Assembly (NCBI GenBank): GCA_964291415.2
Contig: OZ219918.1
Span: 352,001 to 416,000 of the forward strand
DNA from: Alphaproteobacteria bacterium
Lineage (GTDB): Bacteria; Pseudomonadota; Alphaproteobacteria; SP197
DNA: 64,000 nt
Direction: 5' to 3'
Within the stretch, counting starts at the first letter, position 1. The number at the start of each line of letters is the position of its first letter. Position numbers and translations under genes: made by a program. The notes beneath the pieces are model-generated. The model made no database searches. It was not told where the DNA came from and saw only the letters and a list, made by a program, of their open reading frames with translations. Of this stretch, positions 1 to 64,000 are shown piece by piece.

Positions 1-68
1 CAGCGTCGGCGATAACCGGGAAGATCACGGACCCACGTGAATTCTGGCGAGATTCCAGCCCGTCCTGA
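1..68 (+). CDS. C-terminal end of a 3-isopropylmalate dehydratase/homoaconitase large-subunit-like protein (partial)
   Basis: Frame starting at base 3 reads ASAITGKITDPREFWRDSSPS*, matching the typical 'ASAxxGxITDPR' C-terminus of LeuC/HacA-type proteins. Confidence 0.6.
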   Translation, partial: ASAITGKITDPREFWRDSSPS

Positions 69-381
69 CGTCGCACCGGGCCGCGAGGCCCATCAACTCG
101 GTGCGCCGGATGACGGACCGCCAGGATCTGTACGCCCATGATGCACCATGGGGTCATGCGGCACGGAGCCTTCGTCACGCGAACGTGCGCTGCATCATCT
201 TCGGGGGGCTGACAAACGCGAACCGCGATGACGTCGTCCATGACCGGTCCGGTTCCAGCGTGCCGAAGATGGCTGGTGGTTCTTGACCGTTCCTGTCGGA
301 TTCATCACAGTATCGTCGCCGTCCGGAACCACGGCGTGTCGCTCAACAGGTCCACGAACTGTCAATGACGGAGGCTGGACC

Positions 382-1389
382 ATGTCGGACATCTTTCCCA
401 CGCTCGTCGAGGTTGACGTGTCACCGCTGTTCAATGGCACCGAAGTCGAGGTGGCCGAGACGGGAGCAGCCATGTTGGCGGCCATGGAGGCATCCAACGG
501 CTTTGTCGCGGCGGGCCTGCCCGGCGCTGCATCTCTCGATGCCCGGATTGGCAATCTGCTCCGCTTCTTCGAACTGCCCGAGTCCGAACGGCTGGCCCTC
601 GCCACGCGACGGCACCGTGCCGGCGCCGGACATTGCTACCGTGGTTATTTTCCGTTGCCCGAAGAGAGGGGCTGGGCCCACAACGAGATTTTCGATTTCG
701 GACCGCATGAGCCGTCCCGGGCGCCGCAGGATCATCCGGTCAAGCGATTCCTGGAAGAGACGAACCAGTGGCCGGCACGCGAGCCCCATGCAGGCTGGCG
801 CAGCGCCGCCGAGGCGCTCTTCGACGATCTGCGCGCACTTTCCGTTGCGGTCATGGCGGCGCTTGCCGGTGCGCTCGAAGAGGATGTGGGGGCCGTGATG
901 AGCAAGTTCGACGACGGCAACGGCACGCTCCGCATCCTGCACTATCCGCCACCGCCCGACGACTTCGTCGCCGCGCACAGGGAGAGCCTTCCAGAGCGGG
1001 TCGACGCCGCGGGACGACGCATCATCACCCACCGCCACACCGACGCCTGTGTCCTGTCGGTGCTTTGGCAGGACCGGATCGGCGGTCTGCAGTACGAAGG
1101 CCGCGACGGCACATGGCGCGAAGTGCCGTCAGGCGACGGGCGGCTTTCGATCCACGCCGGGCGCGCCCTGGCTCTGATGACCCGCGGTCGTATTGCGGGC
1201 ACGCCGCACAGGGTCGTCGGCACGGGACTGGACCGCTGTTCCCTGGGCTTTTTCCTGGAGCCCGGCTTTGCCGAGGCGATTGCCGTTGACGAGGACGAAC
1301 GGTCGTTCACCTACGCCGATCACATGAAGGACGACTTCGCCGATCTGGACGTCTACGCCGATGTCATGGGAGATGCGGTGGCGGCGTGA
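382..1389 (+). CDS. Isopenicillin N synthase-family Fe(II)/2OG oxygenase
   Basis: YRGY motif, LRILHYPP, HTD...H (TPHRV) facial triad and RxS (RCS); GGAGG RBS before ATG 382. Confidence 0.9.
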   Translation: MSDIFPTLVEVDVSPLFNGTEVEVAETGAAMLAAMEASNGFVAAGLPGAASLDARIGNLLRFFELPESERLALATRRHRAGAGHCYRGYFPLPEERGWAHNEIFDFGPHEPSRAPQDHPVKRFLEETNQWPAREPHAGWRSAAEALFDDLRALSVAVMAALAGALEEDVGAVMSKFDDGNGTLRILHYPPPPDDFVAAHRESLPERVDAAGRRIITHRHTDACVLSVLWQDRIGGLQYEGRDGTWREVPSGDGRLSIHAGRALALMTRGRIAGTPHRVVGTGLDRCSLGFFLEPGFAEAIAVDEDERSFTYADHMKDDFADLDVYADVMGDAVAA

Positions 1390-1499
1390 GGGAGCAACAC
1401 GACGACCGCCCCGGGCCGCTTCGATCACGCCCGGACGCCTGGTCACTCCATCATCGATACTGTCTGGCAAACCTCCCCGGCTCCTGAAGCGCGGATGTC

Positions 1500-2729
1500 A
1501 TGACCCGGCGCGCTGACAGTATCGAAGTTCGCTATGGCTGGGTCGTCCTCGCCGCATCTCTGGCGATCGGGACGATCGCCATGGCGGCACCCAACATTCT
1601 CTTTGTCGGCCTGAAGGACATTGCCTCCGACTTCGGGTGGCCCCGTGCGGGCCCCTCTCTGGCGTATTCCCTGCTGATGATGGGAAGTGGTGTGGGTGGC
1701 ATTGCCATGGGCCTGTGGATGGACAGGCGAAGCGTGATTGAGCCAGTCCTGTTCGGCTCGGTCATGATCGGTCTCGGCGCCATTGTCGCCAGCCATGCAG
1801 GTGCGCGCTGGGATTTCTATGTCGCCAACGGATTGCTTATCGGCGCCTTTGGCGAAGCGGCAATGATTGCGCCGCTCATTGCAAATGCCACGCGATGGTT
1901 CGATCGACGCCGGGGTCTTGCAGTGGCGATCATCGCGTCGGGCCAGGGCGTGGCCGGAGCAATATGGCCACCGGTCATAAGGTTCCTGAACGATTCCGTG
2001 GGGTGGCGGGAAACGTATCTCTGTTTCGGGATTTTTGCGCTGGCAACACTTGTGCCTCTTGCATTGTTCCTGAAACCGAAGCCACCGATTGCGTCTGCCG
2101 AGACAAGTCAGGGCTCCAGCATGGGTGAGTTTTCCGTGCTGGGACATTCTCCAGCAACGGTGCAGGCCTTGCTGTGTCTGGCGGTCGTGGGTTGCTGTAC
2201 GGCGATGGCGGTGCCGATCGTGCATCTCATCAGCCATGTGACCGACATCGGACTCTCGCGTTCCACCGGTGCCAGCATGTTGTCAGTGCTGTTTGCCGCG
2301 TCGTTTGTCAGCCGCATCGGATTCGGTTTGCTTGCCGACAGGATCGGAGCGGTCAGATCAATGCTGATCGCTTCCGGTGCCCAGGCGGTCATGTTGTTGG
2401 CCTTCGCATTCGTCACGACCGAAATCGGTCTGTATCTCGCCGCATTCATGTTCGGCATCGGCTTTGCCGGAATCATGCCCAACTACGCACTGATGATCAG
2501 ACATTGGTTTCCAGGCAGTCAGATTGGCTGGAGAGTGGGCACAACCTATCTGTTCGGGGCGATAGGCATGGCGATGGGCGGTTGGCTCGGAGGCGCACTC
2601 CATGACGTCACCGGTACATACACGCTTGCCTTCCTTGCCGGGTTTGGATTCAACGTGATGAACTTCATGGTGATTGGTCACCTCTGTTTGCGTCAGACCA
2701 AACTTCGACTCAGCCACCTTCCGGTCTGA
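1500..2729 (+). CDS. MFS transporter (oxalate/formate antiporter/MCT-like)
   Basis: About 12 hydrophobic segments; GLWMDRR, RWFDRRRGLA and GLLADRIG motifs. Confidence 0.9.
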   Translation: MTRRADSIEVRYGWVVLAASLAIGTIAMAAPNILFVGLKDIASDFGWPRAGPSLAYSLLMMGSGVGGIAMGLWMDRRSVIEPVLFGSVMIGLGAIVASHAGARWDFYVANGLLIGAFGEAAMIAPLIANATRWFDRRRGLAVAIIASGQGVAGAIWPPVIRFLNDSVGWRETYLCFGIFALATLVPLALFLKPKPPIASAETSQGSSMGEFSVLGHSPATVQALLCLAVVGCCTAMAVPIVHLISHVTDIGLSRSTGASMLSVLFAASFVSRIGFGLLADRIGAVRSMLIASGAQAVMLLAFAFVTTEIGLYLAAFMFGIGFAGIMPNYALMIRHWFPGSQIGWRVGTTYLFGAIGMAMGGWLGGALHDVTGTYTLAFLAGFGFNVMNFMVIGHLCLRQTKLRLSHLPV

Positions 2730-2927
2730 CCGTGGTTTCGGGTTGGACGCCCTGCGGCGCACTCGCTTCCGGAAGACGGTCTGGCATGGTGGCCAGCTGT
2801 TTCAGGGTAGCGATGTCCAGACGGACCCCGGCGTCCGCACACGCCGATGAGGGCCCGGGAATCGGGATCGCCACGTTCACTCTGCGATGAGGGTCGCGGG
2901 CGCACCGTGTTGCGACGATGACCGTGC

Positions 2928-3971
2928 CTAGAACTCGAACACGCCCTTTCCCGTCGACTGCTTGTCAAACAGGCGATAGGCGTTTTCCGCCTCGTCCAGG
3001 GAGAACCTGTGGGTGAAGATGCGGTCGAGATCAATGCCGCGTTCGGCGATGTATCTGGCGCAATCGCCCTGATCGACGCTTGAAAACGTCCAGGATCCGA
3101 TGATGGTCAACTGTCGGCGCATGATGTCCTTCGAGACGTCAAGAGTCACCGACCCACCTTCGCCGACAAGGCATGTGGTGCCCCAGGTTCGGGTCGAACG
3201 AACCGCCTGCACCCGCGCCGCCGACGCGCCGCTGCAGTCGATCGTGAGGCTGGCTCCCTCGCCGTGGGTCAAGTCCCTGATTGCCTCGACCGGATCGGTC
3301 ATGCCTGGATCGATGGTTTCGGCCGCGCCGAACATTCGGGCCATCTCCCGTCTTTCGTGGGAGAGTTCCACGGCGATGACGCGCGCGCCCATCTCTGCTG
3401 CAAGCAGGACGACGCTGAGGCCGACGGGACCCTGGCCGAACACGGCGATGGTGTCCCGTCCAGTCAGGTTCATGCGCTTGAGTGCCCTGAAGGCCGTGCC
3501 GGTTCCACAGGCAATTGCCGCACCTTCCGAGAACGAGAGCGCTTCGGGCAGGGTCACCAGGGTGTCCGCCGGCACGCGCATGTAGGGGGCATGGGCCCCA
3601 TGTGCCGTGGCGCCGTAGACCACGAAGCCATCGGAGCACAGTTGCTGCCATCCGGAGCGGCAGGAAGAACAGACGCCGCATCCGCTGTAGTGATGGCACA
3701 TGACGCGTTCGCCCAGCGCCAGACGACCTTCGGGAACATCCTTCCCTCGGGCAACGATCACGCCGCAGGGCTCATGTCCGGCAATGACCGGCCCGTCCAC
3801 AAGGTCGAGGCCCAGGGACTTGGCGCCTTCGGCAGCCCGATAGAAGTGCAGGTCGCTTCCACACATGCCCGACGCCTTGATTTCCAGCACAACATCGCCC
3901 GGGCCCGGCTCCGGGTCGGGAAAGTGCATCAGTTCAAGGACGCGGTTTCCGTGGAATACGACACCTTTCAA
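2928..3971 (-). CDS. Zinc-dependent alcohol/polyol dehydrogenase (MDR family)
   Basis: CGSDLH, GHEPCG, structural Zn CxxCxxC-x7-C, GQGPVG Rossmann motif; TTG start. Confidence 0.92.
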   Translation of the reverse strand: MKGVVFHGNRVLELMHFPDPEPGPGDVVLEIKASGMCGSDLHFYRAAEGAKSLGLDLVDGPVIAGHEPCGVIVARGKDVPEGRLALGERVMCHHYSGCGVCSSCRSGWQQLCSDGFVVYGATAHGAHAPYMRVPADTLVTLPEALSFSEGAAIACGTGTAFRALKRMNLTGRDTIAVFGQGPVGLSVVLLAAEMGARVIAVELSHERREMARMFGAAETIDPGMTDPVEAIRDLTHGEGASLTIDCSGASAARVQAVRSTRTWGTTCLVGEGGSVTLDVSKDIMRRQLTIIGSWTFSSVDQGDCARYIAERGIDLDRIFTHRFSLDEAENAYRLFDKQSTGKGVFEF

Positions 3972-4079
3972 CGTGCCGGCCTCTCGAGTGAATGGACCCG
4001 CTGCGCAATTCGGTGAGCCGTGGCATGAGATCCTGGCGGCCCGGGACGCTCCGTCGCGGAGTGACGTTCGCCGGTGGAG

Positions 4080-5567
4080 TTATCCGATGACAAAGGGGTT
4101 GTCCATGCTTTCGGCCATGGAGATCCAGACGCTCTTGGTCTGCAGATACTCCCGGATCGCCTCCTGCCCGAGCTCCCTGCCCAAGCCGCTCTTCTTGTAT
4201 CCTCCGAACGGCGTGGTGTAGCTCACGGCCCTGTACATGTTGACCCAGACGGTTCCGGCCTGCAGCCGGTTCGCCATGGTGATGGCCCGGCGCATGTTCT
4301 CCGTCCACACGCCGGCCGCCAGGCCGAATGCGACATCATTGCCGATCGCCACCGCATCGTCGTCATCCCTGAACGGAATGACCGACAACACGGGCCCGAA
4401 CACCTCCTCCTGGGCAATGCGCATGTCATTTCGCACGCCTGTGAAGATCGTTGGTTCGACGAACCAGCCGTCACCGCATTCCGGCCGGGTTGCCTTCCCG
4501 CCTCCGAGCACGACTTCCGCGCCCTCGTTCCTGGCTATGTCGATGTAGGCAAGCACCTTATCGAACTGGGGCATGTTGGTGACGGGCCCGACATTGGTGT
4601 CGGCGTTCATCGGATTCCCCATTCTCGCCCTGCTTGCGAAGGCGACGAGGCGGTCCACGAATGCGTTGTGAATGCTCTCCTGGACGAGAAGTCTCGATCC
4701 CGCCACGCAGGTCTGGCCGCTTGCCGCGAAGATGCCCGCAACGGCACCCTTGACGGCGTTGTCGAGGTTGGCGTCCGCAAAGACGATGTTCGGCGACTTG
4801 CCGCCGAGTTCGAGACTCACGCGCTTGATGTCACGAGCGGCATCCGAATAGATGCCCGCCCCCGTCTTCTCGGATCCGGTGAAGGAGACCTTGCGCACGA
4901 GCGGATGATCGATCAGGGGTTGCCCGGCTTCTGGCCCGAAGCCCGTCACGACGTTGACCACGCCTTTCGGAAAGCCCGCGCGTTCAACGAGTTCGATAAA
5001 CTTGAGAGTCGAGGCGGAGGTGTACTCGGACGGTTTCACGACAACGGTGTTGCCCGCGGCAAGTGCGGGCGCGAGTTTCCAGGCGGTGAGCAGCAGCGGC
5101 GAGTTCCAGGGCACGATGGCCGCACACACCCCCAATGGCTCGTGTCGTGTATAGGTGAAGGCCGCCTTGTCGGTCGGGATGACCGATCCTTCGATCTTGT
5201 CGGCCAGTCCGGCGAAGTAGTGGTAGAAGCTCGGGGCGTACCGCAACTGCCCCGCCATTTCGCTGAGCAGTTTGCCGTTGTCCCTGACCTCGAGCCGGGC
5301 GAGATCATCCGCGTTCTCGGCAACCAGTTCTGCGAGATTGCGCAGCAAGGCGCCGCGCTCGCTGGCGTTGAGGTCCGGCCAGGCGCCTGTAGTGAAGGCG
5401 CGATGCGCCGCCCGGGCTGCACGATCGGCATCATCAGCCGTGCCGCGCGGAACAAGACACCAGGGTTTGCCGGTGAAAGGGTCGTAGCTCTCGAAGTAGG
5501 TACCGGAAGCATGTTCGACGAATGCACCGTCGATGTACATTTGCAGTTTGGGCAGATCCTTGGTCAA
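4080..5567 (-). CDS. Aldehyde dehydrogenase
   Basis: PWNSP, KPSE, FTGS, LELGGKSP, catalytic Cys in GQTCVAGSR, EEVFGPV, PFGGYKKSG; TTG start estimated. Confidence 0.93.
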   Translation of the reverse strand: MTKDLPKLQMYIDGAFVEHASGTYFESYDPFTGKPWCLVPRGTADDADRAARAAHRAFTTGAWPDLNASERGALLRNLAELVAENADDLARLEVRDNGKLLSEMAGQLRYAPSFYHYFAGLADKIEGSVIPTDKAAFTYTRHEPLGVCAAIVPWNSPLLLTAWKLAPALAAGNTVVVKPSEYTSASTLKFIELVERAGFPKGVVNVVTGFGPEAGQPLIDHPLVRKVSFTGSEKTGAGIYSDAARDIKRVSLELGGKSPNIVFADANLDNAVKGAVAGIFAASGQTCVAGSRLLVQESIHNAFVDRLVAFASRARMGNPMNADTNVGPVTNMPQFDKVLAYIDIARNEGAEVVLGGGKATRPECGDGWFVEPTIFTGVRNDMRIAQEEVFGPVLSVIPFRDDDDAVAIGNDVAFGLAAGVWTENMRRAITMANRLQAGTVWVNMYRAVSYTTPFGGYKKSGLGRELGQEAIREYLQTKSVWISMAESMDNPFVIG

Positions 5568-5587
5568 GGCAGATGTTCCGTTGGTTG

Positions 5588-7156
5588 CTAGTACCAGGCG
5601 TCGTTCATCGACGCCTTTCTTCTGGTGCAGTACGCCGTCAGCTCTTCGTCGACGGCGGCGTTGATCGGCGGCTTCTCGTAGTCCTCGAGAATTTGTGTGC
5701 ACAGGGCATGGGCTCGTTCGAGGGTGTCCTTGCTTCCTCGATCCGTCCACGCCTCGAAACTGTCGGAATCCGGCAGTTCCGTTCGAATGTTGGCTGTCGC
5801 GGCATTGCGCAGCGTATGGCCGCAGCCAAGGAAGTTGGACTCGTCGCCGAGTTCCAGGAAGGCATCGCCGGCAAGGGTGTTGTCGTCAACGTCCAGGCCC
5901 CGCAGGGCTCGCGCGATGCCCGTGCACTTCTCGGCATCGGCAATGAACTTCTCGAAGCCTATCGTCAGACCGCCTTCGAGCCAGCCGGCGGACTGATGGA
6001 TGAAATGTGCACCGCCCATGACCGGCGGAGTCATCGATGCGACGGATTCCTCCATGGCCTGCGCGTCGAGGAGTTTCGAAGCCGTCAGATGTCCGCCGCA
6101 TCGAACCGGTAACCCGAGACGGCGCCCGAGCTGGACGATCGCGAAGTTCGCGAGACTCGATTCCGGCGTACCGTAGGTCGGTGCGCCGCTCCTGAGGTCC
6201 ATGGTGGTCACGAAAACGCTGTAAAGCGCGGGCGAGCCCTTTCGCACGAGCTGGGAAAAGGCGATTCCAGCCATGGCTTCCGCATGGGCTTGCGCCAGGG
6301 TCCCAGCCATCGTGGCTGGCGACATGGCACCGGCAATGATGAAGGGCGTGATCATGTTGGCCTGATTGGCCTTCGCGTAGGTTCTGATTGCGCCGGTCGT
6401 TTCCGCGTTGAAGGTCAAAGGCGACTGCACGGCAGTACCGGCCAGGACCACGGCATGGTCGTCCAGAAAGCCGTCGCCGAAGACAATGCGCGCCAGTTCG
6501 AGCGTGTCCTCGCCTCGCTCCGGCGTGCTGACGGCTCCCATGATCGGCTTGTCCGAGTATCGCAACTGGGAACAGACGATGTCGAGGTGCCGTTTGTTGA
6601 CCGGTAGGTCGGAGGGCTCGCAGATCAGCGCCGGGTTGTGGTGAAGTGCCGGCGCACATTGCAACAGCTTCGTCAGATCCTGATGGTCCTTGATCGTGCC
6701 GTACCGGCGGCCCTGCCTCATGTCGGTGACGAAGGGTGCACCGTCGGCCGGGGCCATCACGACATTGTCGCCTCCGAAGACCACGCTTCGCGACGGATTG
6801 CGCGCATGCATCGTGAAGGTCGAAGGCGCTGTGGCGCAAAGCGATTGCACCAGGCCACGATCGAACCGAACGCGGTCTCCATCAACACTGGCGCCTGCAT
6901 TCTTGAACAGCGTGCGTGCACCCGGGTCTCCCGTGATGCGGATGCCGATTTCCGCCAGGAGCCAATCCGCCTGTGTCTCGATTCCTTCCAGGGCCTCTTG
7001 CGACAACAACTCGAATCTCGGGATGCGGCGGACAATGTACGGCGAGTCACATGCCTTCGGTGTTTCGCGAAAGCGTCTCGTTCGCCTGCTCCGGCGCCGG
7101 GGAACGTTTTCCCTGCCTGTTGCGGAGTGATGTTCCTCCTGGTTCCCGTGTGTCAT
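5588..7156 (-). CDS. Trimethylamine methyltransferase (MttB)-family protein, non-pyrrolysine type
   Basis: Family-typical segments RYGTIKD, CEPSDLPVNKRHLD, PATMAGTLAQ, DLRSGAPTYGTPES, SAGWLEGGL; no in-frame TAG. Confidence 0.9.
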   Translation of the reverse strand: MTHGNQEEHHSATGRENVPRRRSRRTRRFRETPKACDSPYIVRRIPRFELLSQEALEGIETQADWLLAEIGIRITGDPGARTLFKNAGASVDGDRVRFDRGLVQSLCATAPSTFTMHARNPSRSVVFGGDNVVMAPADGAPFVTDMRQGRRYGTIKDHQDLTKLLQCAPALHHNPALICEPSDLPVNKRHLDIVCSQLRYSDKPIMGAVSTPERGEDTLELARIVFGDGFLDDHAVVLAGTAVQSPLTFNAETTGAIRTYAKANQANMITPFIIAGAMSPATMAGTLAQAHAEAMAGIAFSQLVRKGSPALYSVFVTTMDLRSGAPTYGTPESSLANFAIVQLGRRLGLPVRCGGHLTASKLLDAQAMEESVASMTPPVMGGAHFIHQSAGWLEGGLTIGFEKFIADAEKCTGIARALRGLDVDDNTLAGDAFLELGDESNFLGCGHTLRNAATANIRTELPDSDSFEAWTDRGSKDTLERAHALCTQILEDYEKPPINAAVDEELTAYCTRRKASMNDAWY

Positions 7157-8060
7157 GAATCCGTCGCACCGCGATCGGTCCAGCCATGAGTAAACGAGCG
7201 CGTTGACCTTTGCGTACCCTGCTGTTTTCCAGGAATCGAATCATCCGCGGGACGCGGATGATTGGACCAATGACCCGACGGGTCTGCGCCCCGGCAAATG
7301 ACCGAATCCCTGTTCCAGCCGTCGCTCGCACGGACGTCACATGACAGGTAACGCATCGCCAGACCGCAACGGCGACGATCGGACCGGTTGGGTTCCGATC
7401 CGTGGAGGACCCAGTCGCTGTGGAGCGAAATCTGACCGGCCTTGAGCTCGAGCGAAACCGGTGCATCGCCATAGCGTTCCGGGTTGTCGACAGTCTGGCT
7501 GAGAACATTGTGCTCTTCCGGCGTACTGCGGCGAAAGGGAACACCCGGGTGCAGATGCGAGCGGGGAATGACCCGCATCGCGCCGTTCGCCAGACAGGAA
7601 TCGTCAATGGCGAGCCAGACCGAGATCACCTTGCTCGGTGTCAATGGCCAGTAAGAGGCGTCCTGATGCCAGCTCACGCGATGGCCGTCACCGGGAAGCT
7701 TGATGAAAAAGTGGCAGTTCCGGAGAATGACCGTTCTGCCCAGGAAATCCTCCACGATATCGACGATGCGGGGATGGGTGACGAGATCGTAGACGCCTCG
7801 GCAATAGAGGTGCCGTCGAAATTGGTCAGTTCGCCCGCCGTCCAGCCGGCGGCAAGCGCCCTCGTCAGCAGGTGGTCGAAGTACTCTCGAATGTCTGCCA
7901 CTTCGCGATCGCTGAAGACATCGACCGGTGCCAGAAATCCCTGATCGTTGTAGCGTGAAATCTGCTCCTTGCTCACGGTTCCGGGTGACTCCACGCCGAG
8001 CGGACAAAACCTGAGCTCCCGTTCGAGGTCTGGAAACGCGTTCGTATGCCCCGCCATCAT
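7153..8060 (-). pseudogene. Phytanoyl-CoA dioxygenase (PhyH)-family Fe(II)/2OG dioxygenase with one frameshift near 7815 (pseudogene or sequencing error)
   Basis: N-terminal part (YNDQGFLAPVDVF) lies in ORF 7674..8252; C-terminal part (WHQD...LHGSEPNRSDRRRCG) lies in ORF 7153..8007; the 908-nt total is not a multiple of 3. Confidence 0.8.
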
Positions 8061-8324
8061 GTCTTCCCTGTCAGGATGACCGGCCCAATGACTGGTCCAG
8101 CACTCATGGTAGTGCAATGGCGCCTCCCCGGCCAAGCTGGTCATATGGCGTGCGAACCTCGCGTTCGCCCAGGCCAGGAGACTCCACAGGCTCGTCCGAT
8201 TGAGCCTGTGCAGAACATTGTGTGCTGACGTGGACTGCGGCGATCCATCCAAAGGGCGTCAAGGCTCGCCTTGCACCCGGACCGTCTGTCCGGCAGAAGG
8301 TGATGGGCGATCCGGAAGGGACAC

Positions 8325-9428
8325 ATGACGACGATTCCCTCGACCATGGCGGCCGTCCTGCTCACCGGCCACGGTGGGCTGGACGTGCTGGAGTACCGGG
8401 AGGACGTGCCCGTCCCCGATCCCGCGACGGGCGAGGTGCTGATCAGGGTTGCCGCCGCGGGGATCAACAACACGGATATCAACACGCGGATTGGCTGGTA
8501 TTCGAAGAAGGTGACAGGCGCGACATCCGAAGGTCCGGCGGCAATCGACGCATCCGACGCGTCTTGGGCCGGTGTGGCGATGACGTTTCCGAGAATCCAG
8601 GGAGCCGACTGCTGCGGCAGGATCGTCGCCACCGGCGAAGGTGTCGATCCCGCACGCATGGACGAGCGCGTCATCGTCCGGAGCGTGATTCCCGCGCCTG
8701 CGGCATCGAATCCGTTCGAGTGCTGGACCTTCGGGTCGGAGCGCGACGGCGCCTTCGCCCAGTTCGCCGTGGCGCCGTCTGCCGAGGCGTACGCCGTGAC
8801 GAGCGACTGGACGGATGCCGAACTGGCCTCCGTTCCCTGTGCCTGGTCGACCGCCGAGAACATGCTGGAACGGGCGCGTGTGGGGGCGGAGCGGATTCTC
8901 GTGACCGGTGCCTCCGGTGGTGTCGGGTCGGCGGCGGTGCAGCTGGCCCGGCGCCGGGGAGCCACGGTCATCGCGGTGGCCGGTGCCGCCAAGGCGGAAG
9001 GTGTCCTGTCGCTCGGGGCCAGCGAGGTGATCGACCGCGATGCCGATCCCGCCGCCGCGCTCGGACAGGAATCGGTCGACGCGGTCATCGACGTCGTGGG
9101 CGGCGCGGCATGGCCGCGTTTCCTTGACATCCTGAAGCGCGGCGGCCGGTACGCGACATCCGGCGCCATCAGCGGGCCGCTGGTCGAGCTCGATCTGCGG
9201 ACACTCTATCTCAAGGACCTGACGCTCGTCGGCTGCACGGCCCAGGACGACATCGTCTTTGACAACGTGGTGCGTGCCGTCGAGGAGGGCACCGTGCGCC
9301 CCCTGGTGGCCGCCACCTTCCCGCTCAGCGAGATCAGGAAGGCGCAACGCACCTTCATGGCCAAGGCCCATATCGGAAAGCTCGTCCTCCTTCCGCCTCC
9401 GGTGAAGGGAGAGGGCCGGGCAGGCTGA
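8325..9428 (+). CDS. Zinc-binding alcohol dehydrogenase/quinone oxidoreductase-like MDR protein
   Basis: GINNTDINTRIGWY, PRIQGAD, TGASGGVG, HIGKLVL. Confidence 0.9.
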   Translation: MTTIPSTMAAVLLTGHGGLDVLEYREDVPVPDPATGEVLIRVAAAGINNTDINTRIGWYSKKVTGATSEGPAAIDASDASWAGVAMTFPRIQGADCCGRIVATGEGVDPARMDERVIVRSVIPAPAASNPFECWTFGSERDGAFAQFAVAPSAEAYAVTSDWTDAELASVPCAWSTAENMLERARVGAERILVTGASGGVGSAAVQLARRRGATVIAVAGAAKAEGVLSLGASEVIDRDADPAAALGQESVDAVIDVVGGAAWPRFLDILKRGGRYATSGAISGPLVELDLRTLYLKDLTLVGCTAQDDIVFDNVVRAVEEGTVRPLVAATFPLSEIRKAQRTFMAKAHIGKLVLLPPPVKGEGRAG

Positions 9429-9441
9429 AAAGAGGAGGAAC

Positions 9442-10677
9442 GTGACCGTGCCCGTCATCAATGGCGCGAGATTGCTGCGCGACCTCGAGGCGCTTCGCAC
9501 GTTTGGCAAGTGCGGCAACGGCGTGGTTCGCCAGTCCCTGAGCGAGATCGACATGGAGTCGCGCCGCTGGCTGGTGGAGCGCATGTCGGATGCCGGACTC
9601 GATGCTCGCATCGATGGCATCGGCACGGTCTTCGGCCGCTCGCGCAATCCCGGAAAGGCGCTGCTCGTCGGATCCCACACGGATACCCAGCCCACGGGAG
9701 GCTGGCTCGATGGCACCCTGGGTGTCATGTACGGCCTCGAAACGGTGCGCGCCTTCGCCGAGTCCCGCGAAACCCGGGATCTTGCCGTCGATGTCGCTTC
9801 CTGGATCGACGAGGAAGGGACCTTCTTCGGCCTGCTGGGAAGCAAGATGTTCTGTGGCCTCGTCGGGGAGGCCGAGCTTGACGGGGCCAGCGACGCCGGC
9901 GGGCGGACCTTGCGGACAGCGCTCCGCGATGCCGGTCTCGAGGGGTGCCCTGTTGAACGCTGCGTACCCGACCGGTACCGGGCCTACATGGAAGCCCACA
10001 TCGAACAGGGGCCGTGGCTCGAGGAGGAAAGGAGGCGCGTCGGCGTCGTCACCGGCATCGTCGGCATCCGGGATATGTCGATCCGGTTCGAAGGTCAGCA
10101 GAACCACGCAGGCACGACCCCGATGGCGCGACGCCGGGACGCCGGTGCGGCGCTGGTGGCCTTCGCCGCACGCGTTCACGAGGTGTTTGCCGTCCATGCC
10201 GGACCACGTTCCGTGTGGACGATCGGCAACATTCGTCTCGAACCGGGCACTGCCAGCATCATTCCGGGACGAGCGTGGATGTCCCTGCAGTACCGCGATG
10301 CCGATGAGACGCGGATGGACCAGTTCGGGGTTCTTGTCGAGGAACTGGTCCGCGAGTGCAATGCGTGCGGTCCGGCGACCGTGTCGATGGAGCCGGCGAA
10401 GGACCGGACCGCCGCTGCCCTCATGGACGCGGATCTGCAGCGATACCTCGAGGCGGCGGCCGAGCGCCATGCCCCGGGCGCATGGATGCCGATGCCGAGT
10501 GCGGCGGCCCATGACGCCCAGAACCTCGCACGGATCCTGCCCAGCGCCATGCTCTTTGTGCCGAGCAAGGGCGGCATCAGCCATGCCTTCGAGGAAGACA
10601 CCTCAAGGGAGGATATCGTCCTCGGGTGCCAGGTCTTCGCCGACGCCATCGCCTCGGTCCTGCTCGAGGGAACATGA
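9442..10677 (+). CDS. Zn-dependent hydrolase, N-carbamoyl-amino-acid amidohydrolase/allantoate amidohydrolase (M20) family
   Basis: GSHTDTQPTGGWLDG, DEEG, EAHIEQGP, NHAGTTPM, AAHDA, GGISH. Confidence 0.92.
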   Translation: MTVPVINGARLLRDLEALRTFGKCGNGVVRQSLSEIDMESRRWLVERMSDAGLDARIDGIGTVFGRSRNPGKALLVGSHTDTQPTGGWLDGTLGVMYGLETVRAFAESRETRDLAVDVASWIDEEGTFFGLLGSKMFCGLVGEAELDGASDAGGRTLRTALRDAGLEGCPVERCVPDRYRAYMEAHIEQGPWLEEERRRVGVVTGIVGIRDMSIRFEGQQNHAGTTPMARRRDAGAALVAFAARVHEVFAVHAGPRSVWTIGNIRLEPGTASIIPGRAWMSLQYRDADETRMDQFGVLVEELVRECNACGPATVSMEPAKDRTAAALMDADLQRYLEAAAERHAPGAWMPMPSAAAHDAQNLARILPSAMLFVPSKGGISHAFEEDTSREDIVLGCQVFADAIASVLLEGT

Positions 10678-10749
10678 CCGGGGCAAAGTCGTGCAACGGC
10701 ACCGCTCGTCGTGCATGATGTTCGTTGCATGCACGAAGGGGATTCGCTC

Positions 10750-11706
10750 ATGGAGCAGAGAACGTTCGGTCACTCCGGCCTGCAGGTGTCGCTTGCCGGC
10801 ATGGGCTGCAACACGCTCGGCTGGTGGGTGGGCGAGGACCAGGGAACGCGGGTGGTTCATGCGGCTCTCGATTCCGGTGTGGCTCTCTTCGATACGGCGG
10901 ACATGTACGACGACGGAACCTCGGAGAGCATTCTGGGAAAGGCGCTTGCCGGCCGCCGGCAGGACGTTGCGATCGTATCGAAGTTCGGCCTGAAGACGGC
11001 AAGCGACCAGCGCGACATTCCACGCGGGTCGCGCGACTACATCATCCGTTCCTGCGAGGGCAGCCTGCGCCGGCTCGACACCGACTACATCGATCTCTAC
11101 CTGCATCACGCACCCGATCCCGTGACCCCGGTGGCGGAAACGCTCGATGCCCTCGACCGCCTGATCGACCAGGGAAAGATCCGCTACTACGGCTGTTCCA
11201 ACTACAGGGGCTGGCAGATCGCGGATGCCGCCTGGCAGGCCGATAGCATGTGTGTTCCCCGGTTCGTTGCCGCGCAGAACAAGTGGAATCTTCTGGCACG
11301 GGAGACCGAAACCGAGGTGGTTCCGGCAGCCCGGCGGTTCGAACTTGGCATCATGCCGTACTATCCGCTGGCCATGGGGTTTCTGACCGGCAAGTACACG
11401 GCGGGCGGAAAACCGCCCGAGTCGTCCCGTCTGTCGGCGGGCGAGACAGACCGCTCCTCACTGCTGTCGGCGGAGAACTACGAACGTCTCGACAGGCTTG
11501 CGGCCTATGCCGCGGACCGCGGAAAGAGCCTCCTGGAACTCGCCATCGGCTGGCTGGCGAGTCATGATATAGTCACCACCGTGATCTGCGGAGCGACCAG
11601 GGAGGATCAGGTGAAGGCCAATGCGGCGGCTACCGGTGCCTGGAAGATGACGGCCAGTGAAGTCGACGAGATCGCCGCCATCGCCGGACACTCCGAAGGG
11701 ACGTGA
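10750..11706 (+). CDS. Aldo/keto reductase
   Basis: FDTADMY, SKFG, SLRRLDTDYIDLY, GKIRYYGCSN. Confidence 0.92.
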   Translation: MEQRTFGHSGLQVSLAGMGCNTLGWWVGEDQGTRVVHAALDSGVALFDTADMYDDGTSESILGKALAGRRQDVAIVSKFGLKTASDQRDIPRGSRDYIIRSCEGSLRRLDTDYIDLYLHHAPDPVTPVAETLDALDRLIDQGKIRYYGCSNYRGWQIADAAWQADSMCVPRFVAAQNKWNLLARETETEVVPAARRFELGIMPYYPLAMGFLTGKYTAGGKPPESSRLSAGETDRSSLLSAENYERLDRLAAYAADRGKSLLELAIGWLASHDIVTTVICGATREDQVKANAAATGAWKMTASEVDEIAAIAGHSEGT

Positions 11707-11709
11707 TCC

Positions 11710-11928
11710 ATGCCTCTTGTGTTCCGCCACCTCCTCCTTGCCGCGGCCAGGCGGGCTGCGTCCGACCCCAGGGTGAGGGCGAAGGCGAAGGAGATCTACG
11801 AAGAGAAGGCCCGCCCGGTTCTGGCCAGAAAGGCGCGTGAACTGAAAGAGGAGGCAACCAGGCGCGATCCCGGAGAGCATCCCGCACGGTTCGTGGGGCG
11901 CGCCTTCAAGCGGTTTCTCGACGGCTGA
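11710..11928 (+). CDS. Small basic hypothetical protein (72 aa)
   Basis: Fills the gap exactly between the AKR and MFS genes on the same strand; GC-rich codon pattern; helical, Lys/Arg-rich. Confidence 0.7.
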   Translation: MPLVFRHLLLAAARRAASDPRVRAKAKEIYEEKARPVLARKARELKEEATRRDPGEHPARFVGRAFKRFLDG

Positions 11929-11945
11929 CGGCTCCCCCCGGGACC

Positions 11946-13163
11946 ATGGATCGTTCCTGGAGATCACCCCTGGTGGTGATCGCGGCGGGCTGCGTCATTG
12001 CGATGATCGGCTTTGGCGTTCGCTCGGTCTTCGGGCTCTTCCAGGAGCCCGTGTCGCTTCATCACGGCTGGAACCGGGAAGTGTTCTCCATGGCGCTCGC
12101 CGTGCAGAACCTCCTCTGGGGTCTTGGCGTTCCGGTAGCCGGGATGATCGCCGACCGCTTCGGTCCCAGCCGGGTGATCATCGGCGGTGCGATCGTCTAT
12201 GCCTTCGGCATCTGGGCGATGTCCGTTGTCGAGACCGGCACCATGTTCGTTCTCGCAGCCGGTGTCCTGGTCGGTCTCGGCGTCGCCTTCACCGCCTTTT
12301 CCCTGGCGCTTGCCTCCATGGCCCGTGTCGTGGCGACGGAGCGGCGTTCCTTCGTCCTCGGGCTCGGTACTGCCGCCGGCTCCTTCGGCCAGTTCGTCTT
12401 TTCGCCCAATGCCCAGTTCGCCATCAGCCTGTTCGAATGGCAGGGCGCGCTCATGGTCCTGGCGGCGGCATCCCTGGTGATGATTCCCTTGGCCGTCATG
12501 TTGCCCGCTTCGTCTCCGGCCGTTGACGAAGCCGTGCACGAACAGGGCATGCGGGATGCCATCGTCGAGGCGGGACGGCATTCCGGGTACGTGCTGTTGA
12601 CTCTCGGGTTCTTTGTCTGCGGTTTCCAGATTGCCTTCATCACGGTGCATTTTCCGGCATTCGTGACCGGATCGGGTTTCAGTCCGGCGGTGGCTGCCTG
12701 GTCATTGGGCCTGGTGGGCGCCTTCAACATCGTCGGCTGCCTCCTGGCGGGCGTGGCCGGACAGCGCTGGAGCAAGCGCTACAGTCTTTCCGCCATCTAC
12801 TTTCTGAGGGCCGTGCTCATTGTCGCCCTGATGCTGGCTCCGAAGACCCACGCCACGATCTATCTCTTTGCCGGATGCATGGGCCTCATCTGGCTGGCCA
12901 CTGTGCCCCTGACATCGGGAATCGTCGCCCAGGTCTTCGGCACCCGCTACATGGCCACCCTCTTCGGAATCGTCTTCTTCAGTCATCAGGCCGGCAGCTT
13001 CATCGGTGTCTGGCTGGGAGGGCGGCTCTTTGATGCGACAGGTTCCTACGATGTGATCTGGTGGATCAGTGCGGTGCTTGGGCTGCTCGCCTGCCTGGTC
13101 CATCTTCCCATCAACGAGAGACCACTGGCGCGCCTTGCCGTCGCTCCGCAACGGGGCGCGTGA
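11946..13163 (+). CDS. MFS transporter
   Basis: About 12 TM segments; GMIADRFG, GFFVCGFQ, FFSHQAGSF. Confidence 0.92.
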   Translation: MDRSWRSPLVVIAAGCVIAMIGFGVRSVFGLFQEPVSLHHGWNREVFSMALAVQNLLWGLGVPVAGMIADRFGPSRVIIGGAIVYAFGIWAMSVVETGTMFVLAAGVLVGLGVAFTAFSLALASMARVVATERRSFVLGLGTAAGSFGQFVFSPNAQFAISLFEWQGALMVLAAASLVMIPLAVMLPASSPAVDEAVHEQGMRDAIVEAGRHSGYVLLTLGFFVCGFQIAFITVHFPAFVTGSGFSPAVAAWSLGLVGAFNIVGCLLAGVAGQRWSKRYSLSAIYFLRAVLIVALMLAPKTHATIYLFAGCMGLIWLATVPLTSGIVAQVFGTRYMATLFGIVFFSHQAGSFIGVWLGGRLFDATGSYDVIWWISAVLGLLACLVHLPINERPLARLAVAPQRGA

Positions 13164-13205
13164 TCATCGATGAATGCCCGCCATGAGAGATGAAGGATTG
13201 CCTGC

Positions 13206-15824
13206 ATGACCATGGAAGAAACCCGCCTTGCCGACTACCGGCCCTTTCCCTGGCGCATCGACACCGTCGTTCTTCATGTCTCACTCGATCCCGATGCGAC
13301 GACCGTTCACGCCAGGCTGGCCATCGAGGCGGCGCCCGGTGGCGAGCCACTGACACTCGATGGAGACAACCTGCCCCTCGACATGGTGGCCATTGACGAT
13401 GAGCCTCTGGACGCGTCGGCCTATCGCCATGACAAGACCGGACTCGTCATCCATGAGCCGCCCCGTCGCTTTACCCTGGAGACCCGCACCACCATCGAGC
13501 CGGCTCGCAATGTGGCCCTGGAGGGCCTCTACATGTCGTCGGGGATCTACTGCACGCAGTGCGAGGCCGAGGGGTTCCGCCGTATCACGTTCTTTCCCGA
13601 CCGTCCCGACGTGCTCGCCACCTACACCGTCGCCATCGATGCCGATCGCAGCAGCTGCCCGGTTCTCCTTTCCAACGGCAATCTCCTGAAGGAACATGAT
13701 CTGGGAGACGGTCGGCACCGCACGGTCTGGCACGATCCCTTTCCGAAACCTTCCTATCTCTTCGCCCTGGTTGCCGGGGATCTCGGTTGCCTCGAGGATA
13801 CCTTCACCACCGCCTCGGGCTGCGAGGTCAGCTTGCGGATCTGGAGCGAGCACGGCAACACAGACAAGTGCCGCTACGCCATGGATTCCCTCAAGCGGGC
13901 CATGCGCTGGGACGAGGAACGCTACAGTCTGGAATACGACCTCGACACGTTCAACATCGTCGCCGTTGCCGATTTCAACGCCGGAGCGATGGAGAACAAG
14001 AGCCTCAACATCTTCAACTCGAGCCTGGTTCTCGCCAGTCCGCAGACGGCAACGGACGGAAACTATGAAGCCATCGAGAGCGTCATAGCCCACGAGTATT
14101 TTCACAACTGGACCGGTGACCGCGTGACCTGCCGCGACTGGTTCCAGCTCTCTCTCAAGGAAGGGCTCACCGTCTACCGGGACCAGGAATTCACGGCCGA
14201 CATGAGAAGCCGCCCGGTCAAGCGGATCGATGACGTGCGTCGCCTGCGCGCCGCGCAGTTTCCCGAGGATGCCGGACCCATGGCGCACCCGGTGCGCCCG
14301 TCGAGCTACGTCGAGATCAACAACTTCTACACGCCGACGGTCTACGAGAAGGGAGCGGAAGTCATCCGCATGATGGAGCGCATCCTCGGCAGGGACGGGT
14401 TCCGCAAGGGCATGGACCTCTACATCGAACGCCATGACGGCATGGCGGTGACCTGCGACGACTTCATTGCCGCCATGGCGGATGCCAACGGGGCCGATCT
14501 CGGCCACTTCAGCCTGTGGTACAGCCAGGCCGGCACACCGGAAGTGACCGCCTCGGGCCGATGGCTTGCCGACGAGGCGACATATGAACTCGTGCTCGAA
14601 CAGGAAACGCCACCGACGCCCGGCCAGGCAGCCAAGGAAGCACTTCGCATTCCCCTTGAAGTCGGTCTTGTCGGTCCCAACGGCAACGACATGGAGGTGA
14701 CCCTCGAGGGCAGGACTGCCTCGAGCCATGTCCTAGATCTCGATCGGCCCTCACGGACATTCCGTTTCGAGGGCGTCGGAGCCCGGCCCGTTCTCTCGCT
14801 CAACCGGGATTTCACGGCCCCGGTGCGTGTCACGTCCGATATCGACGATGCCGGTCTGGCCTTCCTCATGGCCCACGACAGCGATCCCTTCGCCCGCTGG
14901 GAGGCCGGCCAGAGTTACGCCACACGTCTGCTTCTCGCCATGATCGCGGCCATCCGTCAGGGCGGCGCACCGGCTACCGACGAGCGATGGCTCGAGGCCA
15001 TGTCGACGACCATTGGCGACACATCCCTCGATCCTGCCTTCAAGGCCCGTGCCCTCGCTCTCCCAGGTGAATCCTGGCTCGCCGAGCAGATGGAGACGGT
15101 GGATGTCGAGGCCATTCATGAGGCGAGGGAGACCATGAGGCTGGCCGCCGCGAATCGTTATGCCGACGGCTGGAGGGCCATGATCGGGGAGGATGATGAA
15201 CCCTACAGTCCCGACGGCGAACAGGCCGGCCGGCGTGCCCTGAAGGGCGTGGCCCTTTCCTACTGTGCCGCGCCTGGTGACGCGGAAGCGGTCGCGCTTG
15301 TCACCGGGGCTTACGCCAGCGCAGGCAACATGACCGATCGCCTCGGGGCGTTGTCGCTGATCGCCGCCATCGACACGCCACACCGCGACAGGTGTCTCAC
15401 GGACTTTCACGACCGGTTTCGCAACGATGACCTGGTGATGGACAAGTGGCTGGGCGTTCAGGCGGCATCGCCCCTCGATGATACGCTCGCCCGGGTCCGC
15501 GACCTGCTCTCCCACGAGGTTTTCAGCCTGGAGAAACCCAACAAGGTCTTCGCCCTCGTCGGCGGTTTTGCGATGGCCAATCCGCTCAACTTCCATCGTC
15601 GCGATGGATCGGGCTATCGCTTTGTTGCGGACCGGCTGCTGGAACTCGACGACATCAATCCCCAGGTAGCGGCGCGGATCATCAACCCGCTCATCCGCTG
15701 GCGCCGCCAGGACAGCGACCGCCAGGCGCTCATGCGCCACGAACTGGAACGGATTCGCGCGAAGGAGAACCTGTCGCCCGACCTTGGCGAGAAGATCACG
15801 AAATCCCTGGAGCAGGAGGAGTAG
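13206..15824 (+). CDS. pepN: Aminopeptidase N (M1)
   Basis: TQCEAEGFRRIT, GAMENK, HEYFH-x18-E, NNFYTPTVYEKGAEV. Confidence 0.97.
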   Translation: MTMEETRLADYRPFPWRIDTVVLHVSLDPDATTVHARLAIEAAPGGEPLTLDGDNLPLDMVAIDDEPLDASAYRHDKTGLVIHEPPRRFTLETRTTIEPARNVALEGLYMSSGIYCTQCEAEGFRRITFFPDRPDVLATYTVAIDADRSSCPVLLSNGNLLKEHDLGDGRHRTVWHDPFPKPSYLFALVAGDLGCLEDTFTTASGCEVSLRIWSEHGNTDKCRYAMDSLKRAMRWDEERYSLEYDLDTFNIVAVADFNAGAMENKSLNIFNSSLVLASPQTATDGNYEAIESVIAHEYFHNWTGDRVTCRDWFQLSLKEGLTVYRDQEFTADMRSRPVKRIDDVRRLRAAQFPEDAGPMAHPVRPSSYVEINNFYTPTVYEKGAEVIRMMERILGRDGFRKGMDLYIERHDGMAVTCDDFIAAMADANGADLGHFSLWYSQAGTPEVTASGRWLADEATYELVLEQETPPTPGQAAKEALRIPLEVGLVGPNGNDMEVTLEGRTASSHVLDLDRPSRTFRFEGVGARPVLSLNRDFTAPVRVTSDIDDAGLAFLMAHDSDPFARWEAGQSYATRLLLAMIAAIRQGGAPATDERWLEAMSTTIGDTSLDPAFKARALALPGESWLAEQMETVDVEAIHEARETMRLAAANRYADGWRAMIGEDDEPYSPDGEQAGRRALKGVALSYCAAPGDAEAVALVTGAYASAGNMTDRLGALSLIAAIDTPHRDRCLTDFHDRFRNDDLVMDKWLGVQAASPLDDTLARVRDLLSHEVFSLEKPNKVFALVGGFAMANPLNFHRRDGSGYRFVADRLLELDDINPQVAARIINPLIRWRRQDSDRQALMRHELERIRAKENLSPDLGEKITKSLEQEE

Positions 15825-15828
15825 GACC

Positions 15829-16638
15829 GTGCCCCACCTCACCACATCCGGCGCCTCGTTGTGGTACGACCAGACCGGTTCCGGCCCTGACATCGTCTGG
15901 CTTCCCGGAGGCGATCAGCGCGGCTCGGAAATGCGCTGGCAGGTAGAGGGATTCCCGGACTTTCGCAACACGACCATGGATCCCCGGGGCGTGGGGGAGA
16001 CCGAAGCCCTTGTTGGCCCGCCATGGTCCATTCTCGACATGGCGCGCGACTGCGCCGAACTGATCGAGGCGCGCTGTGCGCCCCCTGTGGTGGCGGCGGG
16101 GCTCTCAATGGGTTCGCTCATCGTCCAGGAACTGGCGATCAACTGGCCGCACCTCGTGCGCCTTGCCATCCCCATGGGGACCTTTGCCGTGTCGGAAGGG
16201 TTTTCCCGGGAGTGGATGGAGGCGGAGATCCGCTATCGACGCACGCGCGGCGATCTGCCCTTCGACTTTGCCGTTACCCACTACGCGGCCTTCATGTATC
16301 CGCCGGAGGTGCTGGATGACCCGGAGTTGTGGGCGCGGCTGCGAACGGTGACGGAGGCGGCCTACGGAGAACGGGACGGGGCCATGCTCGACGCCCAGTG
16401 GCAGGCGTGCTGCGAATTCGACACGACGGCCAGGCTCCCCCACTGCGAGGTCCCCATCCACGTCATCGGATTCGGACTCGACATGCAGGCGCCGCCTTCC
16501 CTCGGCCGCAAGTGTGCCGGGCTGGCGGCAAACGGCCACTATCATCACCTCGAGGGTCTCAGCCATCTCTCCCTCTGTGGCCACCGCCACGAGGTGGTGA
16601 ACGCCGCCATACGCGCCATCATCGAAGGCCATGGGTGA
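15829..16638 (+). CDS. Alpha/beta hydrolase
   Basis: DPRGVG, nucleophile elbow GLSMG, C-terminal His (GLSH); GTG start after AGGAGG. Confidence 0.85.
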   Translation: MPHLTTSGASLWYDQTGSGPDIVWLPGGDQRGSEMRWQVEGFPDFRNTTMDPRGVGETEALVGPPWSILDMARDCAELIEARCAPPVVAAGLSMGSLIVQELAINWPHLVRLAIPMGTFAVSEGFSREWMEAEIRYRRTRGDLPFDFAVTHYAAFMYPPEVLDDPELWARLRTVTEAAYGERDGAMLDAQWQACCEFDTTARLPHCEVPIHVIGFGLDMQAPPSLGRKCAGLAANGHYHHLEGLSHLSLCGHRHEVVNAAIRAIIEGHG

Positions 16639-16895
16639 CGCCCTTCAGCCCGCCGTTCGAATGGCGGAATCCGTCGCCCATCCCTGTTCATGCCCGCCTT
16701 TCAGCTTGCATGCGACGGCGTTCCAGCATCCCTTCACCGTGATGCAGAACCTCAGGGCTGTCGGGAGAGCCGTTGTGAAGCCTCATGGGCAAGCGTAGGG
16801 CCCGCCGGAAGGGCAGCGATGTCCCGGATGGGAAGGAAACCAACCGTGATAACGGTCCTCCGCCAAGCCAGTTTGTGAACGCCAGAGAGACCACG

Positions 16896-17679
16896 ATGAG
16901 CTTTACCGACAAGTCGGTTCTGGTCACGGGCTCCACCACCGGGATCGGCGAGGCGAGTGTCCGAGCCTTTGCCGCACAGGGGGCCCCGGGTGCTTGTCAC
17001 CGGGCGCAATGCGGAACGGGGCGCAAACATCTGTGCGGAGATTGAGGGACACGGAGGAACTGCCGAGTTCTGCCGGGCGGACCTCTCCGATCGCGCCGAG
17101 TGCGACCGTTTGGTGTCCGAATGCGTCCAACGCTTCGGCCGTCTCGACATCCTTGTGAACAATGCCGGGGTTCTTCACGAAGGCACGGCCCTCACGACAT
17201 CGGATCACGCCTGGGACGAGACGATGACGGTCAACGTCAGCTCCGTCTTCTTCATGAGTCGCGCTGCCCTCAGGCAGATGAGTGCGCAGGGAAGCGGCTG
17301 CATCGTGAATACGGCATCGGAATGGGGCCTCAATGGGGAGGCGAACTATGTCGCCTATTGCACCAGCAAGGGTGCTGTCGTGCAGATGACCCGCTGCATG
17401 GCGCTCGATCATGCGGCCGAGGGTATCCGGGTGAACGCCGTGTGCCCGGGCGAGACCCATACGGAGATGCTGGACAGGATGCTGCACGACCAGGGGGGAG
17501 ACTTCGACGAGAACCTGCGGAACTTCGCCGCCGGCATCCCGATGCGCCGCGTTGCCAGTGCCGGTGAGGTTGCCCGGTGCATTCTGTTTCTGGCCTCCGA
17601 TGAGGCGAGCTACGTGACCGGGACGACGCTGGTTGTCGACGGCGGGAACGACGCGACGGCAGGAGCCTACGGACCGTAG
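16896..17679 (+). pseudogene. Short-chain dehydrogenase/reductase with a +1 frameshift at about 16985 (pseudogene or sequencing error)
   Basis: MSFTDKSVLVTGSTTGIG is in one frame and RVLVTGR...NNAG...YCTSK in the next; the break falls in the GGGGGCCCC run. Confidence 0.85.
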
Positions 17680-17778
17680 GAAAGCGCGGCCATGCCGCTC
17701 GGCGAGTGATCGGACAAACGTGACGCGTCCGGCTGCCTCCCGGCGATCGCCGGGATTGTCCGTTGCGGGGAGGCCCGG

Positions 17779-19014
17779 CTACCAGAAGAGGTGAGGCGTG
17801 GTCGTGATCTCGTCCACTCCGGTGTCGGTGACGATGAAGTTGGTCTCGAAGGTGGCGGTCCCGACGCCGTCAGCCTCGAAGAAGGCCTCCACGGAGTGCA
17901 CCATGCCTTCCAGGAACACGTCCTCCTCGCTGCACAGGCGGGTCTCGATGTAGGGCGCTTCCCACATGCATCCCACGCTGTGTCCGTAGTAGGGCCAGGC
18001 CGTCTTCAGGACATCGGACTGGTAGCCGGACTGTTCCGAGAGGTCATCTGCCAGACGGGCGACATCCATGACGGCAACGCCTGGCCTGATGGCGGCCATG
18101 AGCTTCTCCATGACATCGACAAGGGTTTCGATGAGATGCTTCTGATCGGCGGTCGGCCGGCCGCCGCATACCGCGGTGCGGCCGGGATCGAGCCAGTAGC
18201 CCTTGTAGATCGGCCCGTAGATGAAGCCGTGCACGATATCGCCCTCGTGCGGCGTCCTGGTGCTGAAGCCGTTGATCGGATCGCTTTCCAGATACTGGCT
18301 CACGGCACCATGCGAGATGGCCATGCGATGCCAGTTGCAGCCCCGCTCGAGCAGGAGTGCGCCGGCCCGGGACGCCGCCTCCGATTCGGAGGTTCCGGCG
18401 ATGAGCGCCTCCATCATGGCCACATGGGCACGGGTCACGTACGCGCCGGCCTCGCGGTAGAGCGCCAGTTCGCGTGCACTCTTGATCAGACGGACGTCGC
18501 GGACGAGATCGTCTTCCACGACCCAGTCGATCTGGGGTGTCGCGGCGCGAAGCTGGAGCCAGTACTTCATGGGCAGGCAGTCGCTGCCCACGAAAGCAAC
18601 GCGTCCTTCGATCCGGCGCTCGCGCAGGATCCGGGCCAATCCCGCGATCGGATCGTAGAGACCGCTGAAGCGATCCGTCGCGATCTGATCGTACCGGGGC
18701 TCGGTCTCGTCGGTCACCAGTTCCGGACTCTGGCCCGGCTGCAGGATGACCGCGCAGTACGAACGCGCGTTCCACAGAGTGGTGTCGGGCTCCTGGCCGG
18801 AGTGGGTGGAGAAGAAGTTCGTCAGGTAGAGCACGTCACCGGCGCGTTCGTAGACCCCGGATGTCTTGCCCCAGACCACCGCCACCTCATAACCCAGCGT
18901 CGTCATGTGTTCATGAACGCGTTTCCAGCGCTCTTCGTACTCCTCCAGAGGGAACGGACGAATGTCCGAGTCGGCTTGAAGCCTGCTTCCAGGTGATCCT
19001 GCATGTCCGGTCAT
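17779..19014 (-). CDS. M24 (Xaa-Pro peptidase/creatinase-like) family hydrolase
   Basis: FPLEEYEER N-domain, RLIKSAREL, YWLDPGRT, GHSVG, FETNFIVT. Confidence 0.85.
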   Translation of the reverse strand: MTGHAGSPGSRLQADSDIRPFPLEEYEERWKRVHEHMTTLGYEVAVVWGKTSGVYERAGDVLYLTNFFSTHSGQEPDTTLWNARSYCAVILQPGQSPELVTDETEPRYDQIATDRFSGLYDPIAGLARILRERRIEGRVAFVGSDCLPMKYWLQLRAATPQIDWVVEDDLVRDVRLIKSARELALYREAGAYVTRAHVAMMEALIAGTSESEAASRAGALLLERGCNWHRMAISHGAVSQYLESDPINGFSTRTPHEGDIVHGFIYGPIYKGYWLDPGRTAVCGGRPTADQKHLIETLVDVMEKLMAAIRPGVAVMDVARLADDLSEQSGYQSDVLKTAWPYYGHSVGCMWEAPYIETRLCSEEDVFLEGMVHSVEAFFEADGVGTATFETNFIVTDTGVDEITTTPHLFW

Positions 19015-19194
19015 GTTGGTGCGCCTCCACGCTCTGGACCGCCGTCGCGCATGCCGGGAGTCAACGCCGGCGCGACTCACAGGGTCGGCATCGCCCGACC
19101 CGCGATCCTGTTCGCTGACAAGACTAGGACAGAATTCGAGAACGAGCCAATGGCGCCACTGGCCATCGTCACACCCTTCCAGGCGCCGGGCACA

Positions 19195-20853
19195 TCAGGA
19201 GGATCGGTACCCGTAGTCCCTTTCAGCGGCGGCAGGAGTCACGAGTCCGCTCTTGAGATCGGCGGCGATCAGTGCCGGGTCCCGCGTTGCCGGGTCTCCG
19301 TATCCGCCGCCGCCCGGCGATTCGAGCCGGAGTGTTTCGTTCGGGGGAATGTCCTGTTCGCCCTTGCCGTTGAGCGGTCGTCCCGAAGCGAGGCGCAGGA
19401 TGCCGCGGGCGCCGTCGTGGCCGCCCTCCCGGCCTCGCGGCGGGTAGGTGATCCTGTCGAGCGCCGCCGCCAGCTGGAGCGTTGCGTTTTCGGAGGATGC
19501 AACCTCGATGATCTGTCCGTGACCGCCGCGATGGCGCCCGGCGCCGCCGGAATCGGGGCGCAGTTCGCGGCGCCAGACGATGAGCGGGGCGACGGATTCG
19601 GCCAGTTCCACCTGGGTTCCGATGACGCCCGACGGAAAGGCGGTCGCATCGAGACCGTCGCTCGAGGGGCGGGCGCCGGTGCCGCCGTTGTGGACCATCT
19701 CAAGGGCGAATCGCGTCTGTCCGCTGGAATGGTAGATTCCGAAACCACCTCTCAGGGGAAGATCCCATAGCACCGATGTCCCCTCGGCCGGTACGCTGCC
19801 GGGTCTCGCCTGGTGCAGACAGCCCAGAGCGGCGTCGGGAAGCAGTTGTCCGACGATGTGGCGCATGGTCACGGGAGCCGGCTTGCTGGCATTCATGATG
19901 GAGCCTTCCGGGGCCAGGACGACAAAGGGCTCCAAGGCTCCGGCGTTGTTGGGAACATCCGGTGCGATGACGCACTTGAGTCCGAACACCGTGTAGGCCT
20001 GGGAGTAGGTCAGGGGGCAGTTGATGCCGTAACGGGAGGCCGGTGAACTGCCGCTGAAGTCGATGGCGAGGGCGCCATCTGCAATGGTGAGTCTGGCCGC
20101 GATCCTGATCTCGAACTCATAGCCGTCAACCATCATCTCGTTCGACCAGGTTCCGGAAGGCCACGAACGAAGCCTTTCGCGCGTCGCCTCGCGCGATGTG
20201 TTGATGATGTGGTCCGAAAGGCCGGCGAGCGACGTGAGGGTGAACTCCCGCATCATGTCGGCCAAGCGTTCCTCACCCACTTCACAGCAGGCTATGAGAG
20301 CGTAGAGATCGCCTTCGTTCTGCACCGGAACCCGGCTGTTTGCCCTGAGGAGGGTCATCAGCGTGTGGTTGATCGTGCCGCCTTCGATGAGCTTGATGGG
20401 CGGGATGAACATGCCTTCCTCGAAGACGTCGGCGGCGTCGGGGCCGAAGCTCCTGCCGCCGATGTCGGCGAGGTGCGAGGTACAGGCATTGAGGCCCACC
20501 ACCCTGCCGTCGAGAAAGCACGGCTTGACCAGCACGAAATCGTTGAGGTGGCCGGCCCCGATCCAGGGGTCATTGGTCATCCAGAGGTCACCGGGACGAG
20601 CCTCGCCAGGGGGGAAGTGGCGGATCAGGTGACGGACCGAAGCTGCCATGGTGTTGATGTGGCCCGGTGTGCCCGTCACCGCCTGGGCCATCATGCGTCC
20701 CTCGAGATCGAAAATGCCCGCCGAGATATCACCCGATTCGCGCACGATGGGGCTGAAGGCGGCGCGCATCAGTGTCTGGCCCTGTTCCTCGACAACCGAA
20801 ATGAGACGGTCCCACATGATCTGAAGGTGAATTCTCTCGAGCGCGTCGGTCAT
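19195..20853 (-). CDS. Hydantoinase B/5-oxoprolinase beta subunit
   Basis: AFSPIVRESGD, NDPWIGAGHLND, SHLADIGG, DSGGAGRHRGG, PGGGGYGDP. Confidence 0.93.
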   Translation of the reverse strand: MTDALERIHLQIMWDRLISVVEEQGQTLMRAAFSPIVRESGDISAGIFDLEGRMMAQAVTGTPGHINTMAASVRHLIRHFPPGEARPGDLWMTNDPWIGAGHLNDFVLVKPCFLDGRVVGLNACTSHLADIGGRSFGPDAADVFEEGMFIPPIKLIEGGTINHTLMTLLRANSRVPVQNEGDLYALIACCEVGEERLADMMREFTLTSLAGLSDHIINTSREATRERLRSWPSGTWSNEMMVDGYEFEIRIAARLTIADGALAIDFSGSSPASRYGINCPLTYSQAYTVFGLKCVIAPDVPNNAGALEPFVVLAPEGSIMNASKPAPVTMRHIVGQLLPDAALGCLHQARPGSVPAEGTSVLWDLPLRGGFGIYHSSGQTRFALEMVHNGGTGARPSSDGLDATAFPSGVIGTQVELAESVAPLIVWRRELRPDSGGAGRHRGGHGQIIEVASSENATLQLAAALDRITYPPRGREGGHDGARGILRLASGRPLNGKGEQDIPPNETLRLESPGGGGYGDPATRDPALIAADLKSGLVTPAAAERDYGYRSS

Positions 20854-22958
20854 GACGGGGTTGCCTCCCTTGCCTCGAGGACGATGTATCCGTTGCCGTC
20901 GATCCGTCCTTGGAATGACGCGGTGACCACGGTGGTGGTCTGTCCCTCGGTGATGACGCAGGGGCCCTCGAAGGCGGCACCGGGGGCCAGCGACTCCCTG
21001 CTGAAGACCGGCACACCCACCATCTGTCCTGTGGCAGGGTCCACAAGGTGGCGCCGTGACGAGCCTGTCCCTTCGTCTCTCCTGGCGGTCATCACCGTAT
21101 CCGGGTCGTCCGGCAGCGGTGCCGCGACCACCAGCTTCCAACCGAGGATCTCGACGTCCATTCCCGGCACGCTGCGGGAGTACTGCCGGGCATACTCTCG
21201 ATCATATGCCGCCTGAAGGACCGTCCTTTCGCCATCGCCGATTGTCCCGTTGCTGACGGGCACCTCGATTTCGTGTCCCTGTCCGAGATAGCGCATGAAA
21301 CAGGTGCGGCGTTCCTCGAGGGGGACATCTCCGGCTCCCTGGCGGACGATGGTCGATGCCTCGCCGGCCAGGGCGGCGTAGATCCCTGCCACCACCGTGG
21401 CATCGAACGTGGCCAGGGTCATGTAGAGGCTGCGCACGACCTCGAATGCGACCGGTGCGCGCAGCATGCCGACGGCAGAGCCAACGCCGGGATGGAGAGG
21501 GATGACGACGCGCCTGATGCCGAGCTTTTCGGCCATGCGGCAGGCATGCAGCGGACCTGCGCCTCCGAATGCGATCATCGTGCATTGTCTCACGACCTTG
21601 CCTCGCTCGACCGCATGAACCTGGGCAGCGCTGGCCATGTTCTCGTCGACGACTTCCGATATGCCGAGCGCTCCGGCCATGACATCCATGGAAAGTGGCT
21701 CGGCAATGTCCCGCCGGATGACCTGCCGGGCCGCGTCGGTATCGAGGGTCATACTGCCGCCGGCGAATCCCGTTGCCTCGAGGCGTCCTAGAACGAGATC
21801 GGCGTCGGTGACCGTGGCATCGGTGCCGCCTCTGGCGTAGCAACTCGGCCCCGGTTCCGATCCGGCGCTGCGCGGACCGACCGAAATCCGCCCGAGACCG
21901 TCCATGCCGGCGATCGATCCCCCTCCGGCGCCGATCTCGATCATCTCGATCACCGGCAGGCGAACGGTCATGCCGCTCCCCTTCATGAAACGCGCGGCAC
22001 GGGCAATCTCGAAGATGCGGGCTGTCTGCGGCCTCGCATCGTCGATCATGCAGATCTTGGCCGTCGTGCCGCCCATGTCGTAGGACAGCACGCGGGGCTC
22101 ACCGCACTTGCCTGCCACCTTCGCGGCGAGTACCGCGCCGGCGCTCGGTCCCGATTCGACGAGACGGACAGGAAAGCTCATCGCCGTCTCAAGGGAGCAG
22201 ATGCTGCCGCCTGATGTCATCAGCAGCAACGGCCCAGGGATGCCGGCATCGGCGAGTTCTGCCGCAAGCGCACCGAGATAGCGGGCCATCAGCGGCCGCA
22301 CGTAGGCATTGCACACAGTCGTGGTGAGTCGTTCGTACTCCCTGACTTCAGGACAGGCCTCTGAAGAGAGGGTGATGGATACGTCGGGACATTCGCGCAC
22401 GATAAGGTCGCGAACCCGTTCTTCATGACGCGGGTTGGCATAGGCGTGCAGGAGACCGATGGCGACGGATTCGACCTGTTCGTCACGGATCTTTCCCGCG
22501 ATTGCCAGGACACTCGTCTCGTCGAGCTCGATGAGCGGGGTCCCGTTGACGTCCATGCGCTCCGTCACCGGCCAGGTAAGGTGGCGCGGGACCAGCGGCT
22601 CGGGCTTGTTCAGCCAGATATCGTACTGATCGTATCGGTTTTCATAGGCGAGGCGCAGCGTATCGCGGAAGCCGCGGGTGCACACCAGGGCCGTTCTGGC
22701 GCCCCTTCGTTCGATGAGCGCGTTGGTGGCAAGCGTGGTGCCGTGAATCACCGAGCGGACGGCATCGACACCGATACCGGCCTTCTCCAGCGCCAGTCTG
22801 ACACCGGTCATCACGCCTCGTTCCGGTGCCCTTGGTGTCGTGGGAACTTTCGATGTCTCGAGTCGGCCGTCACTGGTTTCAAGGGCAACGTCCGTGAACG
22901 TGCCGCCGACATCAATTCCTATGCGGACGCGACCCTGGGATGCAGCGTATTCAGACAT
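20850..22958 (-). CDS. Hydantoinase A/5-oxoprolinase alpha (ATP-binding) subunit
   Basis: GIDVGGTFTD, HGTTLATNA, ESGP, DMGGTT, GAGGGSIA, AFGGAGPLHA; 4-bp overlap with the beta-subunit gene. Confidence 0.93.
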   Translation of the reverse strand: MSEYAASQGRVRIGIDVGGTFTDVALETSDGRLETSKVPTTPRAPERGVMTGVRLALEKAGIGVDAVRSVIHGTTLATNALIERRGARTALVCTRGFRDTLRLAYENRYDQYDIWLNKPEPLVPRHLTWPVTERMDVNGTPLIELDETSVLAIAGKIRDEQVESVAIGLLHAYANPRHEERVRDLIVRECPDVSITLSSEACPEVREYERLTTTVCNAYVRPLMARYLGALAAELADAGIPGPLLLMTSGGSICSLETAMSFPVRLVESGPSAGAVLAAKVAGKCGEPRVLSYDMGGTTAKICMIDDARPQTARIFEIARAARFMKGSGMTVRLPVIEMIEIGAGGGSIAGMDGLGRISVGPRSAGSEPGPSCYARGGTDATVTDADLVLGRLEATGFAGGSMTLDTDAARQVIRRDIAEPLSMDVMAGALGISEVVDENMASAAQVHAVERGKVVRQCTMIAFGGAGPLHACRMAEKLGIRRVVIPLHPGVGSAVGMLRAPVAFEVVRSLYMTLATFDATVVAGIYAALAGEASTIVRQGAGDVPLEERRTCFMRYLGQGHEIEVPVSNGTIGDGERTVLQAAYDREYARQYSRSVPGMDVEILGWKLVVAAPLPDDPDTVMTARRDEGTGSSRRHLVDPATGQMVGVPVFSRESLAPGAAFEGPCVITEGQTTTVVTASFQGRIDGNGYIVLEAREATPS

Positions 22959-23254
22959 CGTGTTCAGTGTGCTGGGTGATTGTTGCGATCCGGACCGCAA
23001 CGGACGGCGCCCGGCTTCGCCAGGCATGCCGCGAACGGTCAGGTTGCCGGGAGAATGCCACCCGTTGAAATCCCGTCAACCGCCGGGATGCCTGGCGACA
23101 ATCCAGCAACGCGTTCCACGCCCATCACCGGCCATGTCGAACCGTGACGACCTTGCCGCATCCGTGTCCGGCGCAAGGTTGGGGAATCGATCGGTCGAAT
23201 CCCCCAGATGAGGGATCCGCCGGTCAGCGCCACGACATCTTCCGTTGCGGGCGG

Positions 23255-24112
23255 TCACGAAGCAGTTCGACCCTGCCGGCCGGCAAAGAACCGGCAGAGT
23301 TCCGAGTCGGGTACCTGGCGCTGCGAGTAGGCAAAGGTGCCGCGATCGCGGATCTCCGCGGCCGCGTCCCGGATGAGTCCGAAGGTTGCGCGGGCCAGCG
23401 ACCCGCCGACGCTGATCCGCTTGACCCCCAGATCCTCGAGCTGGTTCACGGTCATCGGATTGCCGGCAAGTCCCATGACCACGTTGACCGGGGCGTCGAC
23501 CTCCTTCACCAGGCGGCCAATGGTCCTGGCGTCGGTCATCCCGGGCACGTAGAGGCAGTCCGCTCCTGCATCTCGATAGGCCGTGGCCCTCGTCACCGAC
23601 TCCACGAACGGATTCTCGGATCCGACGAGGTAACATTCGGCCCTTGCCGTCAGGATGAACGGAAACGGCAGGGAGGCCGCAGTCGCCACCGCCGCCTCGA
23701 TTCTCTCGACCGACAGCGTGTGATCGTAGAGTTCGCCCGTGCCGTAGGAGGCGGCAAAGTCCTCGATGCTCGCGCCGACCGCGCCAGTCTCTGCCATCCG
23801 GAGGATGGTCTCGGCAACCTTCTCCGGGGAGTGACCGTAACCGTTTTCGGCGTCCACGCTGACCGGTATCCGAACGGCGCGGCAAATCCGGCCGGTTTCC
23901 TCCTCTGCTTCCTCCTGGGAGAGCGCTCCTTCATAATCAGGCAGTCCCAGACCGAAGGCGATCCCCGCGCTTGTCGTGCCCACCGCTGGGAAGCCGGCGG
24001 CTTCGAGCATGCGCGCGCTGCCGGCGTTCCACGCATTCGGCATCACGAATACTCCGTCAGCCGAATGCAGTTCCCTGAACACTGTCCCTCTGGTTTTCTG
24101 TGCGTCATCCAT
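23255..24112 (-). CDS. Isocitrate lyase/PEP mutase family protein
   Basis: PNAWNAGSAR, GTTSAG, DAENGYG, GASIED, AGADCLYVPG. Confidence 0.9.
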   Translation of the reverse strand: MDDAQKTRGTVFRELHSADGVFVMPNAWNAGSARMLEAAGFPAVGTTSAGIAFGLGLPDYEGALSQEEAEEETGRICRAVRIPVSVDAENGYGHSPEKVAETILRMAETGAVGASIEDFAASYGTGELYDHTLSVERIEAAVATAASLPFPFILTARAECYLVGSENPFVESVTRATAYRDAGADCLYVPGMTDARTIGRLVKEVDAPVNVVMGLAGNPMTVNQLEDLGVKRISVGGSLARATFGLIRDAAAEIRDRGTFAYSQRQVPDSELCRFFAGRQGRTAS

Positions 24113-24562
24113 GGTCCGGCATTCCCTTGCACACCTGCTGGTAGAGAGTTCATCAGACATGTGATCAAGGGGGCGCTTCGATGATCATGGCACCCTGTTC
24201 CCCCGGATTCACGCAACCGTCGCGCGAGGCGCCCGGGCATGTGATCACAACAAACCTGCGGTGCTGTTTACGAGCGTGTGTCGCGCGATGGAAAGGAAAT
24301 CTCGTGACGGGTGTGCGGACAGATGTCGGAGTCACTCACGCCGGAAGCTCCGTTCGACGGGGACCAGCCGCCGTCGCCCTTGCAGGTCGGGAGCGGGATC
24401 GACTATCGGCGATCGGGAGTGATTCTGAGTTCTCTGGCATGACGACCTGTCGTGCCATTACGGTGATCGGGGCGCCAACCGAAAGCGGCCCGGCAATCGC
24501 AACGGGCACACGCCCGGACCCCTCGCGAACGCCCGCCGGCCGGGCGTCGGGTCAAAGTACCC

Positions 24563-24605
24563 TTGACCGGTTTAATGTCTTGATAGTATACAAATTGTCG
24601 ACAAT
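24563..24605 (+). promoter_or_regulatory. Putative promoter with GntR-type operator upstream of the DapA-like gene
   Basis: AT-rich island with TTGACC followed by TAGTATACAAATTGTCGACAAT; perfect palindrome ATTGTCGACAAT at 24594-24605. Confidence 0.6.
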
Positions 24606-24681
24606 ATGTGACATGACAGTCACGCCGGTGCCCCGAGGCGGCTCGCATTCACGGTCGTCGCCCGCAACAAGGAGAACAATC

Positions 24682-25623
24682 GTGTTCAAAGGCATCATTC
24701 CCCCCATCATCACGCCGTTTCACGACGACCTCGGCATCGACGAGGCCGGCTACGCCGAAGTGATCGAATACATGATCGCCGGCGGCGTCCACGGCATCGT
24801 CTGCGGCGGAACAACGGGTGAGAGCTACGCCCTGACGCGAGACGAGAGGGTCCGTCAGTTCCGCTTCGCGAAAGAGGTGATTGGCGGTCGCGTGCCCCTG
24901 ATCTGCGGTGTGAACGACATGACGACGACGGGCGCTTGCGCGTATGCCGCCGCGGCGAAGGAGGCGGGTGCCGACGGCATCCTCCTGGCGGCGCCGCCCT
25001 ATTCGCTGCCGACGGAGCGCGAACTTGCCGCTCACTGCCTGGATGTCGACCGAGCCTGCGGGCTGCCGATCATGCTCTACAACTATCCTGGCCGCACCGG
25101 CGTTGAGATGGGTGCCGACTTTCTCGAGCAGGTCGGTCGACGGGCCACATTCAAGGCGATCAAGGAAGCCAGCGGCGACATCGACCGGCTGCACCTCCTT
25201 GCGTGTGATTTTCCGCACATCGAAATCAGCTGCGGCGCCGAGGACCAGGCGCTCGAGTTCTTTGTCTGGGGCGCTACGAGCTGGGTCACGCCGATGGGCA
25301 ACTTTTTCGTCGAGGAGGCGGTCGATTTCTACAACGTCTGTACGCGGGACAAGGATTTCGACAAGGCGCGCGCCATGATGAGGGCTCTGCTGCCGCTCAT
25401 GTCCGCCATCGAGGGCGGCGGCAACTACGCCCAGTCGGTCAAGTACGCCGTTGCCTTCCAGGGACTTCCCGCTGGCCCGGTCCGCCCGCCCATGCGGGAC
25501 ATGAGTGAAGAACTGAAGCGCGAGCTGCATCAGGTCCTCGAGACCGTCAAGGCGACGCTGGACGCAATCCGCTCGCGTGCGAACGGCAATGACGGAGAAA
25601 GACATGTTCGGCTTGTTGGATGA
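24682..25623 (+). CDS. Dihydrodipicolinate synthase-family protein (likely pyrroline-4-hydroxy-2-carboxylate deaminase-like)
   Basis: GGTTGES, MLYNYPGRTG, Schiff-base Lys in IKEASGD; AAGGAG RBS before GTG; sits in the hydroxyproline gene context. Confidence 0.88.
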   Translation: MFKGIIPPIITPFHDDLGIDEAGYAEVIEYMIAGGVHGIVCGGTTGESYALTRDERVRQFRFAKEVIGGRVPLICGVNDMTTTGACAYAAAAKEAGADGILLAAPPYSLPTERELAAHCLDVDRACGLPIMLYNYPGRTGVEMGADFLEQVGRRATFKAIKEASGDIDRLHLLACDFPHIEISCGAEDQALEFFVWGATSWVTPMGNFFVEEAVDFYNVCTRDKDFDKARAMMRALLPLMSAIEGGGNYAQSVKYAVAFQGLPAGPVRPPMRDMSEELKRELHQVLETVKATLDAIRSRANGNDGERHVRLVG

Positions 25624-25984
25624 GGATGAAACTGCGGCCATCACGTCGAAACTTGCATGTCCGGCGACCGCGGGCACCAGTGGCGTTTTCGCGGTCGCCT
25701 GATCGGGCAGGATGTTCGAGACCCTGAATTCGTCGGCTGGCAGTCATCGTTGAGGCGACGTCGTGCACTTGAGACGGCGCGAAGCATTCGAATGCGCGGT
25801 TCGGTCGTGTCGTTGCCAGCGCGAACGCACGTCACCGCTGCATCGTTTCGTGATGCTGACCGAACGTCACATCAACGTTCCGGCTGCCCTTGAAGGCATG
25901 GCGATTGTGGCGGTTGCGTCTTCCCCACCGGTCGTGCCGACAGGGAATTCACAATCCTCCGCGACCTCGTCGATAATGACCTGA
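25604..25984 (+). pseudogene. Decayed aldehyde dehydrogenase remnant
   Basis: One frame reads MFGLLDEDETAAITSKL...*SGRMFETLNSSAG..*GDV...REAFE...RER...L.RF..L..R....AALE, the pattern of an ALDH N-terminus, with two stop codons; GGAG RBS. Confidence 0.65.
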
Positions 25985-26133
25985 CGGCGCCGGCTTCGTA
26001 GCCCGTTGCGAGGGCGGTACTCGAGAGTGCGGCCCCTTGTTGGAGGGGCGGAACCGCCGATGGACGAACGTTCCGCGCCGGATGTCGGGCCGCCCTGAGT
26101 GGGCGGTTCGCCCGCCAAGGGAGATTCGCATCC

Positions 26134-27171
26134 ATGAAGTGGTCGAAAACGTTGACGATGGTTGAGGCCCACGCGGAAGGCGAGGTCGGCCGCGTCGTAA
26201 CCGGAGGTTTCGTGAATGTTCCCGGAGAAACGGCGGTCGCCAAGCTGGATCATCTGAACCAGGTTGACGACAGCATTCGCCGGTTCTGCGTGTTCGAGCC
26301 TCGTGGCTGCGCCCAAATGAGCACGAATCTCGTTTTTCCGGCGACCCGGCCTGACGCCGATGTCGGGTTCGTCGTCCTGCAGGGCGACAAGGCACACGCC
26401 ATGTCGGGCTCGAATGCCATCTGTGTCACGACGGTCCTGCTGGAGACTGGCGCCATCGCGATGACGGAACCGGAAACGGTGGTTCGTTTCGACACGGCCG
26501 CTGGACTGGTTGCCGCACGCGCCGCGTGCCGCGACGGCAAGTGCGAGCGTGTCACCCTCGACATGCCTCCGGGATTCGTGGAGGACCTGGACGTCGGTCT
26601 CGACGTGCCGGGGCTCGGGTCGGTCACGGTCGACATTGCGTTCGGCGGCATCTACTACGCCCTGATCGATCCCCGGCAGCTTGGCCTTTCGATCGAGCCG
26701 AACCAGGGACGCGCGCTGGTGGACGCCGGATCGAGGATTCATCGCGCCGCCAACGCCGCTCTCTCGTTCTGCCATCCGGAGATCCCGTCCCTCAACAGCC
26801 TGTCCTATGTCATGTTCGTCGACACGCTTGACGACGGCACGCTGATCGGCACGACCGTCCTGCCGCCGGGCCGCCTGGACCGCTCGCCGTGCGGGACTGG
26901 CAACACGGCCCGCATGGCCGCACGTTGGGCTCGCCACCAGGCCCGTCCCGGCGATGTCGTCGAGGCGCGATCGATCATCGGCAGCACGTTCAACGTCGAG
27001 TTCGTGGGGCCGGCGCAGGTCGGCCCGAAACCGGCGATCCGTTCGCGGGTTTCCGGACGCGGGTGGATCCACGGAGTTCACCAGATCGGACTGGATCCGA
27101 GCGATCCGTTTCCAAACGGCTTTCTCCTCTCGGACACCTGGGGCGATGCCTTCGACCTTCTCGCATCCTGA
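26134..27171 (+). CDS. Proline racemase-family protein (Ser/Cys active-site variant)
   Basis: HAEGEVG, EPRG, MSGSN in place of MCGH, DRSPCGTG. Confidence 0.92.
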   Translation: MKWSKTLTMVEAHAEGEVGRVVTGGFVNVPGETAVAKLDHLNQVDDSIRRFCVFEPRGCAQMSTNLVFPATRPDADVGFVVLQGDKAHAMSGSNAICVTTVLLETGAIAMTEPETVVRFDTAAGLVAARAACRDGKCERVTLDMPPGFVEDLDVGLDVPGLGSVTVDIAFGGIYYALIDPRQLGLSIEPNQGRALVDAGSRIHRAANAALSFCHPEIPSLNSLSYVMFVDTLDDGTLIGTTVLPPGRLDRSPCGTGNTARMAARWARHQARPGDVVEARSIIGSTFNVEFVGPAQVGPKPAIRSRVSGRGWIHGVHQIGLDPSDPFPNGFLLSDTWGDAFDLLAS

Positions 27172-27435
27172 ACGCGGGAGTTCGGCCTTCCGTCTGCTGG
27201 ACCAGCGAATCTGGCTCAGCGGTGTCGACAGCGTGTTTCCTCGCCGAAGGCGGGTCGGGCGTCGCGGTGATGGATTCCCGTCCGTCGGGCGAAAGCGGTT
27301 CGTCTTGCGCCATTCAAGTCGTGTCGGAAATCCGCAGGAAGCCTCAGCCTTGCCGGGCAAACAGTACGTGCTCGCAACGGGCGTTCTCGCTGTCACGCCG
27401 CTTCGCGGCGCCCTGTCGGGTTCGAGTCGCGGGGA
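27172..27435 (+). pseudogene. Possible decayed FAD-dependent D-amino-acid oxidase/dehydrogenase remnant
   Basis: AVSTACFLAEGGSGVAVMDSRPSGESGSS resembles the DAO-family N-terminal FAD-binding segment; YVLATG and VTPLRGAL occur in another frame. Confidence 0.4.
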
Positions 27436-28536
27436 CTATCCGTAGACTGCGACCGGGTTGCCCACCGACCGACGATCGAGGTCGACACCGAGGCCCGGCA
27501 TTTCGCTGGCCCGCATCGTACCGTCGGTTCGACAGGGCCCGCCCGTCGCGGTGTCGACCGTGACATAGCTGTTGAAGTCGGTCGAAGAGAAGCGAACGCG
27601 TTCGGGCGTCGAATGGGCGAGATGGGCGATCGCCGCCGTCACGATATCCGATCCCCAGCTGTCTTCGATTGTCATCGCAATTCCGAGCGTAGCGCACACG
27701 TCGCGAATCACGCGTGCCTTCGACAATCCACCCACCTTCGAGATCTTCAGGTTGATGTTGTCCATTGCGCCGTCGTGGTAGGCACGCAGGAGTATCGCAA
27801 GGCTGTCGATGTTCTCGTCAAGGATGAAGGGCCGCGCGGTCCGCGAGCGAACGGTCAGGCATTCCTCATAGCTCTTGCACGGTTGTTCGATGTAGACGTC
27901 GCAGTCCGCCACGGCGTCGACGACACGGGCGGCCTCATGCGCCAGCCAGCCGGTGTTGGCATCGGCAACAAGAATCTCACCGCGATCGAGGATCTCGCGC
28001 GCCAGAATGATACGCTCGATGTCCTCGTCCGGGTTGCCGCCGACCTTGAGCTGGAACTTCCCGTATCCCTGGTCCCTGTAGGACGCGACATTTCGTGCCA
28101 TGTCCTTCGGTGGCAGCTGGCTGATGGCGCGATAGAGGTCGACGGCATCACCTTGACGCCCGCCCAACAAGTCGCAGACGGGCATGCCGGCGCGCTTGCC
28201 AAGCAGGTCCCAACACGCCATGTCGATGGCGGACTTGACGTACGGGTGGCCCAACAGCGCCGTATCCATGACCGTGTTGATCGTCGCCAGGTCGGTGGCA
28301 TTCAGCCCGATCAGGTGTGGCGCAAGTTCCTCAATGCCCGCGCGGGCCCCCTTGCCGAATGCCGGCAGGTAGAAGGGGCCAAGGGGACACACTTCGCCGA
28401 TCCCCGTGGTGTCGTCGGTTATGACCTCGACGATCGTGCTGTCGAACACCTCGACGTACTTGCCTTCGGCCCAGGAGTAGCGGCCTTCCACCAACGGCAA
28501 TTCGACCTGGTAGACCTTGAGTTGCCTGATTCGCAT
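27436..28536 (-). CDS. Enolase-superfamily (mandelate racemase/MLE) enzyme, cis-3-hydroxy-L-proline dehydratase-like
   Basis: [29 protein letters not shown] (KxK), [26 protein letters not shown]; resembles the characterized c3Hyp dehydratase subgroup as recalled. Confidence 0.85.
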
Positions 28537-28568
28537 GAGTGAAGTCCCCGTATGAGCCCGATGCGCCG

Positions 28569-29291
28569 TCAGCGGACCTTGGCAAGGAAGCGTTGTGTCT
28601 TTTCGGATTGTGCCGCACCGAATATCTGGGACGGCGGGCCGATCTCCTCGATACGGCCCTCGTCGACAAAGGCGACCCGGTCGGACACGTCGCGCGCGAA
28701 GCCCATTTCGTGGGTGACGCAGATCATCGTCGCTCCCTCGTTGGCGAGCAGCCGCATCGTGTCGAGAACCTCTCCCACCAGTTCCGGGTCCAGCGCAGAG
28801 GTCGCTTCGTCGAACAGCATGTAGTCCGGTTCCATGGCCAGCGCCCGGGCGATCGCCAGGCGTTGCTGCTGGCCGCCCGACAGCTTCGAGGGATAGACGT
28901 CCAGCTTGTCGCCCAGCCCCACGTGCTCGAGTTGCGCCCTGGCGATGTCGCGGGCCTCGGCACGCGATTTCCTCTTCACGATCCTGGGCGCGAGAGCGAC
29001 GTTTTCCAGGGCCGTAAGATGCGGAAACGAATTCCATTGCTGGAACACCATTCCGAGGCGCTGCCGCAACCTGTTGAGATTGGTATCGCGTCCGTGCACG
29101 TCTTCGCCGTCGACAAGGATCCGCCCGCCCTGGATCGATTCGAGGCCGTTGATGCAATAGAGCAGGGTCGACTTGCCCGATCCGCTGGCACCGATGATGC
29201 TGATGACCTCGCCGTTGTGAACGGTGAGGTCGATGCCGCGAAGTACTTCGAGCGGACCGAACGACTTGCGTACACCTTCGATTTCAATCAT
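28569..29291 (-). CDS. Polar amino-acid ABC transporter ATP-binding protein
   Basis: Walker [29 protein letters not shown]. Confidence 0.95.
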
Positions 29292-29955
29292 GGCTCCATC
29301 TCCTCTCCAGCCGCTCGGACAAGCGGGCGATCGGGAACGAGAGTGCAAAGTAGAAGGCACCGACGACCGCCAGAACGAGGAAGGGTTCCTGCGTTCTGGT
29401 GATCAGGATCTGGGAAGCGCGCAACAGCTCCATGTAGCCAAGCACGGACACAAGGGCCGTGTCCTTGAGGACTCCGAGCGCGACGCCGGTCCACGAGGGC
29501 AACACCGCACGAATGCCGATTGGCCAGACGACGTAGCGCAGGTCCTGCCAGTAGCTCATGCCGAGGGAGCGGGCCGCGCGGCGGGTCGAAACCGACACCG
29601 CCTCGATGCCGCCGCGCGCAACCTGCGCGACAAGGGCACTGGTGTACATGACCAGGACCAGGGTGCCCGCCCCGAAGGGATCAAGCGGAAAGCCGACGAT
29701 CGGGAAGAAGTTGAAGAACAGGACGAGCTGAATGATCAATGGCACGCTGCGGAAGATGTCGAGGACCCAGCCAAGGGTCGCGGCGCCATACCAGCGGCCG
29801 ATCGAAAGCAGCCATCCGAACGCGATGCCGAGCACCGTACCGCCCGAGATTCCGAGCACGGAGATCAGCAGGGTTCGCCCGGCCGCCTCAAGCAGGAACC
29901 AGAGGTCTTCGGCCCTGAAGCTGGTGAAGAACTCTATGGAGTCGGATTCGGACAT
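29284..29955 (-). CDS. Polar amino-acid ABC transporter permease
   Basis: FRSVPLIIQL, ARSLGMS EAA-like loop, LKDTALVS. Confidence 0.93.
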   Translation of the reverse strand: MSESDSIEFFTSFRAEDLWFLLEAAGRTLLISVLGISGGTVLGIAFGWLLSIGRWYGAATLGWVLDIFRSVPLIIQLVLFFNFFPIVGFPLDPFGAGTLVLVMYTSALVAQVARGGIEAVSVSTRRAARSLGMSYWQDLRYVVWPIGIRAVLPSWTGVALGVLKDTALVSVLGYMELLRASQILITRTQEPFLVLAVVGAFYFALSFPIARLSERLERRWSHD

Positions 29956-29967
29956 TCACGGGCTCCG

Positions 29968-30627
29968 TCAATACCGGAACAGGCGCCAGGCGATCAGCCT
30001 GGACGCGCCGAGGATGATCTTGACCAGCCCGTAGTAGATGGCGGCGGTGAACAGGAAGTACTCGAATATGCGGAATGTCTTGGACGCGAGAAACTGGGTC
30101 TCTCCGGTCAGTTCGCGGAACCCGACGAGCATGCCGAGAGAGCTCATCAACACCGCCCACACCATCTGATTGGTCATGGGGTAGTACACGATACGGAAGA
30201 CCTGCGGGATGATGATGCGGACATATGTCTGGACTGCAGACATGCCGAGAGAGCGCGCCGCCCGGTACTGAGTATCGGGGATGGCATTGAAGCCGCCCCG
30301 GAAATTCTCGGCGAGATAGCCTGCGTTGTTGAACGAGAGTCCGCATAGAACGATCATGTAGGGGCTCAGATGGAATCCAAATGCGCCGAGGCCGAAGCCG
30401 AAGAAGAAGAGCTGGAGCAAAGCGGGAGTGTTGCGTGCAATCTCGATCCAGCCAACCGCGAACCAGACCGTCGAACGCTTGCGCGACATCCTGATCAATG
30501 CCAGGACGAGGCCGATCAGGATACCGATCACCATTGACAACACGGCTACTTCGAGCGTCACGAGAGCCGCCTCGAGCAGGTCCGGGAGCTTCCGGATCAC
30601 AGGTCGCCAATGAAAGGTGTAATCCAC
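29968..30627 (-). CDS. Polar amino-acid ABC transporter permease
   Basis: ARNTPALLQL, YLAENFRGG, AARSLGMS. Confidence 0.93.
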   Translation of the reverse strand: MDYTFHWRPVIRKLPDLLEAALVTLEVAVLSMVIGILIGLVLALIRMSRKRSTVWFAVGWIEIARNTPALLQLFFFGFGLGAFGFHLSPYMIVLCGLSFNNAGYLAENFRGGFNAIPDTQYRAARSLGMSAVQTYVRIIIPQVFRIVYYPMTNQMVWAVLMSSLGMLVGFRELTGETQFLASKTFRIFEYFLFTAAIYYGLVKIILGASRLIAWRLFRY

Positions 30628-30708
30628 CTGTTCGCCTCCCGCCGACCGTCGAAGTTGCAGCTATCGTCACATTATCGGACCAACACCTGGATTTGCGCTA
30701 CTGGTTAA

Positions 30709-30751
30709 GGAATGGGGCGAGGGATCTCCCGAGATCCCCGCCCCACATTCC
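30709..30751. terminator. Stem-loop between the binding-protein and permease genes
   Basis: GGAATGGGGCGAGGGATCTC-CC-GAGATCCCCGCCCCACATTCC, an imperfect inverted repeat. Confidence 0.55.
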
Positions 30752-30818
30752 AACGCGCCGCGGCGGCCGGTTGCACCGGCGGTGGTGCGTCAGCCACCGC
30801 CGCGGGTGACGGACGGAA

Positions 30819-31634
30819 TCAGTACATCACGCCCGGAATACGGAGTTCGGGAGCCTCGCCACCCACGAACCGGCCCCAGAGTTCCTGATAGCGGCCGGAG
30901 CGCACCTGGTGGGTGATGAAGAGATTCAGATAGTTGATCCACCCGAAGTCCTTGCGCGGCGCCACCACCGACGTGTAATCCGTCGTCCAGGGCATGCGCG
31001 GCCCTGCGATCACGGTGTCATACTGCGCGACAATGGGCTTGACTGCCGTGTTGGTCGTGATGCCGACGTCCGCCTTTCCCTGGGCTACCGCGAGGAACAC
31101 CTCGTTCTCGCTCTGGTAGCCCTGATAGAGATCTTCCACGCCCCATTCCTCCGCGTACTTCAGGTACTCCTGTTCAGGAATGGTGCCGACTGCAGCGGCG
31201 ACACGCTTGCCCCTCAGGTCCTCGAAGGTCACGACACCGGAGTCGATCCCGACCACGGCCTGCGCGTAGTAGATGGCATACGGGATCGTAAAGCCGACGG
31301 TCTTTGCACGCTCGAGCGAATCCGAGGTTCCGCCGAACACGACGTCCGCGCGATTCGTCACGATCGAAGGCAGGCGCTCGGCCCAGGTCACAGGCAGAAT
31401 CTCGTAGTCGACCTCGAGTGCGGCGGCCAGATCCCTGCAGTACTCAACGTCGAACCCGGCAGGTTCGTTGTTCTCGTCCCGATACCCGATGGGCGGGAAA
31501 TCGAGAACGACGGCGCAGCGCACGAGGCCATCGTTGATGATGTCATCCAGCTTGTCGGCTCTGGCGTCCTGCGTGGCCGCAACAGCAAAAAACACGGCAA
31601 CGGCTGCTACCGGAGCGAGATATCCACGTTTCAT
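30819..31634 (-). CDS. Amino-acid ABC transporter substrate-binding protein (family 3)
   Basis: Signal peptide ending ARA, DFPPIG, GFDVEYC, GFTIPY; GGAG RBS. Confidence 0.93.
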   Translation of the reverse strand: MKRGYLAPVAAVAVFFAVAATQDARADKLDDIINDGLVRCAVVLDFPPIGYRDENNEPAGFDVEYCRDLAAALEVDYEILPVTWAERLPSIVTNRADVVFGGTSDSLERAKTVGFTIPYAIYYAQAVVGIDSGVVTFEDLRGKRVAAAVGTIPEQEYLKYAEEWGVEDLYQGYQSENEVFLAVAQGKADVGITTNTAVKPIVAQYDTVIAGPRMPWTTDYTSVVAPRKDFGWINYLNLFITHQVRSGRYQELWGRFVGGEAPELRIPGVMY

Positions 31635-31714
31635 AGTCCATACTCCCCATGTGATCGTCCTGCCCTCGCTGGAACGAGGCCCAGAGGGGCCAGTTGCAGA
31701 AGCATGCCATGTTC

Positions 31715-31738
31715 CATACAACGTGTATGCAAAGTCAA
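31715..31738 (-). promoter_or_regulatory. Putative GntR operator and -35 element of the ABC operon
   Basis: Palindrome CATACA-ACG-TGTATG at 31715-31729, just downstream of TTGACT on the minus strand. Confidence 0.55.
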
Positions 31739-32125
31739 GGCCTTTCGCAGCCGTGCTTCTCGCCAGGTCATCGGTGCGTGTGCACGCGTGTTGTGCATTG
31801 CGATCCGGTGGGCCGGAACGGGACCGCGCTGCTCGAACTGGGGAGCAAGGGATTGTCAGGAATGAAGGCCCGGGTGTTTCGGTGTGACCCCCATGCGTTC
31901 TAGGAGCCCAGTCGCTTCAGCGACGGACTGTGCGGCGCCACTCAATGGCCTTGTTCCGGGATGCGACGCCGTGTCGGGAGGGCGCGCGGCGTATGCGGCA
32001 CTGCTGCCGTCGATGGAGCGGCCTGGTGACACCGCCTCGGGCAATCGGATAGTGTCCGTTGTCCTGCACGCCCTGCGACATCGGCATCCAGCACACCGCA
32101 CTCGGCAGGGCGTCAGGAGCATGCC

Positions 32126-32845
32126 ATGACGGTGTTGAGCAAGGAGAGGCGTGCCCGGGGCGAGGCCTCGCTGCAGATCTACCATGCGCTTCGCAGGGAG
32201 ATCCTCAACATGTCGCTCGCGCCGGGAGCGCCTCTCGACGAAAACGGTATTGCGGCCCGCTATGCGGTCTCGCGCTCGCCGGTTCGCGAAGCGATCATTC
32301 GCCTGTCTGCCGACGGTCTGGTCCGTACCCTGCCCAACAAGAGCGCCATCGTCTCGCCGCTCAACCTCGAGGAGTTTCCCGCCTACGTCGATGCGCTCGA
32401 CCTGATGCAGCGGGTCACCACACGGCTTGCGGCCCTGCACCGCACCGAGGATGACCTGAACAGGATCAAGGAGATGAGCCGCGAATTCGACCGGGTACGG
32501 AAAGCGGGCGACGCCCTTGCCATGATCGAGACCAACCGCAATTTCCACAAGGCGATCGCCGAAGCCGGAAAGAACCGTTATTTCACATGGCTATACACGC
32601 GTCTGCTGGACGAGGGCCGCCGAACTCTCAGGGTGTACTTCCATTCGCTCAACGATGCCCTGCCGGAAGACATCGCGCAGGAGCATGCGGGTATCGTCGA
32701 CGCGATCGAGAGGCGTGATCCGGACCTCGCCGAGACCCTTGCCCACGAGCACACCGAACAGGTGACAAGTCGAATTCTGAGCTACCTTGGAACGCGCTAC
32801 ACGGTCGATTTCCCCTTGCGTCGAACGGCCGCGGCCAATCCATGA
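32126..32845 (+). CDS. GntR (FadR/FCD) family transcriptional regulator
   Basis: wHTH with VSRSPVREA, then FCD-domain NRNFHKAI...EHAGIVDAI. Confidence 0.93.
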   Translation: MTVLSKERRARGEASLQIYHALRREILNMSLAPGAPLDENGIAARYAVSRSPVREAIIRLSADGLVRTLPNKSAIVSPLNLEEFPAYVDALDLMQRVTTRLAALHRTEDDLNRIKEMSREFDRVRKAGDALAMIETNRNFHKAIAEAGKNRYFTWLYTRLLDEGRRTLRVYFHSLNDALPEDIAQEHAGIVDAIERRDPDLAETLAHEHTEQVTSRILSYLGTRYTVDFPLRRTAAANP

Positions 32846-33170
32846 TGCCTCTTGAGCAAGGCATCCCCCTCAAGAATGCATGACTGCGCTCGATGTCGAC
32901 GGTCACGTACAGCGGGATTCGCGGTGACCATGACAGCGTTGCCGGCGGCCAACAATCTCGCTGCACCTACCGCTTCGCGGATTGGAATGCCGAAGTCGAG
33001 ATGATTTGGCAACTCATCGGCGGCGCGATGCAGTCGGGAAGAGTGCCCACTCCATGGCCTGCCTGCGTCGACAGCTCAAGCGAGTAGCGCATGCATCCTT
33101 GTTCGTGTGCCATCTGGACCTCTCCCTGTCTGATCGAGAAGCAGACCTGCAAGCCCGTTACGGTTGGTGC

Positions 33171-33812
33171 TCAGGAGTCCGCCGCGTCGGTCGCAGCCAT
33201 GCTTGGCCGAACCTGCATGCGCTCCAGCCAGGACTTCAGCCGGGGTTGTTCGTCCAACAGTTGCCGACCCTTGGGCGCCAGTCGAAAGTAGGCGAACATC
33301 GGCGCGGCCAGCAGGTCGGCGAGGCACGGCGTGGAGCCGAAAAGGAATGGTCCGTCGTCCATCAGCCGTTCCAGCGCTTCCAGACAGGTGCGCGAGTGTC
33401 CGATCGCTACTTCGAGCCTGACGGGATTCGTCTCGCGGCCTTCCTGCGGTGCGCCGATCTGTTCGACGTAGACGCCCCAGACCATGCTGGGATAGGCGTA
33501 GCAGTCGAGAATCCGCATCGCCTGTGTCATGCGCGCCCGACTTTTCGATGTGTCCGGGATCAACGACGGGCCATCGAATGTTTCGTCGATGTAGCGGACA
33601 ATCGCATCGGTCTCGTAAAGCTGGAAGCCGTCGTGCTCGAACGCCGGGATGCGCCCGAATGGATGGCGCATGAAGTGTTCCGGCGGCGGTCCCCCTTCGC
33701 CGAACACATCGATTTCCACCAGATGGTAGGGGACACTCTTCTCCACCAGGGCAAGGCGCACCGTTCGGACATAGACGCTGTAGGCGGCACCAAAGACGAT
33801 CGGTTGGCTCAT
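33171..33812 (-). CDS. Glutathione S-transferase
   Basis: YSVYVR, HPFGRIP, LYETDAIVRY, CLADL; GGAGG RBS. Confidence 0.9.
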   Translation of the reverse strand: MSQPIVFGAAYSVYVRTVRLALVEKSVPYHLVEIDVFGEGGPPPEHFMRHPFGRIPAFEHDGFQLYETDAIVRYIDETFDGPSLIPDTSKSRARMTQAMRILDCYAYPSMVWGVYVEQIGAPQEGRETNPVRLEVAIGHSRTCLEALERLMDDGPFLFGSTPCLADLLAAPMFAYFRLAPKGRQLLDEQPRLKSWLERMQVRPSMAATDAADS

Positions 33813-34014
33813 GTCGGCCCCTCCAGTCGTCGGGCATGGAGGCTTGCCATGGCCACACCGAGGTGAAGGGCGCCGGGAAGACAGAACATGTCTGGCAGCA
33901 GGCAACGGCAGCTCCTTCGGACCACTCGGGAAGCCGGCCCCTCCGGTTCGACGGTGATGGTGGGAGTTGAGCGGCTGGCACCCGGAATCTGTACGATGCC
34001 TTCCACGTTCATGC

Positions 34015-34740
34015 TCAAGACAGTTTCCCTGCCGCGTCGACATAGGCGTCGCCCTGCAACCACGGCACCGTGCCGCTTACGTCCGTTTCGGTCGCGATTG
34101 CCACGTCTCCCGCATACCCCGCTTCAATCAGTTCCCTCCCTGATTGCGACTCTCTGATGACGTCCCCGGTCCGATTCCGGAGAGCGTGCCAGGCAGCTCG
34201 GGCCGCTTCAGCGTCAGGAGAAGGCTGTGCCGACAGGCACTGGATGATCGATCCTGCCCCAAGGAGATCCTCGATCGCGGGGCGCAGGCTGTCGTCGGGC
34301 CAGCGCTCGCCTGCAGCGACGACGCCAATAGTCGATCCAAGCGACGACGCAGCCCGTGCCACGGCGGTCGCGTTGCGCAGGCAGCCAGCCAGTGTTGGCA
34401 CCGCACCCGTTTCCCGAGACAGTCTCGAGCCGTTCGGCGATGGAAGGACAATCCGTGTTCCACTCGTCACGGCCTTCAAAGTCCCGGGAGAAAGGCTCAA
34501 CTGCTCGCCACCGGCCAACCGAGGTTGAGCCAGGACAGCGCCGCGGCTCCTTGCGTAGCCTTCGGCATCCGAATGTCCGTAAGCGAAGGGAAGGATCCGG
34601 GCGCCCCGGGATGTGGCGACATCCACGGCCGTGGAGAACGACAGCACGTCCACGATGACAACCACATCGCTCGTTGGAAGCAGCGACTGGAGACCCCTGA
34701 GTCCCCAGCCGAAATCTACACATGGTTGAAATCGGCGCAT
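34015..34740 (-). CDS. 2-phosphosulfolactate phosphatase (ComB)-family protein
   Basis: VIVDVLSFST, SLSP, SPNGS, GCLRNA, AGERW, EDLLGAG. Confidence 0.87.
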   Translation of the reverse strand: MRRFQPCVDFGWGLRGLQSLLPTSDVVVIVDVLSFSTAVDVATSRGARILPFAYGHSDAEGYARSRGAVLAQPRLAGGEQLSLSPGTLKAVTSGTRIVLPSPNGSRLSRETGAVPTLAGCLRNATAVARAASSLGSTIGVVAAGERWPDDSLRPAIEDLLGAGSIIQCLSAQPSPDAEAARAAWHALRNRTGDVIRESQSGRELIEAGYAGDVAIATETDVSGTVPWLQGDAYVDAAGKLS

Positions 34741-35347
34741 TCGAGACGTTCCATCCGTCCACGCTACCGCCCGCTGCGCGTTGCGTCGAGAAGGCCTCTC
34801 GGCGTTCCACGTCTCCGGCACGCGCTGGAGGCACGTCACCGCTGGTCAGCGTGAGGCGAGAGATGGGTGTGGCCACGGCCTCGAGCGCCGTGGTCTTCTG
34901 CGCCTCGTTCCAGGACCGGGTCACCGGATCGAGGGGTGATGACAATCAGGAACGTTCCACGTTGCGACGTGTATCCGGAAACCGCCCAGCCTGATGGCAG
35001 AATGGGGCACATGTCCGCTTGAACCAAGTTGGAGTGCGCAATGATGCGACACCTTGCATGCTGCGGGTATGCGGGCGCACTGGTGAAGAGGGGTGACTCT
35101 CCTTCCCATCTGTCTGATAATCGCTCCGGAAAGAGCGTGAACGGCTGTTCTCCTGGCCATTGTCAGCAGCCTTCACGAAGAGCGCTCTCGGTTGCATGAT
35201 GGAGTATGGGGGAACGGCTAGGTTCGGGGCTGCTGACGGTGGAGTAATGCGCAAGGGAAACTCCATGCGAGAATCACACCCGGGTGTGTTTCGCACATCC
35301 GGAATCCCTGACGGGGATGACCTGTCGGCGTGCGTGGAGGAGCAGGA

Positions 35348-36535
35348 TTGACCTCTCTAGAGCCGACAAGGATTCCTGGCGCCTATCGCGATCACTATCC
35401 AAAGGCGCAAGCGGTCGATCCGCAGAGGGCGGCGAACTACCTCGCGCACACCACCATCGGAGACCCGTTGGCCGACGCCATGATCGTCGATCTGGAGGAC
35501 CTCGGCGCCGAAAGGTCCACGAAGCTGATTCAGCAATGCATGGCCGGAAAGGGAGGCGAAGCATTTCGAAGCGCGCCGGCCTCGGTCAGGGAATTCTTCG
35601 AACACTGTGCCGAACCGCCGGCATGGCTCGATCTCTCCGAGTTCCTGCCTGGCTGCCGGATGTTTCACAGGAACGTTCCGCTGGTTCTCGCGGGCATGGT
35701 GGGCGGCGTTCTCGTGGAGGGTTTTTCGACCAACATTGCCAAGTCGTTCTTCATTACCGGCAGACTGCGTGATCAGGGTGTGAGGCGGCTCAAGCAGAAC
35801 AACCGCCATATGCTGGAGATATTCATGCCGGGCGGTATGGATGTGTACAATGACGGGTGGGCACATTCTGTCCGGGTGCGGCTGGTCCACGCGAAGGTCC
35901 GCTATCTGCTGGCCCAGTCCGACGACTGGGACGAGGACGAACTCGGTGCGCCCATCAGCGCGGCCCACGTCGGCTTTGCCATCGTGGCCTTTTCCGCGAG
36001 GTCGCTCGATTATCTCAGGAAGCTCGGGGCTTCCTTCAACAAGGAGGAAAGCAGGAGCTTCATGGCCGTGTGGCGGTACTCCGGCTACCTGATGGGCATT
36101 CCGGAGACCATCCTTTACCACGACGTTGAGGATGCGCTCGAGATCTACAGGATCGGTCGTCTGTGCGAGCCTCCGCCTTCGATGGAGTCGATCGCGCTTG
36201 CCTCGTCTCTCCTGAATTCCGCGCCGTTGGTTGCGGGGGTAACCGAGACGGACAAGCGCCAGATGCTTGCCGGAGACATCGCGCGGGTGTCGCGCGCCCT
36301 TGTCGGCAAGGAACTCGCCGACGAACTCATGATTCCCGAGAGCGCCACATTCGGAATCCTGTGGAAGATACGCATGCTGAGCCGGATGAAGCGGTTGACG
36401 GAGAAGCTGAATCCCCGCCATTCCCGGCCTGTCGAGGACATCACCAGAATTCTTGACATCTCGATGTACGACGAGGAAGGGATCAGCTACAAGTTGCCCG
36501 ACAACCCCTATGCCGAGTTGTCGTCCAAGTGGTAA
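35348..36535 (+). CDS. MpaB/DUF2236 (Lcp-like) heme oxygenase-family protein
   Basis: GDPLAD, PPAWLD, RVRLVHAKVR, WD...GAPIS, WRYSGYLMG; TTG start after GGAGG. Confidence 0.85.
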   Translation: MTSLEPTRIPGAYRDHYPKAQAVDPQRAANYLAHTTIGDPLADAMIVDLEDLGAERSTKLIQQCMAGKGGEAFRSAPASVREFFEHCAEPPAWLDLSEFLPGCRMFHRNVPLVLAGMVGGVLVEGFSTNIAKSFFITGRLRDQGVRRLKQNNRHMLEIFMPGGMDVYNDGWAHSVRVRLVHAKVRYLLAQSDDWDEDELGAPISAAHVGFAIVAFSARSLDYLRKLGASFNKEESRSFMAVWRYSGYLMGIPETILYHDVEDALEIYRIGRLCEPPPSMESIALASSLLNSAPLVAGVTETDKRQMLAGDIARVSRALVGKELADELMIPESATFGILWKIRMLSRMKRLTEKLNPRHSRPVEDITRILDISMYDEEGISYKLPDNPYAELSSKW

Positions 36536-36569
36536 CCCCCGTACGGTGCCGACCTCGTCCCGTTCCGTC

Positions 36570-38858
36570 ATGACGGGCGTCCTCGAGTCCTTTATCGAAA
36601 CGGTCCTGCGTCGCCGGTGGCCGGTTCTCGCCCTGATGGTACTGGTCATGGTGGCGCTGACGGCCGGCGTCAGTTTCGTTGGCGTGACCAACGACTACCG
36701 CAGCCTGTTCGACGAAGACAATCCGCAGCTTGAGTCGCTGAATGTTCTCGAAGCCACCTACGGCACGTCCAACAGGGCGTTGATTGCCGTCGCTCCTCAG
36801 AGCGGCTCGGTCTTCAACCGGGCAACACTCGGCGCCATCGAGGACCTCACCGAGGCGGCGTGGCAGACACCCTATTCCACGCGGGTCGACTCGCTTTCCA
36901 ACCATTCCCACAGTTGGGCCGACGGTGACGACCTGACTGTCCAGTCTCTGGTCGATGATGCGGCTGCCTTGACGGACGCGGATCTCGAATGGGTCCGGGA
37001 TGTCGCACTGAACACACCCGAGATCGCCGGGCGTCTGGTTTCGCACGACGCAGCGGTGGCCGGGCTCGTGATCGACTTTGCCCTGCCGGAGAACCCGGAT
37101 GCGGCAGTGTTCGAGATCACCGACCATCTCCATGATCTTCTCGACAGGGCTCGTGCCAGCAATCCGGACATCGCCTACTACCTGACCGGGGATGTGCCGT
37201 TGAACCGTGCCTTCGCCGACGCCACCAAGGATGACATGGAGACCCTGGTCCCGATCGTGTTTGCCATCATCGCAGGTGTGGCGGCCTTCCTCCTGCGATC
37301 CGTCCTGGGGACGGTTGCGATCGTTGTCGTGCTGATGTTCACGGTCAACACGACCGTGGGTTTTGCCGGCTGGCTCGGGATCGTGTTCAACCCCGCGAAC
37401 TCCGGTGTGCCGATCATCGTCATGACGGTGGCGGTGGCCCACTCGGTCCACATCGTCGAGAAGGTGCTGGCGGGTATCGGCCGCGGCCTGGACCGGAATG
37501 CCGCGATCGCCGAATCGATCCGGGTCAACGCATGGCCCGTGTTCCTGACCTCGCTCACGACCGTGATCGGGTTCCTGAGCCTGAATGCGTCCGACTCGCC
37601 GCCGTTCCGCGTGCTTGGAAACCTTGTCGCGTTTGGCGTGTTCTGCGCTTTCGTCTATTCCATGACGGTGCTGCCCGCCGTGCTGTCCGTCCTGCCCATG
37701 AGGCCGCGCCCGGTGCGTGCCCGGATGCCTGATGTCTTTGATCGCCTCGGCGCATTCGTGGTCGCCCGGCGGACGGTGCTGCTGTGGAGTTCCGCAGTCG
37801 TCGCCATCGTGCTGGTCACGGGCGTTCCCAGGCTCGAACTGACCGACAACTGGACCAGTTATCTGAGCGAGCGCTATCAGTTCCGGCAGGATACCGATTT
37901 CGTGATCGACAATCTGACCGGCATCGAATCCCTGGAGTACTCGCTCGAATCGGGTCGCGACGGAGGCATCACCGAGCCCGCCTATCTGAGGAATGTCGAG
38001 GCGTTTGCCGATTGGTTCCGGCAACAGCCCGAAGTTCTGCACGTCGAGGCCTTTCCCGACATCATGAAGCGCCTCAACAAGAACATGCACGGAGACGATC
38101 CGGACTACTACGTCCTGCCGGACGATCCGGAACTGTCAGCGCAGTACCTGTTGCTCTACGAACTCTCCCTTCCCTTCGGAAGGGATCTGAACAACCGGAT
38201 CAATGTTGCCAAGTCGGCCACGCGGATGACGGTTGTCATGCGCAACCTCACATCGAAGGCGCAGCGTGAACTCGATGCGCGCGCCCAGGAATGGATCCGG
38301 GGCAGAGCGCCGGACCTCGCGTCCGAAGCATCGGGGGTCAGTATCATCTTCGCTCACCTGTCGCAGCGGAACATCGTGAGCATGCTGACCGGTACCATCA
38401 TCGCCATGGCTCTCATCTCGCTGATCCTGGTGTTCATATTCCGGAGCCTGCGGGTCGGGCTCGTGAGCGTCGTACCGAACTTCATTCCTGCCGCGATGAG
38501 CCTTGGTCTCTGGGGATACGCGGTCGGCAATGTCGGCCTTGCCGGCTCGGTGATGACCGCGATCGCTTTCGGCATCGTCGTTGACGACACGATCCACTTC
38601 CTGACCAAGTATCACCGGGCTCGTCACGACGGGCTGGACGCCCCGGAGGCGGTGCGCACCGCCTTCCGCACCGTTGGCCATGCGCTGTTGACGACCACCG
38701 TTGTGCTGGTCCTCGGCTTCCTGGTGTTCGCCTCGTCCGGGTTTGAGGTGAGTTGGGCTCTCGGCCTCCTGGTTTCGCTCACGATTTCGTTCGCGCTGCT
38801 GGCCGATTTCCTGTTCCTGCCGCCGCTCCTGATGCTTCTTGACCGAAGGAAATCCTGA
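36570..38858 (+). CDS. MMPL/RND-family exporter
   Basis: Two repeats of a periplasmic domain plus TM bundle; TSLTTVIGFLSL, GIVVDDTIHF. Confidence 0.9.
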   Translation: MTGVLESFIETVLRRRWPVLALMVLVMVALTAGVSFVGVTNDYRSLFDEDNPQLESLNVLEATYGTSNRALIAVAPQSGSVFNRATLGAIEDLTEAAWQTPYSTRVDSLSNHSHSWADGDDLTVQSLVDDAAALTDADLEWVRDVALNTPEIAGRLVSHDAAVAGLVIDFALPENPDAAVFEITDHLHDLLDRARASNPDIAYYLTGDVPLNRAFADATKDDMETLVPIVFAIIAGVAAFLLRSVLGTVAIVVVLMFTVNTTVGFAGWLGIVFNPANSGVPIIVMTVAVAHSVHIVEKVLAGIGRGLDRNAAIAESIRVNAWPVFLTSLTTVIGFLSLNASDSPPFRVLGNLVAFGVFCAFVYSMTVLPAVLSVLPMRPRPVRARMPDVFDRLGAFVVARRTVLLWSSAVVAIVLVTGVPRLELTDNWTSYLSERYQFRQDTDFVIDNLTGIESLEYSLESGRDGGITEPAYLRNVEAFADWFRQQPEVLHVEAFPDIMKRLNKNMHGDDPDYYVLPDDPELSAQYLLLYELSLPFGRDLNNRINVAKSATRMTVVMRNLTSKAQRELDARAQEWIRGRAPDLASEASGVSIIFAHLSQRNIVSMLTGTIIAMALISLILVFIFRSLRVGLVSVVPNFIPAAMSLGLWGYAVGNVGLAGSVMTAIAFGIVVDDTIHFLTKYHRARHDGLDAPEAVRTAFRTVGHALLTTTVVLVLGFLVFASSGFEVSWALGLLVSLTISFALLADFLFLPPLLMLLDRRKS

Positions 38859-39177
38859 GCCCGGTCTGGCAAGGCGCCACCAGATAACTCCAAATCGGGC
38901 CTCGGGTTCTTCACACCACGCCGGAAGCCATGCGCAGATTGCGGATGAATCCGGTCACAACCTGGCGAAATCAAGGGATCCCGAACGTCAGGTGGCGGCG
39001 AACAGGTTCGTGGACCCACGCACCCGGATGCACCGGCCTCTCCATGGTGCATGAGCGATGCCGCCGTTGTGCCCGGTGCGAAGGCCCGTCCTCGCAAGCC
39101 GGCGTCACCCGCATCGAAAGCGGCCGGCACCGGTCTCCCGGCCACGATCTTCGCTCTCTCCGGCACCCATGACCGGG

Positions 39178-39208
39178 CGGTGCCGGTGCCTTGAGGGCAC
39201 CGGCACCG
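39178..39208. terminator. Hairpin downstream of the alanine/glycine symporter, between convergent genes
   Basis: CGGTGCCGGTGCC-TTGAG-GGCACCGGCACCG, a perfect 13-bp stem. Confidence 0.7.
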
Positions 39209-39219
39209 GGTGACAGGTG

Positions 39220-40629
39220 TCAGGACGAAAGATCCTTCGGCGGAATGGGACTGCCCAGAGGCTTGCCTATCTCCTCGAAGTAGTCCCGGGTGACCTTGAA
39301 CACCATCGGCGCAAGCAACAGCAGCCCGATGAGGTTCGGCACCGCCATCAACCCGTTCAAGGTGTCTGACAGGTTCCAGACGAAGTCGACCTTGACGTTG
39401 GCGAACGCCAGGGCCGCCAGCACCCACAGTCCCCGGTAGACGATCAGGCTCTTCTCCTTGAACAGGTACTGCCAGCAGCGCTCGCCGTAGTAGGACCAGC
39501 CGAGAATGGTGGTGAAGGCGAACACCGCGAGGGCAATGGTGACGATGTACTGCCCGCCGGTCAGGGATACCTCGAAACCGGTCGACGTCAGCACGGCGCC
39601 GGTGAGGCCCGCGCCGTCCTCGCCCGTCATCACCCATGCGCCGGAGGTCAGGATCACGAGTGCGGTGACCGTGCACACCACGAGGGTGTCGATGAACGTT
39701 CCGAGCATGGCGATCACGCCCTGGCGAACCGGGCTGTTCGTCTGTGCCGCCGCATGTGCGATGGCGGCAGACCCAAGGCCGGATTCATTGGAGAACACGC
39801 CACGGGCGACACCGAAGCGGATGGCTGCGGCCACCGCGGCTCCGGCAAAGCCGCCTGTCGCCGCGGCAGGCGTGAAGGCGTAGGTGAAGATCATCGCAAT
39901 GGCGTCGGGGATGGCCGTGATGTTGATCGCGAGGATCAACAGCGCAGCACCCATGTAGAGCACGATCATGGCCGGTACCAGCTTGCCGGCAACCTCGCCG
40001 ATCCGCCGGATGCCGCCGATGACGACGACGCCGACAAGCACGGCGACCACGACGCCGGTCACCCATGTCGGCACGCCAAAGCTGTTGATCAGGGCGCTGG
40101 CCATGGAGTTGACCTGTACGGCGTTGCCGATACCGAAGGCAGCCACCGCGCCGAAGATGGCAAAGGCGATGCCGAGCCACTTGCCGAGTTCCGGCGCAAA
40201 CTCACCGACCCCGTTGCGCAGATAGTACATCGGGCCGCCGACGTACTTTCCGTTGGCATCGACCTCCCGATAGGTCACCGCGCAGACGGCCTCGGCATAC
40301 TTTGTCGCCATGCCGAAGAGAGCGATCAGCCACATGTAGAAGATGGCGCCCGGGCCGCCGAGGGCAATGGCGGTGGCGACACCGGCGATGTTTCCGGTTC
40401 CCACGGTTGCCGAGAGCGCCGTCATCAGGGCATTGAAGGGCTTGACTTCGCCCTCGCCGACAGCGCTTCCCTTGTCGAAGAGAAGACGGAATCCGTACCC
40501 CACCTTGCGCCAGGGCATGAACAGCAGGCCCACGGTCAGCAGGACGCCCGTGACCCCCAGCGCGCCCAGCATTGGTGGCCCCCAGGCGAAGGCGTTGATG
40601 GAATTGATGATCGAATTCAGACTGTCCAT
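39220..40629 (-). CDS. Alanine/glycine:cation symporter (AGCS family)
   Basis: ATVGTGNIAGVA, GGPGAIFYMW, GGPMYY, RGVFSNESGLGS. Confidence 0.95.
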   Translation of the reverse strand: MDSLNSIINSINAFAWGPPMLGALGVTGVLLTVGLLFMPWRKVGYGFRLLFDKGSAVGEGEVKPFNALMTALSATVGTGNIAGVATAIALGGPGAIFYMWLIALFGMATKYAEAVCAVTYREVDANGKYVGGPMYYLRNGVGEFAPELGKWLGIAFAIFGAVAAFGIGNAVQVNSMASALINSFGVPTWVTGVVVAVLVGVVVIGGIRRIGEVAGKLVPAMIVLYMGAALLILAINITAIPDAIAMIFTYAFTPAAATGGFAGAAVAAAIRFGVARGVFSNESGLGSAAIAHAAAQTNSPVRQGVIAMLGTFIDTLVVCTVTALVILTSGAWVMTGEDGAGLTGAVLTSTGFEVSLTGGQYIVTIALAVFAFTTILGWSYYGERCWQYLFKEKSLIVYRGLWVLAALAFANVKVDFVWNLSDTLNGLMAVPNLIGLLLLAPMVFKVTRDYFEEIGKPLGSPIPPKDLSS

Positions 40630-40760
40630 CGTGCTCTCCCGTTCCCCCTCGGATTGGCTAGAGTCCTTGGCCGGACGTTGGGGGGATTGATTTCAGTCAG
40701 CAGGGTACCTGACAGGCAACATCGCCTCCAAGTACTGTCATCTGGGAGGTGTGCGGTGTG

Positions 40761-41105
40761 TCAGCAGGGTGCGGCAAGCGCCGATCGTGTGGCGGTGGTG
40801 AACCCCACAAGCACGCGACTTCCGGAGACGAACAGCGGTCGCTTCATGACCGCGGGCCAGGTCCTGATGAGTGCGGCGGTCCGGTCGTCGTCGAGATCCC
40901 GTTTTTCGTGTTCCGGCAGTTTGCGCCACGTGGTGCCGCGCCGGTTGATCAGCGCCTCATGACCGCATACGGCAATCCATGACTCGACATCGCCGAAGCC
41001 GTCCCTGCGGACGTCGTGGAACCTGTGTGGAATCTCCTGCTCCACAAGCCAGGCAAGCGCCTTCCGGCAGGTATCGCAGTTTTTCAGGCCGTAGACGCTG
41101 ATCAC
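40761..41105 (-). CDS. ArsC/Spx (YffB-like) family protein
   Basis: VYGLKNCDTCRKAL, INRRGTTWRKL, MKRP; GTG start overlapping the upstream stop. Confidence 0.9.
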   Translation of the reverse strand: MISVYGLKNCDTCRKALAWLVEQEIPHRFHDVRRDGFGDVESWIAVCGHEALINRRGTTWRKLPEHEKRDLDDDRTAALIRTWPAVMKRPLFVSGSRVLVGFTTATRSALAAPC

Positions 41106-41800
41106 GGATTGACCCCGCCCGGAAACGCCGGATCGGAACCGGGGATGTGCAGGGTCAGGCACGGCAGCCAGCCGGCGGGAACGGCAATGCGATCGTCGTG
41201 TGTTGTGCCGTCGATGAGGCCGGCAAGAAGATGGGTGTGCGGACCCTCGGGAGTCACCGAGGTTGCAATGGGGCTGGTAACAGTGATCTCGGCCAGCCGC
41301 GAACGGAACAGACGGGGCGGACTTGCCTCGACGATCCCTGCCAGCGCCGGATGATGGGTGCCGACGAGCCGTTCGCCCACTGCCTCGATAAGGATGCTGT
41401 GAAGTGACGGGTCGTCCACGATGACGAGCGCATCCACGGTGGCAGCACCGGCACCGATATCGAAGAGCGCGGCGCGATCCCGGGAGCCGGCATGCCGGAG
41501 CACCCTGTGGCACGCCATCCGTGCCGCTGCCTCTTTCAGGCAGAAAAGGAATCCGCGGATCCGGCCGCCGATGTCGTAGGGGACGCAGAGGATACTGTCG
41601 GTCGGCATGATCTCGATACTGCCGCCCGGACATGTGCCGGTCATGATCCCCGCCGTTTCGTGCCAGGCTACAGGTTCATCGCCGGGAGCGTGAAACTCCG
41701 CGATCACGCCGCTCACACCGACGCTGAACGACACGCCGGGTCTCGATCGCCAGAAGCACAGGAGAGAATTGAATTCCGTCCGTTCGAGAAGGGCCGTCAC
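41102..41800 (-). CDS. Conserved hypothetical protein
   Basis: Coupled by 4-bp overlaps to the GST and ArsC-like genes; motifs GVIAEFH, LFDIGAG, PEGPHTHLL. Confidence 0.75.
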   Translation of the reverse strand: MTALLERTEFNSLLCFWRSRPGVSFSVGVSGVIAEFHAPGDEPVAWHETAGIMTGTCPGGSIEIMPTDSILCVPYDIGGRIRGFLFCLKEAAARMACHRVLRHAGSRDRAALFDIGAGAATVDALVIVDDPSLHSILIEAVGERLVGTHHPALAGIVEASPPRLFRSRLAEITVTSPIATSVTPEGPHTHLLAGLIDGTTHDDRIAVPAGWLPCLTLHIPGSDPAFPGGVNP

Positions 41801-42507
41801 GAACGCTTCCGGTACTGATCGGCGCCGAAGGAAACCGACCAGCTCTCCGGCGTGAAGCCGGTGACGATGTCTGCCGAAGCCGTGATGTCCCGCTTGACGG
41901 CCGGCCGCTCGCCGATGACGCCATACCAGCGCTTCACGTTGGGAAAGTCGTCGAGATCCTGTTCCTGTCGCTCATGAAGCCGGCACCAGGGAAAGATCGC
42001 CATGTCGGCAATCGAATAGGCGTCGCCGGCGACGTGGTCGTTCTCGCCGAGCTGCCGGTCGAGGACGCCGTAGAGCCGGGAAGCCTCGTTGCGGTAGCGG
42101 TTCTGGGCATAGGGCAGGACCTCGGGACCCGAAGGATTCATCGGGGCGTAAGCAAGAAAATGATGTGCTTGTCCGAGCATCGGCCCGAAGCCCCCCATCT
42201 GCCAGAACAGCCACTGCATCACGTCCCATCGCTGCCGCGGTTCCGCCGGCAGGAACTGACCGGTCTTCTCGGCGAGATAGAGCAGGATCGCTCCCGATTC
42301 GAAGAGGGCGAGGGGCTCGCCACCCGGGCCCTCGTGGTCAACGATGGCCGGGACCTTGTTGTTCGGACTGATCTTCAGGAAGTCCGGGTCGAACTGTTCG
42401 CCCTTGCCGATGTCGATGATGATCAGGTTGTAGGCGAGTCCGCACTCCTCGAGCATGATGTGGACCTTCTGCCCGTTCGGAGTGTGGTCGAAATAGAGAT
42501 CGATCAT
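41797..42507 (-). CDS. Glutathione S-transferase, YfcG/YghU-like disulfide oxidoreductase
   Basis: TPNGQK, ISPNNKVPAI, FESGAILLYLA, WQMGGFGPMLGQ. Confidence 0.92.
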   Translation of the reverse strand: MIDLYFDHTPNGQKVHIMLEECGLAYNLIIIDIGKGEQFDPDFLKISPNNKVPAIVDHEGPGGEPLALFESGAILLYLAEKTGQFLPAEPRQRWDVMQWLFWQMGGFGPMLGQAHHFLAYAPMNPSGPEVLPYAQNRYRNEASRLYGVLDRQLGENDHVAGDAYSIADMAIFPWCRLHERQEQDLDDFPNVKRWYGVIGERPAVKRDITASADIVTGFTPESWSVSFGADQYRKRS

Positions 42508-42622
42508 GGACGTGATTCTCCGATCCTGTTTGTGAAGGCTGCCTCCCGCAATCCACCGGTGCAAGTCCTTCACGCTCCGTCCCCGGCTCTGGTAGGATCC
42601 ACGGGAACGAGAAGGACATGCA

Positions 42623-43690
42623 ATGGCTGACGTCTACCTTCGACCGGTTCACCATCCTTCGGCGTGGACTTCCGCCGGCCTCGGATCCCTCGATGCTATC
42701 AGGGTCAACTGGGATCAGCGGCACATCGATGCCCTCGATGAAGCGTGGCGCGAGGTCGACCGTCAGGGACTGACGCTCGACGAGATCGGGCATCATCATT
42801 TCCGGTTGCCGGCCATCGCCGATGACCTGCGCGACATCTACGAGGAGATCATGTGGGGCCGCGGGATCGTTCTCGTTGACCGTCTGCCGGTCGAGAACTG
42901 GCCACTCGCCAAGGCGGAAATCATCTACTGGGGGCTCGGCACCCACTTTGGCACGGGCCAGTCCCAGTCGGTCATCGGCGACCGCCTCGGTCATGTCGTC
43001 AACGTGGGCGGCAAGGATCACAAGGAGCGCGCCTATCGCAATTCCCTCCCGTTGACCCTGCACACCGATGCCTGCGACATCCTGTGCATGCTCTCCATAC
43101 GCAGGAGCATCGACGGCGGGGAGTCCCAGTACGCCAGCGCGCTCGCCGTTCACAACACGATCCTCGATGAGAGTCCGGAATACCTCGGTCCCCTCTATCG
43201 GGGTTTCCGCTACCACCGGTTCGGCGAGGAAGGACCCGGCGAAGCCCCGGTCACCGAGCACCGCGTCCCGGTGCTGTCGGAACGCGAGGGGTGTGTCAGT
43301 TGCCGCTATGTTGCCGGGTACATCTACATGGCTTGCGAAGAACTCGGCGAGGACCTTCCGGCGTTCGATCGCGCCGCACTTTCCTATTTCGATGACGTGG
43401 CCCTGCGCCCCGACCATATGCTCGAGTTCCAGATGGAGCCAGGCCAGTTGCTGATCTGCAACAACCTGACGACACTTCATGCCCGCCGGGGTTTCGACGA
43501 TCCGCCGGGAGAAGACGAGGGGCGCCTGCTTCTGCGCCTGTGGCTGACCGCCCATGAGGGTGATCGACGGCCCGTGGACGATTCCATCGAGATCTATCGC
43601 ACTCACGGCATCCGGGCGCAGGAAGGTCGCCGCGATACCCGCTACCGAGGCGACGCCACGGAGATTCTCGGCGAGGTCCTCAAGTACTGA
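42623..43690 (+). CDS. TauD/TfdA-family Fe(II)/2OG dioxygenase
   Basis: LHTD, NNLTTLHARRGF, RLLLRLWL. Confidence 0.88.
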   Translation: MADVYLRPVHHPSAWTSAGLGSLDAIRVNWDQRHIDALDEAWREVDRQGLTLDEIGHHHFRLPAIADDLRDIYEEIMWGRGIVLVDRLPVENWPLAKAEIIYWGLGTHFGTGQSQSVIGDRLGHVVNVGGKDHKERAYRNSLPLTLHTDACDILCMLSIRRSIDGGESQYASALAVHNTILDESPEYLGPLYRGFRYHRFGEEGPGEAPVTEHRVPVLSEREGCVSCRYVAGYIYMACEELGEDLPAFDRAALSYFDDVALRPDHMLEFQMEPGQLLICNNLTTLHARRGFDDPPGEDEGRLLLRLWLTAHEGDRRPVDDSIEIYRTHGIRAQEGRRDTRYRGDATEILGEVLKY

Positions 43691-43722
43691 CCACGACTCC
43701 GGCACCTGGGGAAAGGGCGCCC

Positions 43723-44769
43723 ATGAGGGCGGTCGGGATCATTGCCAATCCGGTGTCGGCCCGGGACATACGCAGGATTGTCTCCCACGCCGGGAACCTG
43801 GCGATCAATGATCGAGCCAACATCGTTCTGAGGCTGTTGACGGGATTGGCTGCGGCGGACGTGACCGACGTGATCGTCATGCCGGAGAACGGCGGCATTC
43901 GCACCCAGCTCATGCGCACCATCGAGCGGGAACGGCGAATGGGAACGCTCCACCTGCCGGCCGTTACCTATCTCGACATGCCCGTCACCTCGACCTTCGC
44001 GGACAGTGCCGCCGCCGCCCGGCGGATGGACGAGATGGGCGTAGGCGCCATCGTGGTCCTGGGCGGTGACGGCACGCATCGGATCGTCGCCTCATCGTGC
44101 GGCCGGACACCGATCGCCGGGGTCTCCACCGGGACCAACAACGCCTTTCCGGAGTTTCGCGAACCAACCATCACCGGCCTCGCCGTCGGCCTTGCAACCA
44201 GCGGCCGCGTTCCGGACGACATCGCCCTTGCCCTGAACAAGCGTCTGGTGGTGACAGTCAACGGGCGCCGCGAGATTGCGCTTGTGGATGCGGCCGTGGT
44301 AGCTGAACGCTATGTGGGAGCGCGCGCCATCTGGAGACCGGAGAGTTTCCGCGACCTGTTCGTCACCTTCGGCGAGGCGGACGGTATAGGGATGTCGTCC
44401 CTGGTCGGACTCATCGATCCCCTCGACCGGACAACGCCCGAGGGAAGGCGGATCAGGCTGGCGCCCGCCGGCACGGCACCGCGCGCACTCGCCTTCCCGG
44501 TCGCCCCCGGCCTGATGGGCAAGGTCGGCATCCTGTCGGTCGAGACGATGGCGCCTGACGTTGCCTGCAGGCCCTCCGTCACCTCCGGTTCCATCGCCCT
44601 CGACGGCGAACGTGAACTGACCTTCGGTGAAGCCGATGACGTCAGCATCCGCCTCGAGATCGATGCCTTCAGAACCGTGCGAGTCTCCCATTGCATGGCC
44701 TTTGCGGCCAGGCACGGACTGCTGGTCCATCAATCGCGTTCCCCCTGCCACGAAGGAGAACCCCGATGA
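43723..44769 (+). CDS. acoX: Acetoin catabolism protein AcoX (ATP-NAD kinase fold)
   Basis: GIIANPVSARDIRR, LGGDGT, STGTNNAFP, ALDGERE; directly upstream of acoABC. Confidence 0.9.
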   Translation: MRAVGIIANPVSARDIRRIVSHAGNLAINDRANIVLRLLTGLAAADVTDVIVMPENGGIRTQLMRTIERERRMGTLHLPAVTYLDMPVTSTFADSAAAARRMDEMGVGAIVVLGGDGTHRIVASSCGRTPIAGVSTGTNNAFPEFREPTITGLAVGLATSGRVPDDIALALNKRLVVTVNGRREIALVDAAVVAERYVGARAIWRPESFRDLFVTFGEADGIGMSSLVGLIDPLDRTTPEGRRIRLAPAGTAPRALAFPVAPGLMGKVGILSVETMAPDVACRPSVTSGSIALDGERELTFGEADDVSIRLEIDAFRTVRVSHCMAFAARHGLLVHQSRSPCHEGEPR

Positions 44770-45746
44770 ACAATCCGTTCCCCCTGTCCCGGGAAGGCCT
44801 GCTCACCGCCTACCGCCGCATGAGGACAATCCGTGAGTTCGAGGAACGCCTGCACGTGGAGTTCGCCAAGGGCGACATTGCAGGGTTCGTGCACCTCTAT
44901 GCCGGCGAAGAGGCCACGGGGGTCGGCATCATGATGCATCTCGAAGACCATGACCGCATCGCATCGACCCACCGCGGGCACGGACATTGCATCGCCAAGG
45001 GCGTCGACGTCAGGGCCATGATGGCGGAAATCTACGGCAAGGCGACCGGAGCGTGTGCCGGCAAGGGCGGGTCCATGCACATCGCCGATCTTTCAAAGGG
45101 GATGATGGGCGCCAACGGCATTCTTGGCGCCGGAGCACCGCTCATCTGCGGCGCCGGCCTGGCTGCGCAGAAGCTGGGTCATGATGGAGTCGGCATCACG
45201 TTCTTCGGCGACGGCGCCTCCAACCAGGGCACGGTTCTCGAGTCCATGAACCTGGCGGCGATCTGGAATCTTCCGGTGGTCTTCGTGGTCGAAAACAACG
45301 GTTACGCGGAATCGACCTCGGTGGACTACGCGGTGGCCTCGGACTCCTATGTCGACCGGGCTGCCGGCTTCGGCATGCCCGGAATCACCGTTGACGGCAC
45401 CGATTTCTTTGCCGTCTACGAGGCCGCCGGCGAGGTCATCCGGCGGGCCCGGGAGGGCGGTGGACCGTCCCTTCTCGAGTGCAAGATGATCCGCTTCTAC
45501 GGTCACTTCGAAGGAGACGCCCAGACCTACCGGGCACCGGGAGAAAACGAGCAAAACCGCGCACACCGCGATTGCCTGAGGATTTTCACTGACAAGATCC
45601 TCGAGGCCGGCGTCGTCGAAGCGGGAGAACTCGCCCGCATCGATTCCGAAGTGGTGGATATCATTGACGACGCGCTCGAGAGCGCGAAGGCAGCGCCTCT
45701 TCCCTCGGCGGCTGAACTGACCACCGACGTCTACGTAACGTATTGA
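44766..45746 (+). CDS. acoA: Acetoin dehydrogenase E1 alpha subunit
   Basis: GFVHLYAGEEA, STHRGHGH, GGSMH, ThDP motif GDGA...ENN, GHFEGDAQ. Confidence 0.92.
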   Translation: MNNPFPLSREGLLTAYRRMRTIREFEERLHVEFAKGDIAGFVHLYAGEEATGVGIMMHLEDHDRIASTHRGHGHCIAKGVDVRAMMAEIYGKATGACAGKGGSMHIADLSKGMMGANGILGAGAPLICGAGLAAQKLGHDGVGITFFGDGASNQGTVLESMNLAAIWNLPVVFVVENNGYAESTSVDYAVASDSYVDRAAGFGMPGITVDGTDFFAVYEAAGEVIRRAREGGGPSLLECKMIRFYGHFEGDAQTYRAPGENEQNRAHRDCLRIFTDKILEAGVVEAGELARIDSEVVDIIDDALESAKAAPLPSAAELTTDVYVTY

Positions 45747-45777
45747 ACGCTTCCTGCCACCTGAGGAGCATGGAGAC

Positions 45778-46794
45778 ATGGCACGCGCACTGAGCATGAG
45801 GGCCGCAATCAACGAGGCACTCGACCAGGAGATGAGCCGGGACCCGACCGTTGTCGTGCTCGGAGAGGACATTGTCGGCGGCGCCGGATCGCCCGGCGAG
45901 GACGACGCCTGGGGCGGCGCCATGGGCGTCACCAAGGGCCTCATCCACAAGCACCCGGGGCAACTCATCGACACGCCGCTTTCGGAAAGCGCCTATATCG
46001 GCGCCGCCATCGGTGCCGCAACCTGCGGCCTGCGCCCTGTTGCCGAACTGATGTTCATCGATTTCATGGGTGTGTGCCTGGACCAGATCTTCAACCAGGC
46101 CGCCAAGTTCCGCTACATGTTCGGTGGCAAGGCGGAAACTCCGGTCGTCATCCGCGCCACCTGCGGAGCGGGGTTCAGGGCGGCAGCCCAGCACAGCCAG
46201 ATGCTGACCCCGGTTGTTACCCACATTCCGGGACTCAAGGTCGTGTGTCCCTCCAATGCCTATGACACCAAGGGCCTCCTGATCCAGTCGATCCGCGACA
46301 ACGATCCGGTGATCTTCCTTGAGCACAAGAATCTCTATGACAGCGAGACCGATGTGCCGGAAGAATCCTATGCCATCCCCTTTGGAGAGGCGAACATCGC
46401 CAGGGAGGGGACGGACGTCACCATCGTCACCTATGGCATGATGGTGCCTTATTCCCTCGAGGCCTCGGAGACACTGAAAGGCGAGGGCGTCGACGTCGAG
46501 GTGATCGATCTGCGCACACTCTCGCCCATCGATCTCGATACGGTATTCGAGAGTGTCGAGATGACCGGGCGTCTCGTCTGCGTGGATGAGGCCAATCCCC
46601 GTTGCTCCATTGCCTCGGATGTTGCTGCGGCAGTGGCCCAGGAAGTCTTCGGGTCTCTCAAGGGGCCCGTCGCGATGGTGACCGCTCCCCACGCACCCGT
46701 CCCGTTTTCGTCAGCGCTCGAGGATCTCTACATTCCCTCCCCCGAACGCATTGCCGATGGCGTGCGCCGGGCCATGGGAGAACGTCCCTCATGA
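45778..46794 (+). CDS. acoB: Acetoin dehydrogenase E1 beta subunit
   Basis: GEDIVGG, DAWGG, DTPLSES, NQAAKFRYMFGG, AAQHSQ. Confidence 0.92.
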   Translation: MARALSMRAAINEALDQEMSRDPTVVVLGEDIVGGAGSPGEDDAWGGAMGVTKGLIHKHPGQLIDTPLSESAYIGAAIGAATCGLRPVAELMFIDFMGVCLDQIFNQAAKFRYMFGGKAETPVVIRATCGAGFRAAAQHSQMLTPVVTHIPGLKVVCPSNAYDTKGLLIQSIRDNDPVIFLEHKNLYDSETDVPEESYAIPFGEANIAREGTDVTIVTYGMMVPYSLEASETLKGEGVDVEVIDLRTLSPIDLDTVFESVEMTGRLVCVDEANPRCSIASDVAAAVAQEVFGSLKGPVAMVTAPHAPVPFSSALEDLYIPSPERIADGVRRAMGERPS

Positions 46795-47891
46795 GCGATG
46801 AGATTGTCCCGATCCTCATGCCGAAGTGGGGTCTCTCCATGAGGCAGGGGACCCTTTCGACCTGGCTTGTCGAGGAGGGCAGCGAGATCTCGCCTGGCGA
46901 CGAGATCATGGATGTCGAAACCGACAAGATCGCCAATGCCGTGGAGGCCACCGACGGCGGCCTCCTGCGCAGGCGCGTCGGCATGGCCGGCGAGACCTAT
47001 CCGGTTCGCGCCCTGCTCGGCGTGCTGGCGCCGGCGTCGGTCCCCGATTCGGAGATTGACGCCTATGTGGCGTCCTTCAAGGCGCCGGTGACCGAGGAGT
47101 CGGACGACGAAGAATCGGCCCCACTGTTCCTTGATCTTCCCGTCGGCCGCATCCGCTATGCGGAACGGCCCGGTGACGGAGTACCGGTGCTGCTGATTCA
47201 CGGCTTCGGCGGAGATCTCGACAACTGGCTCTTCAACATCGACGCGCTGGCCGAGGCCGGCCCCGTTGTTGCCCTTGATCTGCCGGGCCATGGCCAATCG
47301 GTCAAATCCGTTGCCGCGCCATCGCTAACGACCATGACGGATACGGTGATCGGCCTCATGGACTCCCTCGGCGTGACCCGGGCACACCTCGTCGGCCATT
47401 CCATGGGAGGCCTCGTCGCCGGCCGGATCGGCATCGATCGGCCGGATCGTGTCGCCTCGCTTACCCTCATTGCCGCCGCGGGACTTGGAGAGGAGATCAA
47501 CGGCGCCTACCTCGACGGCTTTGTTTCGGCGGCGTCGCGCCGCGACCTCAAGCCGGCACTGGTGCATCTCTTTGCAGATCAGGCGCTGGTCAACCGTTCC
47601 ATGGTCGAGGACGTGCTGAAGTACAAGCGCCTCGATGGAGTTGGCTCGTTCCTCGAGGCTCTCAGGGGCACGCTCTTTCCGGGAGACAGTCAGGCCACGC
47701 GCATCGCCGACGAACTCGCGGAGATCGGATGTCCGTGTCACGTCATCTGGGGCGCAGAGGATGCCATCATCCCGGCCACCCACGCCGGGGCGCTTGAGGG
47801 TGCAACCGTGATCGACGGCGCCGGGCACATGGTGCAGATGGAAAGGGCAGCGGAGGTCAACCGGCTCATCCTTTCCTGGACGCACGGTTGA
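46791..47891 (+). CDS. acoC: Acetoin dehydrogenase E2 (lipoyl domain plus alpha/beta hydrolase)
   Basis: MPKWGLSM, lipoyl Lys in ETDKIA, HGFGGD, GHSMGG. Confidence 0.92.
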   Translation: MSDEIVPILMPKWGLSMRQGTLSTWLVEEGSEISPGDEIMDVETDKIANAVEATDGGLLRRRVGMAGETYPVRALLGVLAPASVPDSEIDAYVASFKAPVTEESDDEESAPLFLDLPVGRIRYAERPGDGVPVLLIHGFGGDLDNWLFNIDALAEAGPVVALDLPGHGQSVKSVAAPSLTTMTDTVIGLMDSLGVTRAHLVGHSMGGLVAGRIGIDRPDRVASLTLIAAAGLGEEINGAYLDGFVSAASRRDLKPALVHLFADQALVNRSMVEDVLKYKRLDGVGSFLEALRGTLFPGDSQATRIADELAEIGCPCHVIWGAEDAIIPATHAGALEGATVIDGAGHMVQMERAAEVNRLILSWTHG

Positions 47892-47966
47892 GCAAGGGTC
47901 CGGCTCGAGCCTTGCAGACTGGCATCACTGTCTGGCGCTGCCAGTGAGTGCGGAGGAAACGAGGTC

Positions 47967-48602
47967 ATGACGAAGCCGGTCAATGTCACATTGTATCGAT
48001 GGGCAGGTGCGTGGGGTCCGTTCCGTGTGAAGATCCCCTGCGGCGAATGCGCTCTCACCAGGGACGTCATTGCCGATGTCGTGGAGACCGAACTCGGCGG
48101 TGTGCCGGTCGAGGTTGATACCCGCGACTGGTTGACACATTGGTGGAAGCCCTTGCCGAAGGGCGGCTGGCACGCTCCCATCGTTCTGGTGGAAGGGCGA
48201 CTTGTCAGCCAGGGGGCAGCGCTCAATCGGGGCGTGCTCACCCAGGCCATCATCGAGGCGCACGCCAGGCGCACGCCCCTTGCCGGGAACAGGCTGTTCG
48301 GGAAGGCAACCTGCCCGCACTGCGTGCGCGCCAAGGACTATCTCGACCAGGCGGGGATCGCCTACACCTATCATGACGTGGTGCGCGAGCCGGCAGCGCT
48401 CTACGAGATGCTGGCACGGGTCAAGCCGATCGTCGGACCCAAGACACCGATCACGGTGCCGCAGATCTGGATCGAAGGCGACTATGTCGGTGGTGCTGAC
48501 GCCCTGGGCGACATTCTCGGGCGTGAGGTCGAGCCCAATCCGGACCGCGGTCAGTGTTCGATCTCGCCTGGCCGGCTGACAGCGGCCCGGCGGCCCGCTT
48601 GA
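47967..48602 (+). CDS. Two-domain glutaredoxin-like protein
   Basis: N-domain CGEC, C-domain CPHC with TVPQIW and GG; GGAGG RBS. Confidence 0.85.
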   Translation: MTKPVNVTLYRWAGAWGPFRVKIPCGECALTRDVIADVVETELGGVPVEVDTRDWLTHWWKPLPKGGWHAPIVLVEGRLVSQGAALNRGVLTQAIIEAHARRTPLAGNRLFGKATCPHCVRAKDYLDQAGIAYTYHDVVREPAALYEMLARVKPIVGPKTPITVPQIWIEGDYVGGADALGDILGREVEPNPDRGQCSISPGRLTAARRPA

Positions 48603-48648
48603 GATATCCGCCGCCGGGTCGGGCTCCTTCAGACGCCGATCCTGGCCC

Positions 48649-48867
48649 ATGATCCGGTACCTGGGTCGCCTGGACGACAGTCGCTACGCATGGATCGTGG
48701 TGGCGGCCTCCTTCCTGATGCTCGTGCTGGGGAACGGCGCCCTGTTCCTGCTGATCGTCTCCATGAAGGATATCGCCGCCAGCTTCGACTGGCCGCGTTC
48801 GGTTCCCTCGTTTGCCTATTCCCTGCAGTTGGGACTCTCGAGCAAGACATCCTTCTGGCGGCTGTGA
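48649..48867 (+). pseudogene. Truncated MFS transporter (first one to two TM helices only)
   Basis: RYAWIVVAAS...KDIAASFDWPRSVPSFAYSL parallels RYGWVVLAAS...KDIASDFGWPRAGPSLAYSL of 1500..2729, then stops. Confidence 0.8.
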
Positions 48868-48914
48868 CTGCGCCATTTGTTGTTGGTTGGTTTTCGTCGA
48901 TGGGTCGAATGGCG

Positions 48915-50078
48915 TCAGCCGATGACCTCGAGATTCGCCGTGCCGCTGCCGGCCAGCATCACGACGCCGTCCTCCAGCATCAGCCATGTGCCGCCGACAA
49001 CCACACCGCACCCGGATCCGGGTGGCGTGAGGCAGGCGTGCAGCACGAAGGTCATGCCCGGCTGCAGACGCTGGTCACTGTGGCGGCCGATCTCCAGGGT
49101 TTCGAGCCACAGCGGCGGGTAGGCGATGCCGATGCCGTAGCCGAAACGCATCATGGCGGCATCCTCGAGGCCGGCATCGCGGACCGCCACGAGAGACGCT
49201 TCCTCGACTTCCGCCACCGGCACGCCGGGTCCTATCGATGCGAGTCCGTCCTCGAGGGAAAGCCGCGCCACCTCGTAGAGATCACGTTTTCCGGCGGAGG
49301 GTTTGCCCGCCGCCATGGTGGCGATGGCAACGGCGTGGTAGCGCTCGTGCACACCCGCCAGTTCGACGTGAACGAGATCGCCCGGTTCGATAACGCGGTT
49401 CCGCGGCGTCGCATGGCCGCCCTCGCTTCTCGGTCCGCTTGCCAGTTCGATGGGAATGGCCCAGTAGTCGCATCCCCGCCGGCGCATGGCATGTTCGATC
49501 TCGCCCGCCAGTGCAATCTCGCTGATCCCCGGCCTGAGTGACTGGCGCATGGCGGCAAGACCGGCCTCGGCATGGCGGGCGGCCTCGCGCATGAAGCGGA
49601 TCTCCGCAGGCGACTTGATCCAGCGCAGGGCGCCGATGAGGGGCGTGATGTCTGTGAATCGTGATGCCGGAAGTGATGCCGCAAGCATCTGGCCCCATTG
49701 CCAGGAGAGGCAGTGCGACCGCATCTCGATTCCGATCCTGGCGCCGAAATCGGATTTGTCGTGCACCAGATCGGCCATCATGGCTGCCGCATCGTCGTGG
49801 TGCAGGCGGTAGGTGCGGATATCCCTGATCCATGTGGTTTCCACCGCCAGGGGCAGATCGACGTCGCGCACGACGAGGCAGGGTTCATCGTCGCTTTCAC
49901 TGAAGATCAGAGCCTGGGGACTGTTGACGGCGACCCAGGAATCATAGCCGGCGATCCAGTAGAGGTGCTCCGGCGCCACGCAGAGACAGACGTCGATCCC
50001 GTCTGCCCCCATCGCTTGGCGGACGCGTTCAAGCCGGCGACGGTGTTCGGTTTCGGAGAAGGAGGCAAAGGCGGGCAT
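48915..50078 (-). CDS. M24-family hydrolase, ectoine hydrolase (DoeA/EutD)-like
   Basis: YWIAGYD, RWIKSPAEI, ELAGVHERYH, GYGIGIAYPPLW. Confidence 0.83.
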   Translation of the reverse strand: MPAFASFSETEHRRRLERVRQAMGADGIDVCLCVAPEHLYWIAGYDSWVAVNSPQALIFSESDDEPCLVVRDVDLPLAVETTWIRDIRTYRLHHDDAAAMMADLVHDKSDFGARIGIEMRSHCLSWQWGQMLAASLPASRFTDITPLIGALRWIKSPAEIRFMREAARHAEAGLAAMRQSLRPGISEIALAGEIEHAMRRRGCDYWAIPIELASGPRSEGGHATPRNRVIEPGDLVHVELAGVHERYHAVAIATMAAGKPSAGKRDLYEVARLSLEDGLASIGPGVPVAEVEEASLVAVRDAGLEDAAMMRFGYGIGIAYPPLWLETLEIGRHSDQRLQPGMTFVLHACLTPPGSGCGVVVGGTWLMLEDGVVMLAGSGTANLEVIG

Positions 50079-50210
50079 GGTGGCTGTTCGCAGATTACCG
50101 GGCATCCTCATGGTATGCCGTGCCCGGGTTCGGTGGAACGGACTTGCTCCATCAGTGGCATCTGTGATGATCTTGGCACCCGGGTGAAGACCAACCGCGA
50201 GGCTGCCGGC

Positions 50211-51836
<1,626 letters not shown>

Positions 51837-51843
51837 GGGCCGG

Positions 51844-51861
51844 TGGTGCCTCTGGAGAGAC
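51844..51861 (-). repeat. Direct repeat of the tRNA-Leu 3' end (att-like)
   Basis: TGGTGCCTCTGGAGAGAC (51844-51861) versus TGGTGCCTCTGGAGGGAC (51932-51949), 17/18 identical. Confidence 0.75.
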
Positions 51862-51931
51862 GCCACACGCCAGATGCTGGTTGTGTCCAGTGCCGACACA
51901 GCCAGGGGGTGGGTTGATAGAGCCCGGGTGT

Positions 51932-52018
51932 TGGTGCCTCTGGAGGGACTCGAACCCCCACTTCCGGATGGAAAGCAGATTTTGAGTCTGCCGCGTCTAC
52001 CAGTTCCGCCACAGAGGC
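51932..52018 (-). tRNA. tRNA-Leu (CAA)
   Basis: GCCTCTG acceptor stem, GGAACTGGTAGAC D-arm, GCAGA-CTCAAAA-TCTGC anticodon arm, long variable arm, GGTTCGAGTCC, encoded CCA. Confidence 0.96.
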
Positions 52019-52070
52019 CTCAAGGAGCGTCATCAATGTCGGGGTTGGCGCGGCCGGTCAAGAAGAACCG

Positions 52071-52973
52071 TCAATGCCGGCTCGGCTCCCCCAGTACCGC
52101 GGTCTTGAAGACGCTTGAATCCTCCACGTACTCGCCGCCTTCCGGCGCGGCCGGCATGACATCGGCGAACCTGTCCTCGAGCACGACATGGGGGTCCTGC
52201 CCCTCGACCCAGCCGAGGAAGATGTCGTGCAGATGGTAGCCGATCAGGTGCTGGACATCTTCGCGCAGGCCGCGGGCGACGGCGGGTGGAACGGCAAGAT
52301 ACTGGTTTTCTTCCTGGCGCAGCCAGCCGAGGCTGTATCCGGTGATCGCTCCGGTGCGGTGCTCGTTGGCGGTGACATTCTGTCCGCCGCCGTGGAACAC
52401 CGAACCGAGATAGATGAGACACGAACCTTTGGGCATCACGGCGTAGGCGATCCTGGAATTGTCGTCGGGGTAGGTGTCGTCGTCCCAGAGGTGGCTGCCG
52501 GGAACGACATTGGTGGCGCCGTTGTCGACCGTGAAGTCCGACAGCGCCCACATGGTATTGCACAGGCACTGGGGTCCGGGGTGGCGGAAGGGTATGAGGC
52601 CATCGTCGCGATGCACGATCTGGCGTCCCTCGCCGGGAGCGATTCTCACCGCCTGGGTCACGTGAAGATGATAGCGTTCGCAACGGGGCAGCAACAGGCG
52701 ATCCATGACCGCGAGAATCTGCGGCGCCGTGGCGAGTTCCTCTCCGTAGGTCTTGGACTTGGCGATCAGCGAACTCACGCGCCGCGTCTTGCGTCCCCAG
52801 AATTCGCCTTCGCCGAAGTAGGCCCGGCCGAGGTAGGGTTCGAGTTCCTCGTTGACCCGGTCCATGACGTCGTCATCGACGAGACTGCGGAAGATGACCG
52901 CTCCGTCTTCCTCGAGAATGGCCATCGCCTCATCGGTGGATGCATCGCGCTCGAGGGATCTTACCTCGTCCAT
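52071..52973 (-). CDS. Phytanoyl-CoA dioxygenase (PhyH)-family protein
   Basis: VHRDD, NGATNVVPGSHLW, FHGGGQN, GWLRQEENQYL. Confidence 0.9.
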   Translation of the reverse strand: MDEVRSLERDASTDEAMAILEEDGAVIFRSLVDDDVMDRVNEELEPYLGRAYFGEGEFWGRKTRRVSSLIAKSKTYGEELATAPQILAVMDRLLLPRCERYHLHVTQAVRIAPGEGRQIVHRDDGLIPFRHPGPQCLCNTMWALSDFTVDNGATNVVPGSHLWDDDTYPDDNSRIAYAVMPKGSCLIYLGSVFHGGGQNVTANEHRTGAITGYSLGWLRQEENQYLAVPPAVARGLREDVQHLIGYHLHDIFLGWVEGQDPHVVLEDRFADVMPAAPEGGEYVEDSSVFKTAVLGEPSRH

Positions 52974-53414
52974 GCCTGACTCCGTCCTCTCCCTTTCATC
53001 CTACTCCCTCGGCAAAGCCGGGTCACGCCGCCGCCGAACCAGGACGCAGCTCAAGCTCCACGGTCCGCTGCTGTTGAGCCCGCGGAGGCCGCGATGCTCT
53101 GCCGGTCGAAAAACGCCGCTTCAACAACGAGCACGTTCGTGTCATGCCGGGGTGGAAGGCGCGCTGCCCTTCAACTGTGGGATTGGACGGACGACGAACA
53201 CAGCACCAGTGCCTGATCAAGGAGACGTGCGGTACCTGCGCGCTCAAGCACTCTGTGGCGAGAAAATCCACTGGCCGCCGAAGAAGCCGCGGGTTATTCG
53301 AGGGTTCGTTGGCACACGTCGGAAGCGGGCAGCTATTACCAGCCCTTCGCAACGGCGAGAAACGGATAGGAGATGGCGGCCGCCTCAAGCCCGATCAAGA
53401 CCTCAAGCGTTCGC

Positions 53415-54326
53415 ATGAGCCCGGATGACGCCCGAATGGAAGCGGCGATCATCTTCGATTCGCACTTGCCCGATGCGCTTGGCCGCGCTCTCGACTACGC
53501 GGGCGAAGAGGGCTTCGTGGCATCCCTGCCGCAGCTGCTGCGCGCCCGTACCGACGCGCCTTACGACAACGAGATCTGGAACATCCACGCCTTTACCTCC
53601 AACTCCGAGGAAAGCGTGGTCAGGACGCGACAAGACAACCACGTGGCGGTGATTGTCCATGGTGGCGGAATCTTCGCGTCCCCCGAGCGGTTTCGCAAGC
53701 TCTATCGGGCGAGCACCAGCCGCCATTCGGAATTCGGCTTCACCGGCCTGTTCGGCGCCAAGATCAGCGAAGCGGAAGCCTCGGCCCTTCTCGACGGCCG
53801 GCTGCCCGATGGCACCGATATCCCGGTGCTCTCATACGACGAGCTCAAGAGGGCGACCTCCGGTCTGCCGCGGCGCTATGGCGTGGTGCTGGACTTCGAT
53901 ACGGCCAGGACTTCGGCCAACGGCAACATCGCCTTCGATGCTCTCAAGGACGACCCTGTGATGATCGCCCGCGCCGGCGGAGTCGAAGCGGCCGAGACGT
54001 ACCTCGACAGGGCGAGGGATCGAGGGACCGCGAGCGTGATGGGCAGTTGGCACTGCTTCGGCGACGTTGATCCCGATCAGCCCCAGACGCGCGTCTTGTT
54101 CCTCGGCGGCACGGAAGGCGGCGCCGAGATGGAAGTCCGCCGTGCCCTTCCGGACAAGGAACGGGGCTACGTCGGCATCTGGGGGACCCACTACCGGATG
54201 CCGATTGAGGCGGAGTTCGGTATCCGCGGAGATACCAGCATGATCAATGTGGCGCGCTACGTTGCCGTCGCTCCGCGGAACCCGTCGACGAGTTTGCGCG
54301 ACCTTCCCTTCACGGGCTGGACTTGA
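53415..54326 (+). CDS. Hypothetical protein, paralog 1 of a tandem pair
   Basis: Long ORF collinear with the downstream ORF over its whole length; start uncertain (53373, 53415 or 53436). Confidence 0.85.
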   Translation: MSPDDARMEAAIIFDSHLPDALGRALDYAGEEGFVASLPQLLRARTDAPYDNEIWNIHAFTSNSEESVVRTRQDNHVAVIVHGGGIFASPERFRKLYRASTSRHSEFGFTGLFGAKISEAEASALLDGRLPDGTDIPVLSYDELKRATSGLPRRYGVVLDFDTARTSANGNIAFDALKDDPVMIARAGGVEAAETYLDRARDRGTASVMGSWHCFGDVDPDQPQTRVLFLGGTEGGAEMEVRRALPDKERGYVGIWGTHYRMPIEAEFGIRGDTSMINVARYVAVAPRNPSTSLRDLPFTGWT

Positions 54327-54361
54327 TCACAATCCACCATATGCGAAAGGACGACATCACC

Positions 54362-55213
54362 ATGGCCGAGATCAGGATGGAAGCAGAGATCGTCTTCGAT
54401 ACCCACGTTCCAACTGCTTTGCGGCGGGCCCTGGACTATGCCGGCGAGGAGGGTTTCGTGGCGTCCTTGCCGCAGCTGTTGCACGCCCGCGCGAATGCGC
54501 CATACGACAACATCATCTGGAACACCTGGTTCACCTCCTACACGGAGGAGAACGTGGTCACGACCCCCCGGGGGACCCATGTCATCGTCGTGGTCCATGG
54601 CGGGGGAATCTATGCCTCGCCGGAGCGCTTCGAGCGAACCTATCGGGCGAGCGTCGACCGCAACAGCCCGGAGGGGTTTACAGGGCAGTACTCCGGGAAG
54701 CTGTCGCCCAGGGAGGCCAGCGACGTTCTGAATGGCCGGCTGCCGGACGGCACCGAGATTCCGATCTACCCCTTCGACGAATTCAGGCGGGGGATCTCGA
54801 ACCTGCCTCGGCGTTACGGTGTCGTCCTCGACTTCGAACTGGCGCGCCAGTCGACCCGCGGCTTCGATACCTTCGAAGTCCTGAGGGACGAGCCGAACCT
54901 GATCGCCCGCGCCGGCGGCCCGGAACCTTTGGCTGCCTACCTCGACAAGGCGCAAGCCCGCCGCAACACCAGAGTGATGGGCAACTGGCACCCCTACAAC
55001 CGGATCGATCCGAGCCAGCCTCAGACCCGTGTCGTGTTTCTGGCCGGCAATCAAGGCGGCGTGGGATCCGAGGATGACGACGACGATGACTATGGCTACG
55101 ACGCGGAGTATGGCATCGGCGGTGATGCCTGCATTCACAACATGGCCCGTTACGTTGCAGTGGCGCCCCGCGATGTCACGACGAGCCTGCGGAATCTGGA
55201 CTTCGAGACCTGA
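54362..55213 (+). CDS. Hypothetical protein, paralog 2 of a tandem pair
   Basis: AAAGGA RBS; shares RALDYAGEEGFVASLPQLL, VHGGGI.ASPERF, GRLPDGT, LPRRYGVVLDF, QPQTRV and ARYVAVAPR with paralog 1. Confidence 0.88.
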   Translation: MAEIRMEAEIVFDTHVPTALRRALDYAGEEGFVASLPQLLHARANAPYDNIIWNTWFTSYTEENVVTTPRGTHVIVVVHGGGIYASPERFERTYRASVDRNSPEGFTGQYSGKLSPREASDVLNGRLPDGTEIPIYPFDEFRRGISNLPRRYGVVLDFELARQSTRGFDTFEVLRDEPNLIARAGGPEPLAAYLDKAQARRNTRVMGNWHPYNRIDPSQPQTRVVFLAGNQGGVGSEDDDDDDYGYDAEYGIGGDACIHNMARYVAVAPRDVTTSLRNLDFET

Positions 55214-55428
55214 ACGACAGCTCTGAGACGGCCGAGCCGGGGCCACCACCGATCGATTTGTGTCATGCGACGGTCAAGTGCCTCGGTGGTGACCGGATTG
55301 CCGACCGGATGGTGGTCGGAGCGAACGTCGCCGCGGGGCCGTCGCCCCAGCCGTTCGTCGGACTGGAGGTTTACGCCCGGCTGGCGTGGTACAGGTGAAG
55401 TCGACGGGCAGAAGCGTGAGGCCGGGGA

Positions 55429-56256
55429 ATGCGCAACAGACTTTTTGTCCTGGATCTGGGCCGCATGCGCATGGCGCGCCGGAGCTTCCTGGGCGACCTC
55501 GCGAACGACGATCCGGCGGCGGCCGAAATGGTAACCTTCCCGGTCTCCGCCTACCTGATCGATGGGCCAGAGGGGCGCATCCTCTACGACACCGGGTGCC
55601 ACCCCGAGGCGATGACGCCGGACGGTCGCTGGTCTGGGTCCTTTCAAGCTGACTTTCCCTGGGAGCCAGGACCGGACGGCGAAGCCTGCCAGTTGCCCAA
55701 CCGTCTGGAGCAGCTGGGACTCGGCCCCGATGACATCAGGCACGTGGTGCTCTCCCACATGCACTCGGATCACGCCGGGTGCGTCGAGTTCTTCCGAAAG
55801 TCCCAGATCATCGTCCACCGTGCCGAGATGGATCTGGCGCGCGCCTATCACCGGCGCCGGGACCCCGACAGCTCCTATGCCTGGAAGGACGTCGCCCAGT
55901 GGCTCGCGCTGGACCTCGACTGGCGTTTTGTCGAGGATCACGAACGTGAACTGGTCCTGAGCGAGGCAATCACGCTGCTGAACTGGGGAGCCGGCCACTC
56001 GGCGGGAATGCTGGGACTCGAGGTCGATCTGGAAGAGACCGGAGCCGTGATTCTCGCCTCCGACGCCGTCTTCACCCTGGAGAACTTTGGCCCACCGGCT
56101 CGACCCTCGGGATATCCCCTGGCACCGGGCAAGGCCGCGCGCACCGTCGAAACGATCCGCACCCGCGCCCGGCGCCTGAACGCGAAAGTATGGTGCGGCC
56201 ACGACATGGCGCAGTTCATGAACCTCCGGCACTCGACGGAAGGCTGCTACGAGTGA
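55429..56256 (+). CDS. N-acyl homoserine lactonase-family metallo-beta-lactamase (AiiA/AttM-like)
   Basis: LYDTGC, SHMHSDHAG (HxHxDH), GHSAG, LASDA, GHD, STEGCYE C-terminus. Confidence 0.87.
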   Translation: MRNRLFVLDLGRMRMARRSFLGDLANDDPAAAEMVTFPVSAYLIDGPEGRILYDTGCHPEAMTPDGRWSGSFQADFPWEPGPDGEACQLPNRLEQLGLGPDDIRHVVLSHMHSDHAGCVEFFRKSQIIVHRAEMDLARAYHRRRDPDSSYAWKDVAQWLALDLDWRFVEDHERELVLSEAITLLNWGAGHSAGMLGLEVDLEETGAVILASDAVFTLENFGPPARPSGYPLAPGKAARTVETIRTRARRLNAKVWCGHDMAQFMNLRHSTEGCYE

Positions 56257-56642
56257 CGCGTGGTCATACCCGTGGAGGAGCTGTCTTGCGGAAAGACAGC
56301 CGGCTGGATTGACCAATCGCTCCGACACGCATTCAGAGGGAAGCGGTCCGCGAAGCCAGCGACATTGATGAACGGCGCCTGCCTCTCGGACAGTGTCTGT
56401 CTGGCCATCCATCGCCCGCCATTCGCATCGAAGGTCGCGAAGGGTGGTCCCGGTTCGCATTCAGCCATTCCATGGGGGGTGCAAGACTGTTCTGGACCAC
56501 GTGACTGCATGGCGACGAGATGGATTGGTCCTTCGTGTGCCTGGGAAAGCGGACAATCGAGTCAATTGCTGCGAGCGAAGGAACCTCCCGGAGACTGCAA
56601 CAGCTTTGCGAACCGGGACGAGGTGACGTAGGTGTTTCGGCG

Positions 56643-57224
56643 ATGTTCGAGCGCCTCTACGCCAGGACCATGGATCTTGCCGCCAGCCGTCATGCGGTCT
56701 GGTGGCTGCTGGCGCTCGCCGTCGCCGAGGCTTCCTTCTTCCCGGTGCCCGTCGAGGCCCTGCTCCTGCCGATGATGTTCGCGACGCCCTCCAGGGCCTG
56801 GTTTCTTGCCCTTCTCGCCACAGTCGGAACCGTGGTGGGCGGTGTCACGGGCTACGTCATCGGGCTGTTTCTCCAGGATGCCGTCGCCTGGCCCGTCCTC
56901 GAGTTCTACGGTTACACGGAGGTCTACGCGGAGTACGCCGAGCTCTACAACGTGTGGGGAGTCTGGATTGTCCTGGCCGGCGGATTCACGCCGATTCCCT
57001 ACAAGGTGGTGACCCTGGCGTCCGGCGCCATGCACCTCGACATCTGGGTCTTCGTCGCCGCCTCCGCCGTCTCGCGCGGCCTGCGGTTCGCTATCGAGGC
57101 GGCACTGCTGTCGTGGTTTGCCGTACCGGTACGCGGCCTCGTGGAACGCCACCTTACCCTGGCGGGCCTGGCCATGCTGGTTGCGCTGATTGCCGGTTTC
57201 GTCGCCATCAAGTGGTTCTTGTAG
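56643..57224 (+). CDS. YqaA/DedA-family membrane protein
   Basis: EASFFPVP, FTPIPYKV, SRGLRF. Confidence 0.9.
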   Translation: MFERLYARTMDLAASRHAVWWLLALAVAEASFFPVPVEALLLPMMFATPSRAWFLALLATVGTVVGGVTGYVIGLFLQDAVAWPVLEFYGYTEVYAEYAELYNVWGVWIVLAGGFTPIPYKVVTLASGAMHLDIWVFVAASAVSRGLRFAIEAALLSWFAVPVRGLVERHLTLAGLAMLVALIAGFVAIKWFL

Positions 57225-57257
57225 GAATCCGTGGAGCGGCGTCATACTCGCACTTCG

Positions 57258-57758
57258 ATGACCGTCCTCTCTCCCATGGTGCCATGGCAACGCCCCAGGC
57301 TGCTTGCCGGCCTGCTCGGCCTCGCCAGTGCCGCCTGCCTCGCCACAGCCTTCTGGTTCCAGTACGTGGCGGGCCTCGAGCCCTGCCCCCTGTGCATCGA
57401 CCAGCGCTGGGCCCACGGCGCATCCATTGCCGTTGCGGCCGCCTCGGTTGCTGTCATGACGCCGGGGCGGGCGCCGATCATGCTGGCGGCCCTTGCCCTT
57501 GCCTTCCTTGCCGGAACCGCTATCGCCGCCTGGCACGTCATGGTTGAATGGCACTGGGTGGCGTCGCCGGGGTGCAGCCCGCCGGAGTTCGGGGACATGT
57601 CGATCGATTCCTTTCTCTCCATTGAAGTCGTGCGGTGCGACGAGGTCGCGTGGTCGATGGCAGGCGTGTCCATGGCCGGGTGGAACGCCATTGTTTCCTT
57701 CATGCTGGCCGCCGTCGCCATCACCGGTTGTCTGGCGTCGTTGCGGGGACTGAAGTGA
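57258..57758 (+). CDS. dsbB: Disulfide bond formation protein B
   Basis: PCPLCIDQR, second Cys pair (GC...RCD), SMAGWN. Confidence 0.85.
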   Translation: MTVLSPMVPWQRPRLLAGLLGLASAACLATAFWFQYVAGLEPCPLCIDQRWAHGASIAVAAASVAVMTPGRAPIMLAALALAFLAGTAIAAWHVMVEWHWVASPGCSPPEFGDMSIDSFLSIEVVRCDEVAWSMAGVSMAGWNAIVSFMLAAVAITGCLASLRGLK

Positions 57759-58315
57759 CGGCAGGACGGCATACCCGCGATGGACTCCTGCCCGGTGACG
57801 GCACGGTGCGCGACACCGTCAATGCCATGATCCGGGTCGACCATGCCGGAGAATTCGGCGCCAGGCGGATCTATGACGGGCAGCTGGCCGTGCTCGGCGA
57901 CACCAAGGCAGGCAAGATCATTCGCCGCATGGCGGAACAGGAACAGAAACACCTCGACCGTTTCGACGAACTGATCGTCGCACGGCGGGTCCGGCCGACC
58001 GTGCTCTCGCCGCTTTGGCATATGGCGGGCTTTGCGCTTGGCGTTGGTTCCGCTCTTCTGGGGCCCCGTGCCGCCATGGCGTGCACCGAAGCCGTCGAGA
58101 GCGTCATCAGCGAGCACTACGCCGATCAGGCCCGGCGCCTGGGAGACGACGAGGCGGACCTCAGGGCCACCATCGAGGAGTTTCGCCAGGACGAGATGTC
58201 CCATCACGATACCGCCCTGGAGCACGGTGCTCGCGAGGCGCCCGCGCACACCCTTCTCACCGGTGCCATCCGCCGCGGCACACGCCTTGCCATCCGCCTG
58301 TCGACCAGGTTGTGA
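57755..58315 (+). CDS. coq7: Demethoxyubiquinone hydroxylase (di-iron)
   Basis: MIRVDHAGEFGA, IYDGQ, EQEQKH, AMACTEAVE, DEMSH. Confidence 0.92.
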   Translation: MTAGRHTRDGLLPGDGTVRDTVNAMIRVDHAGEFGARRIYDGQLAVLGDTKAGKIIRRMAEQEQKHLDRFDELIVARRVRPTVLSPLWHMAGFALGVGSALLGPRAAMACTEAVESVISEHYADQARRLGDDEADLRATIEEFRQDEMSHHDTALEHGAREAPAHTLLTGAIRRGTRLAIRLSTRL

Positions 58316-58390
58316 CATGGTGGTCCGGGTTCGCCCGGACCACGCCCCGCCACGTTGCCGGTCCTTCGGCCAGGCCCGGACGCGAGGGTA

Positions 58391-59008
58391 TCAATCCGAG
58401 ACGAGTTCGCTGTCCCAGTAGAGGTAGTCGCGCCAGTGCTCGTGAAGAAAGTTTGGCGGAAATGACTGTCCGTTGCGGCGCAGCTGGAAGGTCGTCGGCG
58501 CAACCGGTCTGGCGAGAGGAAACATCCGGGCCTCGCCCGGCATCCTGTTGCCTTTTGCCATGTTGCAGGTCCGGCACGCCGTCACGACATTGCTCCAGGA
58601 AGCCCGGCCGCCTCGCGAGCGGGGGATCACGTGGTCGAACGTGAGGTCACGGGTCTCGAAGCGCAATCCGCAGTACTGGCATGAGAACCGGTCGCGCAGG
58701 AACACGTTGAACCGGGTGAAGGCCGGCCGCTTGTTGAGCGGGATGTAGCTGCGCAGGGCGATGACGCTGGGAAGCCGCATCTCGAATGACGGCGAGCGGA
58801 CCGTGTGATCGTAGGCGCTCACGGTCTCCACGCGATCGAGAAACACCGCCTTGACCGCCTCCTGCCACGGCCAGACCGAAAGCGGGAAGTAGCTCAGCGG
58901 CTTGTAGTCCGCATTGAGGACCAGAGCCGGACATGTCTGGAGCGATACCACTGGCAGTGTTTCCGGAGGTGAGAAATCCAAAATATTGGCGTCATTCGGC
59001 GGCATCAT
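58391..59008 (-). CDS. HNH endonuclease
   Basis: ALVLNADY, RDRFSCQYCG, DHVIPRSRGG, WSNVVTACRTCN; start uncertain. Confidence 0.9.
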   Translation of the reverse strand: MMPPNDANILDFSPPETLPVVSLQTCPALVLNADYKPLSYFPLSVWPWQEAVKAVFLDRVETVSAYDHTVRSPSFEMRLPSVIALRSYIPLNKRPAFTRFNVFLRDRFSCQYCGLRFETRDLTFDHVIPRSRGGRASWSNVVTACRTCNMAKGNRMPGEARMFPLARPVAPTTFQLRRNGQSFPPNFLHEHWRDYLYWDSELVSD

Positions 59009-59168
59009 AGCGGCTGGCGGCCAGATGTTAACCCTCGGGATTCCGTTCCCTTGAGATGACGTGACGACGGTGATGTCCTGCCACGGGCCATGGACTCAAT
59101 CCGTCCATCCGTCATATCAGTTTCATGGCCCCGGATTCGGGTCATGCAACGACAAGGGGAAGAGGCTG

Positions 59169-60392
59169 ATGGCCCTGGCGCTCGACGGCATTGTGGTTCT
59201 CGATCTTTCACGCATTCTCGCCGGTCCCTGGTGCACCCAGATCCTTGCCGATCTGGGGGCGACCGTGATCAAGGTCGAGAGGCCGGGAACCGGTGACGAC
59301 ACCCGTGCCTGGGGACCGCCCTACCTGAAGGACGGCGCCGGCGAGGACACTACGGAGGCGGCATACTACCTTGCGGCCAACCGCGGAAAGCAGTCGCTGA
59401 CGCTCAACATCGCGACACCCCGGGGGAAGGCCATCGCCCGCGAACTGGCCGCAAGGGCCGATATCCTGGTCGAGAACTACAAGGTCGGCGGTCTCGAAAA
59501 GTACGGTCTCGACTATCCCGCTCTTCGTTCCCTCAACCCCGGGCTCATCTACTGTTCGATCACGGGCTTCGGGCAGACGGGCCCCTATGCGGCGCGGGCC
59601 GGCTACGACTTCGTCATCCAGGGCCTGTGCGGTTTCATGTCGGTCACCGGGGAACGCGACGACCTGCCGGGCGGCGGGCCGCAAAAGGCGGGTGTCGCCA
59701 TCACCGACCTGACCACCGGCCTCTACAGCGCCATCGCCATTCTGGCCGCTCTCAATCACCGGCACGCGACCGGCGAGGGACAGTACATCGACATGGCGCT
59801 CTCGGACTGCGCCGTGGCGCTCATGGCCAACATGAACATGAACTACCTGACCACAGGAGTTGCGCCGAAGCGCTACGGCAACGCCCACCAGAACCTGCTC
59901 CCCTACCAGGCGTTCGACACGGCCGACGACCCCGTCATCATCGCCATCGGCAACGACACGCAGTTCCGCCGCTGGTGCGGTCTCGCTGACGCGCCGGAAC
60001 TGGCCGACGACGAGCGTTTCGCCACCAATCCGGCACGCATCCGCCATCGTGAACTCCTGGTGGAAAAGGTCGTCGGCCTGATGAAGCGGCGCCCCCGCGC
60101 CTGGTGGGTCGAGCACCTGGAGAGAGAGGGCATTCCCTACGGTGTGGTGAACAACTTCCAACAGGTCTACGAGGACCCGCACATCCAGGCGCGCGGCATG
60201 AAGTTCGACATGGATCACCCGCTCGCCGGTACGGTTCCCCTGGTCCGCAGTCCGGTCAATCTGGAGGGCACGCCTCCCGGCTATCAGCGCCCGCCGCCGC
60301 TCCTGGGCGAACACACCGACACCGTCCTCGGGACGCTGCTCGGCAAGTCGGAGGACGAAATCGCGGATCTCAGGCAAGCCGGCGTCGTGTAG
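59169..60392 (+). CDS. CaiB/BaiF family III CoA-transferase
   Basis: DLSRILAGP, LADLGATVIKVE, GDDTRAWGPP, NRGK, GYD, PPLLGEHT. Confidence 0.94.
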   Translation: MALALDGIVVLDLSRILAGPWCTQILADLGATVIKVERPGTGDDTRAWGPPYLKDGAGEDTTEAAYYLAANRGKQSLTLNIATPRGKAIARELAARADILVENYKVGGLEKYGLDYPALRSLNPGLIYCSITGFGQTGPYAARAGYDFVIQGLCGFMSVTGERDDLPGGGPQKAGVAITDLTTGLYSAIAILAALNHRHATGEGQYIDMALSDCAVALMANMNMNYLTTGVAPKRYGNAHQNLLPYQAFDTADDPVIIAIGNDTQFRRWCGLADAPELADDERFATNPARIRHRELLVEKVVGLMKRRPRAWWVEHLEREGIPYGVVNNFQQVYEDPHIQARGMKFDMDHPLAGTVPLVRSPVNLEGTPPGYQRPPPLLGEHTDTVLGTLLGKSEDEIADLRQAGVV

Positions 60393-60483
60393 CGGCTATC
60401 CGGCGGACCCGGAACCGGACCGGCGTGGCATCACGCCGCCCGGGTCCTTGTTGCCGGCGCCGCCCGTCACGCAGCTTCGGCAG

Positions 60484-60858
60484 TCAGTGACAGGTTTCTG
60501 CCAGGCGCGCGAAATCGCTGTCCGATGTTTCGAGAGTGGCCCCGTGAGACCGGGCACAGGCAGCGATCAGGATGTCCGTAGCAGGCACGGTGACTCCATG
60601 CGCCCTGGCTCGCCGGGCCATATCGTAGGCCATGGTCCAGACCCGGTCATCCACGTCGAGGCTTGGAAGTGTCCTTGCGAACTCCCGAAGTGCCTTGCGC
60701 TCCCGTTCTCCGCGGGCGCCGTTCCACAACTCGAGCTGCACCGGTGGGCACCAGCAGGCGTGACCTCCGGTGAGTGCGGCTATGACACGCTCCCGCACGG
60801 CCGGGTCTCCGTCAGTCCGGAGCAAGTGGATCCAGCTTGATGTATCGATCAGAATCAC
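60484..60858 (-). CDS. vapC: VapC PIN-domain toxin
   Basis: ILIDTS, LEL, ATDILIAA and SDSDF acidic PIN residues. Confidence 0.9.
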   Translation of the reverse strand: MILIDTSSWIHLLRTDGDPAVRERVIAALTGGHACWCPPVQLELWNGARGERERKALREFARTLPSLDVDDRVWTMAYDMARRARAHGVTVPATDILIAACARSHGATLETSDSDFARLAETCH

Positions 60859-60861
60859 GGA

Positions 60862-61066
60862 TCAACGCCGACGGCGCTGGGCCTGAAGTTCCTCTTGCGT
60901 CATCAGATTCTCGCACGTTCCCGCATAGTCGACCAATTCTGGCCATGCGCATGCGACGGTTGAAATCCGCGATGGCGATGACAACGGCCTCGCGCTTCGT
61001 CCGCGCGTTTGTGAAGCGGATTGCATCCTCAAGCTCGGAATCCGGAATATCGATGGTGGTTTTCAT
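60862..61066 (-). pseudogene. vapB: VapB antitoxin with an apparent +1 frameshift near 60943
   Basis: MKTTIDIPD...TKREAV RHH N-terminus; removing one base gives MAELVDYAGTCENLMTQEELQAQRRRR*, ending 3 nt before vapC. Confidence 0.75.
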
Positions 61067-61214
61067 GATGCCAAGATAGGTGCATTGAGGGTGCAAGTCA
61101 AAGTTCGGCACGCATACACTTGTCGGGTCGAACGTCCGACTCCGGTGAAGTGTCCGATCCGCAACTCGGAAAGCACGGCAATGGTTGCAAATGAGCCGAA
61201 ACGGCTTCGCGCTG

Positions 61215-61865
61215 TCAACTGTTCCGCATCGCGTTCTTCAGGAAGTCGGCGGCGAAACCCAGGGATTCGGGGTCGATGCCATGTCCGATGCCCCTTGAGA
61301 CATGCCACTGGACGGGCACGTCGTGCCCGCCGAGCGTGTCGACCGCGCTGTGCAGCATGGCGAAGGGAACGACCTCGTCGGCATCGCCGTGACACAGGAA
61401 GACCGGCGGCCTGCTGACGATCTCCTGGCCCAGGGTCTCTTCCTCGATCAGCATGCCGGAAAACCCCGCCACGGCAGCGGCCGGTTGCCGTCGGCGCAGC
61501 GCCACATGAAGCGCCATCATGCAACCCTGGCTGAATCCCAGAAAGGCAAGGGCCCGGTCGTCGAGACCGAGGCGCTCGAGTTCCGAATCGACCCAGGCGT
61601 TGATCATGTCGCTGGCCCGGTCGATCCCCTGTCGTGCACGATCCGGGCGCCTCTCCATCAGGGAGTACCATTGGCGGCCGGCCGGGTTCTGATCACACCG
61701 GTCGGGAGCATCGGGACTGCTGATCCGGGCCTGGGGAAGGGTTGTCTGCAGGGGCCCGGCAAGACCGATCAGGTCATTGCCGTTCGCACCCCAGCCATGC
61801 AGCAGCACGACAAGCTGGCGTGTTTGCCCCTTTCGGGGCGGCACGGCAGGTCCTGACAGTGGCAT
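61215..61865 (-). CDS. Phospholipase/carboxylesterase
   Basis: LLHGWGA, GFSQG, HGDADEVVP, GHGI. Confidence 0.92.
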   Translation of the reverse strand: MPLSGPAVPPRKGQTRQLVVLLHGWGANGNDLIGLAGPLQTTLPQARISSPDAPDRCDQNPAGRQWYSLMERRPDRARQGIDRASDMINAWVDSELERLGLDDRALAFLGFSQGCMMALHVALRRRQPAAAVAGFSGMLIEEETLGQEIVSRPPVFLCHGDADEVVPFAMLHSAVDTLGGHDVPVQWHVSRGIGHGIDPESLGFAADFLKNAMRNS

Positions 61866-61982
61866 GGCAATCAACTCCCCACACGTTCCGGTCATCTGCC
61901 TAAAGATCGATCCTCTTCCTCGTCGTTGTCCAGACCTTCCATGCAGGTCCGGAGGCTGTATCGTTGACGAGAGGTTCCGTCC

Positions 61983-62885
61983 ATGTCCGTCATCGTCACG
62001 CGTTTCGCGCCCTCTCCCACCGGGTTGCTGCACATCGGCCACGTCTTCTCGGCTCTCGAGGGCTGGCGTCTGGCTCGCGACAACGGGGGACGGTTCCTCC
62101 TGCGCATCGAGGACATCGACCGGGCACGCTGTCGCGACGCGTTCGCGCAGGCCATCCTGGAGGACCTTGCCTGGCTCGGTCTTGACTGGGACGGAGAGGT
62201 CCGGCGCCAGTCGGACCATCTTGGCGCCTACGCCTCGGTCCTTGCCGAACTGCGGGCGCGCCGGCTCGTCTACCCGTGTTTCTGCACCCGCCGCCAGATC
62301 GCCCGGGAGGTCGAACTGGCGTCAGCGGCGCCCCATGGACCGCTGGGCCTCATCTATCCTGGAACCTGTCGCACGCTCTGCCCCGCCGAGGCCGATCTCA
62401 GCGGCGCCCCATGGACCGCTGGGCCTCATCTATCCGACCTGGATGCCCCGCCGAGGCCGGCGAGGATTGAAGCCGGCAACCATCATGCCTGGCGACTCGA
62501 CGTTGCCAGGGCAATGAACGAGACGGGCCCATTGGCATGGCGCACGCTCGATGGCAGGACAATTCCGGTCGACACGGAAACAGCCGGTGACGTGGTTCTG
62601 GCACGCAAGGACATTCCCACCAGCTATCACCTTGCGGTCACCCATGACGATCATGTCCAGGGCGTGACGGTGGTCACGCGCGGGTGCGACCTCGCTCCCG
62701 CCACCCATGTCCACTGCCTGATCCGCCGGCTCATGGGCTGGAAGGAACCTCTTCATCACCACCACCGCCTGCTTCTCGGAGAGGACGGCCGGCGTCATGC
62801 CAAGCGTGACCGTTCGGTGACGATCCGGTCGTTGCGCGAAGCGGGACTGATGCCCGAAGACGTGCTCGCCATGGCACAGCCGTGA
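61983..62885 (+). CDS. gluQ: Glutamyl-Q tRNA(Asp) synthetase
   Basis: TRFAPSPTG, HIGH, LRIEDID, YPCFCTR, YPGTCR, SYHLAVTHDD, RGCDL; lacks an anticodon-binding domain. Confidence 0.92.
   Translation: MSVIVTRFAPSPTGLLHIGHVFSALEGWRLARDNGGRFLLRIEDIDRARCRDAFAQAILEDLAWLGLDWDGEVRRQSDHLGAYASVLAELRARRLVYPCFCTRRQIAREVELASAAPHGPLGLIYPGTCRTLCPAEADLSGAPWTAGPHLSDLDAPPRPARIEAGNHHAWRLDVARAMNETGPLAWRTLDGRTIPVDTETAGDVVLARKDIPTSYHLAVTHDDHVQGVTVVTRGCDLAPATHVHCLIRRLMGWKEPLHHHHRLLLGEDGRRHAKRDRSVTIRSLREAGLMPEDVLAMAQP
62322..62459 (+). repeat. Internal direct repeats in gluQ
   Basis: 38-bp exact repeat at 62322-62359 and 62398-62435; 16-bp exact repeat at 62379-62394 and 62444-62459. Confidence 0.9.
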
Positions 62886-63158
62886 TCGCCGTGCCGGTCA
62901 GTCGAACAGATGGCCGGGATCTTTGCGCGAGGGCGGCGTCAGGCACTCCGGCCCGCCGTTGCCGGCGCTGCTCACCCGGCTCGGGACGGCATCGGCCTCC
63001 AGGCGCACCACGGGAGTTGTCCCTTGTCGGCGCAATGTTGTGTCGCGGCACCGGGTCAGGAAGACTCTCCGGGCCCGGCTGGTCGTGAATGGCGCCATCA
63101 GACCTGATCAGCGAGTATCTGCCGTAGCACGCCCCATCATGGAGGATAAGGACCGGTC

Positions 63159-64000
63159 ATGGTGACGTCAGTTTTCGATTCCAGGGTCTACCGTCCCACT
63201 GCCGGCTTCATGGACGCGCCCGTCACCTGGAATCTCGCCGGCTGTCGTCTGGCGATCGTCGGCATGCCCTTTGACTGCGGCATTCATCCGACACGCATCG
63301 GATGCCGTCTGGGACCGGCATCCATTCGCGAGCAGTCCGGACTCGTACGTCCCTTTCATCCGCCTTTTGACGATACCAACCCGCTGACCAAACTTGGCGT
63401 CATCGACTGCGGCGACGCCCTGGTGACGCCAGGCCGCCCCGAACCTTCCTTCGAGGTCATGGAGGAAGCGGTGTGGCGCATTGCCCGCGAGGGCGTGGCG
63501 ACGCTGACGATGGGAGGCGACGGGCTCGTCACGCTGCCACAGTTGCGCGCCTGGCGGCGGGTCCATGACGATCTGTGCGTCATTCATGTCGATGCCCACA
63601 CCGATGCCTATCCCGTCACTGGCCAGGATCGCATCTCGCCTGCGACCACGTTCACCATTGCCGCCGAGGAGGGCCTGATCGACGCCGAGTCCACGTTTCA
63701 CGTCGGCGCCCGCGGTCCGGTTTTCATCGGCGGCGTGTTCGAGCACACGAAGGGCATCGGCTATCACCTCATTCCCGATGTCGAGATGCGGCGACAGGGC
63801 CTCGAGGCCACCGCGTCCCTGCTGCAGGAGCGCCTTGCCGGCCGCAAGGTCTACCTGTGCTGGGACATGGACGTCTTCGATCCGTCCTGCGCTCCCGGAG
63901 TCGCCACGCCGACCTGGGAGGGCCTCAGTGCCGCCGAGGGACTGGGGTTCCTGCGCTCGCTGGCCGGCCTCGACATCGTCGCGGTCGATGTCAACACGGT
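63159..64000 (+). CDS. Arginase/agmatinase (ureohydrolase)-family protein, partial at the window end
   Basis: Not in the ORF track; reads MVTSVFDS...GMPFD...GPASIRE...DCGD...GGDG...DAHTD...DMDVFDPSCAPGVATP. Confidence 0.9.
   Translation, partial: MVTSVFDSRVYRPTAGFMDAPVTWNLAGCRLAIVGMPFDCGIHPTRIGCRLGPASIREQSGLVRPFHPPFDDTNPLTKLGVIDCGDALVTPGRPEPSFEVMEEAVWRIAREGVATLTMGGDGLVTLPQLRAWRRVHDDLCVIHVDAHTDAYPVTGQDRISPATTFTIAAEEGLIDAESTFHVGARGPVFIGGVFEHTKGIGYHLIPDVEMRRQGLEATASLLQERLAGRKVYLCWDMDVFDPSCAPGVATPTWEGLSAAEGLGFLRSLAGLDIVAVDVNT

Follow-up and report, generated by a model that had tools for sequence, protein, structure and literature searches.

Two adjacent genes, A and B, in an alphaproteobacterial genome encode proteins that share a scaffold and differ sharply in one C-terminal loop, and the question raised by an earlier note on this DNA is whether they are domesticated or remote targets of a DGR. 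The window analysed, a stretch of 64,000 nucleotides, lies on contig C2 of a 4.44-Mb genome in five contigs (100% complete, 9% contaminated), and near-identical contigs were found in sponge and coral-reef metagenome runs. We propose, with a probability of roughly 0.45, that A and B are fixed-loop AvpA-type paralogues on which no DGR acts, and that in the cytoplasm they would bind a cationic amine, either a polyamine or an N-methylated amine, which the genes around them import and break down.

Two tandem genes of the AvpA subclass

The genes and their segments equivalent to the AvpA variable region are the following.

53415-54326, + strand: gene A, 303 aa; long-loop (THYR) subfamily, AvpA-subclass C-type-lectin fold, without export signal
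54099-54269, + strand: counterpart in A of the AvpA variable region, F229 to beta5 strand RYVAV (alignment to 5IOO, following the structural account in PMC5006420)
54362-55213, + strand: gene B, 283 aa; acidic-loop subfamily, AvpA subclass, without export signal
55037-55162, + strand: counterpart in B of the AvpA variable region, F226 to RYVAV

Both ORFs lie on the + strand 35 nt apart, A having alternative ATG starts at 53436 or 53373, and their products share 56% identity across 295 alignment columns (E 3e-113). The alignment contains one gap of 15 residues, in the loop to which the earlier note drew attention (54123-54209 in A; the acidic loop at 55061-55102 in B; flagged loops hereafter), and one single-residue gap. 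The description of two collinear tandem paralogues separated by one long indel was thus upheld, and the loop sequences quoted for it matched A and B exactly. Neither protein belongs to a recognised family, as had also been claimed: no Pfam model matched at E ≤ 1, NCBIfam gave only noise below cut-off, and profile searches of A and B matched no enzyme family. By eye, neither carries a Tat leader; subfamilies were judged by pattern.

The C-type-lectin fold of DGR targets, which had been suggested earlier, was confirmed for both proteins and could be narrowed to the AvpA subclass (A versus AvpA, E 4.1e-10), including the AvpA-specific inserts. AvpA (PDB 5IOO) is the variable protein of a DGR in a Nanoarchaeota-related archaeon (Handa et al., 2016, PMC5006420), and the supposed DPANN connection holds through this subclass and an archaeal Nanobdellota cluster. 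A and B share the core C-type-lectin topology with FGE-type DGR proteins (TaqVP, 5VF4; Mtd, TvpA), and did not combine an FGE-sulfatase profile match with close structural likeness. At positions aligned with the AvpA-type motifs GXXVVVYAH, HPXXXPFXG, and RFXGV given in PMC5006420, B carries variants that are not letter-for-letter copies, namely GTHVIVVVH, EPNLIARAG, and RYVAV, the first two placed by alignment and the last by structural range. The non-variable aromatic F185 at the base of the AvpA pocket aligns with F229 in A and F226 in B; phenylalanine occupies this position in 133 of 218 bacterial genes and is not kept across all subfamilies. The models of A and B are least confident at the loops (B 231-250, pLDDT approximately 60; A 227-280, pLDDT below 50), so pocket geometry is not visible in them.

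Loop conservation and the search for DGR machinery

The earlier note described the loop as hypervariable. It does differ between the paralogues, but it is conserved inside each orthologous group. Mean identity over the whole segment of B was 83%, versus 77% for the scaffold (119 homologues), the flagged 14 residues alone giving 73%, and for the core of the A loop, GYVGIWGTHYRMP, the 98 top-scoring homologues out of 120 gave 87% versus 70%; over all 120, sister subfamilies included, the entire A loop averaged 63%. The acidic loop of B recurs in 119 of 119 homologues among the matches listed, and the A core G-Y-I/V-G-I-W-G-T-H-Y-R is present in most of the 120. Uncorrected pN/pS values, with pS near saturation, were 0.27-0.32 for the flagged loops, 0.24-0.28 for the whole segments, and 0.22-0.24 for the scaffold. 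The loops are slightly relaxed yet still under purifying selection, and the excess of non-synonymous variation expected of a DGR target was not found in them. Among strain contigs, the A loop showed four synonymous and two non-synonymous changes (one V-to-I, one P-to-R), and the B loop was identical in contig X3 from an independent study. In the likely source run, both loops lay within unbroken contigs with no differences, rare variants being lost in contigs. Strain and orthologue differences in A and B were mostly synonymous, and both frames are intact.

The idea that A and B are still DGR targets, active or remote, whose loops are rewritten with the help of a distant template draws on a fold and loop position as in AvpA, on a close relative that is a working DGR (see below), on the four RT matches in this genome, and on remote targets documented for cyanobacteria in PMC7517822. 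Searching the genome with the A and B loops by blastn recovered only the paralogue and remnants, and an ungapped whole-genome scan for an adenine-differing template, using eight 60-nt windows, left at least 12 non-A mismatches, four scaffold windows giving 13-15 as controls. No match to Avd was found. The four RVT_1 matches all lie on contig C1, not on the contig of the window. The classification covered three of the four (L001-L003): L001 scored above the group II maturase cut-off and the fragments L002 and L003 scored best with the group II maturase model. No DGR-type RT appeared among these three. As to an IMH and a hairpin downstream of the variable regions, the beta5 strand, which is IMH-encoded in AvpA, is present, and the inverted repeats nearby are short and at chance level. 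No RT match was found in 19 of 44 carrier genomes, many of them incomplete, and among the family matches listed (14 more lie outside the list) a single RT, a group II maturase in locus L054, lay less than 10 kb from a family gene. Together with the unequal loop lengths and the purifying selection, these results largely refute the rewriting of the loops by a DGR, whether active nearby or remote, to which we assign next to no probability.

At the level of loci, a 75-nt template test was positive for none of 139 genes in 59 GTDB loci and for 2 of 151 genes in 77 metagenome loci, both positives being the same low-GC gene in L084 and L085. These metagenome loci (33% GC, archaeal-type) hold a complete DGR, which indicates that the template test works, and its target shows 39% identity to B and 37% identity to A, which indicates close kinship. 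The last 16 residues of the loop align without gaps, and the fixed G, hydrophobic, G, and R positions match; unlike A and B, it has a template (13 of 14 mismatches at adenine over 75 nt) with an RT directly downstream. The DGR spans L084:1170-4155, with its counterpart in L085; its RT has a C-terminal HTH_40 domain, the system adjoins Elp3, and no ORF of at least 70 aa lies between target and template. Another archaeal-type AvpA relative, at L149:5953-6831, sits among glycolytic genes; no template was detected within 6 kb of it.

Neither the fold nor the idea of target paralogues without an RT is new (PMC5006420; PMC7517822). The homologues of AvpA named in the available text of PMC5006420 comprise only one marine and a few non-DGR archaeal proteins, and the available text of PMC11661182 names AvpA once. 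Compared with AvpA as described there, A and B are bacterial, lack a template, a DGR RT, and Avd, have a longer loop fixed by selection and a short conserved tail in place of the 46-residue extension, and belong to a large paralogue family in metabolic operons with Tat-exported and two-domain forms. They resemble the non-diversified C-type-lectin paralogues of cyanobacteria, duplicated DGR-target domains away from the RT that were proposed to be fixed after optimisation; however, those genomes still hold a DGR, many of the paralogues keep template homology, and the domains are grafted on signalling proteins, according to the sections available of PMC7517822, whereas the whole clade of A and B is without a detectable template and occurs in catabolic operons. 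In our literature search, no account came up of an AvpA clade that is bacterial, linked to metabolism, and in part Tat-exported.

Family and phylogeny

Searches with two queries returned 2,045 and 1,930 homologous clusters at 90% identity, sets that probably overlap, and 515 clusters were returned at 50% identity; the source names encountered were 'hypothetical protein' or none. A fold is thereby assigned to an unannotated family of approximately 2,000 clusters per query with no Pfam entry. Sorting 218 non-redundant full-length genes by loop motif gave 13 types and six unassigned genes, with 1-10 copies per carrier genome, the carriers including uncultured marine and sponge-associated bacteria. 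None of 400 other genomes in a sample of the class carried a family gene; 10 of 22 same-genus genomes had no match, and of the 12 with a match to the B query, 11 showed only a B-type gene.

In a quick unrooted tree of 99 rows, the 58 bacterial rows formed one clade (SH-aLRT 98) adjoining seven eukaryote-type domains and lying apart from 34 archaeal-type rows. The archaeal label appears justified by the low GC of the contexts and by an Atlas cluster made up entirely (100%) of Archaea, and the eukaryote label would follow from one EukProt record, P0242. Eukaryote-type homologues are P0242, P0243, P0291, P0294, and P0296; P0242 and P0243 each fuse two domains and carry a leader peptide recognised by eye, and in them domain 1 has a long B-like loop and domain 2 a short archaeal-like loop. 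A and B belong to different old subfamilies, each grouping with orthologues from other classes, which places the duplication as ancient, not local. The suggestion that they were domesticated and diversified by duplication is supported. Since the tree is unrooted, descent from archaea to bacteria is something that we infer; an archaeal DGR target may have undergone one transfer followed by duplication.

A count by pattern, which overlooked some cases recognisable by eye, placed Tat-like leaders in 40 of 67 genes from subfamilies F, G, H, I, and L and in none of 143 genes from subfamilies A, B, C, D, E, J, and K.

Gene neighbourhood and an eroded operon

The genes flanking A and B are the following.

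52071-52973, - strand: divergent PhyH-family dioxygenase; the family also occurs in related loci
53093-53360, + strand: remnant of a SAM methyltransferase in two frames with one stop (tblastn E 5e-15 and 1e-7 versus the L023 protein)
55267-55416, + strand: remnant of a DAO-family FAD oxidoreductase, start and end pieces (C-terminal E 1e-8, N-terminal E 7e-4)
55429-56256, + strand: metallo-beta-lactamase-fold hydrolase; closest to AHL-lactonase models, below cut-off

In related loci, a SAM-methyltransferase gene precedes A-type genes and an intact DAO-family oxidoreductase gene follows B. The order in L023 is methyltransferase, A, B, oxidase, and hydrolase; L024 has A, B, oxidase, and hydrolase, preceded by two arginase-family genes and a gene for a binding protein, and the hydrolases of L023 and L024 are 79% and 66% identical to that of the window. 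By sequence comparison, the window is an eroded copy of the L023-type order, remnants flanking intact A and B before the hydrolase. The PhyH copy of the window is not the best match in the genome to the PhyH proteins of related loci, and its link to A and B is weak. Elsewhere in this genome, the copies on C3 and C4 (98.7% identical) preserve a Pot operon that keeps the oxidase and has an internally deleted B. The survival of B and of the oxidase each in one of two loci is what would be expected if both belonged to one pathway, and erosion of the operon suggests that the local role of A and B may have shifted. The deleted B (G000 C3:16307-16420 and C4:81746-81859; L021 and L022) lies between a PotD-like gene and the DAO-family oxidase; approximately 14 kb compared around it is duplicated at 98.7%, possibly a strain duplication in the assembly, given the 9% contamination.

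The locus that recurs around family genes encodes a PotD-like binding protein, a Pot-type permease and ATPase, IclR, a SAM methyltransferase, a homocysteine S-methyltransferase, and MTHFR, and furthermore aldo-keto reductases, a DAO-family oxidase, a cupin, PhyH, and a metallo-hydrolase. Neighbours of the Pot, agmatinase-like, or methyl-transfer kind occurred in 43 of 61 GTDB loci, TonB receptors, which precede Tat forms, were neighbours in 15 of 61, and Anaerolineae copies are flanked by MttB and corrinoid proteins; these loci are mostly orthologous clusters of related organisms, so that the counts, which are raw, are not independent. Neighbour annotation covered 65 proteins, drawn from the 43 largest among 149 clusters and from some of the others, and the scores of the neighbours fell short of the curated NCBIfam thresholds for PotD, PotB/C, agmatinase, and pipecolate oxidase. 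In L031 and L035, McrBC-type and AAA genes interrupt the conserved locus and separate family genes from each other. The main functional clue, which the earlier note did not mention, is this setting of amine transport and catabolism, together with the decayed flanking enzyme genes.

Candidate functions of A and B

The fold, the loop position, the purifying selection, the lack of template and Avd, and the recurrence of the neighbourhood are established; beyond them, we propose the following scenario, in which function is read from the neighbourhood. A Pot-type ABC transporter would import the amine; the acidic and aromatic pocket of B would bind it and hold it for the adjacent FAD oxidase and the methyl-transfer enzymes; and A, always found beside another family member, would likely be a partner subunit with a second pocket. 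The pocket of B is acidic and aromatic across the clade, and the loop of A is not acidic overall (6.3 D/E versus 4.5 K/R). Acidic, aromatic pockets suit polyamines and betaines. Pocket composition and neighbourhood suggest amine binding by B.

The earlier note had also suggested a heteromeric pair. A family gene follows A-type genes in 46 of 47 non-edge cases, and the predicted A+B complex scored 0.46, versus 0.06 for the best control, with at least 91% agreement of contacts and partner pLDDT of at least 81. Among 157 solved pairs, 116 reached the mark for a complex, as did 2 of 215 mismatched pairs; 18 of the 157 and both mismatches did so with a score of 0.60 or less. The pairing of A with a paralogue and the complex score support this suggestion weakly, and B mostly occurs alone in the same-genus genomes matched by the B query, indicating that a heterodimer is not obligatory for B.

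The family might instead consist of enzymes, a new kind of catalyst with a C-type-lectin fold whose substrate would be the imported amine or a polymer of it, paralogues differing in substrate and compartment, with Tat-exported forms in the periplasm behind a TonB receptor and A and B in the cytoplasm. The interleaving of family genes with enzymes in operons, the Tat-like leaders and TonB neighbours counted above, and the 11 invariant polar residues (S35, R43, N50, E62, E63, H79, R89, E118, R183, H210, and Q221) agree with this, and the fold can be catalytic, as in FGE and sulfoxide synthase (PMC5006420). However, most of these residues are equally conserved among archaeal-type relatives, and the H79-equivalent strand sits between two inserts in the structural account of PMC5006420, suggesting a structural role; furthermore, no Cys or His common to all subfamilies was found in the loop, and no enzyme family was matched. 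Because the invariant polar residues are mostly common to the archaeal relatives, we rank binding above catalysis, which we regard as a possible, somewhat unlikely alternative.

A role as protein adaptors or scaffolds, the fixed loops contacting enzymes of the neighbourhood, the IclR regulator, the transporter, or one another in place of a small molecule, is clearly less probable still. Mtd binds protein via the equivalent site (PMC5006420), A-type genes lie beside another paralogue, and the A+B complex score, weak as it is, points the same way; yet the partner enzymes vary between loci while the B loop is constant, both flanking enzymes have decayed here while A and B are intact, and exported paralogues could not meet cytoplasmic partners. 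Very improbable, in turn, is that A and B are functionless leftovers carried in a decaying operon: the flanking pseudogenes, the deleted second copy of B, and the same-genus genomes without a match would fit, and the intact frames, mostly synonymous differences, and approximately 2,000 homologues of each contradict it.

Amine binding by fixed pockets remains our preferred reading. Fixed, selected versions of the pocket in operons that point to a ligand class make the ligand question testable with a few soluble proteins, and a probable undescribed amine-catabolic pathway is flagged in the carrier bacteria. A wider and doubtful possibility is that one archaeal DGR target broke away from its retroelement, had its variable region fixed, and gave rise in marine bacteria to 13 or more subfamilies with fixed pockets, which would be cytoplasmic, Tat-exported, or, in eukaryotes, fused and secreted, and would form the core of an undescribed polyamine or methylamine scavenging pathway, possibly as a new class of C-type-lectin-fold enzymes. 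If true, an adaptive-repertoire protein would have turned to primary metabolism, implying that small-molecule binding is possible for AvpA-type pockets of DPANN archaea.

Other features

At L001:442-2739 (G000 C1), the group II intron maturase runs into an IS110-family transposase in one frame of 765 aa, probably through insertion. A tRNA-like stretch (approximately 51870-51960, - strand) lies in the window beyond a flavin monooxygenase gene, approximately 1.5 kb from A, and may be an insertion site. By eye, an HNH-type nuclease-like ORF at 58391-59008 lies between Coq7-like and CoA-transferase-like genes, and the region 60484-61060 (- strand) has a VapBC-type toxin-antitoxin layout, with a PIN-domain-like ORF at 60484-60858 and a short upstream ORF.
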